A stretch of DNA of 64,000 nt from Armatimonadota bacterium (GTDB lineage: Bacteria > Armatimonadota > HRBIN16): assembly GCA_963677485.1 (NCBI GenBank), contig OY781964.1, forward strand, positions 768,001-832,000, read 5' to 3'. The position numbers and the translations under genes were made by a program. The notes under the pieces were generated by a model. That model saw only the letters and a program-made list of their open reading frames with translations. It was not told where the DNA came from and searched no databases. The stretch's first letter is position 1. The number at the start of each line of letters is the position of its first letter. Below, piece after piece: positions 1-64,000 of the stretch.

Positions 1-305
1 GGCAAATGTTGATACACCTTGGTTACGAGGTAGTCACCGCCGCGAACGGCAGCGAAGCACTGGTGGCCTTTGCTGAGCTAGAGGGGCGCGTTGACTGCAT
101 TCTGCTTGACTTAACGATGCCCATCATGGATGGTGGACAGACCTTGCGTGCGCTGCGTCTGGTCAACGAAACTGTGCCGGTTGTGTTCGTGAGTGGATAT
201 GACTACAGCTCCGTGTTTGATAAGATCAATGGGCTGAACTACCAGGGGTTCCTCCAAAAGCCCTACCGCATCAGTCAGATACGCCAGCTCCTGAAGAGCC
301 TGTAA
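1..305 (+). CDS. Response-regulator receiver domain, probably the C-terminus of a hybrid sensor kinase (5' partial)
   Basis: Receiver motifs 'ILLDLTMPIMDG', 'VFVSGY', 'FLQKPY'; the frame is open to the window edge. Confidence 0.8.
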   Translation, partial: QMLIHLGYEVVTAANGSEALVAFAELEGRVDCILLDLTMPIMDGGQTLRALRLVNETVPVVFVSGYDYSSVFDKINGLNYQGFLQKPYRISQIRQLLKSL

Positions 306-343
306 ACAGGCCTATACGGCCCTTGGGGCCTTCCGGTTCATCT

Positions 344-562
344 GCAGGAATGAACCCCTGTGGTCATCCGCAACGTTGTTTATGAGAGAAATTCGTAGGG
401 ATGACCGTTGTGGTCATCCGCAACTTTATTTTTGTGAGAATTTCGCAGGGATGACCCTTGTGGTCATCCGAACGCTTAAGTGGGAACCAGCCGGTTACCC
501 CGCCCCACGAACCGGATATGTAGTCAACCAACACGGCGGACGACCACAAGGGTCGTCCCTAC
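344..562. repeat. GTAG-type REP cluster, family A: three direct copies at ~50-bp spacing plus one inverted copy; 445-562 forms a 118-bp REP doublet
   Basis: G(T/C)AGGGATGACCCTTGTGGTCATCCG-like copies at 344, 395 and 445; inverted CGGACGACCACAAGGGTCGTCCCTAC at 537-562. Confidence 0.85.
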
Positions 563-584
563 GATAGCCCGATTTATAAATTCA

Positions 585-608
585 AGGGGTCGTTTTGCAA
601 CGACCCCT
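585..608. terminator. Hairpin, possible terminator for the receiver gene
   Basis: AGGGGTCGTT-TTGC-AACGACCCCT, perfect 10-bp stem; weak U-tract. Confidence 0.4.
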
Positions 609-835
609 ATTAACGACACAGCGTCCGCATCATTCACTTATGTGACCATTACTGCGGGAGATAATCCTGCCCCGCATCTCTTCCATACCCAACCGATGCA
701 GCTTCTGTGTCGGAAAGCTGTATCACCGTTTCATCGCCTACATTCCATTTGTACCCTGAAATATATGATGAATAGCCTGTCACTTGTACGTGAATTTGCA
801 GATACACAAGAATTGTCGTCTGACGCAACCTGGGT

Positions 836-880
836 AAAAACAGAACCACCCCGAATGATGGTTTCATCGGGGTGGTATTC
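836..880 (-). terminator. Intrinsic terminator downstream of argD
   Basis: Stem ACCACCCCGA...TCGGGGTGGT with an A-tract on + (U-tract on -), ~20 nt past the argD stop. Confidence 0.7.
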
Positions 881-899
881 AGACACTCAGAAAGCTAAG

Positions 900-2105
900 T
901 TAGTCAGACTGGTCCGACAGCTCCTTGATGCCCTCTTTCATGATCGCCAGAGCGGTATCACAATCCTCTTGAGTAATCATGAGCGGCGGTACCAGGCGTA
1001 TCGTCTTCTCGCCAGTGGCGTTGATCAGCAGCCCCTTATCGCGGCATACACCGACCAGCTCTCGGGCGATAGGATCAACCAGATCGAAGCCGATCATCAG
1101 TCCCAAGCCGCGCACACTCGTCACCGAACCGTTCTCGCTGCTCCAGCCTGTCAAAGCGGCTCGCAGATAGTTGCCCATTTCTACCGCGTTTGCAAGCATG
1201 TTCTCCTGCTCGATAGCGTTGATGACAGCCAGAGCTGCGGCACAGATCAAAGGCCCGCCACCGAAGGTTGTTCCATGGTCACCAGGCTCAAAGCTATCGG
1301 CACGTTGGGTCACAAGGCATGCCCCTATGGGTAAACCGCCACCCAATGCTTTAGCCACAGTGATGACGTCAGGACGTATGCCGTATTTTTGATAGGCGAA
1401 CCAGCTTCCGGTTCGTCCCATGCCAGTCTGCACTTCGTCGATAATCAACAATGCCGAATTCTGGTCACACAGTTTGCGGCACTCCGCGACATATTCACGA
1501 TCCAGAGGATGCACACCGCTCTCGCCCTGCAGCAACTCTATGATCACGGCGCAAGTGGTGCCGCCCACCGCCGCACGCAACTCGGCAAAATCGCCAGGGT
1601 GAACCACATGCACACCAGGTACTAGTGGCTCAAACGGATGCTGGTATTTGGGTTGGGCGGTAATGGACAGCGAACCCATGGTACGACCATGGAACCCGTG
1701 GGTCATGCACACAAAATCGGACTTCTTGGCGGCGATATTATGTCCCCACTTCCGCGCGACCTTCATGGCACATTCATTGGCTTCAGCACCGCTGTTGCAT
1801 AGCAGCGCCCTATCCATTCCAGCGATACCCGTGAGTTTATCAAGCAATTGAAACTGCGGCAGGTTGTAGTAGAGATTGCTCACATGCAACAGCTTATCCG
1901 CTTGGGCCTGAATGGCAGCTACCACCATCGGGTGGCAGTGCCCAACCGAATTGACGGCTATACCGGCCAGGAAATCTAAATAACGACGCCCATCGGTATC
2001 CCACACGAAAGCACCGCGACCACGCTCGATCACAATCGGCTGTCGTCGGTAGTTGTTCATGTGTGAGCAAGACTCAATGGTCTGCAACTCGTCTAGATAC
2101 TTCAT
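900..2105 (-). CDS. argD: Acetylornithine aminotransferase (class III PLP)
   Basis: 'YLDFLAGIAVNSVGH', 'NSGAEANE', 'FHGRT', 'DEVQTGMGRTG', 'AKALGGG', 'HGTTFGG'. Confidence 0.93.
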   Translation of the reverse strand: MKYLDELQTIESCSHMNNYRRQPIVIERGRGAFVWDTDGRRYLDFLAGIAVNSVGHCHPMVVAAIQAQADKLLHVSNLYYNLPQFQLLDKLTGIAGMDRALLCNSGAEANECAMKVARKWGHNIAAKKSDFVCMTHGFHGRTMGSLSITAQPKYQHPFEPLVPGVHVVHPGDFAELRAAVGGTTCAVIIELLQGESGVHPLDREYVAECRKLCDQNSALLIIDEVQTGMGRTGSWFAYQKYGIRPDVITVAKALGGGLPIGACLVTQRADSFEPGDHGTTFGGGPLICAAALAVINAIEQENMLANAVEMGNYLRAALTGWSSENGSVTSVRGLGLMIGFDLVDPIARELVGVCRDKGLLINATGEKTIRLVPPLMITQEDCDTALAIMKEGIKELSDQSD

Positions 2106-2333
2106 TTCAGGCCTCTCTATTCAGAAACAAATTTTCCCGAGCAGCCATATGACTTCTCAGGTATTGGTATGGTACCACGGCCTGCGTTTCCAGGCAAGCT
2201 TGCGCACACTTAACTATGTGGTACCGTGGCTTCAGGCGGATCGGTCGGATCCGACCGATCTCTACGATTATGTCGCAGATTATCAACAATACAGTTATAC
2301 AAAGCCCGATTTACGCAAATCATCCCAAAATAC

Positions 2334-2362
2334 GTGACTCTTAAGCCAATACATGGTAAACT
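2334..2362 (+). promoter_or_regulatory. Putative sigma70 promoter for rpsT
   Basis: GTGACT-17 nt-TAAACT with a TG extension; GGAG RBS before the TTG start. Confidence 0.4.
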
Positions 2363-2401
2363 ACAAGTTGTGATTTCGCATTCGGAGAGGAGTACCATCT
2401 T

Positions 2402-2662
2402 TTGGCAAATCTGAAATCGTCTATAAAAGACATCAAACGCAACGAAGCTAATCGCCTGCGGAATAGGTCCGCTAAATCGGCCATGAAGACTTTTGTAAAG
2501 AAGGCCATCGCCGCTGACAGTGAGACGCTTCAACAGGCTGTGAATATGGCCATTAAATCGATCGACAAAGCAGCACAACGAGGCATTATCCACCCTAACC
2601 AGGCAGCTCGACGCAAGTCCCGCTTGGTGAAGAGTATCAACGCTAAACTAGCAGCTAAGTAG
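2402..2662 (+). CDS. rpsT: 30S ribosomal protein S20
   Basis: 'ANLKSSIK...NRLRNRSAKSAMKTFVKK...IDKAAQRGIIHPNQAARRKSRL'. Confidence 0.97.
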   Translation: MANLKSSIKDIKRNEANRLRNRSAKSAMKTFVKKAIAADSETLQQAVNMAIKSIDKAAQRGIIHPNQAARRKSRLVKSINAKLAAK

Positions 2663-2700
2663 ATTTAACTATCCGATCGGTCTAGGTGGGAGGTTTCCTC

Positions 2701-3771
2701 TCAGCTCCTACACAGATCAATAACGAGCTTTTCAAGGGCCTCCTTCGGGAGGCTCTCTCCATTTGTCTCGATCCCCTTCATATTCGCATCAATCATATAC
2801 ATCAGTTCAAAGCATTGCGTGATGGATTTGAATGAGGGCATTCGACGGGCATGGGCTTCCAGCCGCTTGGCAACAAAAGGCTTTGACTTCAACTCATCGT
2901 CTAGATTCAAGTCACTAGGGAAACACTCGCGGGGATCGCCTCCGGACATCTTGACCTTCATCTGCCAAATCAAACGGTAGTGCCTGATCAACTGCGCCAA
3001 AACCTGCACAATTACTTCATCACCGCGCAGACCGCTATCAAACATACCCCGGATGTAATGAACGGCCTCCCTGGCCCTTCCAGAGGCCACAGCGTTGACT
3101 ACCTCAAAAACCTGAGCCTCCGCAGTACGGCTCATCGCATCCCTGACATCCTGTTCCGTCAGCTCCTTACGCTCACCCACGTAATCTATCAGCTTGCTCA
3201 GCTCCATGCTGGCCAGGTTAGGGTCTGCTTTCGTAAACTCCGTAAACAGCTCCAAAGCGGCCAACTGGAATGTTTTTCCCTGTGCGGATGATTGGGCTCT
3301 GAGCCAGTTTTTCATCTCTGCACCTTTGAGCAGAGTGAACTCCACAGCCAGCCCAATGGGCTTCACGGCATCCAGCAGTTTTTTAGGCGAACCTGCGCTG
3401 ACTTCACCCGTATTCCGAGTCACCATGATGAAGCATGTAGATACTGGTATTGCTGGTAAAGCTTTGATGAGGTCGTCTACCTCAGCCGCTTTCAAAACCT
3501 GGATACCATGCAGAATGATGCACCGCCGATCACTCAGGAACGGCAGCGACATACACTGCGAGAGCACACTGGAAAGACTGGCGTCACCGATCTCGTAGTT
3601 CCCTGTCTCCATGGGATCTACGTTCAGCTTCTGGCATATTGCGGACAGAACCTGCCTTTTGCGTGAGTCGTCAGACCCATGCAGCAACACCACCGAAGGG
3701 ATATCACCCCCAGCCAACAGGCCAGGGATAGCCGCCGGATCCACGATGCCCGTGATTAGCGCAGCAGACAC
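2701..3771 (-). CDS. holA: DNA polymerase III delta subunit
   Basis: 'SLPFLSDRR', 'ELSKLIDY', 'VFEVVNAV'; convergent with rpsT, the usual holA-rpsT synteny. Confidence 0.88.
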   Translation of the reverse strand: MSAALITGIVDPAAIPGLLAGGDIPSVVLLHGSDDSRKRQVLSAICQKLNVDPMETGNYEIGDASLSSVLSQCMSLPFLSDRRCIILHGIQVLKAAEVDDLIKALPAIPVSTCFIMVTRNTGEVSAGSPKKLLDAVKPIGLAVEFTLLKGAEMKNWLRAQSSAQGKTFQLAALELFTEFTKADPNLASMELSKLIDYVGERKELTEQDVRDAMSRTAEAQVFEVVNAVASGRAREAVHYIRGMFDSGLRGDEVIVQVLAQLIRHYRLIWQMKVKMSGGDPRECFPSDLNLDDELKSKPFVAKRLEAHARRMPSFKSITQCFELMYMIDANMKGIETNGESLPKEALEKLVIDLCRS

Positions 3772-4221
3772 TTATCCCTCGTCCTCTAAATGATCTCTCA
3801 GTTGGGCGATGTATTCCATGCGCTTCATAGCTCTGACCGATACACGGCGTTCATCCAGTGCCTGCTCAAGTTTGAGAACCACCAGCTCGTAGGTGTCTAT
3901 GCCCGGAATATTCTTCTCTACATAGTCAAAAGCACCCAACCTCATGCAGTCAACCGCATTACTGACATTGCCGTATGCCGTCAACACGATCACCTGCGTA
4001 AATAGGTCTTTGGCGACCGCCTTGGCCAGGATACGTTTACCGCTGAGCGGATCTTCCATCGACATATCCGTAATGACCACATCGTAGTTGTTGCTTTCAA
4101 TCGCTTCCTGTCCGCTCAGTTCGCCGTCAGCGACCTCTACCTCGTAGCCGTCGCGTTTTAGGCGGCGCTGTATCGCACGACGTACATCCTCTTCATCATC
4201 GATTACCAATACTCTAGCCAT
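3772..4221 (-). CDS. Single-domain response regulator (receiver plus short helical tail)
   Basis: 'VLVIDDE', 'VVITDMSM', 'VLTAYG', 'AFDYVEK'. Confidence 0.9.
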   Translation of the reverse strand: MARVLVIDDEEDVRRAIQRRLKRDGYEVEVADGELSGQEAIESNNYDVVITDMSMEDPLSGKRILAKAVAKDLFTQVIVLTAYGNVSNAVDCMRLGAFDYVEKNIPGIDTYELVVLKLEQALDERRVSVRAMKRMEYIAQLRDHLEDEG

Positions 4222-4257
4222 CAGTTTGTTCTCCTTATGTGTTTTGCGTATGACACC

Positions 4258-6048
4258 CTATTGTGAATCCTCAGGTGGCAACAGCGGCAGGTAAATCTCA
4301 AATCTGGCTCCCTCTCCGGGAACGCCATTCTCAAATATAATACCGCGATGTGCATCTATAATGCCCTTCACGATACTGAGGCCCAATCCCATACCCTTAT
4401 TGCGGCTGGTGAAGAAGGGTTGGAATATCTTCTCCTTCAACTCCTCGGGAACACCCGGCCCCCCGTCTTCCACTCGAATATGAACCCGTTTACGAATGCG
4501 GTTCAAAGCTATTACAGTTGGCACATCATGCCCATCGCACAGCTCACACATGACACTCAGCCGTCCGCCGTTGGGCTGGAAGCTGATGCTGTTTTCAATG
4601 AGCTCCCCCAACGCGCGCTTCATGCGCGCCGCATCGATGTTCATTGGCGGGATATCATCACTCAACGTGAGTACCAGTTCGATGTCGGTGCGCTTCGGAA
4701 AAGTCTCTTCTACACTTTGCCGTATCACATCGGCGATACTAACCGCTCGTCGGGCCAACTGAGTGGCCACAACAAAGTCACGAAATTCCTGCAGTATCTC
4801 TTCTAAACGTGAGACACCGCTACGCATATGCGAAACAAGATCATTCACTTCTTGCTTACTGACATCGGGTAGACTGAGCTGATATTCCAGCTCATTCAGG
4901 TCGCCCTTGATCGCAAATGTGCGGTTCCCAATCATATGCGCAGACCGAGCAGAGACTTCACCCCATGCGGCCATGCGTTCTGAGTATACCAGCTTTTGCT
5001 CGATCTGGAGCTTTTCAAGCGCGACGCCGAACTGGCTGGCGACCGAGCTCAGCAAAGCCTCATCTGTATCTGTGAAGCGGTTGTCAAACCATCGGCTGCG
5101 GCTTTTCTTGCGTACCGCCCGGATGACACCTACCACGCGGTTCACGCCAGGTACCGGCACCGCCATAAAACTGCCCAATTGCTCCACCGGCATTTCGCCA
5201 AAAAGGCCCTTGTATCGCGGGTCTTTGTTCGGTCGGGCCGTTACTATGGGCTGCCCGTTCTGTGCCACCCAACCCGTCAGCCCCTCTCCCAACTGGTAGA
5301 ACGCATCGCCTCGACGATGCTTCAAAGCGCTGGTGGCTGCCACCAAACGCAAGGCCTTCTCGCCATCATCAATGATGAATACACTGCACTCTTCAAAGCG
5401 CAGCAGGCTGGAGGTCACCTCCAATACGACATTTAGCAGCTCTTCCAACTCTTCGCAGGCACTTAACTCGTTGCCTATGCGCACAAGCGCTTGTTGCCGT
5501 GACCGTGCGGTGTGTATTTGGTAGGCCGCTTCACACATATCGGCAATAGCCGTGATGACATGCACATCGCGGGTAGTGAATGGATGCGAATGATCTGTCT
5601 CCACATTCATCACACCCCTGGTCCGACCGTAAGCATCCAGCATCGGCACCGCAATTTCGCCCACCACATCATCAAACGAGCCGAGATAATGCGGGTCTGC
5701 AGTCACATCGTCTGCGTAATATGGCTTCTGAGTGGCGGCCACATAGCCGGTAATACCTCGCCCACTCTCCTGAGCCACATCAAGGCGTTTGTGAATACGC
5801 TGGGTTGTCCAGCCATGACCGACCACATGGTGAATCACCAGCTTACCAGCATCTTCATCTACCAGCGCTAGAAAGGCGCGGTGACCACTGACCACTTTGG
5901 TGGCTTCATTGAGGGCTGTTGACATAAAGGCATTCACATCCCTCAGGGTAGTGATGCCCCTCGCCATCATTTGAAGAGTAGAGACTATCTGTGCTGTGTC
6001 GGAATCATCTATCGGTATATTCTGATCAGCCTGGCCGTTTTTGGACAT
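4258..6048 (-). CDS. Cytoplasmic GAF-GAF sensor histidine kinase
   Basis: Two GAF domains ('GITGYVA..PYYADDV..DPHY', 'GLTGWVA'), H-box 'SAHMIGN', N/G boxes 'ELIENS', 'EDGGPG', 'GMGLGL'; start taken at MSKNG after AGGAG. Confidence 0.88.
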   Translation of the reverse strand: MSKNGQADQNIPIDDSDTAQIVSTLQMMARGITTLRDVNAFMSTALNEATKVVSGHRAFLALVDEDAGKLVIHHVVGHGWTTQRIHKRLDVAQESGRGITGYVAATQKPYYADDVTADPHYLGSFDDVVGEIAVPMLDAYGRTRGVMNVETDHSHPFTTRDVHVITAIADMCEAAYQIHTARSRQQALVRIGNELSACEELEELLNVVLEVTSSLLRFEECSVFIIDDGEKALRLVAATSALKHRRGDAFYQLGEGLTGWVAQNGQPIVTARPNKDPRYKGLFGEMPVEQLGSFMAVPVPGVNRVVGVIRAVRKKSRSRWFDNRFTDTDEALLSSVASQFGVALEKLQIEQKLVYSERMAAWGEVSARSAHMIGNRTFAIKGDLNELEYQLSLPDVSKQEVNDLVSHMRSGVSRLEEILQEFRDFVVATQLARRAVSIADVIRQSVEETFPKRTDIELVLTLSDDIPPMNIDAARMKRALGELIENSISFQPNGGRLSVMCELCDGHDVPTVIALNRIRKRVHIRVEDGGPGVPEELKEKIFQPFFTSRNKGMGLGLSIVKGIIDAHRGIIFENGVPGEGARFEIYLPLLPPEDSQ

Positions 6049-6064
6049 GTTGATGATTAGACTC

Positions 6065-7945
6065 CTAGTCAGTTTTGATCGCGGCCTTGCCGTTATCTGC
6101 ATTCAAGTTGAACATGGTGCTGATGATTTTCCGCGCCACAGGACCTGCTGACGAGCCGCCGTGGCCTCCCTGCTCCACAAACACGCAGATGGCTATCTGC
6201 GGGTCATTTGCGGGAGCGTAGGCCACGATCCAGGCATGCGGTTTGATACGCGGCGGGTCCTCTGCGCTGCCTGTCTTGCCCGCAACCTGCATGTTATTAA
6301 ACTCTAAAATCTTCGCGGTACCATGCTGCCCACTCACCGCAGAAACCATGCCATGCTGTATCATCTGCCAATATTCGTCTGGCAGCTCCACCTTGCGCTG
6401 CACATGGGGTTTGGTTTCATAGACCGTCCGTTTTAGGCCATCACGCACACATTTAATGACATACGGACGCATCAGAACACCCTTATTAGCCACCACACAA
6501 GCGATTTGGGCCACCTGCAAAGGGGTGGTGCTGATATACCCCTGCCCAATGGAGCTGTTACAGGTATCGCCTGGATACCACTTTTCATGGAAGGTCTGAA
6601 GTTTCCAGTCTGGCGTTGGGATGCTGCCTTTTTTGGCACCGGGCAAGTCAATACCAGTCGGTTCACCCAGGCCAAACCCATGCGCCATACTGGCGATTTT
6701 CTCCATCCCAGTGCGCAACCCCGCCTTGTAGAAGAAAACATCACACGAACCGGCGATGGCACTATCAAGGTTCACAGCATGATGGACCGACCAGCAGCCA
6801 AAACGCCATTTACCCAGCATCAAGTATCCTGGGCAGAATGCTGAGGTACCGCCATTAATGGCCCCTGCCTTTAGAGCCGCGGCCGCTGTGACCATCTTGA
6901 AAGTAGAGCCCAGGGGATAGCGTCCCGCCAGAGCCCGGTTTTGAAGCGGGTATCGCCGATCGTTGGCGATCTGTTTCCAGGCTGCGCTCTTCATTTTACT
7001 GGCAAAGATATTGGGATCAAACCTTGGAAAACTGTTCATCGCCAGTATTTCACCCGTCTTAGGGTTGATGGCCACAACCGCACCAGCCCGATCCCCAAAT
7101 GCCGTTTCTGCCGCCCGCTGCAGCTTCTTATCTATGGTCAGCTGCACTGTACTGCCAGGAATAGGCGGCTGGTAGGCCAGTTCGCCGCGCTGCCGACCAG
7201 TGGCATCGACCTTAAGTTTTCGGCCTCCGGCGGTTCCTTGTAGATAGTTCTGTAGCCGCAACTCTATCCCGGATTTTCCGATATAGTCTTCACGGCCAAC
7301 TCCGGTCGATTCGAGATCCGCATACTCATCGGCATTCACTTTTCCGAGCGCGCCCAACACATGTGAAGCCAGCAATCCTTCCGGGTAATACCGCACGGGC
7401 TGAGTCTGCACCATCAACCCCTTCATAAACGGGCCGTTTTCCTCAATAGAGGCCACGATCTGCCTGGACGCGTCGGTCATCAGCACGACGGCGTCAAACC
7501 GCCTTCGCCAGGTTTCGACGTCACCAAGAGCCTCCGCCACTTCGGCGGTCGATAGCCCAAGAAGCTTGGCAATCCGACCGATAGTCACATCCGCCAGTTG
7601 CTTTCGAACCTGCTCTTCCGTGCGGTCAGTGGCGTTGGCTTGATCCTCAATCTCGTCAGGGCTGATCTCCAGATCCGCAGGAATCACACTAACCACAAAC
7701 TGAGGCCGACTCATCGCCAGGGTGAGGTTGTTGCGATCGACAATCAACCCTCTCGGCGCGGTTTGCCTCACAACACGGGTGTAGTTCTGCTCCGCTTCAT
7801 CCATCAGTTCTGGCCCATGAAGAACCTGCAGATACCACAACCGCGATGCGACCAGCAGGAAACCCAGTCCGGTAATCACTGCTAACAGCGTGACCGGACT
7901 GCCCTGATGCTCAGACGGATCATGGAAGTCAAAGTGATGCGTCAT
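6065..7945 (-). CDS. mrdA: Penicillin-binding protein 2 (class B)
   Basis: N-terminal TM plus 'RLWYLQV', 'APRGLIVDR', SxxK 'STFK', 'SCDVFFY', 'KTGSAE'. Confidence 0.9.
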   Translation of the reverse strand: MTHHFDFHDPSEHQGSPVTLLAVITGLGFLLVASRLWYLQVLHGPELMDEAEQNYTRVVRQTAPRGLIVDRNNLTLAMSRPQFVVSVIPADLEISPDEIEDQANATDRTEEQVRKQLADVTIGRIAKLLGLSTAEVAEALGDVETWRRRFDAVVLMTDASRQIVASIEENGPFMKGLMVQTQPVRYYPEGLLASHVLGALGKVNADEYADLESTGVGREDYIGKSGIELRLQNYLQGTAGGRKLKVDATGRQRGELAYQPPIPGSTVQLTIDKKLQRAAETAFGDRAGAVVAINPKTGEILAMNSFPRFDPNIFASKMKSAAWKQIANDRRYPLQNRALAGRYPLGSTFKMVTAAAALKAGAINGGTSAFCPGYLMLGKWRFGCWSVHHAVNLDSAIAGSCDVFFYKAGLRTGMEKIASMAHGFGLGEPTGIDLPGAKKGSIPTPDWKLQTFHEKWYPGDTCNSSIGQGYISTTPLQVAQIACVVANKGVLMRPYVIKCVRDGLKRTVYETKPHVQRKVELPDEYWQMIQHGMVSAVSGQHGTAKILEFNNMQVAGKTGSAEDPPRIKPHAWIVAYAPANDPQIAICVFVEQGGHGGSSAGPVARKIISTMFNLNADNGKAAIKTD

Positions 7946-10368
7946 TAAAACGAATCAACTCCTGGCTGCACGGCATCCGTCGGTGGCGTGGTTGTATTGC
8001 CTGTATCTGGAGGGGTACCCTCAACTGGGGTGCCTTCCTGCTCTGGCGGCGGCTCGCCATTCGTGTCCGTTGCATCAGGTGATACTGGTTCGGTCACTTC
8101 ATGTTGAGGTCTATGCCTGCGTTTCGGTTTATGTATATCGCAATATTCCTCTTTGGCGTTCACGTCCACCGTCACCTCAATGGGGTTAGGGCAGGCTGAC
8201 GTCGCCAGCTTGCCTGATTCCTGGCATATCTTCACTCGTTTAGTTTGAACAGCGTTGCCTGAGGAATCTTTTCGCGTGGTTGTGCTTACACTTGGGCTCA
8301 CATGCGCTGCGACTCGCATGAAGCGATCCCACACCGGTGCACACAGTGTTCCACCATAGCCCGGAAGTGTGGTGTATCGAGTTTGTCCTTTGCTGTTTGT
8401 GACCGGTTTGGCCACCCACACTATGGTGACCAGTTTGTGTCCTTCGTCCTTTGGGTCCACCCAATAACCGGCGAACCAGGCATCCCGTCCCTCATTTGTG
8501 GTGCCGGTTTTACCGCGTGCATCACCAATCCAGTTGCGAAGGGCTCTGTGCGCTGTGCCGCCAGGCCTGTCCACAGGGCCCCTTAGCAGTTGGTCGACGA
8601 CATCGGCGGTGGAGGCACTGATCGCACGCTTCGTGTCGATCTGCGTGAAGTCTTCCATAACCTGGCCTGTGCTGTCTTCGATGCTAAGGATTCCCCGAGG
8701 CGTGGGGCAGTACCCCTTGTTGGCAATGGTGCTGTAGGCCCTGGCTAGTTCTATCGGCTTGATCGCCGATGCACCTAGTGCCAATGCCAGAGTGGGATCC
8801 AGCTTGCTGTCATATCGGCCGCCGTCACCAATTCCCATCTTTGCGGCAGTATCTACCACCGCTTTCGGACCGACCTTACGCAGCGCATTGATGGCCGGTA
8901 TGTTGATGGAAAAGGAGATGGCATCGGATATGCTGACAGAAGAACTGTACCTACGGTTCATATTCTGAGGGCTCCACTTGCCTAGGTGCAGCGGCATATT
9001 GGGCAGTCGCGAGTGAGCATCCAGTTCACCGGCCTCTATCGCCGTCGCATAGACAACAGGCTTGAACGCAGAACCAGGCTGCCTGCGGCCTTGAGTGACA
9101 TTGTTATACTGATTTTCGTCCCAGTCTCGACCGCCAACCATGGCTAATACATCGCCATTGCTGGGATTCAGGCACACCAGGCCGGCAGCTCGAAGTTCAC
9201 GGGGCATAGCGGCTACCGCCGCCTCCGCAGCACGCTGCATCTGGTAGTTCAACGAGGTGCGAACAGTCACACCGCCCTGCCACATCGCGAGGCCATTCTG
9301 CTCTCGTAACTCATCGATCCGTGACTTAATCCAACTGACATAGTATGGACACAGCCAATCGCCCTGATTATCCGTATCTTCGTCGGCCGCACGAGCGAAC
9401 CGCAGCGAGCTGGTCACCGCATCACGATATGAGGCTTGATCGATGCGCCCCTGTTCCAGCATGAATTTCAAAACCAGGTCACGACGTTCCAGAGCTGCCT
9501 GACGGTAATCCGGGTTACTGAAATGACTTGGACGCTGGATCACCCCAGCAAGGAAGGCGCATTGGCTAAGACTGAGCTGGTTAAGTTCTTTACCGAAAAA
9601 TACACGAGCAGCTCGCTTCACGCCGTAAGCGCCACGGCCAAAATAGACCACGTTCAGGTACATCTCAATGATCTGCTCTTTGGTGAGGGTTTGTTCAATC
9701 TTGATGCTAAGGATTACTTCTTTGAGCTTACGGTTGACATTTTTATTTGATGATAAGAAGGCGTTGCGGGCTAACTGCATCGTGATGGTGCTGGCGCCTT
9801 GCGCATACCGGCCGCGTTTGAGGTTCACCACAACCGCACGCAACAGCCCTTTGGCATAGACACCTTTGTGGCTTTCAAACTCTTTGTCTTCAACGGCTAT
9901 GACCGCATCACGAAGCTGTTGAGGAATTTCATCGTAGGTGGCTGGTTCACGCTGCTCCTGAGCAAAAACCGCCAATACCTCACCATCGGCAGATAGTATC
10001 TTTAATCCCTCTGCAGGTTTGTAGTTTGCGATGTTTTCTGAAGTAGGTGTCAGTTTCCACACCTGCTGCACCGTATAGCCTACATACAGCAGTCCCAATA
10101 ACAGGCCCACAAGCACAACTAAAGTGCCGACGGCGAAAACTTTGCCGCATCCGCAGCCCTTGTTTTGACGTTTCCGCTGAAAATGATCCCTTGAGGCGTG
10201 TGTCAGTGTAACCGACCCCCTTCCCAGCAATCCAACTATAGGTACCCATTTAGTGATACCGCGCAATGAGAACGTGATGCAAGTAGACACCGCGTGCAAG
10301 CATGAAATTGAGGCCGACACGGGCGGTGAGAAATGCAGGTCGAACACATGCGGGCCTGGCAACGTCAA
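7945..10368 (-). CDS. Class A penicillin-binding protein (PBP1A family); true start probably ~10206-10230
   Basis: Transglycosylase 'EDKEF..H.G', 'GASTITMQLA', 'RKLKE', 'YLNVVYFG'; transpeptidase 'QPGSAFKP', 'SIN', 'KTGT'; stop overlaps the mrdA ATG. Confidence 0.9.
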   Translation of the reverse strand: MTLPGPHVFDLHFSPPVSASISCLHAVSTCITFSLRGITKWVPIVGLLGRGSVTLTHASRDHFQRKRQNKGCGCGKVFAVGTLVVLVGLLLGLLYVGYTVQQVWKLTPTSENIANYKPAEGLKILSADGEVLAVFAQEQREPATYDEIPQQLRDAVIAVEDKEFESHKGVYAKGLLRAVVVNLKRGRYAQGASTITMQLARNAFLSSNKNVNRKLKEVILSIKIEQTLTKEQIIEMYLNVVYFGRGAYGVKRAARVFFGKELNQLSLSQCAFLAGVIQRPSHFSNPDYRQAALERRDLVLKFMLEQGRIDQASYRDAVTSSLRFARAADEDTDNQGDWLCPYYVSWIKSRIDELREQNGLAMWQGGVTVRTSLNYQMQRAAEAAVAAMPRELRAAGLVCLNPSNGDVLAMVGGRDWDENQYNNVTQGRRQPGSAFKPVVYATAIEAGELDAHSRLPNMPLHLGKWSPQNMNRRYSSSVSISDAISFSINIPAINALRKVGPKAVVDTAAKMGIGDGGRYDSKLDPTLALALGASAIKPIELARAYSTIANKGYCPTPRGILSIEDSTGQVMEDFTQIDTKRAISASTADVVDQLLRGPVDRPGGTAHRALRNWIGDARGKTGTTNEGRDAWFAGYWVDPKDEGHKLVTIVWVAKPVTNSKGQTRYTTLPGYGGTLCAPVWDRFMRVAAHVSPSVSTTTRKDSSGNAVQTKRVKICQESGKLATSACPNPIEVTVDVNAKEEYCDIHKPKRRHRPQHEVTEPVSPDATDTNGEPPPEQEGTPVEGTPPDTGNTTTPPTDAVQPGVDSF

Positions 10369-10405
10369 CCTGCCGATTGGCCACCGCCCACATCGTCACG
10401 CCGTC

Positions 10406-10600
10406 GTAGGGGCGGGGTTTCCCCTCCCCAGGGCGAGGCACGCCTCGGTTTTCATGTTGCGCCTTTGGGCAGGCACGGGAGCCTGCCCCTACAACATTAA
10501 TATGCACCACCGCAGGGGCGGGGTTTCCCCGCCCAAGGGCGAGGCGCGCCTCGCCCCTACGGATATCGGCACACCAAGGGCGGGGCGACCCCGCCCCTAC
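10406..10600. repeat. GTAG-type REP cluster, family B (GTAGGGGCGGGG...CCCCTAC)
   Basis: Several GC-rich hairpins starting G(T/C)AGGGGCG or ending CCCCTAC, between the PBP1A start and the purB stop. Confidence 0.8.
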
Positions 10601-11889
10601 GCCAACCCTAGACGTTTAAAGGTCACATCCACGTAGCGCAGGTGGTGCTGCAGGTCAAATAACTGCTTGACCTCATCCTCGCTCAGCACAGCCATCACGT
10701 CTTCATCGGTCAGGATGGCGGCCAGCATGTCCTTGCTCTCCCAGGCCTTGGCGGCGTTGCGCTGCGCCATTTTGTAGGCGTCTTTGCGCGCCAGACCCTT
10801 GCCCACAAGAGCCATCATCAGGTGCTCGCTGTAGACCAGCCCACCGTATTTGTCCATGTTGCCCTGCATGTTTTCGGGGTAGACGATCAGCTTGCTCAGG
10901 ATATCCGTGAACTTGGTCAGCATGAAGTCCATCGCCAGGCTGGCATCGGGGATGATGATCCGCTCGGTGGAGGAGTTGGTAAGGTCGCGCTCGTGCCAGG
11001 TGGCGATGTTCTCCAAGCCGGGGATCAGGTAGCCGCGCACCACGCGGGCCAAGCCGGTGACCGTCTCACAGTTCCATGGGTTGCGCTTGTGCGGCATGGC
11101 GGAGCTGCCCGTCTGACCCGGTGCGAAATATTCTTGCGTCTCAAGGATCTCCGTGCGCTGCATATTACGGCACTCGGTCGACCAGCGCTCCATCGAAGCG
11201 GCCAGTATCGCCAGGGTGCTGAGGTAGGTGGCGTGGATGTCGCGGTTGATGATCTGCGTGCTGGTGGGCGCGGCCTTCAGTCCGAGCAGCTCGCAGACAT
11301 AATCTTCGACCTCGGGACTGATATTGCCGTGAACGCCCACCGGTCCGGAGATTTTACCTACAGAGACCATCTCTTTGGCGAACTCCAGCCGGGCGATATT
11401 GCGCTGCATCTCGTCATACCAGCCAGCCAGCTTGAAGCCGTATGTGATGGGCTCCGCATGGATTCCGTGCGTTCGCCCGATCATGGGGGTGTATTTATGC
11501 TCGATGGCCCGCTTGGCGATCACATCACCCAGTGTCTTGCACCGCGTGATCAGCAGATCGCAGGACTCGCGCAGAAGCATCGAGAGTGCGGTATCGACCA
11601 CGTCATAGCTGGTGATGCCGAAGTGAACATACCGGCCCTCTGGCCCGACGAACTCCTCCACGTTGCGGACAAAAGCCACCACATCGTGCCGAGTCTCTTT
11701 TTCCAGTTCATCGATGCGCGCCTGGTCGAAGTCGGCCTTTTCGCGGATCACCTTGGCGGCTTCCTCGGGGATATACCCAAACTTCGCCAAGCCATCACAC
11801 ACGGCGACTTCCACTTCCAGCCACTTGCGGGTTTTGTTCTGCTGTTCCCAGATGGCACTCATCTCGGGTGTTTGATATCGACTGATCAT
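10597..11889 (-). CDS. purB: Adenylosuccinate lyase
   Basis: 'MISRY', 'RHDVVAF', 'HFGITSYD', 'GRTHGIHAEP', 'GSSAMPHKRNP'; start at MISRY after GGAG. Confidence 0.96.
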   Translation of the reverse strand: MISRYQTPEMSAIWEQQNKTRKWLEVEVAVCDGLAKFGYIPEEAAKVIREKADFDQARIDELEKETRHDVVAFVRNVEEFVGPEGRYVHFGITSYDVVDTALSMLLRESCDLLITRCKTLGDVIAKRAIEHKYTPMIGRTHGIHAEPITYGFKLAGWYDEMQRNIARLEFAKEMVSVGKISGPVGVHGNISPEVEDYVCELLGLKAAPTSTQIINRDIHATYLSTLAILAASMERWSTECRNMQRTEILETQEYFAPGQTGSSAMPHKRNPWNCETVTGLARVVRGYLIPGLENIATWHERDLTNSSTERIIIPDASLAMDFMLTKFTDILSKLIVYPENMQGNMDKYGGLVYSEHLMMALVGKGLARKDAYKMAQRNAAKAWESKDMLAAILTDEDVMAVLSEDEVKQLFDLQHHLRYVDVTFKRLGLA

Positions 11890-11968
11890 ATGTATACTCC
11901 AGCGAGTTATTGACGTTACGTTACAGTATATTGTACAAGAACCCACTCTACCGCAGAGGTGTCGATAG

Positions 11969-13525
11969 ATGCGCATTGAAAGAATCCAGCCCGCAAAACA
12001 TCACACAGAGCTCATCGGCTTCGAAGACAGCCTGCTCTTCGCTGACCGTAAAGAGAACAGCTTGATCTACACATACCAGAACCCAAAGGCGATCGTGCGC
12101 CACACCTCGCCGCCTAATCGCTATCTGTCGATGGGGCCTGGTCCGGCGAAGCTCACCCACGCGGCTCGCTACGAACGACCGGTGCTGAAGCTGCAGATAC
12201 GCCTGGTCACGGGTTCTGCGCGGGTGTTAGCCGCCATTAATGGAACCAACGGATTTACGATCACACTGCATCCCGGCCGCACCGATGTGATGCGGCTATC
12301 TGATGGGCAACAACTGGCCAGTCTACCTGCAGGCATCGGCACTGGTGAGGGGTTCGAAAAAGTGAGCGTGGGATGGGACTGTGATGCAAGCACTCTCATG
12401 GTAGGTTTACCCAGCGGCAGTTACCGTCTCTCACTGCCGAAGGGCTCCATCAAGCCGGGAGGTTTCGGCTTATCGGCCCCCAGTTCAAACGACCGGTTTG
12501 ATGTGCAGAGCATCAAGGTTGTCTGGCCAGACAACCGGCGGTGCTATTACTATGACACTTACGATAAGCTCTACAACACCGACACAGGCCGGCTGGAGCA
12601 CACCCTACCGCCACCTCAACTGCCTGAAGGCTGGACGCACTACAGCACCGTGACCATTGATGTGCTCCGCAGATACACGCTTCTGGTCTGCGGATTCAAA
12701 GACCTGGACAGCAACTATCCGGCCACTTTGAAGGAATATTGCTTAAGAGAGCTAAACACAGGAAAGTGCCAGAAGCTATCGGATGATCTGCTGAAGCTGC
12801 ACCCCGTTCAGGGAGGTGGATCGATAGAGGGGCTCTGGCTGTTGCAGAGCTGGATCAATCCCGCTAGCCTGACCTGGATCGACTGGTCTGCCTACCACAG
12901 AGGTGATATGTCCTCCTTCGCCACGCCTTGTTATCAGTCCACGCGTAACGGCACGAAGTTCGAAGGGTTTCACGACCCCACCGTCAGCCTGGATGGCAGT
13001 CTGATGCGCTATCTATACATCACCGAGACATACCGCGGAGTCAACCGGTTCGAGCCAGTGCCGGATCTGAAACATGAGGCGTCATTCCAACGCCACGAAA
13101 TCCCCCTGCCCGCTAATCCCAAACTGAGTGAGACCGGACCTGACCGTTTAATCAGCCAACTGGCGCACCGTGACCGCGACCTGGCCTGGTATGAGATATG
13201 GGCTTACGGCTCCAGCAGCCTGCACCAGCAGACGCGGGGATATAACCTGTGGACACAGCAGAACGACTTCCTGGGTCCACCCGCCACGGATTTGGTGGAT
13301 GGTCCTGCCCACACCGCTCTGGTGAACCTGGGTGTGGACCTGGTGGATCCCGGCCGCACAGCGGGTCTGAGCGCCACCTTCAACCCTACGAAGCGGTGGG
13401 ACCATCCCGGGCATCTGGTGGCCCATGGTCAGTACGTGCTACGCTACGACGCCGCCACCCGTCGCTTGCGCCTTGGCCGCATGTTCCCGCCAAGCTGCTG
13501 GCGCGTCGCGCAGTTGCTGTGGTGA
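11969..13525 (+). CDS. Hypothetical protein, possibly beta-rich
   Basis: 518-aa ORF with GAGG RBS; no motif recognised. Confidence 0.55.
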   Translation: MRIERIQPAKHHTELIGFEDSLLFADRKENSLIYTYQNPKAIVRHTSPPNRYLSMGPGPAKLTHAARYERPVLKLQIRLVTGSARVLAAINGTNGFTITLHPGRTDVMRLSDGQQLASLPAGIGTGEGFEKVSVGWDCDASTLMVGLPSGSYRLSLPKGSIKPGGFGLSAPSSNDRFDVQSIKVVWPDNRRCYYYDTYDKLYNTDTGRLEHTLPPPQLPEGWTHYSTVTIDVLRRYTLLVCGFKDLDSNYPATLKEYCLRELNTGKCQKLSDDLLKLHPVQGGGSIEGLWLLQSWINPASLTWIDWSAYHRGDMSSFATPCYQSTRNGTKFEGFHDPTVSLDGSLMRYLYITETYRGVNRFEPVPDLKHEASFQRHEIPLPANPKLSETGPDRLISQLAHRDRDLAWYEIWAYGSSSLHQQTRGYNLWTQQNDFLGPPATDLVDGPAHTALVNLGVDLVDPGRTAGLSATFNPTKRWDHPGHLVAHGQYVLRYDAATRRLRLGRMFPPSCWRVAQLLW

Positions 13526-13819
13526 GGGGGGGCATTGACCGGCGCGGGTTTTTACTACGCCGGCCGTTACCGATCAGCCGTGCGGTTCAGAAACTCACAC
13601 AGGACGCAGTTTTTGAGCGTCAGTTCTCGGAACGGTGGAGTGAAGGTGACAAAACCCACGGCAGCATGGCTGATCACCTGCGATCCACAACACAGGCACT
13701 TGGCGACGGGTTCGGTGGCCCGTCCGTGACTTCGTCCCGGTACGGGCACTGTCACCCATCGCTGATCATTACCGGCCCGCGTTCCGGCGTGCGATGTGAT
13801 GGGCTACCTTACCCGCACC

Positions 13820-13848
13820 CTCCGTGACCTCCGCGTCTCCGCGTGAGA
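13820..13848. repeat. Short non-palindromic tandem repeat (CTCCGCGT-type)
   Basis: CTCCGTGACCTCCGCGTCTCCGCGTGAGA; same style as the repeats at 50531-50856. Confidence 0.5.
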
Positions 13849-13866
13849 TACCCTATCGCGTTTGAT

Positions 13867-14919
13867 CTACCAGCCCCTTGCCTTGGCCTCTTCGCACAGG
13901 GCCTTGTAGGCCAGTTTGTCGGTGCCGGCTCCGGCGTAGGTTCTCAACCCGAGGCTGCTGATGAACTCGCTGAACCTCAGGTCGGTGATCCCATAGTACT
14001 GCTGAACTCCTTTCAGGCCATCTGGCGAGGTGTCGTGCAGCCAGGTGAAGTCGATGAGCGTGATCTGTTTGGCGTGCTGGTCCCAGGCTTTGAACGCCTC
14101 GCGGATGAACTGCGCCTGAAGCTTTTCGGAGCTGCCCAACGCGGGGCTGGAGGGGTAACCAAACTGATAGAAGGCGATAGGTCGTCCCGGGTAGAGCTTG
14201 CAGATAGTGTTGAACAGGTTGCTCACCACCTGAGGCTTCTGCACGGAGAAGTCGTCATTCAGCGGGTAATGCGACACGGCCACCAGGTCGGCCAGCTTGT
14301 TTACTGCCGCGGCTTCTGCCCGCATCGGACCAGTAATGCCGTTGTAGGTCATCTCTGCTGTTACCTTTAACCCTGGCCTGAGCTGCTTTGCCCGGAGTGA
14401 GCTTTTCGCGAAAAACACGCGGAAGCTCTTCCAGAGCGCCTTATCCTTGCCCAGGTAGACATCCGATTCAGATCCGATGGAGAGGGCACTGATCTTCACT
14501 TTGGGAGCAGCCCGGAAGATACTCTCCAGCAGCTTCCCAAATCGTGCGATCACCACAGGGTCGTCCAGCTTCCGCCCTTGCAGGTCTTCGGGCAGACGGA
14601 TGCGGTTGGTGTGGACGGGGCGGATGGTCAGGGTCAAGGTCACGCCTGCTGCGGAGTAATATGTGTTCGCGATCTCTATCCACATCAGGTCATACTTGCC
14701 CGGGGATGTCTCCAGATCCGCCCAGTCGAGTGACAACCCGATGTCCTGCATACCCGCCTTGCGCGCCATCGCGAAGGCCGCGTTGAAGTCGTTGTTTTGG
14801 GCGGTTCCCACGTCCACGCCCAGTATCCGCGTGCCCCTCGGCACCACCGCAGCCCACGATACTAAAGAGCACACCAGCAGCGCGGCTATCATTGCCGATT
14901 TCCGTATTTGAATGGCCAT
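13867..14919 (-). CDS. Secreted glycoside-hydrolase-like TIM-barrel protein (clan GH-A-like)
   Basis: Signal peptide; 'LSLDWADLETSPGKYD', 'SIGSE', 'VSHYP', 'FGYPS'. Confidence 0.65.
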   Translation of the reverse strand: MAIQIRKSAMIAALLVCSLVSWAAVVPRGTRILGVDVGTAQNNDFNAAFAMARKAGMQDIGLSLDWADLETSPGKYDLMWIEIANTYYSAAGVTLTLTIRPVHTNRIRLPEDLQGRKLDDPVVIARFGKLLESIFRAAPKVKISALSIGSESDVYLGKDKALWKSFRVFFAKSSLRAKQLRPGLKVTAEMTYNGITGPMRAEAAAVNKLADLVAVSHYPLNDDFSVQKPQVVSNLFNTICKLYPGRPIAFYQFGYPSSPALGSSEKLQAQFIREAFKAWDQHAKQITLIDFTWLHDTSPDGLKGVQQYYGITDLRFSEFISSLGLRTYAGAGTDKLAYKALCEEAKARGW

Positions 14920-15007
14920 TAGCGGGCCTCCTGAGGCAGGTTGATAGATGAACCTATAACCACATTGTGAGTGATAAACAAGGGCTCGTCAATGACATTG
15001 GACGATA

Positions 15008-15553
15008 CTATCCAGGTATTCGTTCAAGTTCCGCAATCGACCGTCTGAGCGACGGTGGGCAGTTAACTGTGGCTTGGTCTGACAGTGACCCCAGCCTACG
15101 ACCTGCATCGCGTACCTGATCGTCAGTAACCCTTATCTTGTAGTCATCTTCTTCCGAAACGGGGGTACCGTCATTGACCAGGTGATATACCCATGTCTCA
15201 GTATTACGCTTAGGAATTACAACGCAAACTGGATCATCGACATTAACCGCCTCTGATCCTAGTGGTGCATTCAACTGGCGCAAGCGCTCATCAACCGTCA
15301 GAGTATCTGCGTCAATATGCACCAGCAACCATCTAGTTGATGAGCAATTCTGGGTTTTATATCTCCTGATGTCGCGAACCTGAACGGGATATACGTCACG
15401 TACACGTTTTTCGCCACTCCCTCCTGAACTTCTGGCGCACTGTTCGAAACGAATCTTGTGTGAGTTATAGCCTCGTTTTGCCAGGTAACTCTTCAAGAAC
15501 TGGTAATCCCGTCCACCTTCGTATAGCACAACGATACTCACTTTTTGCTTCAA
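15008..15553 (-). CDS. TOPRIM-like (DUF4276/RloB-like) partner protein
   Basis: 'VLYEGGRD', 'HIDAD', 'PKRNTETW'; overlaps the ATPase stop by 4 nt. Confidence 0.6.
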   Translation of the reverse strand: MKQKVSIVVLYEGGRDYQFLKSYLAKRGYNSHKIRFEQCARSSGGSGEKRVRDVYPVQVRDIRRYKTQNCSSTRWLLVHIDADTLTVDERLRQLNAPLGSEAVNVDDPVCVVIPKRNTETWVYHLVNDGTPVSEEDDYKIRVTDDQVRDAGRRLGSLSDQATVNCPPSLRRSIAELERIPG

Positions 15554-16659
15554 TCAATATCACCCCGCGCAACTATATCTGATGGTAACAACCCACCTGT
15601 TCTCTCAAACCTGCTAACCCTTACTTGAGCTCCATTCGACCGAGCGAAAACATAACCATTTAATTCCGCTATCAGGTTCATGATTTCAGGATGATGGGAG
15701 ATGATGAGTGCCTGCGATCCAGCATCACGAACAGCTTGTTCGAGCTCCATCACCCAAGGTTGCACCTCAGAAAGTGCCAAGTAGTTATCAGGTTCGTCGA
15801 AACAGACCGTCGTTCCTGCGCGTCCGAGCACATGCAACAGAGCATAAAGAGCAACCAGGCATCGCTCACCATCTGACATATCGGAGAAATCGAAGGTCAA
15901 GTATGTTGGTTTGGCATCAGAATTTACAGTTACAGATCTCTTTATGTATAGGCGATACGCCTCTCCAAAAGGTTCTAGTTGTAGTCCCTCGAAACCGTTC
16001 ATGGTTTCCTTTAGGGCCTCATACAGTTGAATTGTAGAACTCATGTCAGTAGCGATATGGCCGCGGTACCATCCGACGAAATTACGTCCGTAAATATCAA
16101 GGTCCTTATCGATATCGCTACCAGTTGGCTGCATAATCTGAGGAGTTAGTCGTACAAAGAGCAGCCTGTTCTGGAACCACTCCTTCAACCATGTCACACG
16201 TGTGTTGTCATCCCTGTTGCCCAAGAACGGCAGTCCAGATTGGGTCCAGTCCTTGCTAAAGGCAGCACCGGCCGAAAAGTCATCTCGGAACAACTGAACA
16301 TCCGCCAAATGCGAGTCGTATAAGGTCTTGCCGTCGTACAACACAGTCTCTTTCAGAACGCGTTGCTTCACAGCTGTGTCTTGGTGCTGTATTTCCAGTT
16401 TATAGGTATACATACCACCATTTCCCATTATGTCGAGTTCGAATGTCTGGACATCAACCTTCTGCCATCGCGTAAGTGTTGATCCAGCAAAAATCCCAAC
16501 AGGCGATTTTCCGTTCACAAAAAACTGTATGTCCCGAAGGGCCTCATAAAGTGTTGATTTTCCGCTGCCATTACTTCCCATAATGAGGCTAACATCATCA
16601 GGTTTCCACTCGAAGTTGACAAGACATTTATAGTTGTCTATGTATATTCGTTTGATCAT
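15550..16659 (-). CDS. ABC-type ATPase (AAA_21/AAA_15-like)
   Basis: 'IDNYKCL', Walker A 'GSNGSGKS', signature 'MSDGE', Walker B 'CFDEPDNYL', H-loop 'SHHP'. Confidence 0.88.
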   Translation of the reverse strand: MIKRIYIDNYKCLVNFEWKPDDVSLIMGSNGSGKSTLYEALRDIQFFVNGKSPVGIFAGSTLTRWQKVDVQTFELDIMGNGGMYTYKLEIQHQDTAVKQRVLKETVLYDGKTLYDSHLADVQLFRDDFSAGAAFSKDWTQSGLPFLGNRDDNTRVTWLKEWFQNRLLFVRLTPQIMQPTGSDIDKDLDIYGRNFVGWYRGHIATDMSSTIQLYEALKETMNGFEGLQLEPFGEAYRLYIKRSVTVNSDAKPTYLTFDFSDMSDGERCLVALYALLHVLGRAGTTVCFDEPDNYLALSEVQPWVMELEQAVRDAGSQALIISHHPEIMNLIAELNGYVFARSNGAQVRVSRFERTGGLLPSDIVARGDID

Positions 16660-16893
16660 TTAGAACCTCCGTTTGACTTCGTCGCAGTCACCGCATCACG
16701 AAATTGCATGATGGTATTATTGTATCATTGCCGTATGTTTAACTCACGGGTAACGCCCGCGGCTGGAATCATGCTCATTCACAGCGTTCTGCTATGCTGT
16801 TACAGCATGACGCGGGATAGCCACCAATATTGCCAGGTCATCACCTCATCCATACCCACAAAGACCGCGCGCATGTGGTAGGATATCATTACA

Positions 16894-17808
16894 ATGTCAC
16901 GCATGGAGGACGATACCACTATGATTCCTGGTCGCACACCCGCGACGCATGCCACAACCCCTGAGTGCCTGGAGAAGACACTCTACACCCTGGCAGGAAC
17001 AATTCAAGGTGTCTGCATTGACGGAGTTGTGAATGAACTGGAGTGGATTCACCTCGAATGCTGGCTTGATGAGCTTCGCGGTAATGAGCACCTTCACCCA
17101 TTTACAGAGTTGGTGCCTGTGTTGACGGAGGCATGTGCCTCGCGCCAGCTTTCGCACCACTATCTGCTGGATATACTGTGGCTCTGCGAACAGATGAGTG
17201 ACCCACAATATACCACCCAGATACAACATGACCTGCGTTTGCTAGAAGGCATCCTCGGAGGTATCTCCGCCGACCTAAGGATCAATGATCTGGAACTCAG
17301 CGGACTGCGCGGATGGCTTCATGACCACGTCCACCTGCACAACTGCTGGCCCTATGATCGTGTCGACCAAATCATCGAGCGTGCGATGCTTGACGGAAAA
17401 CTTGATACTGATGAGCATGACTTCCTGGTCGATTGCTTCGCGCAAATCGCTGCGAACAGCAACAGCTCCACCGGTTTGATCAGTACCTCGCCATTGGTGC
17501 TAGTGAATGATGTCTGCGCCGTCAACCCTGAAATAGTCATCGCTCAACAACGCTTCTGCTTCACGGGACACGGTGAAAAGCAGTCACACCAAACTCTAGC
17601 ACAAGCAGTCAAAGACCGACACGGGATTGTGTGCCACTCAGTTTCTGAGGAACTGGATTACCTGGTGGTGTGCGCTAACCGCAACATGGGCTGGAAATAC
17701 CATTGTTTCGGTCGTAAAGTTGGAGATGCCATCGAGATGCAAAAACACTCTGGCAAACTTCAGATAGTCCATGAAAGCGACCTCCAGGCCGCCATAGATG
17801 GAGATTGA
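16894..17808 (+). CDS. BRCT-domain protein with two N-terminal TerB-like helical repeats
   Basis: Repeats 'GTIQGVCIDGVVNELE..L..W' and 'GILGGISADLRINDLE..L..W'; BRCT 'FCFTG...LDYLVV...W...FGRKV..A'. Confidence 0.75.
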   Translation: MSRMEDDTTMIPGRTPATHATTPECLEKTLYTLAGTIQGVCIDGVVNELEWIHLECWLDELRGNEHLHPFTELVPVLTEACASRQLSHHYLLDILWLCEQMSDPQYTTQIQHDLRLLEGILGGISADLRINDLELSGLRGWLHDHVHLHNCWPYDRVDQIIERAMLDGKLDTDEHDFLVDCFAQIAANSNSSTGLISTSPLVLVNDVCAVNPEIVIAQQRFCFTGHGEKQSHQTLAQAVKDRHGIVCHSVSEELDYLVVCANRNMGWKYHCFGRKVGDAIEMQKHSGKLQIVHESDLQAAIDGD

Positions 17809-17829
17809 TACAGTGGCCTCCCATCTTCC

Positions 17830-20238
17830 TCACCTCAGCACGCGGTAGCGGCACAGCAGGCTTCCAGGGCGGGTCTCAATGCTCAAGCGCAGTGCCTCCA
17901 TCTGCTCACCCGTCACCGTACTGGTACGCTGACCCTCCAGCTTCAACTCATATCGCTGTTTGGGTTTCGTCTGGTGCAGCGAAAGCTCCATACTCACGAT
18001 CTGGCTCTCAGGTCGGCGCAAGCAGATCACAATCCCATCACCCGTCTCAGGCCGATGGAACTGCCAGGCGACCCACTGATCTTCCTCGGTGTGGTATGTT
18101 GTCAGCGGGTAGAAGTCAGCCTTTGCGTACTCAGACAGCTGCGTATACTCAGCCAAATAGCGTTTCGCCCAGTCCGCACGGAAGCCCGATGTGGGATACG
18201 GCCCCTGTTGCGGCTGGCGAGCATCCCAACCAAGGCAGAGCGCGCCGCTGAACTGGCTGCGCAACGCGTATGGCTCCTCATCAAGTGCCAGCAGTGGCGT
18301 ATTCAGAAAGCCACCTGGCAGGAACAGGTTCATGCCCGACACGTGGTTCTGGTTTGACGATAATTCGCCATACAGATCACTTTTCCAGTACAGATGGTTG
18401 CGCCGCATGGTCTCAATGTCAATCCGTCGACCACCGCTGGCACAGCCCTCAAACAGCACCTGCGGATATTTGCTTCGCAACTCGTCCAGCACGCGATAAA
18501 GCCCTTCGATGTAGCGTATCTCGGTCAGGCCTTCACGGCCCGGTTTGTCTAAATGCTGCCAATAAGGAAGTGGGTCGAAATTGAAGTCATGCCGGAAGTA
18601 GCTTAGCCCATTCTCCTCTATCAAGCCGCTCACCAACTCGATGAACCACTGCTGCACATCAGCGAGGCCCAGATTGACCATGCGGTGCGGTGAATCCCCA
18701 AGCGTCACCATCCATTCGGGATGCTCACGCTCCAGTTTCGACCCGGCGAACGCCCTTTCGGGCTCCAGCCACAATCCAAGCCCCATGTTCTGCTGCTTCA
18801 GTTGGCGGGACACCGGACCAAGTCCGTGCGGGAAGCTGTCTTTGCGGACAATCCAGTCGCCTACACTGCTTACCCAATCGGCTCCGCCATACCATCCAGC
18901 ATCAATCACAAGGTAATCAATCCCTATCGATTGGTAGCTCTTGGCGATGTCCAACTGATTTTGCTCAGTCGCCTTACCGCCATCATCACCAACAGGGAAC
19001 CAGGTGTTCACCTGCGCCGGCACGGGGCTCTTGGTCTTGATCGGGGCAGGCATGATGCACTCCGCCAGCAGTCTTCGGAAGCGGTTGTGGGCGCGATACC
19101 GGTCGGCGTCTTGCCAGAACATCACCAGCGCAGAAGGTGTGCGGAAGCTCTCACCGGGCCGGAGGGCGATACGGCAATCCTGCTGACCCGCCTGAAGCTG
19201 TACCATGTTGTTCTGGACCCGGCACACCTGAGCCTGCCATTGCCCTGACCACCCCACGGCCGCAAAAATACCACCGGAGCCCATTTGAAGGTTGAACATC
19301 GGCAGCACGCCATTGCTGCTTCGGCCCCCATTAGGTGCTAAAGTCTGCTTTTGATCGGGCTTTAACTGGATTGAATAGGGATGGTAGTCATCAGCTTCCG
19401 CCACTCCCCCTTTGCACCAGTGCAGCTCAGGGGTACCGCTGTAGCGCATCTGCATATGCAGGGGGTGGACAGAACAGAGAACAGGTAGATCGGCTGAGCC
19501 TGTGTTGGTAAATCGCAGAACCCATTCCGCAGCCTGGTGCGCGTGATATTGCGTGAGCTGGCAGCTTATCTCCAGGCCGGTCTTAGCATCGTGGAATGTG
19601 ATGGTCTGCGTCTGGCCAAGCCCAGTAGAGCTCATCGGCGATACCGACCGTTCGCTCCTGGCGAGGATATCTCGGCTAGACACATCACCTAAGATAAATT
19701 CAAACGGCAGAACCTGCTCCGGGGCAAACTGCTCCAGAAGATCGTCGAGCCATATAACTGATCCATCGGTCATGATGATCCTGGCATCAGCCCAGATCGC
19801 CTGATCGTAAGCGCGGCCATCGCCCCCATCACTGACTGTTAATAACACTTCTTTAGCGGACGACACAGGGATATCAAGCGACAGAGGCACGGAGGGTGAT
19901 TTCATGACGGAGGTACGCAGCCGCTCGTTCCCGTCAACTCGCACGTTGAACTGCACTGAGGCAACGGTACCCCGCACATTATCGTCCAGCCCAATCACAG
20001 CCTGCAACCGCGCCGCCCCTTCAGGCAGGGTAAGTTGAAGCTCGGAATGACTGTTCACGCCGATACCGCGTTTGTAGGTGACCCCGTTGATTCGCAACGG
20101 GCCGCCAGCAGCTCCAGCGTTAGCCTTCGTTTCCCCCACACCATCTTCATGGCGGATCACTAGCAAAGGCACGGAACCGATGGTGTCGCCCATAAATGCC
20201 GCCGCCACCCATTGGTTACAGTAATCTGGACTGACCAT
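17830..20238 (-). CDS. Alpha-galactosidase (GH36) with N-terminal NPCBM domain
   Basis: NPCBM 'PLRINGVTYKRGIGVNSHS...IGLDD...DQAIWADA'; GH36 'VIDAGW', 'GLWLEPE', 'RHDFN', 'EGCASGGRRID'. Confidence 0.85.
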   Translation of the reverse strand: MVSPDYCNQWVAAAFMGDTIGSVPLLVIRHEDGVGETKANAGAAGGPLRINGVTYKRGIGVNSHSELQLTLPEGAARLQAVIGLDDNVRGTVASVQFNVRVDGNERLRTSVMKSPSVPLSLDIPVSSAKEVLLTVSDGGDGRAYDQAIWADARIIMTDGSVIWLDDLLEQFAPEQVLPFEFILGDVSSRDILARSERSVSPMSSTGLGQTQTITFHDAKTGLEISCQLTQYHAHQAAEWVLRFTNTGSADLPVLCSVHPLHMQMRYSGTPELHWCKGGVAEADDYHPYSIQLKPDQKQTLAPNGGRSSNGVLPMFNLQMGSGGIFAAVGWSGQWQAQVCRVQNNMVQLQAGQQDCRIALRPGESFRTPSALVMFWQDADRYRAHNRFRRLLAECIMPAPIKTKSPVPAQVNTWFPVGDDGGKATEQNQLDIAKSYQSIGIDYLVIDAGWYGGADWVSSVGDWIVRKDSFPHGLGPVSRQLKQQNMGLGLWLEPERAFAGSKLEREHPEWMVTLGDSPHRMVNLGLADVQQWFIELVSGLIEENGLSYFRHDFNFDPLPYWQHLDKPGREGLTEIRYIEGLYRVLDELRSKYPQVLFEGCASGGRRIDIETMRRNHLYWKSDLYGELSSNQNHVSGMNLFLPGGFLNTPLLALDEEPYALRSQFSGALCLGWDARQPQQGPYPTSGFRADWAKRYLAEYTQLSEYAKADFYPLTTYHTEEDQWVAWQFHRPETGDGIVICLRRPESQIVSMELSLHQTKPKQRYELKLEGQRTSTVTGEQMEALRLSIETRPGSLLCRYRVLR

Positions 20239-20353
20239 CTCATCACCCCCGCTGAAAGCTGCTCGACTACTCTATCTATCTCCGATTGTGAAGCGTATTA
20301 CGCCCCAATACATCTATATCTACCACATATCTGCATGAATTTGCGCGGTATCT

Positions 20354-22321
20354 TTATGCCGTCAGGCAGCCGATGCGCAAACTATGCGGCGGTTGCTGCT
20401 TCACCGTCAAACGCCCATTCGCATATTCGACGGCCTCGCTATCTAACCGCCAGGAGATATCGGCAGATAATCCGATATCGGCCAGTGATACCGTGATATC
20501 ACTCGCCTCTTCACTCCAGTTATAGATACCTACCGTGTGCCGCATCTCATCATCGCAGATCGTGCTCACCCGGTAAGCACGCACATTTTGGTTGCCATCC
20601 CAACATATGCGATAATCGTATGGCTTGTGTGTGCCGATCTGCTGCCAGAAGTCCAGCACCACACTCTTCGATTCATCTGACCATTGCGAAGGAAAATCCA
20701 AGGTTAGGAACATCCCGCCAAACAGCCCGATGGTGCCGGTCAGCAGCGAACTCTCCTCAAAGCTCAACGATGAGTTTTCCGATCTCATCATGAACACATC
20801 GGGATCACCTTGCCACCACACTCCATGCGTGCAGGACCAAACCAACCACGCCCTGACTGTCTGCATCACCGCACCCCAGGAAGAGCCGATATCGCCACCC
20901 AGCCGCGCAAAGTCGGCGTTGCCCAGGGCGTATCGTCCAGGGATGCCGATACACGCAGACAGCAGGATGTCGTCTCCCAGGCAAGCACGCATCAGCGCGT
21001 ACAGCTCCTTGAGGGTCTCAAAGGAGGTCTTCTTGCGATCCCAGGCCTTGCGGGCCGTGCTGACAGGGTAGGTGAAGTCCAGTTTGAAATACCGCCAACC
21101 TTGGGCCACATAATCATTCAGTATGTCGGCGATGAATCTCTTCACCTCGGGATGATCTGGCTCCATGACGAAAGTCTTGCCCCAGTTGGAAAAGTAGATC
21201 GCAGGATCATCACCTACGCGCTGTATCCAGTCGGGATGATTTTGAACCATCGGATGGGCCTCATGTACCATGGTCGGCGCCAGCCAGATGCCAGGGATGG
21301 AACCAGTGCGTGCGATATCACCGGGCAGATCAGTCCAGGTTTCCGCAAACCGCTCGTTGGGCAGCCAGTTGCCCGGGCTGACTTGAAAGCCATCGTCAAT
21401 CTGGATGGTCCGGCCCCCCATTGAAGTCGGCCAACCGGCAAACTCATTCGCCGCCCGCAGTATCTCATCGGGAGTGATCCCATTGTATGTTTGGTACCAT
21501 GAGCAATATCCGGTGAGGGGTGGCCTCAGCTCACTCACATCCGCAGCTTCAGCACAGCACCTCGCCCACAGCTTTAACCCCTGCTGCCAGTCACCATACC
21601 ACATGATCGCACTTTCCATGCGGCGCTCTTCACCAGGCTCAATCACAATGTTGTCCAACAATACCCCGACGTAGAAATCGGGCTTCTCACCCGCGGCGTG
21701 ATACCCGATCTCACCAAACGCGGTGCCCGGCCCGGTGAAGCCAATCCCCCAACCCGCGCTGTGCCAGTCCGGGATGAACGCGGCGACATCCTTTGAGACG
21801 GCCCATCCTGGCGAATCATGGATGGTATCCGGCAACCTGGGCCACTGCACGCCCATGCTCATCCAAAGGTCCTCGACCGTCTTCCTGTATGGCGCGATTA
21901 CGTCACCATGGTGACGCAGAATCGGCTTTTCGGTCGGCCCCTCAAGTCCTAGAAATCCCATCTCATTTGGCAGTTCACCCGTCAGATAGCAGAACCGCGC
22001 CAGCTCCACTGCGCGTGTTTCGTGGCTGGTGAGTGTTCCTGACATCCGCAGCACTCCCGGGTTAGCAGACCAAGAGAATGTGATCATGGCGGTGAACGAA
22101 CCCAACTGAGCCTGCGTGCACAGACTGTCTGCGTGCGGTTCTACGGCATTCAGCGTCTCTGCCACGGTGTATTGCCAAGCTTCATCACCGGCATATCGCC
22201 AGTATAAAGCTGGCTTGCAGTTCTCTAGGGCAGCAATGTGATCTGCCTTGATGCTTAGCGTGTTGCTTGCCACCTCGCAGGATACAGGTACAAACGGAAT
22301 ATGTATTATGGAATGGTGCAT
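20354..22321 (-). CDS. Alpha-galactosidase-like glycoside hydrolase (GH36/GH27 clan D)
   Basis: 'GYCSWY', 'IQIDDGFQ', 'GIWLAP', 'YFKLDF', 'RLGGD', 'DPD'. Confidence 0.8.
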   Translation of the reverse strand: MHHSIIHIPFVPVSCEVASNTLSIKADHIAALENCKPALYWRYAGDEAWQYTVAETLNAVEPHADSLCTQAQLGSFTAMITFSWSANPGVLRMSGTLTSHETRAVELARFCYLTGELPNEMGFLGLEGPTEKPILRHHGDVIAPYRKTVEDLWMSMGVQWPRLPDTIHDSPGWAVSKDVAAFIPDWHSAGWGIGFTGPGTAFGEIGYHAAGEKPDFYVGVLLDNIVIEPGEERRMESAIMWYGDWQQGLKLWARCCAEAADVSELRPPLTGYCSWYQTYNGITPDEILRAANEFAGWPTSMGGRTIQIDDGFQVSPGNWLPNERFAETWTDLPGDIARTGSIPGIWLAPTMVHEAHPMVQNHPDWIQRVGDDPAIYFSNWGKTFVMEPDHPEVKRFIADILNDYVAQGWRYFKLDFTYPVSTARKAWDRKKTSFETLKELYALMRACLGDDILLSACIGIPGRYALGNADFARLGGDIGSSWGAVMQTVRAWLVWSCTHGVWWQGDPDVFMMRSENSSLSFEESSLLTGTIGLFGGMFLTLDFPSQWSDESKSVVLDFWQQIGTHKPYDYRICWDGNQNVRAYRVSTICDDEMRHTVGIYNWSEEASDITVSLADIGLSADISWRLDSEAVEYANGRLTVKQQPPHSLRIGCLTA

Positions 22322-22397
22322 TAGTTTCTCCTGACGTGTTTCACATTCGGAAATTGATGGCGAAGTTGGTGATCAATTCCGTGGATGCCTTAAATCG

Positions 22398-23171
22398 TCA
22401 CTGTGTGATGATGTCCAACCCATACATCACACATAGATTGGAGATAATATCCACTAGACTCTTGTTCGGCAATTTTAGCCCTGAAATATCAAAAGAGGTA
22501 TCTCCAGACATCCGTGTGAGAAAAAGAGTTAAATCATGCTTGATGGCATCGGGTGTTTTCACCCGGGTATTCGGCGTGATCAGTTGATACAACCTGAAGA
22601 CATCATTCCTGTGCTTGCGAATGTCTCTCTGATCTACTTTTTCACCAGCTGCGCGCCGTTGAGTGAGATCCAACCATGCTTTTACCTTCAACGGTATTAA
22701 ATGAGCAGGCATGATAATGGGTAGTCCACCAACTACCAGCTTACCTTCATGGATGAAATAGTAGTAATCGTCATTCAACAGAATGGCCGACAGGCTCGAT
22801 ATCTCGTCATCCACGGGAATCGGTGTGAGATGATGATTTACATCTATGCTCAATACTTCAGGAACTCGTGCGAACAGTTCCAGCATCACCGGGAATGATG
22901 TGTCCTCGGGGTCATAGAACCGATAGAACAGCTTCCGATCTGTGCTCTTCTGCTGGTTCTTATATCCACCATCACGCACGAACTCCCAGAACACGCTCAC
23001 AAATTCGCTGTCTAGTGCTTCCACGCAGATTACTATATCGAGATCTTTAGTGGCACGGAAATCTAGCCCGACATCCTCAAATGCTATGGAGCATGCGGTG
23101 CCTCCTATGAACGCGTATCGATCTGAGTAATTTGCGAAATGGGCTCTAAAGCGGTCCAGTCCTCTTACCAA
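22398..23171 (-). CDS. AbiEii/AbiGii-like nucleotidyltransferase (type IV TA toxin)
   Basis: 'IGGTAC', 'RATKDLDIV', 'LIPLKVKAWLDL', 'KHRNDVFRL'. Confidence 0.75.
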   Translation of the reverse strand: MVRGLDRFRAHFANYSDRYAFIGGTACSIAFEDVGLDFRATKDLDIVICVEALDSEFVSVFWEFVRDGGYKNQQKSTDRKLFYRFYDPEDTSFPVMLELFARVPEVLSIDVNHHLTPIPVDDEISSLSAILLNDDYYYFIHEGKLVVGGLPIIMPAHLIPLKVKAWLDLTQRRAAGEKVDQRDIRKHRNDVFRLYQLITPNTRVKTPDAIKHDLTLFLTRMSGDTSFDISGLKLPNKSLVDIISNLCVMYGLDIITQ

Positions 23172-24148
23172 ACTATTGCCTCCATCATTTCCTCTAGTGC
23201 AGCTTCCACTCGTTCATCTGAGTGTCCCCGTAAACTGAGATACAACGATAATCGGTCAACATATCCAGTCTGGGCAAACAGATTCGGCGAATATCGCCAT
23301 ATCTCTAATTCACAAGCATCAGCATCGGCGATAGATAACTCCTTGGTATCACTCTGTTGCTTAACACTCTTCCAACCCTCTGCACCTACCGCATATACAA
23401 TCGGATCAGGCTGCACCAGCATCGAGTAATGAGAGAGTGCCGTCAGTCCAGAAGCGAAGCCGTCCTGCTCGCAGACCTGGCGTGGAGCCAACTTACGAGC
23501 TTTCACAGGACTCTTCAAACTTGGTAGTGCCGCCTCCCACAGTGATCTTCCCATTTTTGTGAACACTAGCACTCGTTTACGACCCTGAGTTCTGGCCACA
23601 CCTAAATCAAACTGTTCGATTTCATCAAAAACCCTCTTGAATGTCATGGGGGTGTAGCCAAACCTGTCGGTCAACATTGCGGTATCCAGCGGACCATAAT
23701 ACGATGTCGTCAAAGCATTAATGACCACAAGCTGAGTAGCAGGACTGAGAGTTGGCCTCTGTGCTCGTATATTTTTGAAGTGTTCTCTCATATCCAAACC
23801 AAGGTCCGGAAGGTAAAGCTGATTACCAGGAACGATGAATGGAATCTTGTTATCGATCAGCCGATCGCGCATGTTGGATGCCATCGTGCGCGTCACATAG
23901 ATGGCCGCACCGTTCCAATCCTTCTGCACTAGAGCCATATGCTTTCGTAAAGCCGCCAGCGTTCCCTCTTCCTCCTCGCGACTGACAAGTAGAAGACACG
24001 GCCTATCAAGTATATTGACCACTTCATAGTCATATAGTGCCTGCATAAACACTGGCAAGTTGCCATATCCATGCCACTTCGCTAATTGCGCAGAGATGCC
24101 AAGTGTCTTTTCCAGGTAAGCAGTTGTCATTTGCACGAGTGTGTTCAT
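23165..24148 (-). CDS. AbiEi-like wHTH antitoxin/transcriptional regulator
   Basis: 'LIDNKIPFIVPGNQLYLP', central HTH, 'SGLTALSHYSML', 'VDRLSLYLSL..DERVE'; overlaps the toxin start. Confidence 0.7.
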   Translation of the reverse strand: MNTLVQMTTAYLEKTLGISAQLAKWHGYGNLPVFMQALYDYEVVNILDRPCLLLVSREEEEGTLAALRKHMALVQKDWNGAAIYVTRTMASNMRDRLIDNKIPFIVPGNQLYLPDLGLDMREHFKNIRAQRPTLSPATQLVVINALTTSYYGPLDTAMLTDRFGYTPMTFKRVFDEIEQFDLGVARTQGRKRVLVFTKMGRSLWEAALPSLKSPVKARKLAPRQVCEQDGFASGLTALSHYSMLVQPDPIVYAVGAEGWKSVKQQSDTKELSIADADACELEIWRYSPNLFAQTGYVDRLSLYLSLRGHSDERVEAALEEMMEAIVW

Positions 24149-24157
24149 GACTATATC

Positions 24158-24215
24158 ATAACATATTTTCAGGATGATCACATTGCCTATGTTATTGTCC
24201 TTAATTCATGTTATA
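24158..24215. promoter_or_regulatory. Inverted-repeat operator candidates over the TA promoter
   Basis: ATAACATA (24158) / TATGTTAT (24188) / CATGTTATA (24207); extended -10 TGnTATGAT 6 nt before the ATG on the - strand. Confidence 0.4.
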
Positions 24216-24332
24216 GTTCCGACCCTATCGTCAAATCAAAGCCTATGCAGGGATTAGCAGGGTCCTGGTGTAAGTATATATACACGAAGCCGACCGTAAG
24301 GCACCATGCTTCATCGCAATCGGGGAGAACTC

Positions 24333-26486
24333 ATGAAAAGCTACATCCTACCCGCACTTCTATTGGGGGCATACACAATGTTCACATATTCGCCCGCAAC
24401 AGCAGCAAACAAGGCCTCTGTGGTCAAAACACCGGCCGGTCCTGTATTAATGATCAATGGTCAGCCGACCGCCCCTGCCTTACTGCAAGTAGGCATTATG
24501 GGCGATAACACCCTCGCACAAAAGCAGGTTAAGTGGGCCGCTGAGAGTGGCATCAACATCGTCTCGCCCACACTGTGGGGTATACCCTGGACCAAAGATG
24601 GGGAGACACCCACTCTTGCAGGCACAGATATCGAATACTGGATAGATTCGATCTTGAAGGCAAACCCCAACGCACTGCTGATTCCTCGCTTCCCAGTGGA
24701 CCAGCCCCCGGCTTGGTGGGAAAAGCTGCACCCGGATGAACTGATGCTCTACCAGGATGGCACCAAAGGCCTCGCCAGTATCCACTCGAAGATATGGCGC
24801 AAGGCGGCGGCCAAGCAGATCGCCAACCTCATCGGGATTTTGGAGGAGAAGTATCCCAACAATATGATCGGCTACCACGTGTGCGGCCAGAACTCCGCGG
24901 AGTGGTTCTACGAAGGCTTCTGGGACGGAAAATACGAAGGGTTTGAGCCACCCGCGCGTGACGGGTTCAGAATCTACCTGAAGAATAAGTATAAATCTGA
25001 TAAAGCGCTTCAAACAGCCTGGGCTGATAGGTCGGTCACGCTGGCCACAGCTCCGGTGCCCACATACGCCGAACGAACCGCCAGCTCCAAAGGCAGTTTC
25101 CGCGATCCGCAGCTTCACCGTAAAGCACTAGATTTTGATGTCTACCAAAACGAGGCGATGGCAGACTGTGTATCTGAGATGTGCAAGGCGGTAAAAGATG
25201 CCGTACCCGACCGGTTGGCGCTCGCCTTCTACGGCTACACGCTGGAGTTGAGCGGCTCCGCCCGCAGCGGGCATATCGCACTCGGCAAACTACTGGAATC
25301 GCCTTATATAGACGGCATCTGCGCGCCGTATTCCTATGGCGACCGTGAGCCGGGCGGGTCAGGCAGATTTATGGGCGTGGTCGATTCGATGTTGGAACAC
25401 GGGAAAATCTTCTTTACTGAAGATGACACTCGAACCTTTATGACCGATCCTGCCGCTTCACCTGGCCGATGCGACGACTTAAGGCAGTCCGAAGGTGTCA
25501 TGACCAGGAACTTCGCCCATATCCTCACCCGAGGAGCCGGTCTCTGGTGGATGGAGCCAGTCGGTAACGGAGCCTACGCGAGTGAAGAGCTTCTGCAGCA
25601 TAACGGCAAGCTGACGAAACTCTACCAGGACACTCTAGCCACCAAAACCCGATATACCCCTGAGGTAGCAGTAATTGTAGATGAGCTGAGTGGGCTTGCG
25701 GCGAACCCCTTCATGGATGGTGTGGGCAATGAGGGTGTCAACATCAGCTTGATGGTGCGATCCCGATACAACCTCTACCGCATGGGCGCACCGCTTGGAA
25801 CCTATCTGCTGGATGATCTATTGGCAGGCAAGGTGCCCCCAGCCAAAATGTATATCATCATGAACGCGTTCAAGCTCAGCAATGCGCAGCTTACAGCACT
25901 TCGCAAGAGAGTTTGCCACGGCAACAACACAGTTGTATGGATGTATGCGCCTGGGATCATCAACGGAAACACGGTCACTCCTGAGAACGTGAGTAAAGTG
26001 ACCGGCATCAACCTTCGCCAGATCACCGGTGTGGATGGCAACATAGTGATGGAAGGCAGCGGAGAGACATTCGATGCCCTCCAGTCAGGACTATCACCCA
26101 TGTATGCCGTGGATGACCAACGGGCCACCCCCATCGCACGCTATGCGGGCAGCGGTAACGCCGTCGCGGTGGCTCAAAAGAAAATGCAGGGGTATACCAG
26201 CGTCTACTCTGGAGCGTTGCAGCTTCCGACCAGCGTTTTAAGGGCCATTGCCAATGATGCTGGGGTACATATCTACAATGATCAAGACAACATCATCATG
26301 GCTGGTAATGGATTTATGGCCCTTCATGCCACCAGTAACGGCCGCAAGATAGTTCGGTTACCCTTCAACAGCCAGGTGCAAGATGCGTTGACAAGCCAAA
26401 GCCTGGGTACATCACGGAAACTCAGCTTTGATATGCAGAAGGGCGATTCGATGCTACTGCGAGTCCAGCCAGAAAGCCGCAACTGA
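24333..26486 (+). CDS. Secreted beta-galactosidase-like glycoside hydrolase (GH42-like)
   Basis: Signal peptide, 'GYHVCGQNSAEWFY', 'YLKNKY..DKALQTAW', 'TEDDTRT', C-terminal trimerisation-like region; GGGGAG RBS. Confidence 0.65.
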   Translation: MKSYILPALLLGAYTMFTYSPATAANKASVVKTPAGPVLMINGQPTAPALLQVGIMGDNTLAQKQVKWAAESGINIVSPTLWGIPWTKDGETPTLAGTDIEYWIDSILKANPNALLIPRFPVDQPPAWWEKLHPDELMLYQDGTKGLASIHSKIWRKAAAKQIANLIGILEEKYPNNMIGYHVCGQNSAEWFYEGFWDGKYEGFEPPARDGFRIYLKNKYKSDKALQTAWADRSVTLATAPVPTYAERTASSKGSFRDPQLHRKALDFDVYQNEAMADCVSEMCKAVKDAVPDRLALAFYGYTLELSGSARSGHIALGKLLESPYIDGICAPYSYGDREPGGSGRFMGVVDSMLEHGKIFFTEDDTRTFMTDPAASPGRCDDLRQSEGVMTRNFAHILTRGAGLWWMEPVGNGAYASEELLQHNGKLTKLYQDTLATKTRYTPEVAVIVDELSGLAANPFMDGVGNEGVNISLMVRSRYNLYRMGAPLGTYLLDDLLAGKVPPAKMYIIMNAFKLSNAQLTALRKRVCHGNNTVVWMYAPGIINGNTVTPENVSKVTGINLRQITGVDGNIVMEGSGETFDALQSGLSPMYAVDDQRATPIARYAGSGNAVAVAQKKMQGYTSVYSGALQLPTSVLRAIANDAGVHIYNDQDNIIMAGNGFMALHATSNGRKIVRLPFNSQVQDALTSQSLGTSRKLSFDMQKGDSMLLRVQPESRN

Positions 26487-26524
26487 CCATCTGCAGGTCA
26501 CTGCATGCTTCTTCTATCGATAAC

Positions 26525-26557
26525 AAAACCCCCTGTCGCTAAGCGGCAGGGGGTTTT
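26525..26557. terminator. Bidirectional intrinsic terminator between the GH gene and pckA
   Basis: AAAACCCCCTGTCGC-TAA-GCGGCAGGGGGTTTT. Confidence 0.85.
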
Positions 26558-26576
26558 CTATCGGGTCAGACAGGAT

Positions 26577-28142
26577 TTACTGTCGTATTCCTAGCTTCTT
26601 GAACTGCTCATCCCACATACCGGCTACTTTAGCAGCCTGCTGGTCGTAAGCATTTTTATCAGCCCAGGTGTTGCGTGGGTTCAGGACTTCTGAAGGCACA
26701 CCGGGACACTCGGTGGGAACAGCGATTCCAAAATGAGGATCTTCGTCAAACTCGACTTGAGCAAGCGAGCCATTCAAAGCGGCGGTGATCATAGCGCGTG
26801 TGTATGGGATCTTCATGCGCGATCCCACACCGTAAGGTCCACCTGACCACCCAGTGTTGATCAGCCATACATCGCTCTCATACTCGTCAAGTTTCTTGCC
26901 AAGCAGATCGGCATACACTTTGGGAGCCAGAGGAAGGAACGGTGCACCAAAACAGGCACTGAAGGTGGGGGCTGGTTCGGTCACACCGGCTTCGGTACCA
27001 GCAACACGGCTGGTATAACCCAGCACATACTGCTCTTTGGCCTGTGCAATGCTCAGTTTGGAAACTGGAGGCAGAACGCCGAAGGCATCGCAGGTCAGGA
27101 AGAAGATATTCTTAGGATGGCCGCCCACACTAGGGATCAGCGCATTGTCAATGAAGCTCAGCGGATACCCCGCACGGGTGTTCTCTGTAATAGCCACATC
27201 GTCAAAGTCCATCAGGCGGGTGGCACTATCATACACCACGTTCTCTACGATGGTTCCAAAGCGGATGGCGTTCCAAATCTGCGGCTCGTTCTCTTCGGAA
27301 AGTTTAATGACCTTGGCGTAACAACCACCCTCGAAATTGAAGGTTCCTTTGTCGCTCCAGCCGTGCTCGTCATCACCTATCAGGTTTCGATTGGGATCTG
27401 CCGATAAAGTCGTTTTCCCTGTGCCGGATAGACCGAAGTAAAGAGCCGTATCACCCTCAGCACCCATGTTTGCAGAGCAGTGCATGGGTAGCACACCCTT
27501 CATGGGGAGGATCATATTCATTACGGAGAACACAGACTTCTTCATTTCTCCAGCGTAGGCGGTACCACCAATGATGACCATCTTCTTGGTGAAATTCGCC
27601 ACTACAAAAACGCTCTTGCCGTCTGTGCCTTCTGTGTTAGCAGGTGCTTTCAGCGTAGGAGCATAAAGCACTACCCATTCTGGCACATGGGAACCGGTCT
27701 TGGTCCAGTCAGGCCGGACAAAAAGCTGTCGTCCAAACAGATTGTGCCATGCAAATTCATTACAGATGCGGATGGGGATCCGATATGCTTCATCAGCACC
27801 AGCAAAACAATCTTGAACATACAGGTTCTTATCAGCGAAGTGTTTCTGCACCATCTCGAAAAGCACTTCAAACGCTTCAGGAGTGCATGGCTGGTTGTTT
27901 CCCCACCACACACGGTCTGCTGTGTACTCATCTTTGACGATGAACTTGGCTTTAGGAGAACGTCCTGTGCGCTCGCCTGTGCGGCAAAGTAATGCACCAC
28001 CAACGGCTAGTTTGCTCTCCTTATTACCAAGAGAGTGTTCCGTAAGCTGAGCGGTGCCTAAATTCCAGTAGATAGATCCGGTTGTATGGATACCGTGGTT
28101 ATCCAGCCCGTAGGAACTGGGGTTTACGCCTTGGTTCTGCAT
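26577..28142 (-). CDS. pckA: Phosphoenolpyruvate carboxykinase (ATP)
   Basis: 'TGRSPK', 'YAGEMKK', 'MHCSAN', 'GLSGTGKTTLS', 'IGDDEHGW', 'EGGCYAK', 'TENTR'. Confidence 0.97.
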   Translation of the reverse strand: MQNQGVNPSSYGLDNHGIHTTGSIYWNLGTAQLTEHSLGNKESKLAVGGALLCRTGERTGRSPKAKFIVKDEYTADRVWWGNNQPCTPEAFEVLFEMVQKHFADKNLYVQDCFAGADEAYRIPIRICNEFAWHNLFGRQLFVRPDWTKTGSHVPEWVVLYAPTLKAPANTEGTDGKSVFVVANFTKKMVIIGGTAYAGEMKKSVFSVMNMILPMKGVLPMHCSANMGAEGDTALYFGLSGTGKTTLSADPNRNLIGDDEHGWSDKGTFNFEGGCYAKVIKLSEENEPQIWNAIRFGTIVENVVYDSATRLMDFDDVAITENTRAGYPLSFIDNALIPSVGGHPKNIFFLTCDAFGVLPPVSKLSIAQAKEQYVLGYTSRVAGTEAGVTEPAPTFSACFGAPFLPLAPKVYADLLGKKLDEYESDVWLINTGWSGGPYGVGSRMKIPYTRAMITAALNGSLAQVEFDEDPHFGIAVPTECPGVPSEVLNPRNTWADKNAYDQQAAKVAGMWDEQFKKLGIRQ

Positions 28143-28418
28143 GTTCTATACCTCGTGTGATGTCGGTGTTAGCCCGAAGGCCACTTAGTGTGAATACTTT
28201 GAGAAATCTTTCACAATCTAATTGTATCACAGCACTTGGATGTACGCACGCCAAATTGTTGAATCAGCTACTATTTTACTGATATTCGCCAACCATAGCG
28301 GGTTGTTCGTAAATCAAAGGTTCCTGGATCACAATCTATTAGAGGTAAGGCGCGGCAACCACGCCGAATTGTTCAGGTCGTTGTTTGCATCGGCAGGCAT
28401 TGAGCATGCCTGCGCCTA

Positions 28419-29252
28419 TTAAAATGGCTTAATAGTGACGATAGTGACGCAGTTCATCATCAACGGCTGCGTAGCATAGCCGCGATCAGCAGGCGGGTTA
28501 ATCACGAGTTTCGACTCGCTGCGGCCCTCGCCCTCTACCATGTCACCTGTAACGGGATCAATAAACGAGGTGAAACGCACATTCGCTGTTCCTACAGTGC
28601 CCTCGCTGACAAGATATCCCAACTTCTCAAGTGTCGTGTCAAAGCTGCTTAACACGCGGGCCATCTTCTTGTTCCCGCGCACTTCAACCCCAACAAAAGT
28701 ATGCTTTACAGACGTGGCGATTGTAGTTTTTGGCACACTCAGCGATGCGCTCCAACTATATCCTGGCTGAACTTTGTTATTCGGGAAAGTAACGATACAT
28801 CCGTAGTTTAGCCCAAGCCACCCCAGCTCTGGTGAGCTGCTCGGCAGCAGACTTGTCAAGTCCGCCTCTGTGATCTTGCTCACTCGGTTCTGTTTGTCAA
28901 CAGTCAAGCTTGTGTTCTGAGGCAGGCTCCTGCAAGGGATACTACGGCCGTTCATATCTGTCATTAAAGGGGTAAAGCTTCTGTTGATACATGCGGTGCC
29001 ATCCGGATTGAGGGAATCAGTCTTTTCGGTCATCGATAAAGTCATATTCATTAAGGTAGGCTCAGATGTGGAAGAACCCAGTGTACTGGTCATCGCGATA
29101 CTGACCATATACTGTCTGGTGCTGCCAAGACTGAAATTTCGAGATAGTTGAACACCCGTGTCCAAAGCATATGCTACGCTAGTCATACAAAGCACGACGG
29201 CTGCCGCGAACCCGGCAACCAGCGATGGCCTCACTCGGCAAAGCATAGACAT
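28419..29252 (-). CDS. Secreted hypothetical protein
   Basis: Signal peptide ('VAYA'), beta-rich 277-aa ORF, AGGAG RBS. Confidence 0.6.
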   Translation of the reverse strand: MSMLCRVRPSLVAGFAAAVVLCMTSVAYALDTGVQLSRNFSLGSTRQYMVSIAMTSTLGSSTSEPTLMNMTLSMTEKTDSLNPDGTACINRSFTPLMTDMNGRSIPCRSLPQNTSLTVDKQNRVSKITEADLTSLLPSSSPELGWLGLNYGCIVTFPNNKVQPGYSWSASLSVPKTTIATSVKHTFVGVEVRGNKKMARVLSSFDTTLEKLGYLVSEGTVGTANVRFTSFIDPVTGDMVEGEGRSESKLVINPPADRGYATQPLMMNCVTIVTIKPF

Positions 29253-29324
29253 GTTCTTCTCCTGTAGACGGATATGTAAAATGGCACACTACTATTATAG
29301 ACGGTACCGGAGGCGTTTAGTTCG

Positions 29325-29687
29325 ATGCATAACCACTCATACACGAATCTCAGCCAAATTGCACTATATGAGCTCGTAGAGCAGATACCTGAAGGCAAAG
29401 TCGCCAGTTACGGCCAGCTTGCAGCCTACCTGCCCCAGCGTGTGCCAGCCCTCGTCGTGGGCCGCTGGATGGCAGTTTGTCCCCCTCATCTGCCATGGTG
29501 GAGGGTGTTGGGAGCTACAGGAGTTCTTCTGATCGCCAACAGAAACCCGGAATACGCTCGGCAGCAAGCGGCCCGCCTGAAGGCCGAGGGAGTGCCCTTC
29601 CTGGAACCTGACCAGGTAGACGTTGACCGTTGTCGGTGGATCCCTGACGAGGGGTGCTTGGACCGGTTATACTTATCAGGGGAGTAA
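29325..29687 (+). CDS. Alkyltransferase-like (ATL/MGMT family) DNA-binding protein
   Basis: 'IPEGKVASYGQLA'; 'PWWRV' has Trp in place of the catalytic Cys of PCHRV. Confidence 0.85.
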   Translation: MHNHSYTNLSQIALYELVEQIPEGKVASYGQLAAYLPQRVPALVVGRWMAVCPPHLPWWRVLGATGVLLIANRNPEYARQQAARLKAEGVPFLEPDQVDVDRCRWIPDEGCLDRLYLSGE

Positions 29688-29695
29688 TATTACCC

Positions 29696-30532
29696 ATGGT
29701 CACCATCCAACAACACCTTGCTGATGCCGAACGCACATTATTGCATTGCGGCATAGATGCGCCTCGACTAGAAGTTGAAGTGCTGCTGGCTGCTGCAATG
29801 GGCTGCTCACGATCTTATCTGCATGCCTATCCGGAGTTTGAAGTCACTGACGCCATTAAGCAGGTTTTTGGTGCATTTATAGCACGCCGGATACAGCATG
29901 AACCATTAGCATACATCACAGGCAAACGCGAATTCTGCAGTTACGAATTTACTGTCCGGCCTGGGGTGCTGATTCCGAGGCAGGAGACCGAGCACCTGGT
30001 AGATTTACTAGTCTCGAAAAAGCCTCGCAGGTTCGCCGATATCGGTACCGGCAGCGGCTGCATCGCTATCAGTGCGTTGAAGATGATGCCTGACAGCTAT
30101 GGGGTCGCCGTGGACATCAGCCGCAATGCTCTGGAGATAGCCGAAGTGAATGCACGTGCCTTAGGGGTCACCAACCGGCTCCAACTACTACACGGCAGCC
30201 TTTGCACCCCGTTACAAGGAGACCATTTTGACGCCATCGTGAGCAACCCGCCCTACATTGATGCGCAGGATGGGGATGAGCTTCCTGCCGAAGTGGCCAT
30301 ATGGGAACCATCACAGGCGTTGTATGCAGACTCTCATGGACTCGGATTTTACCCGATCATCGCCAGGCAGGCTCAGTTGCTGCTTCAACCGGGCGGATTA
30401 CTTGCATTCGAAGTAGGCATCAATCAGGCTGCGGATGTTGCTAGAATAATAGCTGATGAGTGTTACGAAACCCCGCAGATCATCTGCGATTATTCAGGAA
30501 TCGAGAGAGTAGTTTGGACGAGCAAAATATAA
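29696..30532 (+). CDS. prmC: Release factor glutamine methyltransferase
   Basis: 'EPLAYITG', 'VLIPRQETE', 'DIGTGSGCIA', 'VSNPPY'. Confidence 0.95.
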   Translation: MVTIQQHLADAERTLLHCGIDAPRLEVEVLLAAAMGCSRSYLHAYPEFEVTDAIKQVFGAFIARRIQHEPLAYITGKREFCSYEFTVRPGVLIPRQETEHLVDLLVSKKPRRFADIGTGSGCIAISALKMMPDSYGVAVDISRNALEIAEVNARALGVTNRLQLLHGSLCTPLQGDHFDAIVSNPPYIDAQDGDELPAEVAIWEPSQALYADSHGLGFYPIIARQAQLLLQPGGLLAFEVGINQAADVARIIADECYETPQIICDYSGIERVVWTSKI

Positions 30533-30804
30533 CAGTTTCAACACCAGGATTTCACCTACACCCCGATGTATGGGGGTATTGCGCGTGCCGACACATCATC
30601 CTGCCGCACACGCTTCGTTGCGGCTGGTGTGGACGCGAAGTCGACGAACTGAAGCCGATGGTAGTTCAGCGCGCTTCAACAGGTCGTCATCGACACGAGA
30701 CCAGCACGTCCAAACCTAAGGAGAGCCGACGGAACCGCACTCAAACCGCTTCACATCCGGAAGAGGCCGTTCCGAAACCATCAACGCAAGGAAGTCTTTT
30801 TTAA
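30514..30804 (+). CDS. Small Cys-rich (CxC...CxxC) protein with C-terminal QGSLF motif
   Basis: TTG start after GAGAG; fills the prmC-tsaC gap; TAA overlaps the tsaC ATG (TAATG). Confidence 0.6.
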   Translation: MDEQNITVSTPGFHLHPDVWGYCACRHIILPHTLRCGWCGREVDELKPMVVQRASTGRHRHETSTSKPKESRRNRTQTASHPEEAVPKPSTQGSLF

Positions 30805-31445
30805 TGGCTATCACACTAAAAATCAATCCTGATGCGCCGCAGCCTGAGTTAATCGCTCGCGTGGCTGATTGTTTACGAAATGGCGGTGTCGTCGCATTCC
30901 CCACTGAGACCGTGTATGGTCTGGCCGCCAGTCTGGGTTCGGAGGATGGGATCAGAAGGGTATGGGAAGTGAAACGAAGGCCAGATAACAAGCCTTTACC
31001 CGTGCAAATAGCCCATGCCACGCAGCTTGGTTCCGTATGGCGTGAGTTGCCTCACCACGCCATGCCGCTCATTCAAGCCTTCATGCCAGGGCCGCTTACC
31101 TTGGTCTATTGGAAACACAACACGATACCGGATTTTATCAATGCGGGTCTACCCAGCCTGGGTGTACGAATCCCACAGCATCCTGTCGCCTTGTCCATGA
31201 TCACCCAACTGGGGGTAGCCATTGTTGCACCCAGTGCGAATATATCTGGCGAAGCGGCACCAGTCAAAGCTTCTGACATCAGTGTGGAATTACGCAACAA
31301 GATCGACATTGTGATTGATGCTGGCGCATGCCCGGGAGGGTTGCCATCAACGGTGCTGGACATATGCTATACACCGGCTAGAATTCTAAGGGCTGGAGAG
31401 ATAGGAAGAGATGAGCTGGAGCTTTACCTGCCAATAGCCGACTAG
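30804..31445 (+). CDS. tsaC: Threonylcarbamoyl-AMP synthase (YrdC/Sua5 family)
   Basis: 'VAFPTETVYGL', 'KRRPDNKPL', 'PGPLT', 'APSANISG', 'PSTVLD'. Confidence 0.92.
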   Translation: MAITLKINPDAPQPELIARVADCLRNGGVVAFPTETVYGLAASLGSEDGIRRVWEVKRRPDNKPLPVQIAHATQLGSVWRELPHHAMPLIQAFMPGPLTLVYWKHNTIPDFINAGLPSLGVRIPQHPVALSMITQLGVAIVAPSANISGEAAPVKASDISVELRNKIDIVIDAGACPGGLPSTVLDICYTPARILRAGEIGRDELELYLPIAD

Positions 31446-31462
31446 CGTCGGCGACAACCGTC

Positions 31463-33622
31463 TTAAGACAGCAGCTCTTTACTGTCTGACAAGACAATAC
31501 TAAAGCACATCGCGTCTGCAACCGCGTTCAGATTAAACTGCTGGTCCATGTCGATGGGTGCTGCCGATTTTCGAAATCCCACCAAAACACCGACCACCCT
31601 CTCTCGCCACACCATCGGCTGCACAATGATAGTCTCAATACCATGGGCCACTAGATGATTCCACCAGGCTTCATCAATTCGATTGCTGCTGAGTTGGCTA
31701 AGCTGGTAAAACTGGTGAGTATTACACGCCAGGCTTAGTGGTGACTCGGGCTCAAGCAGACCCCATTTTTCCACGGCTTGAATACTAAACCCCGGTACGG
31801 TGGCCGCAGCCTGCGATGCAAGGCCACACCAGGATGCTTTTTGACTGTCATATGAGCCTATCCAGATCGCATCACTGCTTCCGGAATCGACTAACGAATC
31901 CGCCAGTGACTGACCGATATCGCCAGCCTCCGCCTTTTGGGCCATATGCCGGTAAAGTTTCGCCTTGATATCCATCACGCGGTCGGGAACCGGGGCTCGC
32001 TTTACCTGAGTGATTTGTGCGGTGACGTCATCGCCAATCATTGCCCACTGTACTTTTTTGTCCGTACTGACGAGCTTGCAGACGCTCCATCGGAACTTGC
32101 GCACCTGCCCAGATGATGTCACCAGATTTTCTTCAATATTGGCAGGTAACCTGCTGGTCAGCAGCAAAATGAAGCGTGCCCTAACGTCATCCTGCCTTGC
32201 CTCAGGAATGAATGTTGTGACGAAATTCAAGCCAATAATTCTATTTTGTCGTATACCGAACACTTGCTCCGTATATTGATTGCACCGTTCAATCCGTAAA
32301 TGCTCATCAAGCTGTAGCACGACAGTATGAATGCTGTTCATCAGCGTTTCGTAATAGCTGTTTTGAGACTCAAGTTCCTGCTGTTTGTGAACAGCATCCG
32401 TCACATCGCGGCAGGTTCCTGCCACTATGGCAGGTGTCCCCTGCTCATCCCATGCCACTACACTGGCATGGTTACTCAACCATCGCTGCTGCCCCTCGAT
32501 TGAGTTAATGGGATGGTCCAAATCGTATCGGTCTCGCTTACCCTTGGCACAATCGGACACGTATTCGCTCACAAGCTTACGGTAAGGTTCCGGTATGTGG
32601 CGCATCAAGCTGGCCACCATCACACTATTAGATTCGCTTGACAGGCTGAACATACGCATCAAAGCTTGGTTGACGCGAATAACCCCCGTATCAAGTTGTA
32701 GAACCCATACGCCTTCCTGCCCACCTGTTACCCCATAATCCTCCAATGACCGAGGAGGGGCAGGTATGACTGGCGTTTTTCGGAACTTGAAGACACCAAA
32801 TCCCCCCAACAAGCCGCCAACGGCTGTAAATAGAACCGACAGCCATATCAAACGCACATCGGTGTCCACTACAGGCAAATACGGGGTCAGCCACAGCTCT
32901 TCATACTTTGCGTAGGAGCCATCCTCGTGCATCTGTTCAATGGCCTCATTAAAGGACTGGGTGAGTTCCAGTCGGCCCCGTTGGGTAATCACGCAGAAAG
33001 ACCTGTGGTTCAAGGGAAGCGTCAGGGTCGACAGCTCGTTCATTCTCTTGTTGGTTTGGCAGTAACCGACCGTCGCTTCTGGAGCCAAGGTGGCATCATA
33101 ACGGTGGTCATTCACGGAGGCAATAATCTGAATCGTATTGAGACTTCGTTCCGCGTCACCGATACCCAATGATTCCATGTGATACGGCAGGTTGACACCT
33201 GACGTCACCACGACTTTTTTCAATGCCAACTGATCGGTTTTGTATATACCGCTTCGACGGTTGTATGCAACCACGGTGTTATACGATGCATACCCGCTGC
33301 TGCACTCCACTTTCGAAAGCAAGGATTCCGAGAACGCGACTCCCACAGCCAGATCAACTTTGGCAGCTATCACAGAAGGAACCAAATCCTCATAGTTCAT
33401 AGCTACCCATGTGATGGAGTAACCGCGCTTTGCTGCAAAATTCTTGAGGAGGCTGATGGAGAAACCAGACGGGGCCTGACCTTCTTCAAATTCATATGGT
33501 GGAAAGGAGGAGTTGTATGCCACACGCAGAGGGGTTAAGTGCTTACTAGCCGAACCAGGAGAAGACGCACAAACGAACAACACGAAAATCAGGCATATTA
33601 TGATATGCATGTTTCGGCTCAT
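31463..33622 (-). CDS. Membrane sensor: periplasmic amino-acid-binding domain (SBP family 3), TM, PAS, PAS, GAF-like; no output domain
   Basis: 'FPPYEF', 'DGSYAKYEELW', TM helix, PAS 'RWLSNHASVVAWDEQG..AGTCRDVT', second PAS, C-terminal 'PMVWRERVVGVL'. Confidence 0.75.
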   Translation of the reverse strand: MSRNMHIIICLIFVLFVCASSPGSASKHLTPLRVAYNSSFPPYEFEEGQAPSGFSISLLKNFAAKRGYSITWVAMNYEDLVPSVIAAKVDLAVGVAFSESLLSKVECSSGYASYNTVVAYNRRSGIYKTDQLALKKVVVTSGVNLPYHMESLGIGDAERSLNTIQIIASVNDHRYDATLAPEATVGYCQTNKRMNELSTLTLPLNHRSFCVITQRGRLELTQSFNEAIEQMHEDGSYAKYEELWLTPYLPVVDTDVRLIWLSVLFTAVGGLLGGFGVFKFRKTPVIPAPPRSLEDYGVTGGQEGVWVLQLDTGVIRVNQALMRMFSLSSESNSVMVASLMRHIPEPYRKLVSEYVSDCAKGKRDRYDLDHPINSIEGQQRWLSNHASVVAWDEQGTPAIVAGTCRDVTDAVHKQQELESQNSYYETLMNSIHTVVLQLDEHLRIERCNQYTEQVFGIRQNRIIGLNFVTTFIPEARQDDVRARFILLLTSRLPANIEENLVTSSGQVRKFRWSVCKLVSTDKKVQWAMIGDDVTAQITQVKRAPVPDRVMDIKAKLYRHMAQKAEAGDIGQSLADSLVDSGSSDAIWIGSYDSQKASWCGLASQAAATVPGFSIQAVEKWGLLEPESPLSLACNTHQFYQLSQLSSNRIDEAWWNHLVAHGIETIIVQPMVWRERVVGVLVGFRKSAAPIDMDQQFNLNAVADAMCFSIVLSDSKELLS

Positions 33623-33829
33623 GGCGTCCCCTCCCTTCATTGGTCGTTATGGTTTTAACTGGTGGATGCTGATAAGGTTCATCGCCTTATATATCAACTT
33701 ATACCACATTAGGTTTCCATATACAAACATTATGCGATATCACCATGACATATTGCTAGGTGATATCGCATATTATCGTGAATAAACGAATTATTTACGT
33801 TAAGGGAATGGTGGTGCAACCGCTTACGA

Positions 33830-34693
33830 CTAGAGCAGTGTTTTAGCGATTTTTTCTATCTCGGCAAACTGCTCAGAAACGAGTAACTGTGCATAGCTGG
33901 TGATCTCACCGGTGACCATCATCTTCCTCCAGGCTGCCCACGGGTGAGCCATACGCCAACCCTTTACCTGTGCAGACAGTATGGAGCGTTCTGCCTGTAG
34001 ATAGGCTTCACGCGTCGGCTCATCCCAAGCGACCATATTCCGAGCTAGCGTGGCGATCCGGCTGATGATGGCATCGGCATATTTCCGGCCTAACTCGGCA
34101 GAGGCACCAGGAGGAGCGGTCACAATCGGCTTGTATTCCGGGTCATACTCGAGTTGCTGTAAATCCGTCATCTCGGGAAAAAGATGCAAAGCTAACGAGG
34201 TTTCACCGATACCGGCATGATCACCCAGGTAACCCTGGTCTTGCGCCAGCCAGTATTCCGGCAACCCAATCACAGGAATTTGCAGCCGTTCCGTCATGCG
34301 GACAGCGACTTCGCGCACCACGATCTGCTGGTTGTGCCCGTAGTGACCTGTCAAAATAAAAATCGCTTTGAAGCCTAGTCGGTGGAATTCGTAGCACAAC
34401 TGTTCTAGCCAGGGGCGAAGCAGCAGGTTGGGCCAATCATTCTCGCCTTCGATTTTCACCGTCGCCGGTTTTTCCAAACCACCCATACCGCCATATAGTG
34501 CTGGGTGAACCACACCACCACCCGCCTGCGAACAGGCTTGCATCAGCAGCCGATGCGCCTTTACAGCATCAAGGCCCAGTGTATTGTGCTCACCGTGCCA
34601 CTCTACGGTTCCTAATGGCAAGAAGCAGACCGGCAATGCCGATTGAGCTTCGCGGAACTGCTTTGGCAGCATCCTCTCCCAATTCGTCTCCAT
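33830..34693 (-). CDS. Creatininase-family amidohydrolase
   Basis: 'LPLGTVEWHGEHNTLGLD', 'TGHYG', 'DHAGIGETS'. Confidence 0.88.
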   Translation of the reverse strand: METNWERMLPKQFREAQSALPVCFLPLGTVEWHGEHNTLGLDAVKAHRLLMQACSQAGGGVVHPALYGGMGGLEKPATVKIEGENDWPNLLLRPWLEQLCYEFHRLGFKAIFILTGHYGHNQQIVVREVAVRMTERLQIPVIGLPEYWLAQDQGYLGDHAGIGETSLALHLFPEMTDLQQLEYDPEYKPIVTAPPGASAELGRKYADAIISRIATLARNMVAWDEPTREAYLQAERSILSAQVKGWRMAHPWAAWRKMMVTGEITSYAQLLVSEQFAEIEKIAKTLL

Positions 34694-34754
34694 AGCCGAT
34701 ATCCCCCCTCGGTCTGTAAATGGTGTGTCTGTCAGAACGAAACCCTCACGATCG

Positions 34755-35141
34755 CTATTTCAGCAGATCCCTGCACTGCTCCATCAAGCAGTCCACATGT
34801 TCCATGTTGGCATCATCAACGGCTGCGTCATAGTCAGCATTCTTCTCAAGACAGCAGCTCTGAGAGATGACGACATAGGCGAAATTCTCAACACCTGCAC
34901 GCTCAACAACGCGTTTTGCGCACCCCTGTTGACAACCGTCAAGCACAAGCACCTTCTCGCAGCATTTAACCGAGGTGACTTTGGAAGAGACGTGGGCCCC
35001 CAGGCTTGTTGCGCAGGTAAATCGCCCTGCGCCTTCTCTGTCCAGCCTTTTGGCCACCTCTACGGCTATCTGTCCAACATTACACGCTCCTGAGCAGGCT
35101 AAGACCGCCTTCTCTGACTTGCCGTGGCGAATAGGTGCCAT
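34755..35141 (-). CDS. DGC-domain putative zinc-binding protein
   Basis: 'ACSGACNVGQ', 'LDGCQQGCAKR'. Confidence 0.8.
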   Translation of the reverse strand: MAPIRHGKSEKAVLACSGACNVGQIAVEVAKRLDREGAGRFTCATSLGAHVSSKVTSVKCCEKVLVLDGCQQGCAKRVVERAGVENFAYVVISQSCCLEKNADYDAAVDDANMEHVDCLMEQCRDLLK

Positions 35142-35294
35142 TTGAATACCCTCCATCGAAGCACGCTTGGCAGGCGAGAAAAAAAGACTCACCTGATTCC
35201 ATCTTAGGCCACGTGTTAGATAAATGTCAATAACATATCATCAAGATCAAGGTAAGATATGAATGATGGATACACATATTCAGGTGGTGTTACG

Positions 35295-36236
35295 ATGATA
35301 ACTGTGAAAAAACATATCACGAATCTAGCACTATTACTGGCTGCGTCCATATGTAGTGCCACACCGGTCATCCTCGTCGCACCAACAAACTCCGACGCGG
35401 GTAATATCAACCAAGGTGAACCAGTTAACTTCAGTGTCGAGGTTTATAACAAAGGGGACCAAACCCTGAAACTCTCGGCGACATCCGGGTGTAACTGCGG
35501 CAAGGTTGATGTAGAACCATTAGTGCCACCGAAAGAGATGGTGCTGCTGAAATACTTGGTCCAGACCAACGACATGCAGGGTAAAACAACCCGTAGCGTG
35601 CAGCTTCATTCCAATGATCCAAAACACCCCAACATAAATCTAATCTTTCGTATGAATGTCAAAGCTCCAATCTGGCTGGAACCTACCGAGCCCACCTTGA
35701 TCAACCTCACTGCAGGTGCTATCGCCAAACGCACATTCATGGTCAAAAGCTCATCTCAAGCACCGGTAGTACTCGGCGAACCGTCTGGCCTGCCGCAGTA
35801 TTGCACTGCTAGGGTTCAAGGGAACCGCGTGATTCTGACCGTCACCCCCTATGCCCCATACGGTCGAAGTGGTTTCACGGCCAATATACCAGTCATCAAG
35901 CCGACCGAAGGTTCTGTAAATGCCGTTGTAGCGATTAACAAAGGAATCGTGTCAGAACCAGCCAGCCTCTACCTGGGTAGCAGCTCCACAGCAACGGTTA
36001 AGCCCATGAAGTCGCGTGTCGTTCTTAACGCCATATCCCCATTCACAGTTTCCGCTGTGACGGCACCAAGAGAGCTCGCTGTCGTGGTCAAGAAGATTCG
36101 CCCTAACAGTTGGGCTGTTGAGGTCACCATGACCAAACCACTTGCTAAGGGGATATACAGGAACACAGTGGTTTTGAAAACAAATCAGCCTGGACAAAGC
36201 AGCCTAAGGATACCTGTTGTGGCCATACGATATTAA
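35295..36236 (+). CDS. Secreted DUF1573/Ig-like domain protein
   Basis: Signal peptide, 'DAGNINQG..F..YNKGDQTL..SGCNC', 'SNDP'. Confidence 0.75.
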   Translation: MITVKKHITNLALLLAASICSATPVILVAPTNSDAGNINQGEPVNFSVEVYNKGDQTLKLSATSGCNCGKVDVEPLVPPKEMVLLKYLVQTNDMQGKTTRSVQLHSNDPKHPNINLIFRMNVKAPIWLEPTEPTLINLTAGAIAKRTFMVKSSSQAPVVLGEPSGLPQYCTARVQGNRVILTVTPYAPYGRSGFTANIPVIKPTEGSVNAVVAINKGIVSEPASLYLGSSSTATVKPMKSRVVLNAISPFTVSAVTAPRELAVVVKKIRPNSWAVEVTMTKPLAKGIYRNTVVLKTNQPGQSSLRIPVVAIRY

Positions 36237-36291
36237 GTCGCTGTCTCTAACTACCGCCAAATTCGCAACCGAACACAGGAGAAATATCGAT

Positions 36292-37173
36292 ATGAGTATT
36301 CAGGTTGATTGGAGTAACCCATACGCTGACCGAAACGGAACATGGTTAAAGGGGAACCTGCACGCACATACCAATCCTGCCAGTCTGTGCGCTCAGATAT
36401 TGGTTGAGGAGTGTATCAGTCGCTATGTTCAGCTCAGATATGACTTTATATCCATCTCAGACCACTTCAACTATAAGCCGAGGGTTGATGAACGCATCAC
36501 CATCATTCCGGGGATGGAATGGAATGCCAAGGATGGGGGTTCGCATACCGGCATCTATGCGAATTCTGGAGAGGTTGTTAAAGCAGCGATCGAGATTCAC
36601 GACCACAACGAATTACTACGTTATATGTCCAAAACCGATGCTCTCGTGATACTCAACCACCCGAACTGGCAGCTCAGACCACATTACAGGCGTGAGGAGA
36701 TGCTGGCGGCCACCCCGTATGACGGTATCGAGATATACAACGGCGTGATAGAGCGACTGGATGGTTATTCCATCGCGACCGACAAATGGGACTTCCTTTT
36801 GGCCAAAGACCGAAAGGTGCTTGGTTTTGCCAGTGATGATTCGCATGCCTATGGCGACATTGGTCTGGCCAGTATTCATGTCAGGTCGAAGTCGCGGAAT
36901 GAGTGCGATATCATGTCAGCCATCAAGTCAGGTAATTTCTACTGCTCAAATGGAGTCACTATACGCGATATTCACATGACGGGCGGCATGATCGAGTTAT
37001 CATCACCTGACGCCGAAGAGATCCACGTTCGTGCTGACGGCGGTACACTCATCAAACGGGTGATGGGCAACTCCATCAAAATAGACATGGCGGACTACGG
37101 CGTCAAATATATGCGGTTCGCGTTGTATGGTCAAGGCAGTGCCATGGCCTGGACCCAGCCCTTTTTCAAGTAG
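36292..37173 (+). CDS. PHP-domain (CehA/McbA-like) metallohydrolase
   Basis: 'KGNLHAHT', 'ISDH', 'GMEW', 'NHP', 'SDDSH', 'AWTQP'. Confidence 0.85.
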   Translation: MSIQVDWSNPYADRNGTWLKGNLHAHTNPASLCAQILVEECISRYVQLRYDFISISDHFNYKPRVDERITIIPGMEWNAKDGGSHTGIYANSGEVVKAAIEIHDHNELLRYMSKTDALVILNHPNWQLRPHYRREEMLAATPYDGIEIYNGVIERLDGYSIATDKWDFLLAKDRKVLGFASDDSHAYGDIGLASIHVRSKSRNECDIMSAIKSGNFYCSNGVTIRDIHMTGGMIELSSPDAEEIHVRADGGTLIKRVMGNSIKIDMADYGVKYMRFALYGQGSAMAWTQPFFK

Positions 37174-37204
37174 AAGCTTGCAATTCATCGGGGTATTTCC
37201 GGTG

Positions 37205-37529
37205 GTGGGATGACCTTGGTAGCGATCAGGGTTTCTCCGGGCGTAGGGATGACCCTTGTGGTCATCCGAACACGGTTTTGGATACCAACCCGCTGCCCCG
37301 TAACGCAACCCGAGTCCGCCGGTTTACATCGCCGCGGACGGCCACAAGGGCCGTCCCTACGGATTCACTGTGCAGTGAACTCAACGCCAAGCGTGTACAA
37401 GCCTCCCGGTCGTAGGGATGACCCTGGTGGTCATCCGAACACGTTTTTGGATACCGACCCGTTACCCCGATGCGCAACACAGGCCTGCCGGTACACATCG
37501 CCGCGGACGGCCACAAGGGCCGTCCTTAC
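37205..37529. repeat. REP family A: two tandem 118-bp REP doublets (37243-37360, 37412-37529) plus a degenerate copy
   Basis: GTAGGGATGACCCT(T/G)GTGGTCATCCG...66 nt...CGGACGGCCACAAGGGCCGTCC(C/T)TAC. Confidence 0.88.
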
Positions 37530-37653
37530 AGATCCGTTGTGCGGTTCATCTGATAGCTCACAGGCAGCTCAACCCACGCATTGAAAGCGTTAATTTTTGC
37601 GAAACTGTGGGCAAATCGGTCACAATGTACATGATCCCCCAATTGAGGTTTTC

Positions 37654-39489
37654 ATGGAATACGAACTTCTTGCCCCTGCACGTGACCTGGAATGCGGACG
37701 CATCGCAGTAGATTGCGGTGCTGATTCGGTCTACATCGGTGCCCCCCGCTTCTCCGCTCGCGAAGACGCCGGTAACACCCTGGAAGATATCAGCCAACTG
37801 GTTCAATACGCCCACAGATACTGGGTAAAAATATATGTTGCACTAAACACCCTGCTCACCGATGGTGAGCTCAAACAAGCCACACGAATCGCCCATCAAT
37901 GTGCCGAAATCGGCGTTGATGGCCTCATCATACAAGATATGGGCCTGCTGATGGCGGACCTGCCAGATATCCCCCTCATCGCCAGCACCCAGATGCATAA
38001 CCATACCCCGGAACGGGTGGCCTTTCTGCACGATATGGGCATTCAGAGGGCAATTTTGGCCCGCGAACTGAGCCTTGATGAGATTCAAGCGATCCATGAC
38101 CACACCCCCGCGATGGAGCTTGAGGTATTCATCCATGGAGCCTTATGCGTATGCTACTCAGGCCAATGCACCCTGAGTTACGCCATGGGCGGCCGAAGCG
38201 GCAACCGCGGCCAGTGTGCCCAACCTTGCCGTCTGCGATACGCTTTGCAGGACGACAATGGGAACGAGCTGCACCCCTCTGCTCACCTTCTTTCCATCAA
38301 GGATTTGAACCAGACCTCCAACCTGCGTGACTTGATCGATGCAGGAGTGTGCAGTTTCAAGATTGAAGGGCGGCTGAAAGGCCCAGACTATGTCAAGAAT
38401 GTGGTCACCCACTATCGGCGTCATCTGGACATCGAGCTGGAAGCCCGCGGGCTGAAACGATGTTCCAGCGGCAGGACTCAGACAGACATGCTGACCGACC
38501 CGTCCAAGAGCTTTAACCGTGGGTTCACCACTCACCACATCTACGGCAGGACATCGCGTCTGGCCAACTGGACCACCCCAAAAATGCTGGGTGAACGCAT
38601 CGGCGAGGTGATCCAGTGCGATACCCGTGGTTTGAGTGTGCGCACGGATGCCACTCTGACCCCAGGTGACGGCATCTGCTATGTGGATTCACGCGGCAAT
38701 ATGGCTGGGTTCACGCTGAATGCGGTCGATGGGTTTAGACTGACCCCAGGCCGTTTCGACAAAATGCCCATCGGGACCGTGCTTTACCGCAACCACGACC
38801 ATCTTTTTAACAAGCAGCTCACCAAAGCCAAAGTGGAACGTCTACTGCGGGTCAGTCTGGCCATGGAAGGTTCGCTGGAGGCACTGACGCTCAGCATCAC
38901 CGACGCGGACGGCATCTGCAGCAGCCATCGGTTGGACGGTCCGTTCGTCATCGCTGAACAGGCGGAGCGCGCCAATGAGACCATATCACGGCAACTTGGG
39001 AAACTAGGCGCAGCCAATATGGAGGCGACCGAGATATCGGTGCAGCTTGACCCCGCCCCCTTCGTGCCCATGAGCGTCCTGAATGAGTTTCGCCGAGGCG
39101 CGATTGAAGCCCACTGGCTGCAACGTGTCGCCCAGATGCCCAGAGGACATCGCGGTGAGATGCAGTCAGACACCCCCTATCCTGAGCCCAAACTTGATTT
39201 CCGTGCCAATGTGATGAACCCGCTAGCCCTAGAGTTCTACCGCATTCATGAAGCTGAGGTCACAGAACGGGCGGCCGAGACGGGTTTGGAAATGGGCAAT
39301 CGGCCCGTTATGACGACCAAATATTGCATCAAACATGAGCTTAACGTCTGCCCGAAGCAGAACCCAACCACAAACCTGACCGAGCCCCTGTGGCTGGTTG
39401 ATGAAATGGGTTCTCGATTACGGCTTCGCTTCAACTGTGCCCGCTGCCAGATGGAGGTGTGGACGGAATCAGGCGCGCAACACTCATGA
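37654..39489 (+). CDS. U32 peptidase-family protein with DUF3656 (RlhA-like RNA hydroxylase)
   Basis: 'ELLAPA', 'GADSVYIG', 'ASTQM', 'ILAREL', 'HGALCVCYSGQC', 'NRGQCAQPCR', 'KIEGR'. Confidence 0.88.
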   Translation: MEYELLAPARDLECGRIAVDCGADSVYIGAPRFSAREDAGNTLEDISQLVQYAHRYWVKIYVALNTLLTDGELKQATRIAHQCAEIGVDGLIIQDMGLLMADLPDIPLIASTQMHNHTPERVAFLHDMGIQRAILARELSLDEIQAIHDHTPAMELEVFIHGALCVCYSGQCTLSYAMGGRSGNRGQCAQPCRLRYALQDDNGNELHPSAHLLSIKDLNQTSNLRDLIDAGVCSFKIEGRLKGPDYVKNVVTHYRRHLDIELEARGLKRCSSGRTQTDMLTDPSKSFNRGFTTHHIYGRTSRLANWTTPKMLGERIGEVIQCDTRGLSVRTDATLTPGDGICYVDSRGNMAGFTLNAVDGFRLTPGRFDKMPIGTVLYRNHDHLFNKQLTKAKVERLLRVSLAMEGSLEALTLSITDADGICSSHRLDGPFVIAEQAERANETISRQLGKLGAANMEATEISVQLDPAPFVPMSVLNEFRRGAIEAHWLQRVAQMPRGHRGEMQSDTPYPEPKLDFRANVMNPLALEFYRIHEAEVTERAAETGLEMGNRPVMTTKYCIKHELNVCPKQNPTTNLTEPLWLVDEMGSRLRLRFNCARCQMEVWTESGAQHS

Positions 39490-39515
39490 GCATTATGGGT
39501 GTATCATAATTTGAG

Positions 39516-40679
39516 ATGACACAGTTTTTAGGTTTTAATATGACTTCCCAAAGTCATATCAAAGGTAATGCGCAGTATGACAGGCGCACGAAGCACTTGG
39601 TCCACAGGTTGCGTCCTGGAGAGATCGCCATCATCGATCATGGCGACCTCGATGGACTGGCAGCTCAGACCCTCGTGCAGTGCCGTCCGGCGGCCGTCAT
39701 CAACCTTAGCCGCAGTATCTCTGGTCTGTATCCCAACACCGGCCCCACCATTCTGCTGGCTGCTGGGATTGCCCTGTTTGAATGCCAGCACCGTGAGCTG
39801 TTAAGTCACCTGACTCGGCCGGTAGCAGCCGAGATCACGCCCGAAAACAAGCTGCGGATCCGTGGTGTCGCTGAGGTGTTTACCCTTCAGCCCATCACTA
39901 AAGAGCTAGTCGATGAGCAACTGGCCGAAGCCCGCGAAAACCTTAAAAGCGAAATGATGAACTTCGCAAGCAACACTCTTGAGTATCTGCAAAAAGAGGC
40001 AGGGCCGCTGCTGGACCCACTGCACCTGCCTGGTGTCAAGACTGTGATGCAGAACAAGCACGTGGTGGTGGTGGTGAGAGGTTCGCGCTTTGAGGCTGAC
40101 CTGGAGGCGATCTCAGGATACATGCGTGACGTCAAGCCCGTCATCATCGCGGTAGACGGTGCCGCCGATTCGTTGATATCACGGGGCTTCAAGCCGCACA
40201 TCATACTCGGTGACATGGACAGCGTGAGTGACGAAGCGCTGCGCAGTGGTGCCGAACTGCTAACCCATCAGTATGCGAACAGCCAGAAGGCATCACCTGC
40301 ACTCCAACGCATGCAGGAACAACATTTACCTCATATCGTGTGGCGGTTTCTGGGAACCAGCGAAGACCTGGCCATGCTGCTTGCCTACGAACTCGGGGCC
40401 AAACTCATCGTGACTGTAGGCAGTCATTTCAGTATGATTGAGTTTCTTGAGAAGGGGCGTATGGGTATGTCAAGCACCTTCCTCACACGGCTGCGTGTGG
40501 GTGATCGACTGGTAGACGCCAAGGGGGTGAGCCGATTGTGGACAAGCCGCCTTCCGCGGACGGAGCTGTCGCTATTAATCGTCTCCGCCCTGGTCCCGGT
40601 CATCGCAGCATTCTGTCTATCACCATCTGGCCGACACATTATAAAATTGGTCGGTATGTGGTTCAAACTAAACTTCTAA
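39516..40679 (+). CDS. steA: SteA-like protein (thiamine pyrophosphokinase-like domain, C-terminal TM)
   Basis: 'DRRTKHL..RLRPGEIAIIDHGDLD', 'ISGLYPN.GP', 'VDGAAD', 'GDMDSV', 'GMSSTFLTRLRVG..LVDAKGVS'. Confidence 0.85.
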   Translation: MTQFLGFNMTSQSHIKGNAQYDRRTKHLVHRLRPGEIAIIDHGDLDGLAAQTLVQCRPAAVINLSRSISGLYPNTGPTILLAAGIALFECQHRELLSHLTRPVAAEITPENKLRIRGVAEVFTLQPITKELVDEQLAEARENLKSEMMNFASNTLEYLQKEAGPLLDPLHLPGVKTVMQNKHVVVVVRGSRFEADLEAISGYMRDVKPVIIAVDGAADSLISRGFKPHIILGDMDSVSDEALRSGAELLTHQYANSQKASPALQRMQEQHLPHIVWRFLGTSEDLAMLLAYELGAKLIVTVGSHFSMIEFLEKGRMGMSSTFLTRLRVGDRLVDAKGVSRLWTSRLPRTELSLLIVSALVPVIAAFCLSPSGRHIIKLVGMWFKLNF

Positions 40680-40695
40680 TAATGAGAATAAGCCG

Positions 40696-41571
40696 ATGAA
40701 TCCCGGATTACGATATCATATAGCCAGCCTGGCGGCGGTTTTTCTTGCCCTTACTGTGGGCTTGCTCATAGGTGGCCTGTTCCTCAACACCGCTCCGACC
40801 ACCACTCAGGACAAGTTGATAAACCGCATCCAAGGCGACATCGAGACACTGACAAATGAAAGTAACGCCAATAAACAGGCCCTAGAACGAAATCGAGAGT
40901 TCATAAAGGCACTGGCGCCAGCACTTCAAAACTCGCTGATGAAAACAAGAAGCGTGTCAGTGGTGATGACTGGTGACGACACCAAGGCACTCGATGAAGC
41001 CATCTCCGCTGTTCGTGAATCAGGTGCTAAACTCAATGGTGTCATCCGAATTACCGATAAATATGAAATTAAGTCGCCCCGAAACAGGCAAAACCTCATT
41101 GACAACCTGCGCTTGGCATACCCAAACCTGCCAAATGACAACCAGGCTATCATACGGTGTATCGCCAACTCGGCATTCATACCGTCGTCGTTCGATGCAA
41201 TTCGAAAAACTCTCTCAGATGCAGGCATCATCGACTTCGAAGGCAGCTTTAATGAACAAAACACGGTGATTTTACTCGTTGGCGGCAACAGCACAGACAG
41301 CGAACGTGTTGTGACGCTTGATAAGCCGATGATTAGCATTTGGAAAGCCAACAACCTAAAAGTGGCCGCCAGCGAAAGGTCCGATGCCGCTTATTCGCAC
41401 ATATCGACGTACCGTGAAAGCAAAATCGCGGTTGTGGACTGCATCGACACGTTGATTGGCCGTCTGTTATTTAACGTGATATATGATGTTGAGCCGATGG
41501 TCTACGGTATCACCGAACAGGCTGACTTGACGACACCAAAGCGTATGGACCAGGTACTCAAAGTTAAATGA
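40696..41571 (+). CDS. SteB/MctB-family protein (DUF3186)
   Basis: 'RYHIASLAAVFLALTVGLLIG', coiled coil, 'VDCIDT..G'; follows steA. Confidence 0.8.
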   Translation: MNPGLRYHIASLAAVFLALTVGLLIGGLFLNTAPTTTQDKLINRIQGDIETLTNESNANKQALERNREFIKALAPALQNSLMKTRSVSVVMTGDDTKALDEAISAVRESGAKLNGVIRITDKYEIKSPRNRQNLIDNLRLAYPNLPNDNQAIIRCIANSAFIPSSFDAIRKTLSDAGIIDFEGSFNEQNTVILLVGGNSTDSERVVTLDKPMISIWKANNLKVAASERSDAAYSHISTYRESKIAVVDCIDTLIGRLLFNVIYDVEPMVYGITEQADLTTPKRMDQVLKVK

Positions 41572-42263
41572 GCATCTTTGCCATCGTTCCGGCGCATAAC
41601 GAATCATCACATATCACCGCCACGTTGTGTGCGTTGAAGCAGTTCGTGCCGGCTGAGAACATAGTGGGCGTGGCTGACAACTGCTCAGACGACACTTTCG
41701 CGCTCATGCAGAGTGCTGGCATCCAAGCCGTTCAGCGAAATGGGAACGGCGGCAAATCCGCGGCGGTAGCGAGTGGAATGCGGGCTTGTGCTGATTTGCC
41801 GATTAGTGATAGCGACACGTTGCTGCTCTGCGATGCCGACGTGGCTGAAAGCGCGATCGAGCTTCGTGAGTTGTGCAGTGCTCTGGTGGATCAAGCCGCT
41901 CAAGCCGCCGTCGCTGTGTTTCCTTCTGCTGGAAAAGCAGCCGGGATGGGCTTCGTGGTGCGGTACTCCAAGAAAGTTTTGTTGAGGCACACAGGGCAAC
42001 AGTTCCAGGCACCGCTCAGTGGGCAACGTGCTATACAGTGGAAGTATGCCCGCAAACTCAAGGCGTTTTGCAGTTATTACGGACTTGAGGTGGGTATGAG
42101 CACCGACCTGCATATGCTGGGTGCCAACATCATTGAGGTTCCGGTTAATATGACACACCGGCACACCGGGCGCAGCCTTGCCGGGTTCCTGCACCGGGCG
42201 AAACAGGGCTACCACGCTTTTCGAGCAGCACATGGAGTCAGAGACATACCGATATGGGCTTAA
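41568..42263 (+). CDS. Glycosyltransferase family 2
   Basis: 'IVPAHNE', 'DNCSDDT', 'DAD', 'PLSGQRA', 'YGLEVGM', 'HRHTGR..GFLHRAKQ'. Confidence 0.85.
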   Translation: MSIFAIVPAHNESSHITATLCALKQFVPAENIVGVADNCSDDTFALMQSAGIQAVQRNGNGGKSAAVASGMRACADLPISDSDTLLLCDADVAESAIELRELCSALVDQAAQAAVAVFPSAGKAAGMGFVVRYSKKVLLRHTGQQFQAPLSGQRAIQWKYARKLKAFCSYYGLEVGMSTDLHMLGANIIEVPVNMTHRHTGRSLAGFLHRAKQGYHAFRAAHGVRDIPIWA

Positions 42264-43117
42264 CCAATCCGCTTCTTTACCTTCTCCTTGTCCCCTTGCT
42301 GTTGTTTTTCATCAGCAAACCACTCTTGTTAAAATACGCAAAACGCATGGGGTTACAACGCACCAATTTCCTGGGCAACCCTGTGGCATTAGGCTACGGC
42401 ATGACCATATGGCTGCTGTGCCTGGTGTTGTTTGGCACTATGGTGTGGCTTGTCGATGAAGTGCCTTTTTACCTCATGTTGCTCATCACCACCGGGTGGT
42501 ATGGGCTGCTAGGGACGATTGATGACCTGTTCGGCAAGCGTGATGGCGAACCAAAAGGGTTGAAAGGCCATTTCTCAGCGTTGTTCAAAGGAAGGATCAC
42601 CACAGGCTTGATTAAGGCCGTCGGAGGTCTGCTTGGTGCCGTCTGGCTGGGAGGCATCACCGCTCAGCACACTTGGCAGTGGCCTGTCAACACGTTGTTG
42701 ATTGCGCTGAGTGCCAACGCCATCAATCTGTTCGACCTGCGGCCAGGACGAGCCATCACCATCAGCCTTGTGGCACTCGCTGTGTGCGCGATTTTGGCAT
42801 TTCAAGAGAGCCAAATTTACCTGTTTATTGGACTGATTCTCATATGGAGTATGTGTTTCTTCTGGCGGAAGGAAGATGCGCAGGCGAAGGCGATGATGGG
42901 CGACAGCGGCAGCAACCTGCTGGGTGCCGTGATGGGCGTCTCGCTGGCTATCTGCTTGCCTGCCTGGGCATCAGTAAGCTGGCTAGTGGTGTTGATCCTG
43001 CTGCATGTCGCCGCGGAGCGCGTCTCATTTAGTCAGTTGATTGAACGCACACCATGGCTGGCGCGTATCGACAGCCTTACCGGCCTTCGGAAGCCAGCAC
43101 GAAAAACAACTCGTTAG
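42254..43117 (+). CDS. MraY/WecA-like polyprenyl-phosphate sugar-phosphate transferase (multi-TM)
   Basis: 'LLGTIDD', 'KGLKGH', 'ANAINLFDLRPGRA', 'MMGDSGSNLLG'. Confidence 0.82.
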   Translation: MGLTNPLLYLLLVPLLLFFISKPLLLKYAKRMGLQRTNFLGNPVALGYGMTIWLLCLVLFGTMVWLVDEVPFYLMLLITTGWYGLLGTIDDLFGKRDGEPKGLKGHFSALFKGRITTGLIKAVGGLLGAVWLGGITAQHTWQWPVNTLLIALSANAINLFDLRPGRAITISLVALAVCAILAFQESQIYLFIGLILIWSMCFFWRKEDAQAKAMMGDSGSNLLGAVMGVSLAICLPAWASVSWLVVLILLHVAAERVSFSQLIERTPWLARIDSLTGLRKPARKTTR

Positions 43118-43847
43118 GAAACACGAGCTCAGTAACCTCATAGTCACACTGCGACATCAACCGATGGAACTGCTCGCGGTAGTTCTCCAGCATCCCTTTG
43201 TTGCGCCCGCCCAGGCTTCTAATGGGATAACTCACCACAATGTGCCTGGCGTGGATAGAGCGCAGCAGTTGCAGCGCACCGCCCTTGCACTGCTGCTCCA
43301 TACAGGGCAGAGTCTTCAACACCAACGCCACATCAAACTGTCCAGTGGGCAGCTCGCTCAGTGCATCAGCCCAGACGCAGTTACCAGCCCAGTTTTGTGA
43401 CTGGCTCACATGGTTCACCAGGCTGACCAGTCTGCTATCAATCTCACAGCCCATGATTTCGCACTCGGAGCTTAGCCCCATCTGAACTCTGGCAAGTGGA
43501 TTCAACCCACAAGCGACATCCAATATGCGATCAGGAACTCCTGCGATGGCCCAGATAGCCGGAAAAATCTGCTCATAATACCCGAGCCGTTCATTGGTTG
43601 AGGCATGCTGTGCTAATAATCCAAGCACATCATCGGTGGATTTTGAGAGTTGGATATCGCCTTCGATATAGCTGCCGAACACCTGATGCAGTTTCCGTTT
43701 CGCCTCTTTGGTGGCCATTTTAACCGGGTATCGACACAATGCCCATGCGGCAATACGGCGCAATACGGCGGGGTAGAGAGCAGCATACTTCGTGGTGTGG
43801 CTCAACTCAACGACGAGACTCTCTACATCCTCCGGGGCACCCATCAC
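43077..43847 (-). CDS. 16S rRNA m7G1405 methyltransferase (Rmt/ArmA/Sgm family)
   Basis: 'KRKLHQVFGSY', 'HASTNERL', 'LDVACGLNPL', 'VLKTLPCMEQQ', 'VVSYPIRSLGGRNKGM..NY', 'NEL'. Confidence 0.88.
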   Translation of the reverse strand: MMGAPEDVESLVVELSHTTKYAALYPAVLRRIAAWALCRYPVKMATKEAKRKLHQVFGSYIEGDIQLSKSTDDVLGLLAQHASTNERLGYYEQIFPAIWAIAGVPDRILDVACGLNPLARVQMGLSSECEIMGCEIDSRLVSLVNHVSQSQNWAGNCVWADALSELPTGQFDVALVLKTLPCMEQQCKGGALQLLRSIHARHIVVSYPIRSLGGRNKGMLENYREQFHRLMSQCDYEVTELVFPNELFFVLASEGR

Positions 43848-44938
43848 GCTCTCAGTTCACAGATACGTGCCATCAGCCGTGTATACACCCGCAGGTTATG
43901 CATCGTGGCCAGGCGGTGGGCCACAGAGTCGTTCAGTTGGAATAGATGGTGCATGTAGGCACGGCTGTATCGACGACAACAGGGGCAGTCACAACTCTCA
44001 TCCACAGGGGATTTATCTCTGATGTATTTCGTATCTTGGATGTGCAGATAGTCGATGAAACCTCGCGAAGTGAAGTCCAGATTCGCCGGAGCACCCGGTT
44101 TATATATATACAACCGCTTGTGGCGTGCATCGCGGGTGGGCATCACACAGTCAAAAGTATCAAACCCAAATGAGGCCGCTGTCAGCGTGTTCTCAGGTGA
44201 GCCTATGCCCAAGGCGTGCCGCGGCAGCTCATCAGGGGTTATTTCGCAGAACTGCCCCACAGCGCCGACCAGCTCACCACCCGCCCCAATCGGCCAGCCG
44301 CCGTATCCGTAGCCGTCAAACCCGATCTCTTGAAGCCGTAGAGCACACTCGCGCCGAAGCTCGGGGTCGCTTCCGCCCTGCACAATGCCATACAGTAAAG
44401 GTGCCTGATGGCCCACTTTACGTATGCGGATCTGCCGGTGCCACTCTTCTTTGCAGCGCTTTGCCCATGCCACGGTCAGTTCCACACTCCGTCTTTGAGC
44501 AGGTGCATCGTCTTCTGGGTGAGTGCAAACATCCAGACAGAATACGATGTCGGCACCCAGCCGGAACTGCTTTTCGATACTTTTCTCCGGGCTAAGCATC
44601 TCTTTTTTTCCGTCCGATGCACTCTTGTAACTGAATCCGCCGCTTCCGATGGAGCCAAGTGAGGGGTTTTCTCTCAGCAACGAATAGACCTGGAACCCGC
44701 CGGAATCACACATCACAGGCGCTTGCCATCCCATAAAATCATGGATGCCACCCAGACTGCTGATGGAATTTACTCCCGGTGAGCTGCTGAGATGCAGCAG
44801 GTTGACCATGAGGGCTTTGATTCCCACACTCTCCAGATCTGCACTGTCCAGTGTGCGAACCACAGCTCGCGTGCCGTCGGGCAGAAAGGCTGGCAGGGGC
44901 AGCACACCGCTTTGCAGCAATAACTCAGTGGGCCTCAA
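43844..44938 (-). CDS. tgt: tRNA-guanine transglycosylase-family protein (divergent TGT)
   Basis: 'DSGGFQVYSL', 'LDVC', 'GIVQGG', 'FDCVMPTRDARH', Zn site 'CDCPCC...HNL'; atypical 'GGWP' in place of 'GGLSVGE'. Confidence 0.85.
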   Translation of the reverse strand: MRPTELLLQSGVLPLPAFLPDGTRAVVRTLDSADLESVGIKALMVNLLHLSSSPGVNSISSLGGIHDFMGWQAPVMCDSGGFQVYSLLRENPSLGSIGSGGFSYKSASDGKKEMLSPEKSIEKQFRLGADIVFCLDVCTHPEDDAPAQRRSVELTVAWAKRCKEEWHRQIRIRKVGHQAPLLYGIVQGGSDPELRRECALRLQEIGFDGYGYGGWPIGAGGELVGAVGQFCEITPDELPRHALGIGSPENTLTAASFGFDTFDCVMPTRDARHKRLYIYKPGAPANLDFTSRGFIDYLHIQDTKYIRDKSPVDESCDCPCCRRYSRAYMHHLFQLNDSVAHRLATMHNLRVYTRLMARICELRA

Positions 44939-45759
44939 AAGAACTCCTTTTCGTCGAATTCATCGGCATCATCAGCTTCGTCTGTTTCTCCAGATTCATC
45001 AACTTCATCTGCAAATCGATCATAATCCGGGCTGTCTATGAGCTTTTCTTCTATTTCACCATCATCAGGATCAATGAACTTCTTGTTCTTCCCGGCGATC
45101 ACAACCACAATCTCACCACGCGGAACTTCATTTCTGAAGCACTCGATCAGACCATCCAGGTTGTCCCGAGTCACGGTCTCAAACATTTTGGTCAGCTCTA
45201 GGCAAACCGCGGCGTGCCGGTTGCCCAAAGATTTGCGCGCATCTTCCAGCAACCCCAACAGCCTTCCGGGTGCTTCATACATGATGAGCGTATGCGGGCT
45301 GTTCATCTCAGCCTCTAAAAAGTGACATCGCTTGCCAGTTTTCCGCGGAGGGAAGCCCAGAAAAGTAAAGCTACTATTGGGCAATCCCGAGGCCAACAAA
45401 GCCGTGATGGTCGCACTAGGCCCTGGCAAGACCTCGATCTCATGACCACCATCGATCGCGGCCCGTATCGCCAGATATCCAGGATCGCTGATGCCCGGGC
45501 TGCCTGCATCGGAAACCAAACCCACCTTGAGACCCTGGTTCAGCAGGGTGAGTATCCCCTTAGTCGCCTGCCGTTCGTTGTGCTCATGGTAGCTAAAAAC
45601 TCTTGGGGGACGCGCGATTTCATGGCGTTTCAGAAGAATGCTGGTGTGGCGTGTGTCCTCGCATGCAAGCGCATCCAATGAGTTCAACTCACGCAAGGCG
45701 CGAAGTGTCAGATCCTCAAGGTTGCCGATTGGAGTGGCGATGACTAGTAACTTGCCCAA
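44935..45759 (-). CDS. rsmI: 16S rRNA C1402 2'-O-methyltransferase, with acidic C-terminal tail
   Basis: 'ATPIGNLEDLT.RA', 'CEDTRHT', 'SDAGSPGISDPG', 'PGPSA', 'ELTKMFE', 'RGEIVVV'. Confidence 0.93.
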   Translation of the reverse strand: MGKLLVIATPIGNLEDLTLRALRELNSLDALACEDTRHTSILLKRHEIARPPRVFSYHEHNERQATKGILTLLNQGLKVGLVSDAGSPGISDPGYLAIRAAIDGGHEIEVLPGPSATITALLASGLPNSSFTFLGFPPRKTGKRCHFLEAEMNSPHTLIMYEAPGRLLGLLEDARKSLGNRHAAVCLELTKMFETVTRDNLDGLIECFRNEVPRGEIVVVIAGKNKKFIDPDDGEIEEKLIDSPDYDRFADEVDESGETDEADDADEFDEKEFF

Positions 45760-45861
45760 TAGATTCCTCTTTTGTGGATATTCGATTGTCTGATGTCACT
45801 GTAAGATTCTACCAGTTAATGAACGAGTGGGATGTAACCGAGCATGATGGGACAGACGGAA

Positions 45862-45891
45862 GGCGGGGCTACAACGAATTGTAGCCTCGCC
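45862..45891 (-). terminator. Hairpin downstream of melA
   Basis: GCGGGGCTACAA-CGAA-TTGTAGCCTCGC; weak U-tract. Confidence 0.5.
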
Positions 45892-45901
45892 GTGGTACCC
45901 G

Positions 45902-47203
45902 CTAGATGAGCGGCTTCAGTGGGATCAAGTCGCCGTGCTCTGCCAGCAGGTCATCGACCATGGCCCAGATTTCGTCCATCGTGAGCTCAGCCTTGGTGTG
46001 GGGATCAAGCATGGCGGCATGGTAGACCAGGTCGCGGTTGCCCGTCAAAGCGGCCTCCACCGTACACGCTTGCACCGCTATGTTAGTGCTGATATAGCTG
46101 GCCAACTGCACGGGCAGGTCACCGATCACGGTCGGCTGCAGCCCGTTCTTGTCCACCAATACCGGCACCTCGACACTGCAGCCTGGCATCAGGTTGGTGA
46201 TCAAGCCATTGTTTGGCACGTTGCCGTAGATCACGCGCGGGATACCAGTCTCCATAGAGTGGATGATCAGCGAGCCGTATTCTGCACTGCGATGCACTGT
46301 GATGGGGTCGTCAGATTCAAACTCCACACGCATCTTTTCCCATTCCGCATTCTGACTTTCGCAGCGACGCAGATACTCATCGATCGGTACATTGAAGCGT
46401 TCGATCAACTCTGGGCAGTCCCGACGGATAAAGTAAGGAGTATATTCCGCGTGGTGTTCACTGGATTCGGTCACGTAATAACCCAGCCGCATCATCATCT
46501 CAAACCGCACTCGGTCATGGTCAGGCACCTTGCCGTCGGCATAGAGTTTGCGCAAAGCCGGATACAGGTCCTGGCCGTTGTGCTGGAAAGTCAGATAAAA
46601 CGCCATGTGGTTGATGCCGGCGCAGATGTAGTTCACCTCATCGCCGGGAATACCCAGCAGATGAGCCAGCCCATGCGCTGATCCTTGAACACTGTGGCAA
46701 AGCCCCACACCCTTCACACCGGTCGCCTTCATGGCGGCCCAGGTGTTCATAGCCATCGGGTTAGTGTAATTGAGTAAAGTGCTTCCCGGGGCCAACTGCT
46801 TCATTTCGTTGCAGAAGTCCACCATCACAGGGATGGTGCGCAGTGCCCGCATGATACCACCGATGCCGAGGGTATCACCGATGGTTTGCTTCAAGCCATA
46901 CCGACTGGGTATCTCAAAGTCTGTGACAGTAGCGGGCTTATACCCGCCCACTTGAATGGTGTTAATAACATAGTTCGTATCGGCGATGGCCTCTTGCCTG
47001 TTGGTGGTCGCGGTGATTTTCGGGTTGGCCCCTACCGCTTTGGCCACCTTCTCAGCCACGCGTTTGGCGGTATGCAGCCGCGCCTCATCGATGTCCATTA
47101 AGGCGATTTCCACCTCTTTCAGCTCGTCAAAGCTGAGGATGTCGCCTAAAAGATTACGGGTGAACACGACGCTGCCTGCGCCGATCAATGTGATTTTCGC
47201 CAT
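45902..47203 (-). CDS. melA: NAD+-dependent alpha-galactosidase (GH4)
   Basis: 'IGAGSVVF', 'QTIGDTLGIGG', 'NYTNPM', 'GLCHSVQ', 'AGINHM', 'TESSEH'. Confidence 0.92.
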   Translation of the reverse strand: MAKITLIGAGSVVFTRNLLGDILSFDELKEVEIALMDIDEARLHTAKRVAEKVAKAVGANPKITATTNRQEAIADTNYVINTIQVGGYKPATVTDFEIPSRYGLKQTIGDTLGIGGIMRALRTIPVMVDFCNEMKQLAPGSTLLNYTNPMAMNTWAAMKATGVKGVGLCHSVQGSAHGLAHLLGIPGDEVNYICAGINHMAFYLTFQHNGQDLYPALRKLYADGKVPDHDRVRFEMMMRLGYYVTESSEHHAEYTPYFIRRDCPELIERFNVPIDEYLRRCESQNAEWEKMRVEFESDDPITVHRSAEYGSLIIHSMETGIPRVIYGNVPNNGLITNLMPGCSVEVPVLVDKNGLQPTVIGDLPVQLASYISTNIAVQACTVEAALTGNRDLVYHAAMLDPHTKAELTMDEIWAMVDDLLAEHGDLIPLKPLI

Positions 47204-47379
47204 GGTGCCTGACCTCTTGTGTATGAATCTCCATTCTATTATATTGCATATGCCCTTAAGCCCATCTATCGCTGTGTATCGTCATATATCGGCTGCGCCG
47301 AATAATGCGGAATGGTCTCATCTTGACTTGGTGTGCTCTATCAGTCAAACTGAAATAGGAAAGGTGGTCCTAAAACACT

Positions 47380-48651
47380 GTGTTGCACCTGATCACTGTC
47401 GGATTAAGCCATCATACAGCACCGCTGATGTTGCGCGAACAGTTCTCTTTTGAGGGCTCCCGTTTAGATACCGTGCTGCTGGCGTTGATGCGGGCAGGAG
47501 CACGTGAGGCCGTGGTTTTATCCACCTGTAACCGAACAGAGATCACAGTCCGTGGTTTGGCCGATCAAGAGCTGATACGAATACTGAGTGCCCAAACCGA
47601 CATCGCACTTAGCATCTTTACTCCACACCTCTACATCTATAAAGCCGAAGAAGCGGTCTCCCACCTGTTTCATGTGGCGGCCGGTCTCGATTCGCTCGTA
47701 TTGGGCGAACATGAGATCCTGGGACAGGTGCGTAGAGCCTGGGATACGGCGAAGAAAATAGGCTGCAGCGGCCGGCTGATGGATGCACTTTTCCGATCAG
47801 CCTTGACCTTAGGCAAGAATGTCAGGTCTAGCACTGAGCTTGGCCAACATGCGATATCGATAGGTTCGCTCGCGTTGCGAAAAGCGATTGACGAGTTTCC
47901 TGACTTCTGGCAACGCAACATCATGGTGGTCGGTGCCGGGAAAATGGGCCAACGGCTGATCAACGAGCTTGTCGACCGCAGGAAAGAATCGGGCACTTTT
48001 ACCCCAATCACCGTCCTCACAAGAAGCCCCAAACAGGCGAAATTGAAGGCCGACTTTCCCGGAGTACGCCTGCTTGAGACGGCGAAACTATACGAACTTC
48101 TACCAGAAGCCGATGTGATTTTCACCTGCACCGATTCGCTTTCCCCACTCCTGGATTGCGCCTCGCTTCTACCGCTTACAGCAAAAAGACACGGACGGCC
48201 GCTGTTATTGGTGGACCTCGGGGTGCCGCGAAACATCAGCCCCTGCGTCCGTAAGGCCGATTTCGTGCACCTCTTCGACTTGGAAGACTTGAATGCGCTC
48301 TCCGAAGCTCATAGTGCTGCACGTGCCGAATCCATTCCGTCGGCAAAACGCCTTCTAGAAGAGCATATGGCCGTGTTTATCGAACGCTGGAGACTGCGTG
48401 ATAATATCGAGACTATCAAGTCACTGAAGGCTGATGTGGAACGGATTCGGCAGCAACAACTGGAGTGGGCTACACCCAAAATGGGTGAGTTATCACCATC
48501 GCAGCAACAGATTCTAGACCAAATGTCACGAAGGTTGGTACAGCAAATGCTTCACAAGCCCCTCTCAGCTCTTAACCAGTCTGACGGAAACACCGCCTTA
48601 ATCGAGGCCTTCGTGCGCATCTTCGGACTAGAAAAAGAAGGCGATTCATAG
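47380..48651 (+). CDS. hemA: Glutamyl-tRNA reductase
   Basis: 'SHHTAP..LRE', 'STCNRTE', 'GLDSLVLGE.EILGQV', 'GAGKMG', 'DLGVPRNI'. Confidence 0.93.
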   Translation: MLHLITVGLSHHTAPLMLREQFSFEGSRLDTVLLALMRAGAREAVVLSTCNRTEITVRGLADQELIRILSAQTDIALSIFTPHLYIYKAEEAVSHLFHVAAGLDSLVLGEHEILGQVRRAWDTAKKIGCSGRLMDALFRSALTLGKNVRSSTELGQHAISIGSLALRKAIDEFPDFWQRNIMVVGAGKMGQRLINELVDRRKESGTFTPITVLTRSPKQAKLKADFPGVRLLETAKLYELLPEADVIFTCTDSLSPLLDCASLLPLTAKRHGRPLLLVDLGVPRNISPCVRKADFVHLFDLEDLNALSEAHSAARAESIPSAKRLLEEHMAVFIERWRLRDNIETIKSLKADVERIRQQQLEWATPKMGELSPSQQQILDQMSRRLVQQMLHKPLSALNQSDGNTALIEAFVRIFGLEKEGDS

Positions 48652-48656
48652 AAACT

Positions 48657-49586
48657 GTGCTGCGCATTGGCACGCGAGGCAGTAAACTCGCATTGATCCA
48701 GGCAAACTGGGTAAAGACTCAACTTGAGCTTCGCAACCCCGATACCGAAGTTCAGCTTCACATCATCATCACTTCAGGTGACCGGCAACAGTACCAAGTG
48801 GTTGGAGCATTCACGAACGAAATCCAATCGGCGTTGTTGAACAATGAGATCGACATCGCTGTACACAGCATGAAAGACCTGCCCACACAACCGGTCAAAG
48901 GGCTCAAGATCGCCGCCGTGCCCTTGCGAGAAGACCCTCGGGATGCGTTGATCAGCCCCCTTGGAGGCTTGAAAGAGCTGCCGCCTGGCGCGGTGATCGG
49001 TGCAGGTAGCGCGCGCAGAGCGGCGCTCATTCATGCGGTCAGGCCCGATATTATCACCCAAAAGCTGACAGGCAATGTAGATACCAGGCTGCGGAAGCTG
49101 CGCGAGGGGCAATATCAAGGCATCGTGATGGCTATGGCAGCGCAAAACCGCATGGGATGGTGGACTGAAGGTAACGAGACCTTGACCGGTCTGCAAGTGC
49201 AGCCCTGGCCTACTGATGTTTTTCTTCCGGCCCCTGCTCAAGCGGCCCTGGCATTGGAGTGCCGCAGCTCAGACATTGGTGCGATAACAACCCTGTCGGC
49301 GTTAGATCACCCGCCGACCCATAGTGCAGTGATCGCCGAACGGGCAGTCTTACACCAACTGGGTGGCGGATGCTCCGCTCCGGTGGGGGCATACGCCTCA
49401 GTGACAGCGGATGAGCTGACATTAACTGCCATTGTGGCCAGTCAGAGCGGCTCTGATATCATAAAGATGCAGGCGCAAGGTTTGTGTGCGAACGCCCGTA
49501 AACTGGGCATCACTCTTGCAAAAAAAATGTTAAAACAAGGCGCGGATGTCATTCTACGTGAGGTAAGGAATTCAGATGAATCATAA
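48657..49586 (+). CDS. hemC: Hydroxymethylbilane synthase
   Basis: 'RIGTRGSKLAL.Q', 'DIAVHSMKDLP', 'GNVDTRL', 'LGGGCSAP'. Confidence 0.95.
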   Translation: MLRIGTRGSKLALIQANWVKTQLELRNPDTEVQLHIIITSGDRQQYQVVGAFTNEIQSALLNNEIDIAVHSMKDLPTQPVKGLKIAAVPLREDPRDALISPLGGLKELPPGAVIGAGSARRAALIHAVRPDIITQKLTGNVDTRLRKLREGQYQGIVMAMAAQNRMGWWTEGNETLTGLQVQPWPTDVFLPAPAQAALALECRSSDIGAITTLSALDHPPTHSAVIAERAVLHQLGGGCSAPVGAYASVTADELTLTAIVASQSGSDIIKMQAQGLCANARKLGITLAKKMLKQGADVILREVRNSDES

Positions 49587-50358
49587 CTTAAAAGGAATTC
49601 GTGTCATAGTCACACGCCCAGAAGGGCAAGGTGAGGGCCTGGTGTCCCGCTTTACCGAACTTGGCTCAACAGTTATTTCGATGCCTGTGATCTCCATCCA
49701 ACCGCCTGAACACTGGGGCGAGGTGGATACCGCTATCTGGTCTCTGCGCGATTACGACTGGGTGGTGTTCACAAGCACCAATGGTATCGCAAAGTTCTTT
49801 GATCGCATGGAGAAGCTGGGAATCAACAACATCGCATTGGACCCAGTGAAAATCGCCTGTGTGGGCCCCGCGACCGCATCTGCACTTCGAAAGCGGTACC
49901 GTGATCCTGACGCCATTCCGATTGAGTATATCTCCGACGCCCTACCTGCGGCGATGGGTGATGTTCATGGGAAAAAGATTATGCTGGCACAGGCCGACAT
50001 CGCACGCACCAGCTTGTCCGACGAGTTGACAGCCCATGGTGCGATTGTGACTAATGTGACTGTCTACCGCGTGCTGCAGATTGAACCAGCAAACACCGCC
50101 GAAGTGATGAGCGGCCCCATCCCCGACGTGATCACATTCACCAGCCCGTCTACGGTACGCAGCATGTGGGCACTGTTGCAGAAGCATGATAAAGCGGAGT
50201 GGTTCGCGCAGAGCAGGCTGGTCTGTATCGGACCGGTGACGAGTGCGGCCATTGAAGAGATCGGCTATTTCCGCATCACCACCGCTGAGAACTTCACCGA
50301 AGAGGGTCTTTTTGAGGCGGTATTGAGCAGCTATTCCAGCCCCAGCGATTTGGAGTAA
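49576..50358 (+). CDS. hemD: Uroporphyrinogen-III synthase
   Basis: 'VIVTRP', 'WVVFTSTNG', 'CVGPATA', 'FTSPSTV', 'CIGPVT'. Confidence 0.92.
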   Translation: MNHNLKGIRVIVTRPEGQGEGLVSRFTELGSTVISMPVISIQPPEHWGEVDTAIWSLRDYDWVVFTSTNGIAKFFDRMEKLGINNIALDPVKIACVGPATASALRKRYRDPDAIPIEYISDALPAAMGDVHGKKIMLAQADIARTSLSDELTAHGAIVTNVTVYRVLQIEPANTAEVMSGPIPDVITFTSPSTVRSMWALLQKHDKAEWFAQSRLVCIGPVTSAAIEEIGYFRITTAENFTEEGLFEAVLSSYSSPSDLE

Positions 50359-50377
50359 CCACCGTGCCCGTTCGCAC

Positions 50378-50515
50378 ATAGGGGCAACCCCCCGTGCTTG
50401 CCCTGTATGGTGCTGCAGTTTCGCAACAGGATTTTAGTGGCAGGCACGGTGGGCTGCCCCTACGATGTCCGTGCCGGTTTCACTAACCTGGGCAGCCACG
50501 GGGGGCTGCCCCTAC
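50378..50515. repeat. GTAG-type REP cluster, family C (TAGGGGCA.CCCCCCGTG)
   Basis: ATAGGGGCAACCCCCCGTGCTTGCCC at 50378; inverted copies ending GCTGCCCCTAC at 50463 and 50515. Confidence 0.78.
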
Positions 50516-50530
50516 GCATGTTCTTATACC

Positions 50531-50856
50531 CATTGCGTTAAATGCATCCCCTCGCCATCTGCGTCCATCTGCGTCCATCCGCGGTTCAGGCATCCCCCTT
50601 TCGCGTCTTTGCATCCTTGCGCCATTGCTTTAAATGCATCCCATCCCCATCTGCGTCCATCCGCGTTCATCCGCGGTTCAAACATCTCCCCCTTTGCGTC
50701 TTTGCACCCCTTGCGTCTTTGCGTTAAATGTATCCCCTCCCATCCCCATCTGCGTCCATCCGCGTCCATCCGCGGTTCAGGCATCCCCCCTTTGCACCCT
50801 TGCGCCATTGCGTTAAACGAACCCCCTCCCCTTCGCGTCTTCGCGTCTTCGCGTGG
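50531..50856. repeat. Composite ~90-bp tandem repeat built from non-palindromic 8-10-mers
   Basis: About 3.5 units of TTGC(G/T)TTAAA..ATCTGCGTCCATC(T/C)GCG...CCGCGGTTCA..CTTTGC, ending in (TTCGCGTC)n. Confidence 0.8.
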
Positions 50857-50877
50857 CACCTCCCGAGTACCCCCACA

Positions 50878-50921
50878 TAAACAGAACCGCCCCTGCTGTG
50901 TAAACAGGGGCGGTTCTGTAT
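50878..50921. terminator. Intrinsic terminator downstream of purL
   Basis: ACAGAACCGCCCCTG...CAGGGGCGGTTCTGT, 15-bp stem. Confidence 0.85.
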
Positions 50922-50937
50922 GGTTGGAATGTCGCGC

Positions 50938-53163
50938 TTATTTCACATTAAGAGCGTTGGGTATGGCCCCTTCGTAAAGCGCATTCGCTTCAGCAACCGA
51001 TACCCCGACATGCAGCTTGCCATTGATGGTGAAGTTGATCTGTCCATCGTTGGTCACAGTGCCAATGCCCGCCGCACTGCATCCGTGTTTTATGGCGATG
51101 TCTTCCAGAGCGGGCATGTTCTCTTGGGGAAGGCTGACCACTATGCGGCTGGCCGTTTCGCCGAACAGCACTGAGTCAGGCCTCTCGCAACTGTTGATGT
51201 GGATGTCGGCACCCTTGTTTCCGGCCAGAGCGCTCTCGCATACGGTGATGGATAATCCGCCATCGCTGCAGTCATGCGCGCTGGTGAGCAGCATCTGGTC
51301 GATCGCCTCTCGAACAGCAGCCTGCAAACCCACCTCAAGTGCGAGGTCGACGACCGGAGGGAAGCCCGATTCGATGCCATACTGCTTATAAAGATACTCG
51401 CTGCCGCCCAGCCCCTGATTGGGATCTTCCCAGCCACTGGGGATCAGCAGGGCAATCACATCGCCCGCGTTTTTGAAATTCGCAGAGCAAGCCTTGTCCA
51501 CATCCTCAATCAACCCGACGATGCCTATTGTGGGCGTGGGGAAGACAGCCGTATCAAGCGTCTCGTTATACAGGCTGACATTGCCCGACACCACAGGCGT
51601 GCCCAGGGCCTCACAAGCCGTAGCGATACCATCCACTGCCTGTTCAAACTGCCAGAAGATGTCTTTCTTCTCCGGGTTGCCGAAGTTCAGGCAGTCGGTC
51701 GCGGCCAACGGCTTCGCGCCGGTGCAACTGACGTTACGGCAGGCCTCAACGACCGCCATCATACCGCCTGTGCGGGGGTCAAGGTAGACATACCGCCCGT
51801 TCCCGTCGATCTTAATGGCCAGCCCCTTATTAGCCACTCCGCGCACGCGCAGCATGGCGGCATCTCCGCCAGGCAGGCCGGAGGTTTGGGTTTGCACCAT
51901 GTGGTCATACTGCTCATATACCCAGCGCTTGCTGGCGATGGTCGTGTCTGAGAGAAGCATTTTCAAGCTCGCGGTTAAATCCTCCGGCACCGGAAGGCTG
52001 GTGGGATCAAACGCTTGAAGCTCATCAATGTATCCCGGCTTTTCCGTCTCAAGGGTGTAGGTGGGACACTCATCCGTCAGGAAGCGGGCCGGTACTCTAG
52101 CGGCCAGCTCATTGCCGTCCATCACAGTGACCCAGCCATCGTCGGTGACTTCACCGACCACGACCGCTTTGCATCCCCACTTTTTGAAGATGCCAGCCAC
52201 TGCCTCTTCACGGCCCTTCTTCACGATGGCCAGCATGCGCTCCTGGGACTCACTCAGCATCACTTCGTAAGCACTCATGCCCTGCTCACGGCGAGGCACC
52301 TTCTGCACATCAATGATCATGCCGTTACCGCCCTTGCTGGCGGTCTCGCAAGTGCTGCAGGTTAGTCCCGCGGCGCCCATGTCCTGAATTCCTACCACGT
52401 CGCCGCTGGCCAATGCCTCTAAGGTGGCCTCAATCAGCAGCTTCTCAGCGAATGGGTCGCCCATCTGAACGTTGCTGCGTTTGGCTTCACTCTCTTCGGT
52501 CAGCTCCACGCTGGCAAAGGTCGCTCCATGGATACCATCACGCCCTGTAGAGGATCCCACATAAAGCACAGGGTTACCGACACCTTCAGCGGCCGCAGTG
52601 GCGACATCGGTGTGTTTGACCAGCCCCACTGCCATCGCGTTCACAAGGCAGTTGCCGGTGTAGCAAGGATGGAACACTACCTCACCCGCAACAGTGGGCA
52701 CACCTACGCAGTTACCGTAGTGAGCGATACCACCGACCACCTCTTTGAAAAGCCACTGGTTATGTGGGTCATCAAGGTCGCCAAAACGCAGGCTGTTGAG
52801 GTTGGCAATTGGCCGGGCACCCATCGTGAATATGTCTCGCAAAATGCCGCCAACACCGGTAGCCGCACCTTGAAAAGGCTCGACGGCGGACGGGTGGTTG
52901 TGGCTTTCCACTTTAAACACGATACCGTATCCATCACCGATGTCGGTGACGCCAGCATTCTCCATGCTGCCCTCATCCATCGCCTTTTTATATTCACCAA
53001 ACCGGCGTAAAATCGGTCGGCTGTACTTATATCCACAGTGTTCACTCCACATCACGGCCATCATGCCGATCTCTGTGTAGTTCGGTTCTCGTCCCAGTCG
53101 CTCAACGATCAGTTCATACTCGTGGTCATTGAGGCCCATTTCGCGGTATATTTGGGGGTCCAT
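50938..53163 (-). CDS. purL: Phosphoribosylformylglycinamidine synthase subunit PurL (small type)
   Basis: 'MWSEHC', 'KVESHNHPS', 'GAATGVGGILRD', 'DMGAAGL', 'SESQERM', 'DCLNFGNP'. Confidence 0.97.
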   Translation of the reverse strand: MDPQIYREMGLNDHEYELIVERLGREPNYTEIGMMAVMWSEHCGYKYSRPILRRFGEYKKAMDEGSMENAGVTDIGDGYGIVFKVESHNHPSAVEPFQGAATGVGGILRDIFTMGARPIANLNSLRFGDLDDPHNQWLFKEVVGGIAHYGNCVGVPTVAGEVVFHPCYTGNCLVNAMAVGLVKHTDVATAAAEGVGNPVLYVGSSTGRDGIHGATFASVELTEESEAKRSNVQMGDPFAEKLLIEATLEALASGDVVGIQDMGAAGLTCSTCETASKGGNGMIIDVQKVPRREQGMSAYEVMLSESQERMLAIVKKGREEAVAGIFKKWGCKAVVVGEVTDDGWVTVMDGNELAARVPARFLTDECPTYTLETEKPGYIDELQAFDPTSLPVPEDLTASLKMLLSDTTIASKRWVYEQYDHMVQTQTSGLPGGDAAMLRVRGVANKGLAIKIDGNGRYVYLDPRTGGMMAVVEACRNVSCTGAKPLAATDCLNFGNPEKKDIFWQFEQAVDGIATACEALGTPVVSGNVSLYNETLDTAVFPTPTIGIVGLIEDVDKACSANFKNAGDVIALLIPSGWEDPNQGLGGSEYLYKQYGIESGFPPVVDLALEVGLQAAVREAIDQMLLTSAHDCSDGGLSITVCESALAGNKGADIHINSCERPDSVLFGETASRIVVSLPQENMPALEDIAIKHGCSAAGIGTVTNDGQINFTINGKLHVGVSVAEANALYEGAIPNALNVK

Positions 53164-53401
53164 ATGTCTGCTCCGGGGAGATTTTTACGATATTTCATCA
53201 AATACTAGTATACAGCCTCCTAAAACAGCCCGCAATTTGGTATCATAAAAACCAATGGGAAAACTTATTCCTGATGCATTTATGAATTGTTCATCTATTC
53301 TGTGTCGTATTTATATAAAACATACGACATCGCAAACGAAATCTAATATACTATAGTTAGAGTGTATGCCAAAGAGCATACGCCATAAGGAGGAATCGAT
53401 C

Positions 53402-54394
53402 ATGTCGGATATACGTGACGTGGCAAAGGAGGCTGGAGTCTCCATCGGAACCGTATCAAGGGTTGTGAATGGCTCCGGTCCTGTTAACGAGCTAACAAAA
53501 GCAAAAGTGCAGGAAGCTGTCAAGAAATTAGGCTATCGCCCGCATACAGTTGCCCGCAGCTTGAGAACAGGCCAGACACACATCATTGGTTTGGTTCTGC
53601 CCAGCCTAAAAGATCCGTTTTTTGCTGCCCTGGCATCAACTCTTGAAGAAGAGTTTGAGAACCGCGACTACACCATTAACATTAGCAGTATAGGGAACTC
53701 TGATAATTCATCAGAACTCCTGGAAGACATGATTAACCAACGCCGGACTGACGGCATTCTTATGTGTACCACTCAGAACAACTACCGTTTGCTGAACACC
53801 ATCCTGACCGAACACAGCACCCCAATCATTCTTCTTGATGCAGTGCGTGGTTTCGGGAACTTAAGTTCAATCTCAGTGGATAACAGCTACGGTATGAACG
53901 CAGCCATCGAGCACTTGAAATCCAAATCGCACACCAAAATCGGCTATATGACCGGTTGTGATGCGATGTGCGCCGGTGAAGATCGACTGCTTGCATTTAA
54001 GCAAGCTATGAAGAGCAACGGCCTGGAAGTTAAGTCCGATTGGATCGTAGAAGCTGATCCTACCGTCGCTGGTGGTTATGACGGCGGCGTTAAGATCGCT
54101 AAAATGTCCGATCGTCCTACTGCAATTATCTGCTTCAACGACCTGATGGCCTATGGCTTGATGCGCGCTGCAGCTGATAAAGGCATTAGCGTTCCGGACG
54201 GCTTGGCCGTCATCGGTTGCGATGACGATATGATGTCTGCTTACGCCACTCCTCCACTCACGACCCTGGCTTACTCCATTCCTGAAGTTGCCAAGGCCGC
54301 TTGTGAACTAATCCTTAGCCGCATTAAGACCAAGGATATCACCACCAAGCAGATCAGTATCAAACCCAGCCTGGTAGTACGCAAATCCAGTTAG
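53402..54394 (+). CDS. LacI-family transcriptional regulator
   Basis: 'IRDVAKEAGVSIGTVSRV', 'YRPH..ARSL', 'NDLMA', 'PPLTT'; AAGGAGG RBS. Confidence 0.93.
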   Translation: MSDIRDVAKEAGVSIGTVSRVVNGSGPVNELTKAKVQEAVKKLGYRPHTVARSLRTGQTHIIGLVLPSLKDPFFAALASTLEEEFENRDYTINISSIGNSDNSSELLEDMINQRRTDGILMCTTQNNYRLLNTILTEHSTPIILLDAVRGFGNLSSISVDNSYGMNAAIEHLKSKSHTKIGYMTGCDAMCAGEDRLLAFKQAMKSNGLEVKSDWIVEADPTVAGGYDGGVKIAKMSDRPTAIICFNDLMAYGLMRAAADKGISVPDGLAVIGCDDDMMSAYATPPLTTLAYSIPEVAKAACELILSRIKTKDITTKQISIKPSLVVRKSS

Positions 54395-54409
54395 TCCTAG
54401 ACACCATAT

Positions 54410-54450
54410 AACAACGCCCTCATGGATTTACCATGAGGGCGTTGTTGTTT
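54410..54450. terminator. Intrinsic terminator after the LacI gene
   Basis: AACAACGCCCTCATGG-ATTTA-CCATGAGGGCGTTGTT followed by GTTT. Confidence 0.85.
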
Positions 54451-54482
54451 GAATGCTACGACCGATGTCTTAGTTGAGCGAG

Positions 54483-55589
54483 CTACACCAGGTTTTCGCA
54501 GGCCCAGCGCATCTCGTCCATGATCGGCAGATGCTGGGTGCATTTCGCCTCACACTCACCACACTGAACACAGGCATCAGCCTTTGAGCCCTGGATGGCT
54601 GCATACTGATCCCTGGCGTTCTGCTGGAAGCCCTGGAACCGGTAAGTGGAGTTCATCCCCATGATGGCCGGTATCTCGATGCCCTGCGGGCACGGCATAC
54701 AATAACGGCATCCCGTGCAGAAAGCCTCTTTCATGCTATCCAGCTCATCCAGCTTGGCGTCAATCAAAGCAGCATGCTCAGATGTGAAAGCCCCGTCAGT
54801 GACAGAGGCCACGCTGCGGTCGACATCTTCCAGCGTGTTGATCCCGCTGATGATGGTGTCCACATACGGCTGTGACATCAGCCAGCGGATGCCCATATCA
54901 GCGATGTTTTTCGCGCCCACCTGCTGTGAAAGTGCAGCCAGCGTGGGGTTCTCCTGGTTCAACATTCCGCCGCAAACGGGGTTCATGATGATGGTGCCGA
55001 TCCCGCGATCATGTGCTGCTTTGATAGCGGGCATGTAGGTGCGGTTAAGTATATTGAATGTAAATAGGATGACATCTGCCCAGCCGATCTCCGGCATATA
55101 GCTCAGCAGGTTTTCCACGCTGTCGTGGGTGGTAAAGCCAGTTCTGCGCACCAGCCCCTCAGCCATCGCCCTCTGAATCCCCTCAAGGAAACCGCCTTTA
55201 CAGACTGCCGCGTCGTAATTTTCGCGGTTCTGGATGTTCCACACCTGGTAGTAATCCAGATACTCCACATCCAGCCGCTTCATAGACTCATCAATGCGCT
55301 TTCGCACGCAATCGGCGGAGGAGTCATCGCTCTCCTCGATCTTCACGATCCAAGGAGCCCATTTGGTGCTGAGGATCACCTTCTCGCGGTAGCCGTCCTT
55401 AAGTGCCCTGCCGATTTTGATCTCAGAATCACCGTATCCGCGGCTGGTATCAATGTATTTCATTCCACTGTCAATGGCATGGCGGATCACAGCCACTGCC
55501 TCATCGGTGTCGCCCGGCAGGCGCATGCCACCGATGCTGCCTCGTGCTACGGTCAGACCGTTGCGCTGTCCAAAAGGTATCTGTTGCAT
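54483..55589 (-). CDS. Aldo/keto reductase with C-terminal 4Fe-4S dicluster
   Basis: 'GGMRLP', 'IDTSRGYG.SE', 'LSTK', 'CTGCRYCMPCP', 'CVQCGECEAKC'. Confidence 0.9.
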   Translation of the reverse strand: MQQIPFGQRNGLTVARGSIGGMRLPGDTDEAVAVIRHAIDSGMKYIDTSRGYGDSEIKIGRALKDGYREKVILSTKWAPWIVKIEESDDSSADCVRKRIDESMKRLDVEYLDYYQVWNIQNRENYDAAVCKGGFLEGIQRAMAEGLVRRTGFTTHDSVENLLSYMPEIGWADVILFTFNILNRTYMPAIKAAHDRGIGTIIMNPVCGGMLNQENPTLAALSQQVGAKNIADMGIRWLMSQPYVDTIISGINTLEDVDRSVASVTDGAFTSEHAALIDAKLDELDSMKEAFCTGCRYCMPCPQGIEIPAIMGMNSTYRFQGFQQNARDQYAAIQGSKADACVQCGECEAKCTQHLPIMDEMRWACENLV

Positions 55590-55697
55590 GAAGATTGCTC
55601 CTGAAATTGTAGTCTTTCATTGTACCGTATCGCATTTCTGGTGTTCTTGGCAAATTGGCCCAATACACCAGGCATGTCCTATTAGCATATGCATCTG

Positions 55698-55722
55698 GTG
55701 GGATGGGCCTTGTGCCTCTCCG
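55698..55722. repeat. Degenerate REP of the same subtype as 58776-58801
   Basis: GTGGGATGGGCCTTGTGCCTCTCCG vs GTAGGGATGGGCCTTGTGCCCATCCG. Confidence 0.55.
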
Positions 55723-55922
55723 CCGTGATGGCGGCGGTGGACGGGGGTTGAGCTAGGGTAAATAACCCACCGATGCATTCTGGGATTGTGAACCTCCGAT
55801 GCCGCGACATAAATGTCTCGGCTATTGAAAACCAAGACTGCTGAAGCAGTCTATGACGGCGTTATCAATATCGGCGCGGAGTTCCACAGCCCGTTTAACG
55901 GCTTCATAAGAAACTAGGTTGG

Positions 55923-56082
55923 CTATGTCCGGGGCGGTCTGTCAGTACGCCTACGGAGGCCACTGTCTATAGACCGCGCCGGTCTTGTTCCCGACACCAA
56001 TCTTACATGGCTAACCGCCAGACCGGCGCGGTCTCGAGCCTTCTGCATCCGCTAGCCTACGCACAGACCGCCCCGGACATAG
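55923..56082. repeat. ~160-bp foldback (MITE/REPIN-like) element
   Basis: Outer IR CTATGTCCGGGGCGGTCTGT / ACAGACCGCCCCGGACATAG; inner IR AGACCGCGCCGGTCT / AGACCGGCGCGGTCT. Confidence 0.75.
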
Positions 56083-56259
56083 GCAACGCGTGGCTGCAAC
56101 CGAGGCGAACAGCCATTCGTATATCACCTGTGGCCTCAGTGTGATGAATCAGTGTCAGCCTGGGTTGCCGTGCATGCACGGGCGGGTGCTTGTTGATCAA
56201 TTACCGAAACATTTATATCGCGGCGTAGGTTGTGGGTGTTGGTTGTGGGTAATTAGCTG

Positions 56260-56326
56260 CGTTGCGCTACGGGAAAACGGGTCGGTGGTCTCAAAATGCT
56301 CGGATGACCACAAGGGTCACCCCTAC
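56260..56326 (-). repeat. Partial family A REP doublet, inverted
   Basis: CGGATGACCACAAGGGTCACCCCTAC at 56301-56326; adjacent sequence resembles the 37412-37529 spacer. Confidence 0.65.
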
Positions 56327-56518
56327 GAATAACGTATGCCATCGATCGCCTGCAAGACCATGATACACAGAGATTCCATAGGGGTAGGGAGAACTTTCGT
56401 TCCCCCTCCCTCCGAACCGTGCGTGCGGTTCTCCCGCACACGGCTCTCCAGTTGGTAGTGTTACCTCATTTGAGGATTGGTGATTCTTTGCACAGGATGT
56501 TTGTAGTGTAAACACCTA

Positions 56519-58170
56519 AGGCGGCGTAGCCGCAACCAAAAAGGAATGATTGCATTCGCCACGTAATATACATTCAAACACCCTTTCGTGAGGTTGCCCA
56601 GAATGACATCACTTCAAGAACGCTATGCAAAGCAGATAGCTGGGGTATATTCATGCTTCGACCGCATAGTTATCACCGGTACAATCCCAGGCTGGTGTCA
56701 TAGCGACGGAATGGGCATCTATCTTCATCAACGCAACATCAAGCTATTTGACTTTCCTAAGGAATTTGCCGAACCTCTACGAGATGAGATCAAAGCCAAT
56801 GCGGAACACCTTGCCGTTACCAACAGCATTGAAATTGAGTATATACGCCGTGCCTCTTCATTTCGAAAAGAAGACCGCATCAAAGAGATCATTAGTAGTC
56901 GAGGGTGTCACCCCGGTCTCGTCCACATATTCTCAGTGTTGGAAAAATGTCCAGCATACACCCCGTGGCACGACAAGATTACCCACAAAACCCGGCTGAA
57001 TATCAAGGAGACCAAGTGTCTTCATTACTACTTCTATTTCATCGATGCAGAGTTTGGACTGTGCTATCTACGAGTTCCGACCTGGGTGCCCTTCCGTCTG
57101 CAATTCTATTGTAATGGACACAACCATCTCGCGCATTGCCTTCAATCCGAGGGAGTAGTTTTCACTCCACTGGACAACGCCTTTGTAAAAATCGACGACT
57201 TTAGCTGTGCTCAGAGGCTGGCAGACGCTTTTCCTGCTGATAAGCTGCACCATGCGCTGGATGCATTTGCCAGAATGTATTGCCCCGTGATACGGCTTGC
57301 TGACAATTCATATCATTGGTCGCTAATGCAGGTGGAATATGCTACAGACATCGTGTTCAAACGCGCCGAAGACCTCAAAGCCATCTACGATAATCTAGTC
57401 AAAACAGCGATACATACGGTAACGCCAGAGTCTATCGCGATGTTTCTTGGTAAGAAACTTGATGGGCGAACACTCTCGGAGATCGGCACTGACTACAAGT
57501 TCGATCGCCGCATACAAGGCACGCGCATCAAACACTACATGGGATGGGCTTCTATCAAAATGTATGACAAGCAAGGGATAATCTTGCGTATCGAGACGAC
57601 TGTGAATGACGTCTCTGAATTTAAACACTACCGTGAGGTAGAACATCATGATGGGACGACTGAGATTAAATACGCCCCTATGCAAAAGACCATCTACAGC
57701 CTTCCTCCATTGAGGGAACTGTTATTATCTGCAAACAACAGATATCTTGACTTTCTTTCCGCCCTTGATGACAACAGCGATGGTGAACATCAGATCATCA
57801 AAATCGCGACCTCGACCACCCGTGATCATCGCTCATATCGAGGATTCAACCTTTTCCTCAAGAAGGATTTGGAATGCCTCATTGCACTTGCTCGCGGAGA
57901 GGGATGCATCAGCGGGATCACAAACCGTATGCTTCAAAAAGCCTTACCGCAGATGTCCAGCTCTCAGATATCATACTTCATCAAGCGATGCCGAGTATTC
58001 CGGCTCGTTAGAAAATGCGGTAAACGCTACAAATACTACCTCACTGCACTTGGCAAGCGTATCATCATGGCAGCACTTGCTATTCGCCAGATCGTTGTGC
58101 CTAACGCTTTGTGTGGTGCGTAATATCAGAATATTCTATACACCGTGTTTAAAATATGGTTGGTAAGATA
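56519..58170 (+). mobile_element. Unclassified 1.65-kb insertion element within the intron
   Basis: Flanked by CTA (56516-18, 58171-73); removing it rejoins the intron RT remnant; left-end hairpin GCGGC-GTA-GCCGC; one ORF; visibly more AT-rich than the neighbouring E2 gene. Confidence 0.7.
56603..58123 (+). CDS. Putative transposase/initiator-like protein with C-terminal winged helix
   Basis: 'CFDRIVITG', 'CLHYYFYFID', 'QVEYATDIVF', Rep-like 'IKMYDK...LRIETT', wHTH 'NRML..SSSQISYFIKR..LVRK..YKYYLT.LG'. Confidence 0.7.
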   Translation: MTSLQERYAKQIAGVYSCFDRIVITGTIPGWCHSDGMGIYLHQRNIKLFDFPKEFAEPLRDEIKANAEHLAVTNSIEIEYIRRASSFRKEDRIKEIISSRGCHPGLVHIFSVLEKCPAYTPWHDKITHKTRLNIKETKCLHYYFYFIDAEFGLCYLRVPTWVPFRLQFYCNGHNHLAHCLQSEGVVFTPLDNAFVKIDDFSCAQRLADAFPADKLHHALDAFARMYCPVIRLADNSYHWSLMQVEYATDIVFKRAEDLKAIYDNLVKTAIHTVTPESIAMFLGKKLDGRTLSEIGTDYKFDRRIQGTRIKHYMGWASIKMYDKQGIILRIETTVNDVSEFKHYREVEHHDGTTEIKYAPMQKTIYSLPPLRELLLSANNRYLDFLSALDDNSDGEHQIIKIATSTTRDHRSYRGFNLFLKKDLECLIALARGEGCISGITNRMLQKALPQMSSSQISYFIKRCRVFRLVRKCGKRYKYYLTALGKRIIMAALAIRQIVVPNALCGA

Positions 58171-58775
58171 CTATACTCAGCATTGAAGGCGACAGCCTTC
58201 TTTGCCCCCATATGATGGGGCACCAACATCCGATTTGTCCAGTCCACCGATGGCTGAGCAGTCGCCTGCTAGTTGTTTCCGCTTGTTTAGCCTTTTTTTT
58301 AGGCACTTCTCGCGCGGAGCTATATTCGGTGGCTGAGACTTCACGGATCTACCTTCCTGCGCTCCCTTGGCTCCACATCCATTACAGACGCTTCAACGCT
58401 ACTATGGGCGCTCTGACTTCTGCCTGCAACGAACTTACTATCGCCACTACTGCAGGCAGATCTCCCTGCTTCACTTACGCGACCTCTTGTGACCATTCCA
58501 TCCCCAAGCACCTCGCAACCCCCATCACTGCTCTATACGCTCACTCTCAAGCATAACAGGCACTGTTTTCACAGCACAAACTTCACCATTCCTACGCTGG
58601 CTCGTTGGTTCTACGCGGCCGAAACGGGTTCGTTATCCTACGGACTGGTCACTCGCCAACAGTTGCTCTCCACCCCACCTCGCGGTGACGCAGTTACTGC
58701 CGACTACAAGGCCAGAGTTGGCGTGGCCTCGAAGAGGAATTGCACCTCTTTGTTCGCGTACGCTTGCAGGCGCAC

Positions 58776-58801
58776 GTAGGGATGGGCCTTGTGCCCATCC
58801 G
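58776..58801. repeat. REP hairpin forming the intron 5' exon
   Basis: GTAGGGATGGGCCTTGTGCCCATCCG directly abuts the intron 5' end (CGCAC on +). Confidence 0.8.
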
Positions 58802-58855
58802 CCGCTATCGTGACGACGAACGCGGATTGCGCTGCGGGGTATCACGTCGGTGGAT

Positions 58856-58891
58856 AAAAAAGGCCCCAGACCGTCACCGGTCTGGGGCCTT
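58856..58891 (-). terminator. Intrinsic terminator downstream of the E2 gene
   Basis: A-tract plus AGGCCCCAGACCG-TCAC-CGGTCTGGGGCCT. Confidence 0.88.
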
Positions 58892-58910
58892 GATACCATC
58901 AGAAGATGGT

Positions 58911-60317
58911 CTACAGAAGCAGGCTCATCGGGCTTTCAAGAAGCTCTTTCACTCGCTTCAGGAACTGCGCTGCGGGGGCACCGTCCACGATGCGGTGATC
59001 GAAGGTCAGGCAGAGGTTCATCATCTTGCGGATGACGATCTCGCCGTCCTTAGCTACCACCTTATCGGCGATGCGGCAGACGCCCAGAATACCAGCCTGA
59101 CCGGGGATCAGGATCGGGGTGAAGTAGTCCACACCGAAGTTGCCCAGGTTGGTGATGGTAAAGGTGCCGCCGGTCAGCTCATCCAGGCTGGCTTTGCCAG
59201 CCTTAGTGCGGTCAACCAGCTCACGCAGTGACTTGCACATCTGGCCAAGGCTCATGTCGTTGCAGCCCAAAATGGCGGGTGCCATCAGGATGTCGCCCAT
59301 CGCCACAGCCACGCCCACATTGATCTGCTTCTTCAATGTCAGCTCATCGCCATTCAGCGTGGAGTTGAGTTCTGGGAACTCCTTCAGCGCGATGGTGATG
59401 GCCTTCACGATGAAGTCTGTGAAGGTGGTGCGGTAGCCGTAGATGCGCTCCACTTCTGGGATGATCATCTTGCGGAAGTCGGCGGCAGCGGTCATATCCA
59501 CTTCCATCACTTCCGTGACGGGCGGAGCGCTGATGAAGCCCTTCGCGACTGCATCGGCGATACGCTTGCGCATGTTGCTGAACTTGATCACCTGGTCGCC
59601 AGTAGCGGTTGCGGGCACTGGGGCTGAAGCTGCTGCCGGGGCCGCGACAGGAGCTGCAGGTGCGGGTGCAGGGGTTGTGACTAGCTTCACGTCGTCAGAG
59701 GTGATCTTACCACCAACACCGGTGCCAGCCAGACTGCCAAGGTCCAGGCCAGCGGCTGCGGCCATCTTCTCGGCAAGCGGAGTAGCTTTGGGCTTAGCTG
59801 TCTGAGCTTGCTCCCAGACACGCTGCACGTCACGCTCGATCACGCGTCCGCCAGGGCCGGTGCCTTGGCCAACGAGCTCGCTGATCGCAACACCCTTCTG
59901 GTCGGCCAGACGGCGGGCTCGCGGGCTGACGACCGTCTTGACATCGCTTGTGGCGACAGCGGCGGCTACGGGAGCCTCCACTGCGGCAGCAACAGATGCC
60001 TCAACAGGAGCAGCTTCAGCGGCTGGTGCGGCTGGAGCAGCTCCGCCAGCCTCGGCCAGCAGTGCGCTGATATCATCACCAGGATTGCCAATAATTGCTA
60101 TGGGGTTCTGTACGGGGACATACTCGTTCTCAGCTACCAGAAGTGCCAGAACGGTTCCGGCGAGGGTGCTCTCTACATCAAGGTTAGCCTTATCGGTCAT
60201 AACCTCGCAGATCACCTCACCTACGGATATCGTCTCTCCCACCTGTTTTTTCCATGTTGTGATTTGGCCCTCTTCCATGGAATTACCAAGCACTGGGAGT
60301 TTAAAGATCTCAGCCAT
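58911..60317 (-). CDS. Dihydrolipoamide acyltransferase (E2 of a 2-oxoacid/acetoin dehydrogenase)
   Basis: Lipoyl 'TDKA', two peripheral subunit-binding domains, 'GGTFTITNLG', 'DHRIVDG'. Confidence 0.93.
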   Translation of the reverse strand: MAEIFKLPVLGNSMEEGQITTWKKQVGETISVGEVICEVMTDKANLDVESTLAGTVLALLVAENEYVPVQNPIAIIGNPGDDISALLAEAGGAAPAAPAAEAAPVEASVAAAVEAPVAAAVATSDVKTVVSPRARRLADQKGVAISELVGQGTGPGGRVIERDVQRVWEQAQTAKPKATPLAEKMAAAAGLDLGSLAGTGVGGKITSDDVKLVTTPAPAPAAPVAAPAAASAPVPATATGDQVIKFSNMRKRIADAVAKGFISAPPVTEVMEVDMTAAADFRKMIIPEVERIYGYRTTFTDFIVKAITIALKEFPELNSTLNGDELTLKKQINVGVAVAMGDILMAPAILGCNDMSLGQMCKSLRELVDRTKAGKASLDELTGGTFTITNLGNFGVDYFTPILIPGQAGILGVCRIADKVVAKDGEIVIRKMMNLCLTFDHRIVDGAPAAQFLKRVKELLESPMSLLL

Positions 60318-60570
60318 GATTTGCCTCCTATAGCAGGCATGCCGCCTGCATCGCGTCTCTACCCATCACGAACTTTGGTTATTGCGGGTATGAGGACGAA
60401 GATATCGGCCTGGATTGCTGTATGGTACAGTTCTGTAAGGCCAATAGTATACTACCTCAAGCGGGCTCAGGCTGTCGAATGGAGAGGGTTGGTTTGACGG
60501 GGTTATGGAGATGTTAGGGGGTTGTGATTGCGAGTAATGTTTAGGTGAAATTATCAGCATTGAATGGCAC

Positions 60571-60642
60571 TGTCCGGGGCGGTCTGTCAATAAGCTAGCG
60601 ATTACAGAAGGCTGTAGACCGCGCCGGTCTGGCGGTTAGCCA
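60571..60642. repeat. Half copy of the 55923-56082 foldback element
   Basis: TGTCCGGGGCGGTCTGT...AGACCGCGCCGGTCTGGCGGTTAGCCA closely matches the reverse complement of that element's right arm. Confidence 0.7.
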
Positions 60643-61055
60643 AACCCGTCGCATCGGGATGGACGGTGTATACCGCTGGCTACCAGTCACCGCTGCCACG
60701 GGTTTAGTCACCCCACGTGACTGGCGTCCCGAGCGGGGTTCCCTCACCGCGCGGCTAACTAACTGCAGCCCGCAAGCGGGCGCAGGGGGCGTCCGGGATG
60801 CGTCCGCTTCAGCGGACAGCCAGCTAATTAGCGATGGGTGACGAGGCCTGCTTTAGCAGGTTGATGGAACCCGTCGCTGATGGCTACATTGTTACTCCAT
60901 TCAAAGTAATATTGCCGATAAACAGCAAAATAATTGCCGCTATATTGCCGATAAAATGACATACATGGCCCTCAAGCTAGCCGATGCAAACGAAAACGAG
61001 GTAATATGCACTAATGCAAATGCCGTCTATGTGACATTCAGGGAGAGCCAGACCA

Positions 61056-62066
61056 ATGACCATCGAAATACGGAACCGGCAAGGCGTGATCATCATCTCA
61101 GGTGAGTATGACTGCATCAAGTCAGCGGCAGAAGCACACAAACGCGAGCTTATGCACGCCAACCTGAGCAACTGCGATCTCAGCAACGCCCGGTTAAGCG
61201 GAGCGAAATTGACGAATGCCGATTTGAGTGGAACTGACCTGACAGGTGCCTACCTGCAGTATGCCTCACTTGAAGGTGCTTATCTTCCTGAAGCTTTCCT
61301 TGAATATGCGTGCCTGAGCCTCGCAGACTTGGACAATGCTAACCTCAGCGGTGCGGACCTGAGTAATGTGTGCCTCTCAGATTCGAAACTACCATATGCA
61401 AACATGAGCGGAGCACTACTGCATAACTGTGACCTAAGCCGTTGTGATTTGCGTGGCTGCAACTTTTCTGGTGCCGATCTAAGCTGTGCACATTTTACGC
61501 AATGTAACTTAACAGGCGCAGACCTCACTAACACGAATATGAATGGTGCTAACCTAACATGGGCAAACCTGTATAAAGCGAACCTGCAGGGTGCTGACCT
61601 AACCGATGCGGTGATGACTGAAGCGATCATGCATGTTCCCGACCCCGATAGCGTGCGAAGCCTGTTGAGAGAAGCCTTCAACTACCAGAGCACAGCAGGC
61701 ATGACGCATGAGGAATATGTGGAGCAGAGACAACATCTACCGTTGTTGTTTCCAGAGGAGATGCAGTCGATGCTTCCGTTTGTGCTAGAGGAGATAGTTG
61801 ACACCCATACCGGCCACTACGCAGATAACGACAACACCGAGTATGTTCTGATGAGGCTCAGTGTTAATGACCCTAAAGATACCGATTGGGACCGCGAATT
61901 TGACCGTGAACAGTTTAATCTGTTCACACCCACTCAAAGCAGGGCGGTGTACCAATGGCTGATGCTGGCGATCTCTTGGCAAGACTATGCAGAATGGCGT
62001 AAATATCTCGAGCAGGCCATCGTCTACTGGCGGGAACGGGCAGCACTTCCAGATCAGCACGAATAA
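61056..62066 (+). CDS. Pentapeptide-repeat protein with an unrelated helical C-terminal domain
   Basis: Long A(N/D)LS-type pentapeptide run, then a ~140-aa acidic domain. Confidence 0.85.
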   Translation: MTIEIRNRQGVIIISGEYDCIKSAAEAHKRELMHANLSNCDLSNARLSGAKLTNADLSGTDLTGAYLQYASLEGAYLPEAFLEYACLSLADLDNANLSGADLSNVCLSDSKLPYANMSGALLHNCDLSRCDLRGCNFSGADLSCAHFTQCNLTGADLTNTNMNGANLTWANLYKANLQGADLTDAVMTEAIMHVPDPDSVRSLLREAFNYQSTAGMTHEEYVEQRQHLPLLFPEEMQSMLPFVLEEIVDTHTGHYADNDNTEYVLMRLSVNDPKDTDWDREFDREQFNLFTPTQSRAVYQWLMLAISWQDYAEWRKYLEQAIVYWRERAALPDQHE

Positions 62067-62093
62067 CGAGCCCAGAGCCGGGATATAGAGCAT

Positions 62094-62154
62094 ATTAGCC
62101 GAATTAGCGCGAATTCCGCTAACATACTAGCCGATTTCGCGTGAATTCGGCTAA
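62094..62154. promoter_or_regulatory. Nested inverted repeats upstream of the ATPase gene
   Basis: ATTAGCCGAATT...AATTCGGCTAAT with internal TAGCCG/CGCTAA repeats; TACAAT -10 just before the ATG. Confidence 0.45.
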
Positions 62155-62174
62155 TAGCTGTATACAATATAGAT

Positions 62175-62340
62175 ATGAACATTCCGCGAACCATCCAAAC
62201 TGACATCACCAAACGGCTGACGGAGAGCAACAAGGTTGTGATTCTCTACGGCCCCCGCCAGGTCGGTAAGACCACATTGGCGAAAAGCATCATATCTGAC
62301 TGGCCGGGTAGAGTGCTTCAGATCAGCGCCGACGAAGCCG
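62175..62340 (+). pseudogene. AAA_14/DUF4143-type ATPase truncated by IS21 insertion
   Basis: 'MNIPRTI...KVVILYGPRQVGKTTL'; similarity breaks at TGTCAATAG (62341). Confidence 0.8.
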
Positions 62341-62442
62341 TGTCAATAGTCACCTTATTACTACCACCCATGTTCGGCATATGTATACCACTTGACTAGT
62401 TCGTGTTCATTGCCCAATGTAAGTGTTGGATGCGTCGGTATC

Positions 62443-63210
62443 TCACTCTACGGATGCATTATCCGGCTTGCTTACCTCCCCTCTGCGCTGCCTTTGGCGA
62501 TAGCTCTCACCGGTGACAACAGTCACCCGGGCATGGTGAGTCAATCTGTCCATAGCAGCTGAAGCGAGAAGAGAGTCGCCAAACATCTCCGGCCATTCGG
62601 AGGGAGCCCGATTAGATGTCAATACAATACTGCCCTTCTCGTATCTCTGGTGGATGATCTCGTAGAGGTCTTCCGCTCCCTGAATTGTGATGGGGCGAAG
62701 ACCAAAGTCGTCGAGTATCAGGAGGTCAACGTTGACCAATTTCTTAATCAACCGCGTATAAGCATCGTCTGCCCTGGCCGCAAACATCTCCTGTTGCAAC
62801 TTGTGGACAGAACTGTTATAAACACTGTAGCTTCGCTTAATGGCCTCATAACCTATGGCGGTGGCTAGATGTGTCTTGCCCACACCAGTGGGACCACACA
62901 CCAGCCAGTTGGCATGTTGAGCGATTAACTGGCAGGTCGCCATCTCCCTTACCAGCGAACGATCAAGGGTAGGTACAGCGTTGAAGTCGAAGTGGGACAG
63001 CAGTTTCGTGTTCTCGAAACAGGCCGCCTTCTCCATCTTTACCTGTTTAGTTTGGCTGCGTCGCTCAAGCTCATCATCTACTAATAACGCAAGGAACTCC
63101 GTTGGTGAGAGCTTTTGCTCACGGGCTAGCTCCGCTCTCTCTTCGAGGCTATCAACCATGCCAGACCATCTGAGTTGCCTGAGCTTGGGTAGCAGTGTGT
63201 GAGTTAACAC
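62443..63210 (-). CDS. istB: IS21 helper ATPase
   Basis: 'FDF', 'GPTGVGKTHLA', 'LLILDDFG', 'TSNR', 'W', 'DRLTH', 'GESYR'. Confidence 0.95.
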   Translation of the reverse strand: MLTHTLLPKLRQLRWSGMVDSLEERAELAREQKLSPTEFLALLVDDELERRSQTKQVKMEKAACFENTKLLSHFDFNAVPTLDRSLVREMATCQLIAQHANWLVCGPTGVGKTHLATAIGYEAIKRSYSVYNSSVHKLQQEMFAARADDAYTRLIKKLVNVDLLILDDFGLRPITIQGAEDLYEIIHQRYEKGSIVLTSNRAPSEWPEMFGDSLLASAAMDRLTHHARVTVVTGESYRQRQRRGEVSKPDNASVE

Positions 63211-64000
63211 GCTTCTACCTCCATATTGGTGTCAGCATTACTGACCAAAATGAATTCGTCGGCACTACGAGCGAAGAGGTAGTCTTTTTTAGGGGGAAGA
63301 GAAGATGTTATTCCCATTGGCTCGTGATCTGTACCGGCCCTCAGTATCTTAGCAATGCGTTGGTAACTACCATCTTGGTAATAGAGAGAGCGTGCGCAGG
63401 CCGCTTCCAGGCGACTACTGCTGTACGTTTGAACTAGCCGGACGATCCTCTTCACGGATTGTCTTCGGTCTACAGGCCTGTCAGCCAGCAAAGCATTAAG
63501 CACCGTAACACAACTGGGGCCGATGTCATGCCCTAATTCCAGGCAATTCTCGATTGAAAGAACCATATAGGCCACTTTATGTGTTGGGTAATCAGTCATG
63601 CGGGTAATGCGCTGCCCTTGTTGTGTCGCTCTTTGATGTGTTCCAACTAGTTTATGGTCGTTATCATATATCTGCACCACTCGTTCGTGCAGATGCACGT
63701 CCATTTGGCTGCCTATGTAGCTGTAGGGCACGGAATAGTAAGAACCATACACTGTAACATGACAGTCCCGATGGACTTTCGCACTACGAACTTCAATGAG
63801 ATCAAATTCCGTGTCTGGTAATGACTTAAGCGTGCTCTTCTCTACCTGATTGAACTGCGCCAATGGCTGTTTATGTGTGGTTCCATGGTTACGCAGACCT
63901 GCCTCTTGGGTGATCCAGGTCTTCACAAGCAGGTTCGCTTCGTCGATATCCATGAACTCCCGGCCTGCAATGAAGTTTCGCTGCACGTAATGAACCCCGT
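63204..64000 (-). CDS. istA: IS21 transposase, C-terminal part
   Basis: 'RNHGTTHKQP..F..E..L..LP', 'VHRDCHV..YYSVPY', 'RLEAAC'. Confidence 0.92.
   Translation of the reverse strand, partial: GVHYVQRNFIAGREFMDIDEANLLVKTWITQEAGLRNHGTTHKQPLAQFNQVEKSTLKSLPDTEFDLIEVRSAKVHRDCHVTVYGSYYSVPYSYIGSQMDVHLHERVVQIYDNDHKLVGTHQRATQQGQRITRMTDYPTHKVAYMVLSIENCLELGHDIGPSCVTVLNALLADRPVDRRQSVKRIVRLVQTYSSSRLEAACARSLYYQDGSYQRIAKILRAGTDHEPMGITSSLPPKKDYLFARSADEFILVSNADTNMEVEAC

Follow-up and report, generated by a model that had tools for sequence, protein, structure and literature searches.

A paralogue of tRNA-guanine transglycosylase (TGT), here designated TGT*, was found to be a near-obligate partner of FmrO/Rmt-family 16S rRNA (guanine1405-N7) methyltransferases (Rmt), and our findings support the view that the two form an uncharacterised module. 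Judging from its residues and its partners, TGT* is probably (we would put this near 55%) a base-exchange enzyme that works with Rmt on helix 44 of 16S rRNA, with m7G1405 as the probable substrate. The Rmt/ArmA enzymes, which form m7G1405 on assembled 30S subunits and thereby confer high-level resistance to 4,6-disubstituted aminoglycosides, are a source of pan-aminoglycoside resistance among Gram-negative bacteria in the clinic. Our results show that in their natural hosts they are paired with a dedicated TGT paralogue whose catalytic residues are intact.

The module is represented by three minus-strand ORFs at positions 43077-45759 of the window, by which we mean the whole 64,000-nucleotide stretch of Armatimonadota DNA that was analysed. 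The first gene of the operon, rsmI (44935-45759; TIGR00096 and PF00590 matches), codes for a 274-aa 16S rRNA C1402 2'-O-methyltransferase, and it is followed by the gene for the 364-aa, Rmt-associated TGT* (43844-44938; PF01702 match) and by rmt (43077-43847; PF07091 match), which codes for a 256-aa homologue of the G1405 methyltransferases. At the rsmI/TGT* junction, which reads TTTTGAGG on the minus strand, the TTG start of TGT* overlaps the TGA stop of rsmI in the 4-nt sequence TTGA (44935-44938, minus strand). The GTG start of rmt overlaps the TGA stop of TGT* in the same manner, through GTGA (43844-43847, minus strand) at a junction that reads GCGTGATGG on that strand, with an ATG one codon after the GTG serving as an alternative start for rmt. 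Both overlaps were read from the sequence and agree with the three-gene operon described in an earlier, sequence-only reading of this DNA; from this arrangement, the genes are predicted to be translationally coupled. The earlier reading had also reported no adjacent insertion sequence, and indeed the neighbours scanned in 39516-47203 include no transposase. A profile scan identifies these neighbours as SteA, MctB-like, GT2, GT4 and GH4, beyond which lie ORFs resembling hemA/C/D (assigned by eye), and the GC content around the region is uniform (0.53-0.56).

Profile scores are consistent with the assignment of the three products to the RsmI, TGT and Rmt families, with the TGT and Rmt members scoring below their equivalog cut-offs. 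The rsmI product reaches 199 bits against TIGR00096, above the equivalog cut-off of 167.9, and is the single match in the source genome. It is thus the sole, housekeeping copy and not an extra paralogue. The window's rmt, also present as a single copy, matches PF07091 with 142 bits (3e-41), its residues 20-247 covering profile positions 4-252 of 255 with the N-terminal domain included. As expected for the Rmt/ArmA/Sgm (FmrO) family, its product aligns full-length with the structures of RmtB (3frh; 3.3e-36, 3frh residues 5-249 of 253), Sgm (3lcu) and RmtC (8ghu). However, it is a divergent member that shares approximately 32% identity with the acquired Rmt/ArmA enzymes and scores 208 bits against NF000466, below the NCBI Rmt equivalog cut-off of 250. 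Unlike those enzymes, it is chromosomal and shares an operon with the housekeeping rsmI, with no mobile element in the vicinity.

TGT* matches PF01702 with about 320 bits (3.1e-95) and TIGR00430 with 301 bits, slightly below the equivalog cut-off of 306.75. A canonical tgt is located elsewhere in the source genome (530 bits against PF01702, versus 319 for TGT*), and a separate canonical tgt was found in all six TGT*-bearing genomes examined, the source genome included (454-564 bits, versus 302-320 bits for TGT*). TGT* is therefore not the housekeeping enzyme, and unlike bacterial Tgt it is accompanied by Rmt rather than by Que genes. In a tree of 85 TGTs, ten Rmt-linked sequences and three sister sequences separate from the 72 canonical sequences with an SH-aLRT value of 100, the TGT* clade lies on a long branch, and the plasmid TGTs beside rmt genes fall inside this clade. 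TGT* constitutes a large, distinct clade with thousands of database members, all of which are labelled as ordinary Tgt. We define the clade by a GGWP pocket motif, an Asp at the position of Val45, the lack of Glu235 and placement within the clade; the window TGT* exhibits all of these features, together with co-occurrence with Rmt and a separate canonical tgt.

The sequence-only reading proposed a functional tie between the paralogue and the rRNA methylases. Beyond the separate canonical tgt, this proposal is borne out by conserved adjacency, by co-occurrence, by co-divergence and by fusion proteins. Rmt adjoins TGT* in the six best genome matches, which come from relatives of the window's organism, Latescibacterota, Clostridia and Brocadiaceae. 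The metagenomic TGT* loci are arranged in at least 12 gene orders; of 80 such loci, 70 contain Rmt, as do 40 of the 43 with flanks of 900 bp or more on each side. A search that began from Rmt located TGT* directly upstream in 23 of 29 Rmt loci. When five genomes with unlinked genes were searched, TGT* was present elsewhere in the genome. Linkage is therefore conserved through many rearrangements, and a sole tgt with unconserved linkage, which the earlier reading named as evidence against the tie, is not what was observed. At some loci there is an additional Rmt paralogue, which comes from its own subclade.

Within a sample of 401 genomes from the phylum, which are interrelated such that independent gains and losses number far fewer than 401, TGT* is intact in 33 and fragmentary in 3 of the 36 genomes with Rmt, and it was found in none of the 365 genomes lacking Rmt. 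The window's family exhibits the same pattern (5/5 genomes with Rmt versus 0/13 without). Moreover, the two proteins co-diverge, with a Mantel r of 0.78 that was attained by none of 2000 permutations. Natural fusions comprise six TGT*-linker-Rmt proteins, one RsmH-TGT* protein and three Rmt-RsmI proteins, and the recurrent partners of TGT*, namely Rmt, RsmI and RsmH, are each 30S-acting enzymes of helix 44. In two Clostridia genomes, the rsmH and rsmI genes of the module are the sole copies. Methylation of G1405 and of C1402 interfere with each other, according to PMC12406665, and the recruitment and fusion of RsmI and RsmH fit this interference in a manner that suggests native hosts coordinate both steps.

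TGT* shares with the bacterial Tgt enzymes of Z. mobilis and E. coli (PDB 1ozm and 1enu), which replace G34 of GUN tRNAs with preQ1, the PF01702 fold, the nucleophile, the acid/base Asp and the Zn site. Residue mapping equates Asp78, Asp136 and Asp263 with Z. mobilis residues 102, 156 and 280, and the Zn ligands C316, C318, C321 and H347 with Cys318, Cys320, Cys323 and His349. Across 65 TGT* sequences, D78, D136, C138, G213-G214, D263, R269, R272, C316, C321 and H347 are invariant (these map to Z. mobilis D102, D156, C158, G229-G230, D280, R286, R289 and the Zn site), and conservation is at least 90% for the Gln203 equivalent and for Cys318, the fourth Zn ligand. The guanine-face contacts Asp156, Gln203 and Gly230 are thus kept, as are the residues of the homodimer interface.

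The substrate pocket differs from that of bacterial Tgt. Trp215-Pro216 of TGT* replaces Leu231-Ala232, with both residues invariant in 65/65 sequences, whereas canonical enzymes carry L at position 231 in 63/72 and S or A at position 232 in 71/72. Ala219 replaces Glu235, which is present in 99% of canonical TGTs, and Asp21 replaces Val45 (Asp in 65/65 TGT* sequences, V in 68/72 canonical ones). In addition, Met260 is changed to Leu and Leu68 to Val or Met, and there are two insertions relative to Z. mobilis Tgt. The Trp and Asp of the pocket presumably resemble those of cap-binding proteins. In Tgt, the 231/232 peptide NH contacts guanine N7 via a water molecule and Glu235 buffers the flip of this peptide, as described in PMC3660597. 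This peptide switch with its Glu buffer, which lets guanine leave and preQ1 enter, is absent from TGT*, where Pro216 has no amide NH. Pro232 is also found in two of the three members of the sister clade, which provides the sole TGT of approximately 0.8 Mb genomes without Rmt, and therefore this residue alone does not imply an m7G pocket. On the basis of these residues, TGT* is predicted to be a catalytically competent base-exchange enzyme with an altered substrate pocket.

With these characteristics in mind, we propose that the operon may modify the top of helix 44 in the decoding centre of 16S rRNA, where RsmI would form Cm1402 and Rmt would form m7G1405, and that TGT*, jointly with Rmt, would target the 30S subunit and not tRNA. 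Rmt would dock on the 30S subunit, flip out G1405 and methylate its N7, with TGT* supplied in matching amounts via the overlapping stop and start codons or, in the fusions, as part of one polypeptide. The flipped, positively charged m7G, now an activated leaving group, would then enter a TGT* pocket that has lost the N7-directed amide and the Glu235 buffer and has acquired a Trp and an Asp, both of them invariant. Asp263 (Z. mobilis Asp280) would attack C1', 7-methylguanine would leave, and a second base would be joined. Candidates for the incoming base are preQ1, preQ0 or another 7-deazaguanine, which would leave a stable mark, or guanine, which would reset the site. In this scheme, the use of rRNA as substrate, the choice of position 1405 and the sequence of events are inferred, whereas the operon, the clade, its catalytic residues and changed pocket, the partnership with Rmt and the fusions are observed. 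The reset variant fits the fusions badly, because a single polypeptide that both writes and erases a mark would achieve nothing; QueF was found in two of five TGT*-bearing genomes (the other three being MAGs), and thus an obligate preQ1 donor is not favoured. The boldest form of the proposal, in which TGT* is the first ribosomal-RNA transglycosylase and swaps Rmt-activated m7G1405 for another base such as preQ1, is offered as a less likely possibility.

If helix 44 is the target, TGT* would become the first enzyme known to exchange bases in ribosomal RNA, and the product attributed to the native module would need revision. A swap of m7G would amount to methylation-activated base exchange, a way of modifying rRNA that would be new; were preQ1 or another 7-deazaguanine to enter, the decoding centre would bear a chemically stable mark with a positive charge. 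The end product of the TGT* modules, among them those beside rmtD, rmtG and rmtB2, would then not be m7G.

The sequence-only reading had offered two mechanisms, base exchange in rRNA or a tuning of tRNA decoding, and the evidence leans towards the former. TGT* could still be a tRNA enzyme that inserts another base, or acts on another set of tRNAs or another position, and so fits decoding to ribosomes with m7G1405; it would be inherited with Rmt because it offsets the cost of the methylation, a compensating role that would also account for its dependence on Rmt. Its closest characterised relatives are tRNA-guanine transglycosylases (best match Z. mobilis Tgt, 8.6e-70), and the sister clade, as the sole TGT of small genomes, is presumably tRNA-directed. 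Two points count against an rRNA substrate: every relative with a solved structure and a characterised function works on tRNA, and TGT* retains features of the tRNA enzyme, namely Arg286/Arg289, the Zn subdomain and the residues at the homodimer interface. Nevertheless, we judge this alternative unlikely, given that canonical tgt already serves G34 in six of six genomes, that all three substrate sub-pockets of TGT* differ from those of the tRNA enzyme, and that the 80 + 29 neighbourhoods contain no recurrent gene for tRNA modification. The fusions point in the same direction, since TGT* is joined to the 30S-acting Rmt and RsmH whereas canonical-type TGTs (434-450 bits) are joined to QueA or Methyltransf_30 instead. 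Furthermore, the most widespread acquired Rmt lineages are without TGT*, and thus any such compensation would bring little measurable benefit in Enterobacterales.

Another Rmt-linked target, such as a different 16S guanine, an mRNA, or RNA that contains m7G and is free or damaged, is improbable given that nothing points to a specific one and that all partners are helix-44 enzymes, even though the pocket still appears guanine-shaped (D156, Q203 and G230 are kept) and the second Rmt paralogue hints at more than one target. The superfamily has also shifted substrates: DpdA and archaeal ArcTGT, which act on DNA and on tRNA G15, provide a precedent for a TGT fold that retains base-exchange chemistry with a new nucleic-acid target and donor base, and weak matches to their profiles (76 bits against a cut-off of 350 for ArcTGT, 20 against 200 for DpdA) reflect this breadth, but TGT* resembles bacterial Tgt far more closely than it does these enzymes, and its partners are not theirs. 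Translational coupling and fusions would equally fit a non-catalytic scaffold or 30S-docking subunit for Rmt, for which QTRT2, the inactive subunit of eukaryotic TGT and itself a partner protein with the TGT fold, is a precedent with chains among the PDB matches. We consider this role decidedly improbable: in 65/65 sequences there is no variation at Asp280, Asp102, Asp156 and Gly230 or at three of the four Zn ligands, which is unexpected for a scaffold, Rmt works without TGT* on at least 1,584 plasmid records, and, unlike QTRT2, which matches only over the C-terminal 60 residues (3e-12), TGT* keeps all catalytic residues. Inherited synteny or hitch-hiking without a functional link was considered because IS91/ISCR-type elements can carry neighbours, as with the corA and metallophosphoesterase genes that travel with rmtB2. 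This explanation is very improbable, being contradicted by a pair held together in at least 12 gene orders, by the co-occurrence of unlinked copies, by the presence of TGT* in 0/365 genomes without Rmt, and by the fusion proteins.

The plasmid-borne forms bear on the reading that we prefer, joint action of TGT* and Rmt on helix 44. Rmt-family genes are found on 1,596 plasmid records and TGT* on only 12. This asymmetry indicates that TGT* depends on Rmt whereas Rmt can do without TGT*, which would follow if the product of Rmt is the substrate of TGT*. That Rmt confers resistance unaided on most plasmids counts against the joint reading. Neither the clade-wide partnership nor the altered pocket was found in the literature that we searched, nor was any account of a separate TGT clade, a modified active site, an obligatory tie to Rmt or fusion proteins. 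The adjacency on plasmids, with a tgt or 'putative tRNA ribosyltransferase' gene upstream of rmtG/rmtD, is already published, in PMC3904158 and in PMC9311965, which cites Passarelli-Araujo 2019. In PMC3904158 and PMC9311965, tgt is treated as a neighbouring tRNA gene.

Several TGT* hosts are labelled in record titles as Clostridia, Christensenellales or Brocadiaceae, which we take to be anaerobes. Anaerobes take up aminoglycosides poorly, and together these two points would argue for a physiological role beyond drug resistance.

The tgt-like gene that the sequence-only reading placed in mobilised rmtD and rmtG regions is indeed present there, and the same holds for rmtB2. Clinical plasmids carry a unit of rsmH, tgt*, rmtG and a truncated rsmI, and TGT* also travels with rmtD1 and rmtB2. 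On pKP13f, rsmH (4054-4995), tgt (4992-6083) and rmtG (6076-6870) are followed by an rsmI fragment, an array with the same gene set and equally tight overlaps as the TGT* modules. A four-gene rsmH-tgt*-rmt-rsmI arrangement in uncultured Clostridia matches this plasmid rmtG unit, and thus provides a handle on the origin of the acquired methylases.

Three minus-strand genes occupy positions 43077-45759 of the window. The first is rsmI (44935-45759), which encodes the 16S rRNA C1402 2'-O-methyltransferase and matches TIGR00096 at 199 bits against a cut-off of 167.9. It is followed by the gene for an Rmt-associated paralogue of tRNA-guanine transglycosylase, here called TGT* (43844-44938), which scores 320 bits with PF01702 and 301 bits with the Tgt equivalog TIGR00430, slightly below the cut-off of 306.75. 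The third is rmt (43077-43847), whose product is an FmrO/Rmt-family homologue of 16S rRNA m7G1405 methyltransferases (PF07091, 142 bits; NF000466, 208 bits, below the cut-off of 250). The two 4-nt start/stop overlaps described in the sequence-only reading agree with the ORF coordinates and with both minus-strand junctions: the TTG start of TGT* lies over the rsmI TGA stop in TTTTGAGG, and the GTG start of rmt lies over the TGT* TGA stop in GCGTGATGG. The chromosomal setting noted in that reading also holds, as base composition is uniform over the region and Pfam assigns the flanking genes to ordinary chromosomal functions (SteA, an MctB-like protein, a GH4 hydrolase and two glycosyltransferases), with ORFs beyond them that were named by eye and are presumably hemA/C/D. 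An Rfam search of window positions 42800-47500 at E up to 1 returned no riboswitch or other RNA family, and an RNA-family scan of 13 related loci found one tRNA and nothing else. The promoter and terminator scan was near chance (6 versus 3.5 expected, and 6 versus 3.1 expected). A plus-strand cluster of overlapping or closely spaced genes (39516-43117; steA, the MctB-like gene, a GT2 and an MraY-like GT4) converges with the 3' end of the operon, such that the GT4 ORF, ending at 43117, and the rmt ORF, ending at 43077, overlap by about 40 nt.

The 5.22 Mb, single-contig genome carries a second, canonical tgt gene that scores 530 bits versus 319 for TGT*, and therefore TGT* is an extra paralogue. 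Only one rsmI is present, so the operon gene is the housekeeping copy; of the two separate copies whose existence had been raised earlier, that of tgt is found elsewhere in the genome and that of rsmI is not. There is likewise a single FmrO-family gene, and the one rsmH is located elsewhere. In five further TGT*-bearing genomes a canonical tgt is likewise present, scoring 454-564 bits against 302-318 bits for TGT*. QueF, taken as a proxy for the preQ1 donor, was present in two of five TGT*-bearing genomes, the remaining three being MAGs.

TGT* occurs only alongside Rmt. Among 80 loci on one-genome-per-species contigs, the six best TGT* matches (82-45% identity) are each followed immediately by Rmt, and their record titles assign them to relatives of the window's organism, Latescibacterota, Clostridia, Christensenellales and Brocadiaceae; at E 1e-5, no Rmt was detected at the next three loci, which form a sister clade, or at the remaining 71. 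The neighbourhood survey of metagenomic TGT* loci bore out the anticipated co-occurrence, with Rmt in 70 and RsmI in 45 of 80, and RsmH in some. Where at least 900 bp was available on both sides, Rmt was present at 40 of 43 loci; the three without it (L117, L139 and L140) have unrelated neighbours on the contigs that carry them. The pair is found in at least 12 arrangements across the 80 loci, most commonly rsmI-tgt*-rmt (23), tgt*-rmt (21), tgt*-rmt-rsmI (5) and rmt-tgt* (4), followed by rmt-rsmI-tgt*, rsmI-rmt-tgt* and rsmH-tgt*-rmt-rsmI (3 each).

The same association is evident when the search begins from Rmt. Of 401 genomes sampled from the phylum of the window, 36 contain PF07091. Twenty-nine Rmt loci were retrieved from other genomes, and at 23 of them TGT* lies immediately upstream; among these 23, one is interrupted by a contig end and another is split. 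One further locus was too short to judge, and five lacked TGT* within 1.5 kb, although all five of these genomes encode it elsewhere. With a threshold set to leave out canonical tgt, intact TGT* was found in 33 of the 401 genomes, all of them Rmt-positive; it is fragmentary in the remaining three Rmt-positive genomes and was found in none of the 365 that lack Rmt. Within the window's family, the counts are five of five Rmt-positive and none of 13 Rmt-negative genomes. The 401 genomes are mutually related, and hence independent events are far fewer than these counts; nevertheless, the pair is distributed patchily over at least seven families. Pairwise distances among 65 paired TGT* and Rmt sequences co-vary (Mantel r = 0.78, matched by none of 2000 permutations). 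At one locus (L195, G393:C42), rmt and tgt* are each in two pieces, which could reflect joint decay or an assembly error.

TGT* is translationally coupled to Rmt or, in some organisms, fused to it. A search confined to long proteins yielded five different TGT+FmrO fusions, 641-663 aa long and with 50-54% identity to the window's TGT*, in which TGT* is followed by a linker of about 15-25 residues and a full Rmt, and in which the GGWP pocket and catalytic residues are present. One RsmH+TGT protein (47% identity) is a singleton and a possible frameshift artefact. TGTs fused to QueA or Methyltransf_30 have 35-38% identity to the window's TGT*. Pfam scores follow the same division, in that TGT halves joined to Rmt or RsmH are TGT*-like (261-305 bits) and those joined to QueA or Methyltransf_30 are canonical-Tgt-like (434-450 bits). 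The canonical-type fusions (P0007-P0012) comprise one protein with QueA and five with Methyltransf_30, one of them named from Spirochaetota; QueA and the MnmC-type methyltransferase are enzymes of the tRNA wobble position. Searching from the Rmt side brought a further TGT+FmrO fusion, together with three fusions of FmrO to RsmI. The latter (P0014, P0015 and P0016), in which FmrO precedes TP_methylase, derive from the cultured actinomycetes Actinoallomurus and Dactylosporangium and are annotated as RsmI only. Taken with the linkage, the 401-genome pattern and the co-divergence, the fusions lend good support to the earlier proposal that the TGT paralogue is functionally tied to the rRNA methylases.

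In two Clostridia genomes the rsmH and rsmI of the module, by which we mean TGT* and Rmt with their frequent companions, are the sole copies, and in a third this is true of rsmI. As summarised in PMC12406665, ArmA prevents RsmI from acting at C1402, and other resistance methylases do the same to RsmF at C1407. If these methylations have to be coordinated, the co-expression and fusion of C1402 enzymes with Rmt would suit that requirement. At the rsmI loci of the window's family (L208-L225), the encoded proteins share 61-91% identity with the window's RsmI in Rmt-positive genera but no more than 39-43% in the Rmt-negative genus. In a quick tree that lacks solo RsmI from other phyla, the window's protein groups with module-linked RsmIs, which cluster together. 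A module-specific RsmI lineage is at most suggested by such sequence relationships.

The earlier statement that mobilised rmtD and rmtG regions carry a tgt-like gene proved correct, and can be extended to rmtB2. Twelve plasmid records hold TGTs with 45-47% identity to TGT*, true tgt genes reaching no more than 38.7%; one record was inspected from each of three groups, and the other nine share the same hit statistics. Plasmid pKP13f carries rsmH (4054-4995), tgt (4992-6083) and rmtG (6076-6870), then a short ORF that matches RsmI residues 1-70 beside an IS91-like element. A Klebsiella plasmid carries tgt and rmtD1, the latter followed at once by a 127-aa ORF (L087, 6824-7207) that overlaps the rmtD1 stop and has no Pfam match or similarity to RsmI. 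A Providencia plasmid carries tgt, a metallophosphoesterase gene and rmtB2. This rmtB2 unit (L086, 2778-8357) retains a fuller donor context than usual: besides the metallophosphoesterase gene, which separates tgt* from rmtB2, it includes corA and a fragment of a cation:proton antiporter gene. In the TGT and Rmt trees, the plasmid-encoded TGTs and Rmts nest with Clostridia-type four-gene modules. A tgt*-rmt pair on a Latescibacterota chromosome (L007, 2215-7313) has Mutator-family transposase genes on both sides, plus a DDE_3 fragment, an arrangement that makes the pair look like a mobile unit within this environmental genome. Two papers describe rmtG as lying downstream of a 'putative tRNA ribosyltransferase' (PMC3904158) and as belonging to one operon with rsmH, tgt and 'rsmL' (PMC9311965, citing a 2019 paper). 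Our search of openly accessible papers returned nothing on the function of rmt-linked tgt, a dedicated clade or the fusions.

In a quick IQ-TREE search with 85 TGTs, 10 Rmt-linked and three sister sequences are split from 72 canonical proteins (SH-aLRT 100, long branches), the window genome's own canonical Tgt falling among the 72. The Rmt-linked proteins fall together to one side of a branch supported at 86. This is a large clade: of 8,000 scored clusters, 2,693 fall at E 1e-90 or below, and they carry the label Tgt in MAGs that bear the names Latescibacteria, Armatimonadota, Aminicenantes, Coatesbacteria and Ignavibacteria.

Alignment to Zymomonas mobilis Tgt equates D78, D136 and D263 with the catalytic residues Asp102, Asp156 and Asp280, C138 with Cys158, and Q187 with Gln203, and gives C316/C318/C321/H347 as Zn ligands; the placing of Trp215, Pro216 and Asp21 derives from the same alignment. 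Changed positions are W215 (Leu231), P216 (Ala232), I217 (Val233) and A219 (Glu235). A set of 65 TGT* sequences shows no variation in the catalytic Asp residues, in three of the Zn ligands, in Arg286/Arg289 or in the Trp-Pro pair, and the fourth ligand, C318, is conserved in at least 90%. Clade-specific differences from the 72 canonical proteins are Val45 to Asp, Lys52 to Arg, Leu68 to Val/Met, Ala227 to Gly, Leu231 to Trp, Ser/Ala232 to Pro, loss of Glu235 and Met260 to Leu. GGWP counts in the metagenomic set are biased because one of two fetch patterns contained this motif; in the set found through Rmt, it is present in 22 of 22 TGTs on contigs spanning the region. According to PMC3660597, the Leu231/Ala232 peptide of Tgt flips between two states, turning its NH out to contact N7 via water with guanine bound and presenting its C=O with preQ1 bound, and is buffered in both by Glu235. 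TGT*, which has Pro at 232 and lacks Glu235, could not operate such a switch. Judged by its residues, TGT* is catalytically intact, with its chemistry retained and all three substrate sub-pockets altered.

Given that Rmt mostly travels without TGT* on plasmids (1,596 Rmt-family records versus 12), the direction of dependence is from TGT* to Rmt. The recurrent companions of TGT* are 30S helix-44 enzymes throughout. We regard TGT* as a variant within a known enzyme class that probably acts on a new substrate, which we infer to be m7G1405 of 16S rRNA. TGT* would act after Rmt on the same site, taking m7G1405 and putting another base in its place; the methylated base would be a good leaving group and, lacking a lone pair at N7, would offer nothing for the lost amide to contact.

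Alternatively, TGT* might still be a tRNA enzyme, as is every characterised relative, and PMC11703503 indicates that Q34 matters under aminoglycoside stress. The sister clade (L011, 4001-5044; L012, 4001-5017; L013, 4001-5032) is also in keeping with a tRNA substrate, since its members are the sole TGTs of three genomes of about 0.8 Mb without Rmt. These genes lie among unrelated housekeeping genes, and their products have Phe in place of C158 and Trp, Leu or Tyr at 231. Two of the three have Pro232, which likewise speaks for a tRNA role and weakens the idea that this residue marks an m7G pocket. We consider a tRNA role less likely, and prefer m7G1405 as the candidate substrate.

Some modules contain a second Rmt paralogue (L093, 2118-2927; L095, 2365-3174; L105, 2347-3156; L142, 5930-6739; L156, 2388-3197). 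These copies form their own subclade, separate from the copy that adjoins TGT*, and their presence hints at a second methylation target.
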